Translations under genes and position numbers: made by a program
Assembly (NCBI GenBank): GCA_029838215.1
Contig: JALGVI010000073.1
Span: 1 to 14,375 of the forward strand
Reading direction: 5' to 3'
DNA: 14,375 nucleotides
DNA from: Candidatus Helarchaeota archaeon
GTDB lineage: Archaea; Asgardarchaeota; Lokiarchaeia; Helarchaeales; RDOG01
In this document: one piece after another, positions 1 through 14,375 of the stretch
How the letters are laid out: each line of letters opens with the position of its first letter
How positions within the stretch are numbered: the stretch's first letter is position 1
The notes under the pieces: generated by a model
Database searches by the model: none
What the model saw: the letters and a program-made list of their open reading frames with translations, nothing else
Told to the model about the DNA's origin: nothing

Positions 1-1
1 C

Positions 2-685
2 GGGAGTTGCCCAACGTCCCATTACACCTTCTTCTTCAAATTCCTTCTTGACGACATCGAAAGAAACACCTCTTTCCCGAGCATTTTTAGTCACGTCGCT
101 TACAAGCATTGGCGTGTTGGTTGCACCGGGCGAAACACTATTCACGCGAACATTATAAGGTGCCAAATCAAGGGCCAATGCCCTCGTCATGCCCAAAACA
201 CCCGCCTTTGTCGAGCAATAATTCGCGTGATTGACCTGACCTATGTGTCCCGCTACAGAAGCCAAGTTTACGATCACGCCCGCTCTCTGCTTTTTAAAAT
301 GTGGAATGGCATGCTTGCAACAGAAAAATACGCCCTTTAAATTCACGTTGATGAGCAAGTCATAATCCTCTTCCGTGAATTCTTCTGGAGGTCCGACACG
401 CACGACACCAGCATTATTTATCAGGATGTCAATCCTTCCATGCTCTTTAACAACGTCATTGATGACTTTTTCGACTTCAGCCGCTTTAGACACGTCGAGT
501 TTTACGAACTTGACATTCGCATCTGGCATTTCATTCTTGATGAGACCTATCGTTTGCTTTCCTCCCTCTTCATCGATATCCGAAAGCACTTGAACCGCAC
601 CTTCACGTGCAAACAGGATGGCTGTTGACCGTCCGATACCCGAAGCCGCCCCTGTAATGAATACAATCTTTCCTTTTAATTTCAT
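2..685 (-). CDS. Short-chain dehydrogenase/reductase (FabG/3-oxoacyl-reductase-like), 3'-truncated by the window edge
   Basis: Manual translation from ATG at 685 gives MKLKGKIVFITGAASGIGRSTAILFAREGA..., with the TGxxxGxG Rossmann motif, NNAG, YxxxK (NYCSTKAG), VNSVSPG and ...MGRWATP at the edge. A GGTGA RBS lies at 691-695. It is absent from the ORF track because there is no stop inside the window. Confidence 0.93.
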   Translation of the reverse strand, partial: MKLKGKIVFITGAASGIGRSTAILFAREGAVQVLSDIDEEGGKQTIGLIKNEMPDANVKFVKLDVSKAAEVEKVINDVVKEHGRIDILINNAGVVRVGPPEEFTEEDYDLLINVNLKGVFFCCKHAIPHFKKQRAGVIVNLASVAGHIGQVNHANYCSTKAGVLGMTRALALDLAPYNVRVNSVSPGATNTPMLVSDVTKNARERGVSFDVVKKEFEEEGVMGRWATP

Positions 686-690
686 TAAAT

Positions 691-695
691 TCACC
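691..695 (-). promoter_or_regulatory. Shine-Dalgarno site (GGTGA) of the SDR gene
   Basis: TCACC at 691-695 reads GGTGA on the minus strand, 5 nt upstream of the ATG at 685. Confidence 0.6.
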
Positions 696-815
696 AAAAT
701 TAATCTGTCATTAACTGATTCATTCAGCGAAAAATCTTCATAAAGAACATTCTAGTCGGTTCTCTTAAAAATCACTCGAGATGACATCTTGATCGAAAAC
801 TGCAGGCAAGGACGA

Positions 816-1034
816 TCACGGATTCTCCCTTGATTCTTTTTCAGGCGTTTTTACCTCGATGGCATCGGTCGGGCAATTACTGGCACAAATAAAACAATGC
901 GTGCACCACTCCCAACGCACGGGATCTGCCTTGCCAGTTTCAGGATTGATGACATACACTTTCTTCGGGCAAAGGTCCACGCATCTCTCGCACTCCTTAC
1001 CGATGCATCTATCGGGATCGACAACTATGTGCAT
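816..1034 (-). CDS. 2x[4Fe-4S] dicluster ferredoxin (72 aa)
   Basis: Two cysteine motifs, CIGKECERCVDLCP (Cx4Cx2Cx3CP) and CTHCFICASNCP (Cx2Cx2Cx3CP), followed by the typical ...DAIEV tail. Confidence 0.9.
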   Translation of the reverse strand: MHIVVDPDRCIGKECERCVDLCPKKVYVINPETGKADPVRWEWCTHCFICASNCPTDAIEVKTPEKESRENP

Positions 1035-1100
1035 TTTTCCATCAACTTTAAATTTTAAGCAAAGAATTAAATAAGTATCGTGCGAAATTCCATCACGTCT

Positions 1101-1109
1101 TTTTAATAT
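1101..1109 (+). promoter_or_regulatory. Putative archaeal TATA box for the corrinoid protein gene (possibly a leaderless transcript)
   Basis: TTTTAATAT begins 23 nt upstream of ATG 1124 and no SD is visible. The same 9-mer precedes the M24 gene (4044-4052). Confidence 0.4.
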
Positions 1110-1123
1110 CTGCCGGTGTTAAC

Positions 1124-1774
1124 ATGAGCGAGAACTTGAAGAAACTGAAGGATTTTATCGTCGAGCTCGAAAAGGAAAATGCTCTCGAATTGGCAAAAAA
1201 AGTCATTGATGACAAGCAAGCCACGGCTAAAGACATGATTGATGTCATCACCGAAGCATTGGGTCGGATTGGCGAGCTATATCAGGAAGAAGAATATTAT
1301 CTTGCCGAACTCGTGTATGCAGGCGACATTGCAAAGACCCTGATGAATTATTTAGAACCGCTTTTGGTCGGAAATGCCGAGAAAGACGCCGCAAAGAAAA
1401 TCGTGATCGGTACCGTGCAAGGAGACATGCACGACATCGGCAAGAACATCGTTGGCACTTATGCTCGCGGGGCGGGATACGAAGTGATCGACCTCGGAAC
1501 GGACGTGTCCGCCGAGAAATTTGTAAACAAGGTCGAGGAATCAAATGCACGGATCTTGGGAATTTCGTGCCTTTTAACGGCAACCGATGGCGAATTGAAT
1601 AAGATATTTGCAGAATTGAAACAAAAGAATTTGGTCGACGTTAAAGTCGTAATCGGCGGTGCCGCAATGACCGAGAAAATGGCACGAGATCTCGAAGAAA
1701 AGAACGGAATCACGACGAAGTTCGCCTCAGATGCCATAACGGGCATCAAGATCTTCAACGAATTGATAGATTGA
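1124..1774 (+). CDS. Corrinoid (cobalamin-binding) protein of the MtaC/MttC/MtbC methyltransferase-system type
   Basis: N-terminal four-helix cap (...IGELYQEEEYYLAELVYAG) and the B12-binding motifs GTVQGDMHDIGKNIV (DxHxxG), DLG, SCLLT (SxL) and VVIGGA. Confidence 0.93.
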   Translation: MSENLKKLKDFIVELEKENALELAKKVIDDKQATAKDMIDVITEALGRIGELYQEEEYYLAELVYAGDIAKTLMNYLEPLLVGNAEKDAAKKIVIGTVQGDMHDIGKNIVGTYARGAGYEVIDLGTDVSAEKFVNKVEESNARILGISCLLTATDGELNKIFAELKQKNLVDVKVVIGGAAMTEKMARDLEEKNGITTKFASDAITGIKIFNELID

Positions 1775-1798
1775 TTTGGTTACTTGCCTATTTTTCCT

Positions 1799-3706
1799 TT
1801 ATTTCAAGAGCCACTCAAGACCGAGAGAGCTGACCTTTTCTTTCGTCGGCAGTCCCGTTTCCTTGCTCCATCCGCGTTCCTCGTAATAGTCGTCAAGCAT
1901 TTGCACGGCGATTTCGGGCGTGATCTCCACTCCGCCATAAAAATTTTGCAATTTCAACTGAATCTTGCCAAATTGCTTTGGTTCAAACCACACTTGCGGA
2001 AATTCATCATCGACCCTGGAAAAACCCTCTCTGGCGTTTAGAATTTTTAAAAGATTCCAACTGCGTTCTGCTGCCAATCGCAATTCATCGGGTGATGAAT
2101 CAAATCCCGTGACCGCGTTGTAAAATGCCGTCACGGACTCCAAACCGTAAAAACGATTTACGTGAGCCCGCGCGCAGACACCCAATGACGTGAGAACGGA
2201 GTACCAGTCTTCAGAATAGCGAGTCAACCGCCCAACGTGGATGCCCATTTCTTTAATTGGGGGTTTATAAAGTCCGCCCATTGCCGATTCGGGAATGCCC
2301 ATCCGGTTAAAATGCGTTCTGAACTTGTCCAGCGAACCGCCGGGAGACAGGTACGTGGGTGAGCCGCCTGAAGCAACGTGGGCACCTTTTGGATTGACCA
2401 CCTGTTCAAACTCCATCGTTCCCATGCGCAGCATTCTGGGATCAAAAACCACGTCTAACCCCTTAATCACGGGCATGTCTTTTTCAATATCTTCATATCT
2501 TTCAGCAAGTTTTTTCCAGCCATCAGCCAAGATGTTCCCGAATCCCTCTCGATTCGCAATCATCTCTATCATCCTGCTCAAGGTGGCATAATCACGTCTC
2601 CATTTCATTCCCGTTAGGTCTTCCGTGAGAATTCCCCTTTCAAATAACTCCGTGCAAAAATCCAACAATGCAGTGATCGTTAGTGAGTCCAAGCCGTGCC
2701 TGCTGATGAGGTCAAAGCCCTTTACGGCTTCGTTATAGGTGTTCAGGTCGTCAAGCAATAACATGAAAAACGGATTGATGACGGAGGACGTATAATTTAT
2801 CAGTCCTGAAAAATCGCCTTCTTTAATTTCGAGCACGTCCTTGTCCCCCAAAGGACAGGATGGACAGGCAATGCGACGTTTCTTCAACTTCCGCACGTAG
2901 GTGCGTTCACTGGCATGCTTGGCTTTATCCTTGCGACCTTGAGCACCCAGAAGAGCTCCTACGGGCGTTCCCCGTAACATCCCCAACTTGTGCAGGTCTT
3001 TTCTGTGCGGCCAATTTCGAATTCGGTCGTATAGTTTTCGAAAGAGAGCGTTGAATTCCTTCGGTCTTGCAATTTCGGTGCCTTTAGTCCCCTTGACCAT
3101 GATGGCTTTCAGGTTTTTAAATCCCATTACAGCCCCAAGACCGCCCCTTCCAAAAGTTGATGTCTTGTCAATCAACGTGAGTGCAGATTTCACGAGGTTC
3201 TCCCCAGCTTTTCCAATTGCGATCACGCCGCAATCTCCAAACTTATCTTTTACCTGATCAGTCGTTTCCATGATGTCCTTGCCCCACAGGTTCCCTGCGT
3301 CAAGGAGCTCGAAATGCTCGTCCTGAACTGACAAGAAAACGGGCCTCTCTGCCGCACCCGAGATGATCAGGTGATCAAAGCCCGAGTGTTTCAAGTGCAT
3401 TCCGAAACTCATGCTTCCGCAAACGTGCGCAATTGCCCCCGTGGCAGGAAACTTGCAGGTCCCAACGATCCTTGAGGACCCCGGCGTCAGTGTCCCGACA
3501 AGCGGACCGGCTCCGATGATTATCTTATTATCGGATGACAAAGCCTCGGTCTTTGGTTTGAGATGGTCAGCGGCGAGCTTGCAATTCATTCCGAAACCGC
3601 CAATGAACGACTGCACGTCCTTTAAATTTAATTCCTCGATTGAGAACTTGTTGTCCGTCAAATTAACACGCAGGATCTTCCCCGAATAGCCGTGCCACGA
3701 CATCAT
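1799..3706 (-). CDS. aor: Aldehyde:ferredoxin oxidoreductase family (W/Mo-bis-pterin) catalytic subunit, divergent
   Basis: Shows GYSGKILRVNLT, IIIGAGPLVGT, IGKAGENLV, FGRGGLGAVMGFKNLKAI, HGLD, DPR, SLGVC, AERSWNL..NAREGF and YYEERGW. The start is moved from 3775 to ATG 3706, based on GGAGG at 3714-3718 and an ATGA overlap with the upstream stop (3703-3705). This gives 635 aa. Confidence 0.92.
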   Translation of the reverse strand: MMSWHGYSGKILRVNLTDNKFSIEELNLKDVQSFIGGFGMNCKLAADHLKPKTEALSSDNKIIIGAGPLVGTLTPGSSRIVGTCKFPATGAIAHVCGSMSFGMHLKHSGFDHLIISGAAERPVFLSVQDEHFELLDAGNLWGKDIMETTDQVKDKFGDCGVIAIGKAGENLVKSALTLIDKTSTFGRGGLGAVMGFKNLKAIMVKGTKGTEIARPKEFNALFRKLYDRIRNWPHRKDLHKLGMLRGTPVGALLGAQGRKDKAKHASERTYVRKLKKRRIACPSCPLGDKDVLEIKEGDFSGLINYTSSVINPFFMLLLDDLNTYNEAVKGFDLISRHGLDSLTITALLDFCTELFERGILTEDLTGMKWRRDYATLSRMIEMIANREGFGNILADGWKKLAERYEDIEKDMPVIKGLDVVFDPRMLRMGTMEFEQVVNPKGAHVASGGSPTYLSPGGSLDKFRTHFNRMGIPESAMGGLYKPPIKEMGIHVGRLTRYSEDWYSVLTSLGVCARAHVNRFYGLESVTAFYNAVTGFDSSPDELRLAAERSWNLLKILNAREGFSRVDDEFPQVWFEPKQFGKIQLKLQNFYGGVEITPEIAVQMLDDYYEERGWSKETGLPTKEKVSSLGLEWLLK

Positions 3707-3945
3707 TCTTCCGCCTCCACGAGTGACAGCGCGCCGTACAAGCAGTGCCGTGCGCAAATTCCACAATTCGTGCATTCTTCCAAGAAGGTGATTTGAGGCA
3801 TCAATTCATGACAGATTATCCGAACGTGAGCGAGTTCAGGCGCAAATTTATCATGATACGTGTACGCACAGATGAATTGACAAATCCTGCAACCCGAACA
3901 TTTCTCGACGTTAATGGCGATTTTTGAAATTGTCTTCCCCGACAA
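3703..3945 (-). CDS. Small 2x[4Fe-4S] protein, probable electron-transfer subunit of the AOR-family enzyme
   Basis: CSGCRICQFIC and CTNCGICARHC (two CxxCxxCxxxC motifs). TTG start. Its TGA overlaps the AOR ATG. Confidence 0.85.
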   Translation of the reverse strand: MSGKTISKIAINVEKCSGCRICQFICAYTYHDKFAPELAHVRIICHELMPQITFLEECTNCGICARHCLYGALSLVEAEE

Positions 3946-3989
3946 GTCAATCCGCTCTTTTCCCTTGATTTGAAAGATAAATTCATTTT

Positions 3990-3997
3990 TTTATATA
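3990..3997 (-). promoter_or_regulatory. Putative TATA box of the Fe-S/AOR operon
   Basis: The minus strand reads TATATAAA(AAAA), about 45 nt upstream of the TTG at 3945. Confidence 0.5.
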
Positions 3998-4009
3998 GAA
4001 ATCATTCAT

Positions 4010-4028
4010 GATGATATTACCAATCATC
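4010..4028. promoter_or_regulatory. Inverted repeat GATGAT-N7-ATCATC, candidate regulator site in the divergent promoter region
   Basis: Perfect 6-bp inverted repeat lying between the two oppositely oriented TATA-like boxes (3990-3997 and 4044-4052). Confidence 0.35.
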
Positions 4029-4043
4029 CTTCCTCATCAAACC

Positions 4044-4052
4044 TTTTAATAT
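4044..4052 (+). promoter_or_regulatory. Putative TATA box of the M24 gene
   Basis: TTTTAATAT lies about 50 nt upstream of ATG 4102, with a GAGGA RBS at 4088-4092. Confidence 0.4.
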
Positions 4053-4101
4053 TAGTTATTGCCTTACTTATTACAACATCAGAAATAGAGGATAAATTGC
4101 A

Positions 4102-5253
4102 ATGAGTTTTATACATCATCCCAAGATCGAAAAATTTGCATATGACGAGAAACGCGTGGCTGAACTCATGAAAAAATACGAGCTTGACGTGCTGGTCGTT
4201 TCTACGCCTGAGAATATCTTCTATACTTCGGGCTTGCCCGTTCGACACGTTGCCAAAAATCCCATTTTGTTCGTTTTGGCAAATCAATATCCCACGATCG
4301 TCGTCATTGAGAAGAGTGGTCGTGAAAACTTGGTTCTCTGGGACATATACCAGACGAAGAGTTGGATTGAAAACACGAAGGGTGCTTCATCCATTAAGAG
4401 AGCCTTGAAACTCATGGTGAATTTCGTCAAGAACTCGCTTGAAGGCACGGGAAAGATTGGTGTTGAAAGCCGCATGCCTCTTTACCAATTCAACGCGTTG
4501 AAGAAAGCATTCCCCAAGGCAGAGTTCGAGATAAAAAATGCGGACAAGTTGCTCTTGGACCTACGCCTCGTGAAGAGCGATGAGGAAATTCGGCGCATTG
4601 CGGAATCCACGCGCATTGCGGAAAAAACCATTGAAACGCTCATTGCAAGCACGAAAGTCGGCACGAACGACCTTGACCTGATCAGGATCGCCAAGAAAGC
4701 AATGCTCGATGAAGGTGCCGATGGGTATGACCACGTTACAATGTCCATCAATGCAAGCGACCCTGAGCATCCCGGAATCGGCTTGACACTCAAGGAAGGC
4801 GACATCACGCGGTATGACATGGGCGCCATCTACGAAGGTTATAGTTCGGATGTAAGCCGGCACGCATTCATCGGGCAAGGTCCTGCTGAAGTCAAGGATC
4901 TCATTCGAGCTGTTGTTGCCGTGCAGGATGCGTGCGAACGTGCCATCAAACCGGGATACGTGCCGAAAGACCTATACACGCTTGCGCAAGAAACTTGGAA
5001 AGAAATCGGTCGAAAAGATCCGCTCATCCTGACCTGCCACGCCATCGGAATCGGTACCGAGGAATTCCATTTCTTCGACCCAATGACGCAAAAACCCGCC
5101 AAAATACCATTTGAGAAAAACATGACAATGGACATCGAAGCATGGACATTGATACCGAAACTTGGACTCGTCGGTAACGAAGATACCTATCAGGTAACGG
5201 CAACGGGCTGCAAGCGCATCAGCACGCTAAAAATGGACTTGTTCGAAGTCTAA
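4102..5253 (+). CDS. M24 family (Xaa-Pro peptidase/creatinase-like) dinuclear metallohydrolase
   Basis: Creatinase-like N domain (LDVLVVSTPENIFYTSG) and the linker LRLVKSDEEI. Five metal ligands are recognisable: YDMG (D), SSDVSR (D), CHAIG (H), DIEAW (E) and GNEDTY (E). RBS GAGGA at 4088-4092. Confidence 0.9.
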   Translation: MSFIHHPKIEKFAYDEKRVAELMKKYELDVLVVSTPENIFYTSGLPVRHVAKNPILFVLANQYPTIVVIEKSGRENLVLWDIYQTKSWIENTKGASSIKRALKLMVNFVKNSLEGTGKIGVESRMPLYQFNALKKAFPKAEFEIKNADKLLLDLRLVKSDEEIRRIAESTRIAEKTIETLIASTKVGTNDLDLIRIAKKAMLDEGADGYDHVTMSINASDPEHPGIGLTLKEGDITRYDMGAIYEGYSSDVSRHAFIGQGPAEVKDLIRAVVAVQDACERAIKPGYVPKDLYTLAQETWKEIGRKDPLILTCHAIGIGTEEFHFFDPMTQKPAKIPFEKNMTMDIEAWTLIPKLGLVGNEDTYQVTATGCKRISTLKMDLFEV

Positions 5254-5663
5254 TCTTCATGACCCACGTCCAAGTTGCATCATCATGAAAAAAGATATTC
5301 ATTTATCTGCGCGCATCCCGACCATATAAATACGGGCAAAGCCGTTTACTTTCTCTTAAGTCACGAACCTATCGAGTCGCGTCCGCTACTCTTCACATAT
5401 CATTCTTTCAAGAATAACCTATTCCTAAAGTCTCCCATGCGAGCCACGGGCAAGGCAATCGCCGAACATCGCTCACAAATCGCCGTGATTTTTTACTTCC
5501 TTCCAATTCGATACTTGTGGAATTTCGTGAACGGCTTGAGATGCCATCGCTTCAGCTTCATGGAAGCCGTCAGGCATGTTTTTTATAGGAAGAAAATCAA
5601 GATCTCAACTAAAGACAAAATTCTTCACGCGGTCTTCCGCTTGGGTAAGTTTGTATTTAAAGC

Positions 5664-6506
5664 ATGGACGCCGGAAGATCTTTCGCAATATTTTCCAGCA
5701 ATAGAAAAGAGAGGAGAAATGCAACGACTGAAGAAGAATACTATGCTCGAATTATCTGGCTTAAAGCGATTATTTCAATTGTTTTATTCGTACTAGGAGC
5801 GGCGAATATAGCGATCGCTCTTGTATTTCAAGAAATGAACATCAGGATTGGTTTTCTCTTCATTCAGTATGACATTGTTACCGCTTCTTGTTTTAGCATT
5901 GTTCTTTTCATCATTGCTTTCATTCTATTGATAACAGGCCCCAGTTTTGATCGCAAGACGAGATTTTCTTCAGTCTACGAATATCGGCAGTATAAAAAAA
6001 AGCAGAAATTCAAGGTTTCATGTTCATTCAAGAATGAGATTGACTCGATGATCTCGGATTTAATCCTACAAGTCCTGAAGATGCATGATGAATATCATTC
6101 CATTGCAGGCGATGTATTTCCAGAATTCCGTAAAGAATTCGAAAACTTGTATAAACGTGTCGATGCCTATTGGTCATATCACCGAAAAATATTTGATTTC
6201 ATATACCGGTTCCTTTACGTATCGGATGAGCTATTATCGGGCGTTTTCGTCCACGATGATCCCTTAAATATTCCAGAAAATCTGGGAATCGTCAAATTTG
6301 CATATAATTTTAGCTTCAGGTTCGAGATGAAAGGATTCACGTTGGATATAGTACAAAAAGAATTCACGCGGCTCAAGCCGAAAAATCAAGCAATTGCTCT
6401 TATCGAGGAAGAATTGATAAATCTTGCATTAAAATTCGGTGAAAATGAACAATATTTCAAGGCAAGATTCTGGGATGAGGTTCGCGATCGAAATGTCGAA
6501 ATATGA
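5664..6506 (+). CDS. Hypothetical membrane-anchored protein (2 predicted TM helices plus a helical soluble domain)
   Basis: 280-aa ORF with two long hydrophobic stretches (IIWLKAIISIVLFVLGAANIAIALVF and IVTASCFSIVLFIIAFILLITG), followed by a basic patch. No family recognised. An in-frame TAA at 5658-5660 bounds the start. Confidence 0.7.
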   Translation: MDAGRSFAIFSSNRKERRNATTEEEYYARIIWLKAIISIVLFVLGAANIAIALVFQEMNIRIGFLFIQYDIVTASCFSIVLFIIAFILLITGPSFDRKTRFSSVYEYRQYKKKQKFKVSCSFKNEIDSMISDLILQVLKMHDEYHSIAGDVFPEFRKEFENLYKRVDAYWSYHRKIFDFIYRFLYVSDELLSGVFVHDDPLNIPENLGIVKFAYNFSFRFEMKGFTLDIVQKEFTRLKPKNQAIALIEEELINLALKFGENEQYFKARFWDEVRDRNVEI

Positions 6507-6526
6507 GTTGAATGTCTTCACTTCCC

Positions 6527-7501
6527 CTATCGTTTTATTTTATCGGGCAAGTAGAAATCATACTTTTTTCGCAAGATCTTGGTCTTGATGAACCGGTCCA
6601 TTCGTCGAAATCCTTGAAAAATTACCCAAATTCGCTTGTCACCTTTATAATAAGACTCGATTTCTTCCAAAGTGAATGGTTCCATTTCGAATTGTTTCCC
6701 TTCGTTCGTGAAGAACTCGTTCACGAGGTCGATCAAGGAAGGCACGATTTCCGGTAATTGTTCCTTGTAGAAGTTTGCGAGTAAATCCGTGACGACGGAC
6801 CTGAAATCATAGTACCTGTCGACCACCTCTTGAAGGAAAAGTAATTTTAAGAGCCATCGCAACCCCGAAGGCGCGCTCTTTAAAAATAGAACGGGTTCCA
6901 TCGCTTCTTCGCCATCAATTCGGAATAACGGCGTCGATGTGTCAACGTACGAAAGCCTGGCTTGTTCCGTGACGCGCGGGTCATTTTCGTCATAATCGAC
7001 CACGGCCCAATTTGATATCTGCCCGTCAAAACCGATTTCTAAATTGGGCACTTTTTTCTGGTTGAAGTCCCATACTTTCGTGAGTTCTTTCAAGATCAAC
7101 CCGACCAGAATCTTTATCTCTTCATCGCTGACGTGATGGATTACCTGATTACCGATGGAAGCAGGATTCAACTTCTCCTGCACGCAAAATAACGTGATTT
7201 TCTTTTTTTTCTTGCCTGAAAACACCCAGTCCGTTCCATACGGGGGAACGTTGATCCCGACTTCTTCTTTTAGCAGGCGATTGTATTCGTTATAGGCATT
7301 GACGTGCCTTGCTACCTGTTCTTCCGTGTCAAATATCGGGAGCCGTTTGAAAGCCAATCCTTCATTTTTTTCGGTTAAAATTTCGAATACGAGACTTATT
7401 TCACCAAATCCGAGAACTCGAATGGGAACGGGGCCGTCCTCGGGTTGTCTCGTGTCAAGCATCCGTTCGAATTCTTCCAAGAGCTCGTGATCGATCTTCA
7501 T
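6527..7501 (-). CDS. Protein-kinase-like (PKL/APH-type fold) hypothetical protein, resembling DUF6206 proteins
   Basis: Gly-rich loop LGFGEISLV, beta3 lysine AFK52, catalytic loop D159-GQIS-N164 and metal-binding YVD187. RBS GGAGG at 7514-7518. The DUF6206 label is from memory and needs an HMM check. Confidence 0.8.
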   Translation of the reverse strand: MKIDHELLEEFERMLDTRQPEDGPVPIRVLGFGEISLVFEILTEKNEGLAFKRLPIFDTEEQVARHVNAYNEYNRLLKEEVGINVPPYGTDWVFSGKKKKKITLFCVQEKLNPASIGNQVIHHVSDEEIKILVGLILKELTKVWDFNQKKVPNLEIGFDGQISNWAVVDYDENDPRVTEQARLSYVDTSTPLFRIDGEEAMEPVLFLKSAPSGLRWLLKLLFLQEVVDRYYDFRSVVTDLLANFYKEQLPEIVPSLIDLVNEFFTNEGKQFEMEPFTLEEIESYYKGDKRIWVIFQGFRRMDRFIKTKILRKKYDFYLPDKIKR

Positions 7502-7525
7502 TTTTCCAAATCCCCTCCTATTTTC

Positions 7526-8830
7526 TCATTTCGGCATCGGTAATTTTTTAAGTGCGACATCCAATCGTGAGAGAATTTCGTCAATGTCGTCCGATTCCAC
7601 GATGAGAGGCGGCATTAATTTTATGGTTTTCTCATTATTTCCGCAAAAATCTGCAAGAATGCCATTCTCGATCATGCTCAGGGTATAGCCCAGCCCGTAC
7701 CTGTCGTTGATGAATTCCACGCCCCACATTAATCCACGTCCTCGAACGTCAGTTATCAATTTTCCGAATTCTTCCTTGAATTCCATCAGTCCGTTTCCCA
7801 ATTGTCTGCCCATTTCCCTGACGTGTTTTAAAAATGCGGGTTGCGAAATGATTTCGAGCATTCTTCGACTCACGTAGCAGCCCAATTCTGAACCTCCCGT
7901 CGTGCTGATGTGGAGAAATGGATCGTCCTCGAAAACCTCCTCGATGAATGGCTTGTAACTGCAGGTGGCAAGCGGATAATACCCTGCAGTCATTCCCTTG
8001 GCAAGAACCACGATGTCAGGGACAATCTTGGCATCCTCGTATAGACCTCCATCCAAAGCCCATGGATGCCCCGTTCTCGCCAAGCCCGTTTGAACCTCAT
8101 CGGCGATGAAAAGCACTCCCTTCTCATCACACAGTTCCCTTACTTGAGGAAAATAATCCTTCGGCGGGATCAGGATGCCTCCCGTTGCGGGAATGGGCTC
8201 GAAAATGCAACACGCCGTTTCTTCATCAATTACCTTCCGGAAATCATCTATATCGCCGAATTTAACTTTATGAAAGTCTGGCGGGTTCCAGAGAAATGCG
8301 TCCTTGAATCGCGGATCCCCTGCCCCCAATGCAAGACCCGTCACGCCGTGATATGCCGTCCATGCAGAGATGATTTTCTTCCGCTTGGTCGATGCCCTTG
8401 CCAACTTGATGGCGAGATCAATTGCTTCGCCGCCACCCACGCAGAATTGCGTTTTTGAAATGTCTCCCGGAAGCAGTCCTGCTAGCTTTCTCGCAAGAAG
8501 CGCCCTTTGCTCGCTGAGAAGGTGGTGATCGCCAATGTTTAGCCCGCCATCTATCCCTTCCTTGAGAGCTTTAATGATCTCGGGATGGTTGTGTCCCAAG
8601 TTGAATACGCCTCCACTCGTCCTGCAGTCGATCAAAACCCGTGGTGGCTTGTTCTTGCGGACACCTTCCAACGTGGTAATCCGAATGCCTTCTCTTTTAC
8701 CTTGAATGACACCAAAGCCAATACTCTTGAAAAAGTTGGCTTTTGGCTCTGAAACATGTCGGGCATAATCCTTGATGAGAGACCTCTGACTTTCGGTCCC
8801 GATAACCTGCTTTTCGGGAGACATGAACAT
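7526..8830 (-). CDS. Class III PLP-dependent enzyme, putrescine aminotransferase (PatA)-like
   Basis: FNLGHNHP, YHG, FEPI, IADEVQTGLARTG, VLAKG (PLP Lys at 7997-7999), DDPFLHISTTGG (cf. PatA DNPFLHTTTFGG), RGRGLM and NNEKTIKLMPPL. ATG 8830 is preferred over GTG 8833 on AGGA spacing. Confidence 0.92.
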   Translation of the reverse strand: MFMSPEKQVIGTESQRSLIKDYARHVSEPKANFFKSIGFGVIQGKREGIRITTLEGVRKNKPPRVLIDCRTSGGVFNLGHNHPEIIKALKEGIDGGLNIGDHHLLSEQRALLARKLAGLLPGDISKTQFCVGGGEAIDLAIKLARASTKRKKIISAWTAYHGVTGLALGAGDPRFKDAFLWNPPDFHKVKFGDIDDFRKVIDEETACCIFEPIPATGGILIPPKDYFPQVRELCDEKGVLFIADEVQTGLARTGHPWALDGGLYEDAKIVPDIVVLAKGMTAGYYPLATCSYKPFIEEVFEDDPFLHISTTGGSELGCYVSRRMLEIISQPAFLKHVREMGRQLGNGLMEFKEEFGKLITDVRGRGLMWGVEFINDRYGLGYTLSMIENGILADFCGNNEKTIKLMPPLIVESDDIDEILSRLDVALKKLPMPK

Positions 8831-8894
8831 CACTTGTCCTAATTGAGAGAATTTTGAAATGATTCTCCTGCGATCTTTTTTCCCGTCCTCCCGA

Positions 8895-8906
8895 CTTAAA
8901 TCTTTC
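8895..8906 (-). promoter_or_regulatory. Putative BRE/TATA (GAAAGA-TTTAAG) for the PLP enzyme/kinase unit
   Basis: The minus strand reads ...gggaaagatttaagtc..., about 65 nt upstream of the start: a purine-rich tract directly followed by TTTAAG. Confidence 0.35.
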
Positions 8907-8914
8907 CCTTACGG

Positions 8915-10511
8915 GAAATTTCAGGGGAAACAAGCATTCGATAGGAGCCCTTCCGTTCTCGTCTGGCTGAGATCGGGCGATCTCAGGTCCGACAAATTCC
9001 GATTCCATTCCTCCACGGCAAATTCTGGCTTGTAATCCCTGAATGCCGTGGGCTTGTTGATCAAGTCGGGGCGATGTACTTTCACGGCGGTCAGAGCCGT
9101 CAGGAGCTCGATGCACTTCAATTTTCCGATGCACATCCGCGAATTCTCGCGCCCCCGGTTGTTCATTCGATCCGCGTGGTACACGACCTTGGCGGGCGAA
9201 AAAGCCCGCTCGATTTTCGTCCGAAAATTCAGGAGCCGCTCCAAATGTGGGTGCATTTCGGGCGGAACCTGCGAAATGTTGAGGTACTTGCGGGGGCCAA
9301 TTTGGATCACGTCCTGCTTGATGTTTTTCCTGGCGCAAATCAACGGGACGATCCCGGCAGCGGCCACCAAGTTCAAGGATTTCTTGGAGTAGGGGCCGGC
9401 ATCCGAAAGCAGCATCTTGGAGGGTGGGAGCCTGAGGGTTCGCAACTCCTGAAATGTCTCCCTGAAGATCGGATTGTCATTTCGATTGCCGGGAAAAGAT
9501 TGATAATGAACCGGCAGGTTGTATTTGGCACAGATGAAGGAGGAGTCCACGTACCCCAAGCCGCGAAATTTCCCGACGTGCTTGTATTTCCCGGCCTCCG
9601 CGTCTGCAAAAGCCTTCAACGTTTTATTCTTGTTTTTGGCGCAGTTACTTTCCAAGAAGCGTCCGTCCCAGATGATGATCTTGCAATCGATCACCTTGTA
9701 ACGGATGCCCTCCTGAACCAACGTGAAAGAGTAATCTTGAATGTTCCGGCTCCCGAGATGGTAGACTTGCTGTCCGTAATGTCCCGGATCTGGAATACTT
9801 TCCGGAGGAATTCCCACGGCATCAATCAGCCCCGGCGTGTATCTCAAGGCATCAATCCAGCGTTCAAACCGCCACACGCCGCGCTTGTACCGGGCCATTT
9901 CCAGCCGGAACACGTCGGCCATCGATAAATCCTGATAGAGCCGCTCTTGGAACGCGGTCAGGGGGAGCTCGTCCCAAAATTTCAGCGAATTAAACCGGAA
10001 CAGGTATTCCAAATAGCCCGTGGAGCTCTTATGGGCTTGTAAAGCCCGGTACTCGACCAACTGCCGGAAAGAGGGCGGGATCGGAGGCAAGTCAAGTTTT
10101 TGTCGGTAAGGGAGCTTGAAGCCCCCGGGTAGACCGGTTGCCGGACTTACAAGGAACCGGCTCAGATGCACTTGCTTTGGGGAAAAAAACATTTTTTTCA
10201 CGCGCTTTTTTCTTCTCTTGATCCCCATGCCGCCCAACTCTTTTTCTACTCGGTATCGATCCCGCGGTTTGGACATGTCAAAGTAGTGGATTTGGGGAGT
10301 TCCCAAAAAGTCGGGGACTTGCATCTGAATGAGCTTTCTCTTTTTCCAGACCAAGATGAACATGGTTAATATCTTGCGACCTCACCTATAAGTGTCTTTT
10401 GGCTTGGGTTACAAGCCTTGAAATGAGACTCCATTCTCTAATTTTCTCAAAGTACGTGTTCATCTCAGGAAAAGTTGGACTCGCTAGACCCCTCCCTGAA
10501 TCGAAATTTCA
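8915..10511 (-). mobile_element. Putative insertion sequence (boundaries uncertain)
   Basis: A single transposase ORF flanked by the direct repeat GAAATTTCA (8915-8923 and 10503-10511). The right copy coincides with an abrupt shift to AT-rich DNA. No convincing long terminal inverted repeat was found. Confidence 0.5.
8921..10363 (-). CDS. DDE transposase of the IS4-like superfamily (DDE_Tnp_1 type)
   Basis: Candidate catalytic residues LIDAVG (D), LLSDAGPYS (D) and RTKIERAFSPAK (E). The last fits the R-x3-E-x6-K signature. Also QSFPGNRNDNPIF and GIVPLICARKN, typical of the insertion-domain region. The exact start codon is uncertain. Confidence 0.88.
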   Translation of the reverse strand: MFILVWKKRKLIQMQVPDFLGTPQIHYFDMSKPRDRYRVEKELGGMGIKRRKKRVKKMFFSPKQVHLSRFLVSPATGLPGGFKLPYRQKLDLPPIPPSFRQLVEYRALQAHKSSTGYLEYLFRFNSLKFWDELPLTAFQERLYQDLSMADVFRLEMARYKRGVWRFERWIDALRYTPGLIDAVGIPPESIPDPGHYGQQVYHLGSRNIQDYSFTLVQEGIRYKVIDCKIIIWDGRFLESNCAKNKNKTLKAFADAEAGKYKHVGKFRGLGYVDSSFICAKYNLPVHYQSFPGNRNDNPIFRETFQELRTLRLPPSKMLLSDAGPYSKKSLNLVAAAGIVPLICARKNIKQDVIQIGPRKYLNISQVPPEMHPHLERLLNFRTKIERAFSPAKVVYHADRMNNRGRENSRMCIGKLKCIELLTALTAVKVHRPDLINKPTAFRDYKPEFAVEEWNRNLSDLRSPDLSQTRTEGLLSNACFP

Positions 10512-10629
10512 TCCGTCAAAAAGATTTATATTTGACAATAAGGTTAAAAAACGTGATCAGATTGATTTAAAAATTCTCTCAATTATTCTAGTAATAATTT
10601 TTTTACAATTATATTTTGGATGTTTTAGC

Positions 10630-11448
10630 ATGGCTAGACCTCTTTGGTTTGTTGAATTACTCAAGAAATTATTTCGGACTCGGCATTTCCTAGCTCGATT
10701 AACAAAAGTTCCAATTCTTGGAAGCATGATGAAAATGATGATTTTTGAGGGAGATCATCTGGTCTGTCTACCAAAAGATCATTTAATTCAAATTAATCAA
10801 TCTGTTGAAGTCGATGAAAATACCGTTTTACCATCTCAAGTAGTTGAATATTTCATCAAGAAAGCAAAATATAGATGGATAATGAATTTTTGCATTTGTC
10901 GTGAATCAAATAAATGTAAGGATTATCCCCGAGAGCTAGGCTGTTTATTTCTCGGTGAAGCCGTTTTAGGAATTAATCCAAAACTTGGTCGGTTGGTTTC
11001 TCGAGAGGAAGCCATTGAACATGTAAAAAAATGTCGTGAAGCAGGACTAGTTCATTTCATAGGAAAAAATAAACTGGATTCGATATGGTTAGGGATCGGA
11101 CCTGAGGAGAAACTCTTGACTATCTGTTCTTGCTGTCCTTGTTGTTGTATTTCGGGGGGATTAAAATACATGTCAAGTCAAATTGCTGACATGTATTCAA
11201 AGTTAGGTGGAATCGAAGTCAAAGTAACAGATCTGTGCGTCGGATGCGGAACTTGCACTAAAAATGTTTGTTTTATGGATGCCATTCAATTAATAGATAA
11301 TAAAGCCGTTATAAATTCAAAGAAATGCATGGGTTGCGGTCGATGCGTGGATATTTGTCCCAGAAAGGCAATTCAACTTACCATGCACGACCCATCTATT
11401 ATTCAAAAGACCATCAATAATTTATCTAAACGTGTTTCAGTCACATAA
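10630..11448 (+). CDS. Iron-sulfur cluster-binding protein with a CxCCxCCC motif and a C-terminal 2x[4Fe-4S] ferredoxin domain
   Basis: CICRESNKC...CLFLG, GLVH, ICSCCPCCC, CVGCGTCTKNVC and CMGCGRCVDICP. The start is reassigned to ATG 10630 (MARPLWF..., 272 aa), because the upstream extension from TTG 10399 is non-conserved-looking and would overlap the IS end. Confidence 0.88.
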   Translation: MARPLWFVELLKKLFRTRHFLARLTKVPILGSMMKMMIFEGDHLVCLPKDHLIQINQSVEVDENTVLPSQVVEYFIKKAKYRWIMNFCICRESNKCKDYPRELGCLFLGEAVLGINPKLGRLVSREEAIEHVKKCREAGLVHFIGKNKLDSIWLGIGPEEKLLTICSCCPCCCISGGLKYMSSQIADMYSKLGGIEVKVTDLCVGCGTCTKNVCFMDAIQLIDNKAVINSKKCMGCGRCVDICPRKAIQLTMHDPSIIQKTINNLSKRVSVT

Positions 11449-11460
11449 TTCTAACTGAAA

Positions 11461-11468
11461 TTTTTTTT
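11461..11468 (+). terminator. Possible archaeal oligo-T terminator
   Basis: A T8 run begins 13 nt after the stop of the Fe-S protein gene. Confidence 0.35.
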
Positions 11469-11676
11469 CATTCAATTCAAGCATTGTAGCATTTTTCTTT
11501 CCTCTTTATTTATTATTTAAAAATGTGAAAGCATACATTGAATTAACAATTAATTTGGATAATTTTCAAAATTAACAATAGACTAAAGCCATTCTTAAAA
11601 TTTAAAAATTTACAAAACAAAATAATTCAAGATTGAAAAAATAAATGATGTCGAAGAACGGAACGGAGCAATCCAA

Positions 11677-12441
11677 ATGACAATACGGAAAACATTGAGT
11701 AAATATTGGTGGGAAATCATTTTAGCAGTCTTCTTGCTTTCGCTCTCCATGTTTGGTTATTTCATTCATTTCACGATCTTTCTCGACCTGTACCACATCT
11801 TGATTTTCATGATCGGAGACATCGCCTTCATTCCAATTGAAATATTGGTGGTGACGTTAATCTTAGACCAGATATTGAATTGGAGAGATAAGCAATCCTT
11901 GCTAAAGAAGTTGAACATGGTCATTGGCATGTTTTTTAGAGAAGTTGGAATCGAATTGCTCAACCGGTTTGCAACCAAAGATCCGAATAGGGGTAGAATT
12001 TGCAAGGAGCTCCAGATAGAGCAAGGTTGGCCAAAGAAGAAATTCTCGCGCGTCGCGAACAATCTTCACACAAATGAAATCACGATATCCATCGGAGACA
12101 GCACCGAGTTACAGGATTTAAAGAGGTTTCTGGTGGAAAAGTGGAACTTCTTGCTGGGACTGCTTGGAAATCCCAATCTATTGGAACACGAATCATTTAT
12201 CGAACTTCTCTGGGCGGTATTCCACCTATCAGAAGAATTAGCGAATAGAAATGATTTAGAACACATCCCTGATGCTGATCTAGAGCACTTAATCGGAGAT
12301 ATTAAACGCGCCTATAAATTTCTTACTACGGAATGGCTTGCATACATGCATCACTTAAGCAGGGAATATCCATTTCTCTTCTCCTTTGCAATGCGGACGA
12401 ATCCTTTCGATCCCAGTGCTTGTGTTGAAGTTCGCCCGTGA
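11677..12441 (+). CDS. Conserved hypothetical membrane protein (N-terminal TM helices plus a soluble helical domain)
   Basis: Hydrophobic N-terminus, then GDIAFIPIEILVVTLI, KLNMVIGMFFREVG, LLGNPNLLEHESF and YPFLFSFAMRTNPFD. I recognise these motifs from an uncharacterised family of anaerobic archaea and bacteria. RBS GGAG at 11665-11668. Confidence 0.85.
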   Translation: MTIRKTLSKYWWEIILAVFLLSLSMFGYFIHFTIFLDLYHILIFMIGDIAFIPIEILVVTLILDQILNWRDKQSLLKKLNMVIGMFFREVGIELLNRFATKDPNRGRICKELQIEQGWPKKKFSRVANNLHTNEITISIGDSTELQDLKRFLVEKWNFLLGLLGNPNLLEHESFIELLWAVFHLSEELANRNDLEHIPDADLEHLIGDIKRAYKFLTTEWLAYMHHLSREYPFLFSFAMRTNPFDPSACVEVRP

Positions 12442-12461
12442 TTTAAAATTGGACGAAAATT

Positions 12462-13082
12462 TCATTTAAGCTTCAAAAATGAAGCAACTCTTTTTTTTAT
12501 CGTGAAAAGGACGCCTTTTCTTCCGACATTACAGACCAACGTTCGTCCAATTTTGGTGGCTTGTTGTTCCTGTTCGTGAATGTGTCCGCAGGCAACGAGA
12601 ATGGGTTGGGTTTGTTCGATGAAATCCCTGAATTCAGGAACCCCAACCTGCCTTCCGTCATTGCAAGTGTCAACCGCCCCACGAGGAGGCACGTGTGAAA
12701 CGATGACCAATTCCCGAGTGGAAGCTTTGCGCAATTTTTCACGGGCTTTGGGCAATGCTAATTTCAGGTCAACCTCATCACCTCCGAGTCCGAAAAAATC
12801 CAGTCCCTCAAATTTCATCAAGGCGAGATGGATGTTCACGGCATTTTTCAGATGCAAGTTCATGTCAAGTTGCTCTTCAGAATTTCCCCAAACGAAAAAT
12901 ATATTTTTAAAATGGAGATTCCTCAATCTTTGCTCCAGAGTTCGAATGTAACCGCCATCTTGCAAATCACCGCAGAGTAGCAATAGGTCAGGTTCGTGTA
13001 TCTCCAATTTCTTCTTCACTTCAATGAAATGATTTTGAAGCCCCCATAATCCGTGAAAGTCCGAGAAAGCAAGAATTTTCAT
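12462..13082 (-). CDS. Calcineurin-like metallophosphoesterase
   Basis: SDFHG (DxH), CGDLQD (GDxxD), WGNSE (variant GNH[D/E]), VSHVPP and CGHIHE (GHxH). Confidence 0.9.
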   Translation of the reverse strand: MKILAFSDFHGLWGLQNHFIEVKKKLEIHEPDLLLLCGDLQDGGYIRTLEQRLRNLHFKNIFFVWGNSEEQLDMNLHLKNAVNIHLALMKFEGLDFFGLGGDEVDLKLALPKAREKLRKASTRELVIVSHVPPRGAVDTCNDGRQVGVPEFRDFIEQTQPILVACGHIHEQEQQATKIGRTLVCNVGRKGVLFTIKKRVASFLKLK

Positions 13083-13109
13083 TTTAAATCAAAAAAAGAA
13101 TTAAACGGT

Positions 13110-14306
13110 TTATTCCCGTTTCATGATAACTGCGGTTCCGATGCCACCGCCTCCACAGAGGCTGGCGATCCCCATGTGATTGTTTCGGCGAATCATTTCG
13201 TGGATTAGCGTCACGACGACCCTTATGCCCGTGCAACCAACGGGATGGCCCAGACCGATGCCGCTTCCATTCACGTTCGTGATTTCCCTATTCAGACCGA
13301 TCAACTGCTCGCACGCAAGATACTGGGCGGCAAACGCTTCATTCAATTCGATGAGCTCGATGTCGGCAAGTTTCAAGCCCGTTCTTTTCAGGACCATTTT
13401 ATATGCCCCTACGGGTGAAATGCCCATCAGGCTTGGTGGTGCGGTTCCGATACCCCAGTTTACGAAGGTGGCTAATGGCTCAAGTCCGAGGGCATCTGCT
13501 TTTTCTTTTGTCATCATCAATACAGCAGCCGCGCCATCATTTATTCCCGAAGCATTCCCTGCCGTTACCGTCCCGTCTTTCTTAAACGCAGGGCGAAGCC
13601 TTTGAAGCTGTTCAATAGTGAGATTCGGTCGAAAATGTTCATCTTTATCAAAAATGATCGGGTCCTTTTTTCTCTGCGGCACGGAAACGGGAACTATTTC
13701 TTTCTTGAAGAAGCCGTCCTTTGTCGCCCGTTCCGTATTGTGATGGCTGCGGAGTGCCACTTCATCCTGCATTTCGCGAGTTATGTTGTATTTTTCCGCC
13801 ACGTTCTCTGCAGTGATTCCCATTATTTCGGGTCCACCTGCGTGCAATCCTCTCCAAAGGCTATCCACGAAAGTCCGATCACCATAACCGCAACCGCGTC
13901 TCGCTTCAAAGGACACAAATGGAGCATTGCTCATCGCCTCCACGCCGCCAACCAAGCAGATTCCCATATCATCCGTTGTATTCAGGAGCATTGCACAATC
14001 GATGAACGACTGCATGGCAGACGTGCATACCTGGTTGAGCGTGCTTGCAGGGACCGTGTCGGGAATGCCCGCCTGAAGTGCCGCCACGCGTGCCACGTTT
14101 AGCTGATCACACCGTTCCAAGCAACAACCCGATTTAATGTAATTGATCATCTCAGCCTTGAACTTTCCATCGGTCTTCTTTTCAATCGTTTCGATAACAT
14201 CCTTGAACACGATGGCAAGCAAGTCTTTTCCGGTAAAATCTTTCAACGTGCCATTGAATCGCCCAATGGCTGTACGCTTTGCCTCTACTACTACGATTTC
14301 TTTCAT
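13110..14306 (-). CDS. Thiolase (acetyl-CoA C-acetyl/acyltransferase)
   Basis: NQVCTSA (nucleophile Cys), GGVEAMS, MGITAENVA, VTAGNASGINDGAAA, ELNEAFA, GHPVGCTG and SLCGGGG. Confidence 0.96.
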   Translation of the reverse strand: MKEIVVVEAKRTAIGRFNGTLKDFTGKDLLAIVFKDVIETIEKKTDGKFKAEMINYIKSGCCLERCDQLNVARVAALQAGIPDTVPASTLNQVCTSAMQSFIDCAMLLNTTDDMGICLVGGVEAMSNAPFVSFEARRGCGYGDRTFVDSLWRGLHAGGPEIMGITAENVAEKYNITREMQDEVALRSHHNTERATKDGFFKKEIVPVSVPQRKKDPIIFDKDEHFRPNLTIEQLQRLRPAFKKDGTVTAGNASGINDGAAAVLMMTKEKADALGLEPLATFVNWGIGTAPPSLMGISPVGAYKMVLKRTGLKLADIELIELNEAFAAQYLACEQLIGLNREITNVNGSGIGLGHPVGCTGIRVVVTLIHEMIRRNNHMGIASLCGGGGIGTAVIMKRE

Positions 14307-14375
14307 CTTGCATCACTTTCTTTTTTGCTTACAAGTGATAATTTGAAAAAAAGGTTTCTGTTAAATAATAGGTCT

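Follow-up and report, generated by a model that had tools for sequence, protein, structure and literature searches.

A conserved gene pair encoding a DUF6206-family kinase-like protein and a PatA-like PLP enzyme in Asgard archaea: a possible kinase/phospho-lyase module

The DNA analyzed here (14,375 bp, from a Candidatus Helarchaeota archaeon; hereafter the window, meaning the whole of this stretch) carries a gene for a class III PLP-fold enzyme, followed on the same strand by a gene for a protein of kinase fold. This arrangement raises the question of whether the two products act in succession on a single metabolite and, if so, by what chemistry. The features of the window to which we refer are as follows.

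7526..8833, minus strand: class III PLP-fold enzyme gene (P0002); the ORF from GTG encodes 435 aa; Pfam Aminotran_3
6527..7501, minus strand: DUF6206-family protein-kinase-like gene (P0001), 324 aa; probable small-molecule kinase, judged from sequence and predicted model
7502..7525, minus strand: intergenic spacer of 24 bp, with AGGAGGGG as ribosome-binding motif for the kinase gene, read from the sequence
8834..8920, minus strand: non-coding stretch from the transposase stop to the PLP gene start; presumed promoter region, read from the sequence
10399..11448, plus strand: divergent Fe-S protein gene; Pfam Fer4 matches at residues 275-328
1799-3775, minus strand: AOR-family gene, approximately 3 kb from the kinase/PLP pair

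Inspection of the nucleotide sequence confirmed the predicted layout: two minus-strand ORFs, the PLP gene upstream and the kinase gene downstream, with a gap of exactly 24 bp between them. Three start candidates are available for the PLP gene, i.e. GTG at position 8833 and in-frame ATGs at 8830 and 8824. A recorded protein of 432 aa is 100% identical to the ORF, with 99% of its length aligned, which agrees with the ATG at 8824; this is the probable start, giving a product of 432 aa. The suggestion that each gene has its own ribosome-binding site held for the kinase gene, whose ATG is preceded at about 10 nt by the Shine-Dalgarno-like motif AGGAGGGG within the spacer, but not for the PLP gene, which has only a weak AGGA motif directly 5′ of its candidate starts. 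The presumed promoter region of the PLP gene includes an A/T-rich TTTAAG element. The transposase gene located 5′ of the pair is not bordered by convincing terminal inverted repeats and has no second copy in the assembly. Among sequencing runs, no RNA run was listed as containing this sequence, and only one DNA run, with a 0.07 share of the words.

The distribution of the two genes was surveyed with protein queries in 400 Asgard genomes. These queries replaced a survey with the Pfam HMM, which undercounts: the Asgard members lie far from the Pfam DUF6206 model (119 genomes found in six-frame searches, versus 139 with the protein query), and of five high-completeness genomes that were rechecked, none had yielded the kinase with the model, whereas the protein query recovered all five. 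Both genes are present in 122 genomes, the kinase gene alone in 17, the PLP gene alone in another 17, and neither in 244; in three of the genomes scored as having the kinase alone, a PLP gene that is cut or scores lower lies directly beside the kinase gene. Direct adjacency, with the PLP gene first, was observed in families f1, f5, f7 and f31 and in parts of f6 and f16, while the genes flanking the pair vary from locus to locus. Even the PLP protein of f31, which is only 42-45% identical to P0002, is encoded next to the kinase gene. In the 23 loci with adjacent ORFs, the longest ORFs overlap by up to 41 bp or are separated by up to 67 bp. In much of f6 the genes are 2-16 kb apart, with opposite-strand genes between them, or on different contigs, and co-transcription is therefore not obligatory.

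The same arrangement occurs in bacteria, where five independent look-ups (not a census) placed the same PLP clade directly 5′ of the kinase gene in five of five independent loci, the kinases being 36-43% identical. The pairwise distances of the two genes correlate (r = 0.85), and their trees resolve into the same main groups, with f1_g2 oddly joined to f6_g15 in both. The pair is also present in the cultured Lokiarchaeum ossiferum (locus L002). The kinase and PLP genes are thus a real, conserved, co-inherited module of Asgard archaea and bacteria, adjacent in many genera, and the original prediction was correct in treating them as a two-gene system. To the question raised originally, whether the kinase family always accompanies this PLP clade, the exceptions are the 17 genomes with the kinase alone and more distant DUF6206 members, which occur without any PLP gene and adjoin xylose-isomerase-like TIM barrels and MFS_2 transporters.

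The product of the downstream gene, P0001, matches the Pfam family DUF6206 (PF19709) with 81.4 bits (cut-off 30.4) over profile positions 16-271 of 271, and the cut-off was exceeded by all 83 aligned relatives in the Pfam search. Pfam assigns no function to this family, and its name is not mentioned in the literature searched. Forms of 430-527 aa have N-terminal extensions, which contain no significant Pfam domain. The predicted model of P0001 (pLDDT 95.8) has a bilobal protein-kinase-like fold, in which the following catalytic motifs appear in order: (i) G31-x-G33-E-x-S36, (ii) the beta3 lysine K52, (iii) D159-x4-N164 and (iv) the metal-binding aspartate D187. G33 is conserved in 83 of the 83 relatives, K52, D159, N164 and D187 in 82, and G31 in 73; no alphaC glutamate is conserved in at least 75% of them. 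By fold and motifs, P0001 is confirmed as a member of the protein-kinase-like (PKL/ELK) superfamily, in line with the kinase fold noted originally, and the conserved motifs and the model indicate that it is probably an active small-molecule kinase.

The closest structural matches to the model are mostly small-molecule kinases (amicoumacin kinase, aminopropanol kinase, APH enzymes and choline kinase). Likewise, APH/choline-kinase-like enzymes account for the majority of the best VIA-align matches, with alignments that extend over most of the model. Among the top matches is the aminopropanol kinase 6ef6, described in its entry title as microcompartment-associated, which works with a class III-fold phospho-lyase. 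Assignment of P0001 itself to the APH/choline-kinase family was rejected: it gave no match to Pfam APH (PF01636) at E ≤ 1, and it lacks the histidine of the Brenner H-x-D-x4-N motif, having glycine two residues before D159 (I-G-F-D). Only two of the 83 relatives matched PF01636 (best 3.4e-4), and comparison of P0001 with PDB sequences gave no match even at E = 10.

The upstream product, P0002, belongs to Pfam Aminotran_3 (PF00202; 251.3 bits), and its best NCBIfam and PDB matches are to putrescine aminotransferase PatA. The combination of a non-APH kinase with a PatA-like scaffold, as originally suggested, is therefore present. The alignment with PatA/YgjG of E. coli (4uox, 207 bits) includes the extra N-terminal region of that enzyme (query 17-422), and all PLP-binding residues are common to both proteins. 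Within the clade (122 members), K279, D245, Q248 and Y161 are invariant, and T311* is threonine in 117 and serine in 5. P0002 is nevertheless not a PatA equivalog, since it scores 259.9 bits against NF008570 (cut-off 612) and has H103, V164, G74 and G398 in place of Gln119, Lys183, Phe91 and Leu419 of PatA. H103 is invariant in the clade; in PatA, Q119 makes contact with the substrate's distal group (PMC4244111). These replacements show that the substrate pocket is remodelled relative to PatA at the sequence level; the two glycines, together with the change of glutamine to histidine, would fit a larger polar or anionic substrate.

The keto-acid gateway is lost as well. The Glu/Arg ion pair (E243/R426 of PatA, equivalent to E211/R398 of GabT) is strictly conserved for the second half-reaction (PMC4244111; PMC8154272 supplement), and both residues are kept in E. 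coli PatA, GabT and ArgD as well as in four Asgard paralogues. In this clade the position of the glutamate is occupied by T217 in 121 of the 122 members and by glutamate in none, and that of the arginine (405) by K (100), I (16), Q (3) or V (3), never by R. The segment contains no basic residue conserved across the archaeal and bacterial members. Also missing is the distal Arg/Lys (R141 of GabT, K183 of PatA) on which transaminases depend for keto-acid binding, its place being taken by V/H164. By these residues, P0002 does not match the keto-acid-dependent omega-transaminases of the GabT, PatA, ArgD or OAT type. Both gateway residues are likewise absent from HemL, an enzyme that works without an external keto acid. 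The absence of the gateway favors a reaction without a co-substrate, such as elimination of phosphate and ammonia, over ordinary transamination.

Similar losses are known from PbfA, an (R)-1-hydroxy-2-aminoethylphosphonate ammonia-lyase of class III fold that is annotated as a transaminase (PMC8154272). The gateway Glu/Arg and the distal Arg are both missing from it, and the Arg position is occupied by Lys (PMC8154272 supplement), as it is by Lys405 in most Asgard clade members. In contrast to the pair described here, PbfA acts without a kinase and is encoded in phosphonate gene clusters, and P0002 cannot be classified as PbfA, given its score of 179.9 bits against NF049939 (cut-off 525).

Pairs of a kinase with a class III-fold phospho-lyase have precedents in HYKK/PHYKPL, ethanolamine kinase (ETNK)/ETNPPL and aminopropanol kinase/lyase. 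The Asgard pair resembles HYKK (AGPHD1)/PHYKPL, ethanolamine kinase/ETNPPL and the mycobacterial microcompartment aminopropanol kinase (6ef6) with its phospho-lyase in the genetic coupling of a PLP enzyme to a kinase. It differs from them in its components, the kinase being of the DUF6206 family instead of APH/choline kinase, and the PLP enzyme of the PatA lineage instead of the AGXT2-like lineage of ETNPPL and PHYKPL. The phospho-lyase 6tor scored 112 bits against P0002, below PatA, acetylornithine aminotransferases and most of the other PDB matches listed, which places P0002 outside the ETNPPL/PHYKPL clade. No fused kinase-PLP protein (>567 aa) was found, a weak negative result, in contrast to the HYKK/PHYKPL-type pairs.

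As the best reading, we consider it quite possible, though short of probable, that the pair is a kinase/phospho-lyase module for an amine-bearing small molecule, built from other families than its precedents. The two genes form one operon, which would encode two successive steps: (i) the DUF6206 kinase would use ATP to phosphorylate an amino alcohol or amino sugar, at a hydroxyl adjacent to the carbon that bears the amine, and (ii) the PatA-derived PLP enzyme would bind the amine as an external aldimine and abstract a proton in the manner of an omega-transaminase, after which phosphate would be eliminated, in place of nitrogen transfer to a keto acid, to yield a carbonyl compound, ammonia and phosphate. 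The order and chemistry of these steps are what we infer from the sequences, the predicted model and analogy with the pairs named above. Of the module originally envisaged, the conserved pairing and the missing gateway speak for it, while the position of P0002 outside the clade of known phospho-lyases does not. Also counting against a lyase are that no known lyase is as close to P0002 in sequence as the transaminase PatA, and that other keto-acid-free reactions would fit the gateway loss too. The picture at position 164 (R141 of GabT) is mixed: valine is present in 98 of the 122 members, while histidine, the residue of ETNPPL at this position (PMC8154272 supplement), is present in 23 and appears in the f31 and bacterial members.

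A kinase coupled to a genuine transaminase is unlikely, but of the alternatives it survives best. The substrate that the kinase supplies or consumes would be an amino sugar or amino alcohol in phosphorylated form, and the PLP enzyme would transfer its amino group to a partner other than an alpha-keto acid, or bind the keto acid in a non-canonical way; a phosphatase or dehydrogenase encoded elsewhere would complete a catabolic or biosynthetic route. The closest characterized relatives of P0002 are indeed transaminases (PatA, 207-260 bits), and sugar-related genes recur near the pair: a YdjC deacetylase and MFS sugar transporters around it in locus L073 (f5, g8), an HGSNAT-like acyltransferase within the pair's gene string in locus L062, and a GPH transporter with a beta-galactosidase between the kinase and PLP genes in g25. 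In f6 and f16, genes for a HAD phosphatase and a 2-hydroxyacid dehydrogenase repeatedly lie near the pair, which would suit a kinase/transaminase/phosphatase route better, and the TIM barrels and MFS_2 transporters beside distant DUF6206 members point in the same direction. The recurrent sugar-related neighbors lend some weight to the alternative put forward originally, a sugar-type kinase with a transaminase. However, these neighbors and the HAD genes are lineage-specific, being absent from f1, f5 (except g8 locus L073), f7, f31 and the bacterial loci. Moreover, the ion pair missing from all 122 clade members, with no conserved basic residue in its segment, is treated as required for the second half-reaction (PMC4244111).

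It is improbable that the kinase serves some other PLP chemistry that needs no co-substrate (racemization or epimerization, a HemL-like aminomutase reaction, or one of decarboxylation type), with the phosphate acting as a binding handle and not as a leaving group. The gateway loss is common to the aminomutase HemL, the PDB matches of P0002 include class III racemases and epimerases, and His103, invariant and placed at the distal-group site, could hold such a handle. Nevertheless, we know of no racemase- or aminomutase-type enzyme with a dedicated kinase, compared with three kinase/lyase precedents, and PatA is at least as close to the clade as HemL or the racemases are.

Very improbable is a role of the DUF6206 protein as a protein kinase or regulator (e.g. 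acting on the PLP enzyme), or in an unrelated process such as cofactor salvage, so that the pair would not perform two steps on one metabolite: TM-scores of the model to protein kinases are only 0.30-0.41, whereas most of its top VIA-align matches are to small-molecule kinases; more distant members of the family are encoded in operons for small molecules (sugars) that have no PLP gene; and strict co-inheritance with one PLP clade of remodelled pocket points to a common metabolite.

The AOR-family gene of the window is, as described originally, outside the operon of the pair, from which it is cut off by plus-strand genes. None of the 32 other loci compared has a counterpart in the vicinity of the pair; the AOR enzyme was thus rejected as part of the module, and its predicted use of the aldehyde product is not supported. 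The Fe-S protein has a C-terminal 2x[4Fe-4S] domain, with no domain assigned to its N-terminal part. Its homologs are encoded near the kinase or PLP gene in seven loci of f6, whereas here a transposase gene separates it from the pair, and its membership in the module is uncertain. In g15 the pair is preceded by a DUF362 protein, to which the Fe-S protein of the window is not similar, and the two cannot represent one shared third component. A Peptidase_C69 gene lies before or after the pair in three bacterial loci; since the genome under study has just a weak match on another contig, we do not include it in the Asgard module.

Somewhat more tentatively than the module itself, we propose that the PatA-derived clade may be a new family of PLP phospho-lyases, independent of ETNPPL/PHYKPL and fed by DUF6206 kinases, which would serve an undescribed route of amino sugar or amino alcohol catabolism, carried and exchanged as a unit by about one third of the sampled Asgard genomes and several bacterial lineages. 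If so, DUF6206 would receive an assigned function, the clade would be defined within the class III PLP enzymes, and a second, independent case of conversion of a transaminase scaffold into a kinase-dependent deaminating lyase would be added. Asgard metabolism, including that of the cultured Lokiarchaeum ossiferum, would gain a route for scavenging nitrogen and carbon. The pair is small, self-contained and conserved, and therefore directly testable with two recombinant proteins. The labels that members of the PLP clade routinely carry, "aspartate aminotransferase family", "putrescine aminotransferase" or "LysW transaminase", would on this reading be mis-annotations.

The original prediction described a class III PLP gene and a kinase-fold gene, co-oriented and 24 bp apart, and this arrangement was confirmed by the ORFs and by Pfam. 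The features of the region are as follows:

1799-3775, minus strand: AOR-family gene (Pfam)
6527-7501, minus strand: DUF6206 gene, a 324-aa ORF (product P0001) downstream of the PLP gene
7526-8833, minus strand: PLP-fold gene (product P0002), GTG start, in-frame ATGs at 8830 and 8824
8921-10363, minus strand: DDE transposase gene, 480 aa (Pfam DDE_Tnp_1; weak IS1634/IS5-type matches)
10399-11448, plus strand: divergent Fe-S protein gene, with an uncharacterised N-terminal domain (~190-270 aa) and a C-terminal 2x[4Fe-4S] part

The PLP gene matches Pfam Aminotran_3 (251 bits) and the downstream gene DUF6206 (PF19709; 81 bits, cut-off 30.4). The window belongs to a 3.6-Mb Asgard assembly, and relatives of its proteins carry labels such as Promethearchaeota and Lokiarchaeota. 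The ATG at 8824 fits as the start of the PLP gene, since a recorded 432-aa protein is 100% identical to this ORF across 99% of the length. The spacer between the two genes is exactly 24 bp and contains AGGAGGGG about 10 nt 5' of the ATG of the DUF6206 gene; upstream of the PLP gene only a weak AGGA motif is present. The proposal of an RBS for each gene was thus upheld only in part.

The same Aminotran_3-DUF6206 pair was found, with wholly different flanks, in Lokiarchaeum ossiferum and in an unrelated Asgard MAG, and ORF clustering across 33 loci revealed that only these two genes are common across lineages. We surveyed 400 genomes of the phylum, first with the Pfam model and then with protein queries, scoring the PLP clade (P0002 and its orthologues) as present at E <= 1e-90. 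Both genes occur in 122 genomes, the kinase only in 17, the PLP clade only in 17 and neither in 244, related genomes being non-independent samples. Of the "kinase only" genomes, at least three have a truncated or lower-scoring PLP gene next to the kinase; in two of these, a contig ends there. The per-family tallies agree for both genes (families f5, 9/14; f6, 99/135; f7, 3/4). The Pfam model undercounts the kinase: five high-completeness genomes that it missed were regained by protein query. In a six-frame genome search it misses about 20 Asgard genomes found by protein query, and archaeal DUF6206 censuses built on the family model will undercount.

The PLP gene comes first and is directly adjacent to the kinase gene in f1 (the window's family), f5, f7, genus g15 and part of genus g27 of f6, and one f16 genome, as well as in all f31 genomes that yielded both (PLP protein 42-45% identical to P0002). 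In g25, g24, g17 and g18 both genes lie on the same strand, 2-16 kb apart, with opposite-strand genes between them. Many g26 genomes carry them on different contigs; these still have one clear PLP orthologue (54-63% identity, the class III gene ranking next reaching at most 33%).

Five independent bacterial loci were compared, i.e. those of a Leptospiraceae MAG, an NCBI MAG, a JGI contig, a contig of a Bacteroidota-labelled cluster and a Logan contig. Their kinases are 36-43% identical to P0001, and the same PLP clade is encoded immediately upstream in all five. Two cases of more distant DUF6206 members (28-34% identity) have xylose-isomerase-like TIM-barrel genes nearby, with an MFS_2 transporter in one of the two, and no PLP gene. 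A subfamily of this distant kind (28% identity, without a PLP gene) is present on GC-rich bacterial contigs (L053:1305-6776 and L054), where it shares a gene string with two xylose-isomerase-like TIM-barrel genes, an uncharacterised 252-aa gene and an MFS_2 transporter; it possibly represents a distinct sugar-kinase branch of DUF6206.

Pairwise distances of the kinase and the PLP enzyme are correlated (r = 0.85 over 27 loci; Mantel test, 0/2000 permutations as high), and their maximum-likelihood trees contain the same major groups. In both trees locus L064, of the window's own family (f1_g2), clusters with L062/L079 (f6_g15) and not with the window. This unexpected shared grouping suggests that the two genes can travel together and were transferred jointly between Asgard lineages.

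The name DUF6206 is absent from the literature searched, and no solved structure matches P0001 by sequence. An exhaustive profile-free search yielded 544 relatives, and conservation was counted in an alignment of 83 diverse full-length ones (27-58% identity). The conserved elements are (i) a Gly-rich loop, G31-x-G33-E34-x-S36 (G31 in 73/83, G33 in 83/83), (ii) the beta3 lysine, K52-R53 (82/83 and 83/83), (iii) a catalytic loop, D159-x-Q-x-S-N164-W (D159 and N164 in 82/83) and (iv) the metal-binding Asp, D187 (82/83). The top structural matches to P0001, statistically tied, are amicoumacin kinase (6sum, 11.8), Bud32 (8k20, 11.6), a microcompartment aminopropanol kinase (6ef6, 11.4), an APH-like protein (3csv, 11.3) and N-acetylhexosamine 1-kinase (4ocj, 11.1), followed by a macrolide phosphotransferase, choline kinase LicA and several APHs. 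Judged from these structural matches, P0001 is most probably a small-molecule kinase of the protein-kinase-like superfamily. In the C-terminal lobe Y230, D239, E247, Y285, D288 and Y314 are each kept in at least 76/83 relatives; by analogy with choline and aminoglycoside kinases, these acidic and aromatic residues could hold a cationic amine. Membership of the Pfam APH family was ruled out: P0001 gave no match, and just 2/83 relatives a weak one.

Some g24/g25 genomes encode two DUF6206 paralogues (G210:C33:107033-113701, G213:C128:4836-11659, also G208, G217 and G174), about 59% and 46% identical to P0001; in two genomes a distance of ~5 kb separates them, with both on one strand. Some DUF6206 proteins of 430-527 aa (P0130, P0133, P0147, P0153) have an additional N-terminal extension of ~120-240 residues, which gave no significant Pfam match.

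The best match of P0002 is the putrescine aminotransferase PatA (NCBIfam, 259.9 bits, far under the cut-off of 612; structure 4uox, 207 bits, including the extra N-terminal region of PatA), ahead of acetylornithine aminotransferases (~160 bits) and ETNPPL (6tor, 112 bits). Lys300, Glu243, Gln274 and Arg426 of PatA are strictly conserved, and its Glu-Arg ion pair has been tied to 2-oxoglutarate binding in the second half-reaction (PMC4244111). The corresponding E211/R398 of GabT form the "gateway system" of class III transaminases, while R141 binds the distal carboxylate; the lyase PbfA is without an equivalent of any of the three, with Lys at the Arg position, and ETNPPL has His at the R141 position (PMC8154272 supplement). 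An alignment of 122 clade sequences with the PatA and GabT proteins of E. coli gave the equivalences listed below.

Residues of PatA (numbering of PMC4244111) and their equivalents in the 122 clade members; the first five bind PLP, the other six serve substrate or co-substrate
Lys300: K279, invariant
Asp271: D245, invariant
Gln274: Q248, invariant
Phe180: Y161, invariant
Thr332*: T311*, Thr in 117, Ser in 5
Glu243 (GabT E211), gateway Glu: T217, 121/122
Arg426 (GabT R398), gateway Arg: position 405, K 100, I 16, Q 3, V 3, never R
Lys183 (GabT R141), distal carboxylate: position 164, V 98, H 23
Gln119, hydrogen bond to the distal amine of putrescine: H103, invariant
Phe91, pocket entrance: G74, invariant
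Leu419, pocket entrance: G398, 116/122

Among the controls, the Q-G-E-G/A-G motif and the Arg are kept by PatA, GabT and ArgD of E. coli and by four Asgard class III paralogues; HemL, an enzyme independent of any external keto acid, has neither the gateway Glu nor the Arg. Retention of the PLP residues and replacement of the gateway and substrate residues indicate that the clade preserves the machinery for aldimine formation and proton abstraction and has lost the canonical keto-acid-partner site. Its pocket is predicted to be larger, with the invariant His at the place of the substrate's distal group. Thus defined by its residues, a clade member is predicted not to be an ordinary transaminase.

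The pair exists, is conserved and has no description in the literature searched. Its best-supported reading, put forward tentatively, is a kinase/phospho-lyase module, in which the DUF6206 kinase would phosphorylate a hydroxyl vicinal to an amine and the PLP enzyme would then eliminate phosphate, releasing ammonia and a carbonyl product. The same kinase-then-lyase logic is known from HYKK/PHYKPL, ethanolamine kinase/ETNPPL and the mycobacterial aminopropanol kinase/lyase pair. The DUF6206/PLP pair is proposed to work alike but stands outside their families: its kinase is a non-APH-family protein, and its PLP enzyme belongs to the PatA lineage, not to the AGXT2-like lineage. It is therefore predicted, from sequence and analogy, to be a variant of kinase-dependent PLP deamination, and can be tested directly with two recombinant proteins. 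A genuine transaminase with a non-canonical partner, possibly acting with the HAD phosphatase and 2-hydroxyacid dehydrogenase encoded near the pair in f6 and f16, would accord with these neighbours and with the affinity of the clade to PatA; the universal loss of the gateway speaks against it and makes it rather unlikely. Other co-substrate-free PLP chemistry, e.g. that of an epimerase or aminomutase, is improbable for the pair.

For the kinase/phospho-lyase module, lineage-specific neighbours, none of them universal, hint at two substrate themes. Amino sugars or glycosides would fit (i) the g8 locus, where the pair is surrounded by a YdjC deacetylase and MFS sugar transporters, (ii) an HGSNAT-like acyltransferase and DUF362 in its gene string in g15 and (iii) a GPH transporter and a beta-galactosidase between the two genes in g25. 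Amide-linked amines would fit the Peptidase_C69 (Cys-Ntn amidohydrolase) gene that neighbours the pair in 3/5 bacterial loci and the CN-hydrolase encoded downstream of the f6 kinase. The AOR-family gene of the window, about 3 kb from the pair, is real; its proposed role as consumer of the aldehyde product finds no comparative support, because AOR is conserved beside the pair nowhere else among the 33 clustered loci. It is adjoined by a B12-binding (corrinoid) protein gene (1124-1774, plus strand), and MttB-family and URO-D-type methyltransferase genes lie near the kinase in related genomes (L036, L039, L040).

The transposase gene, whose G+C content (0.50-0.54) is above that of its flanks, sits between the upstream region of the operon and the divergent Fe-S gene, 35 bp from the start of the latter. 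Clear terminal inverted repeats were not found, nor was another copy of the gene detected in the assembly. Since f6 genomes repeatedly encode homologues of the Fe-S protein close to the kinase or PLP gene (e.g. L036:11862-12677, L058:3585-4397, L055:6564-7379), the transposase gene may have split an older divergent arrangement of the operon and the Fe-S gene. In four f6 loci (L036, L037, L040, L059) the Fe-S gene is followed by a class I/II aminotransferase gene.
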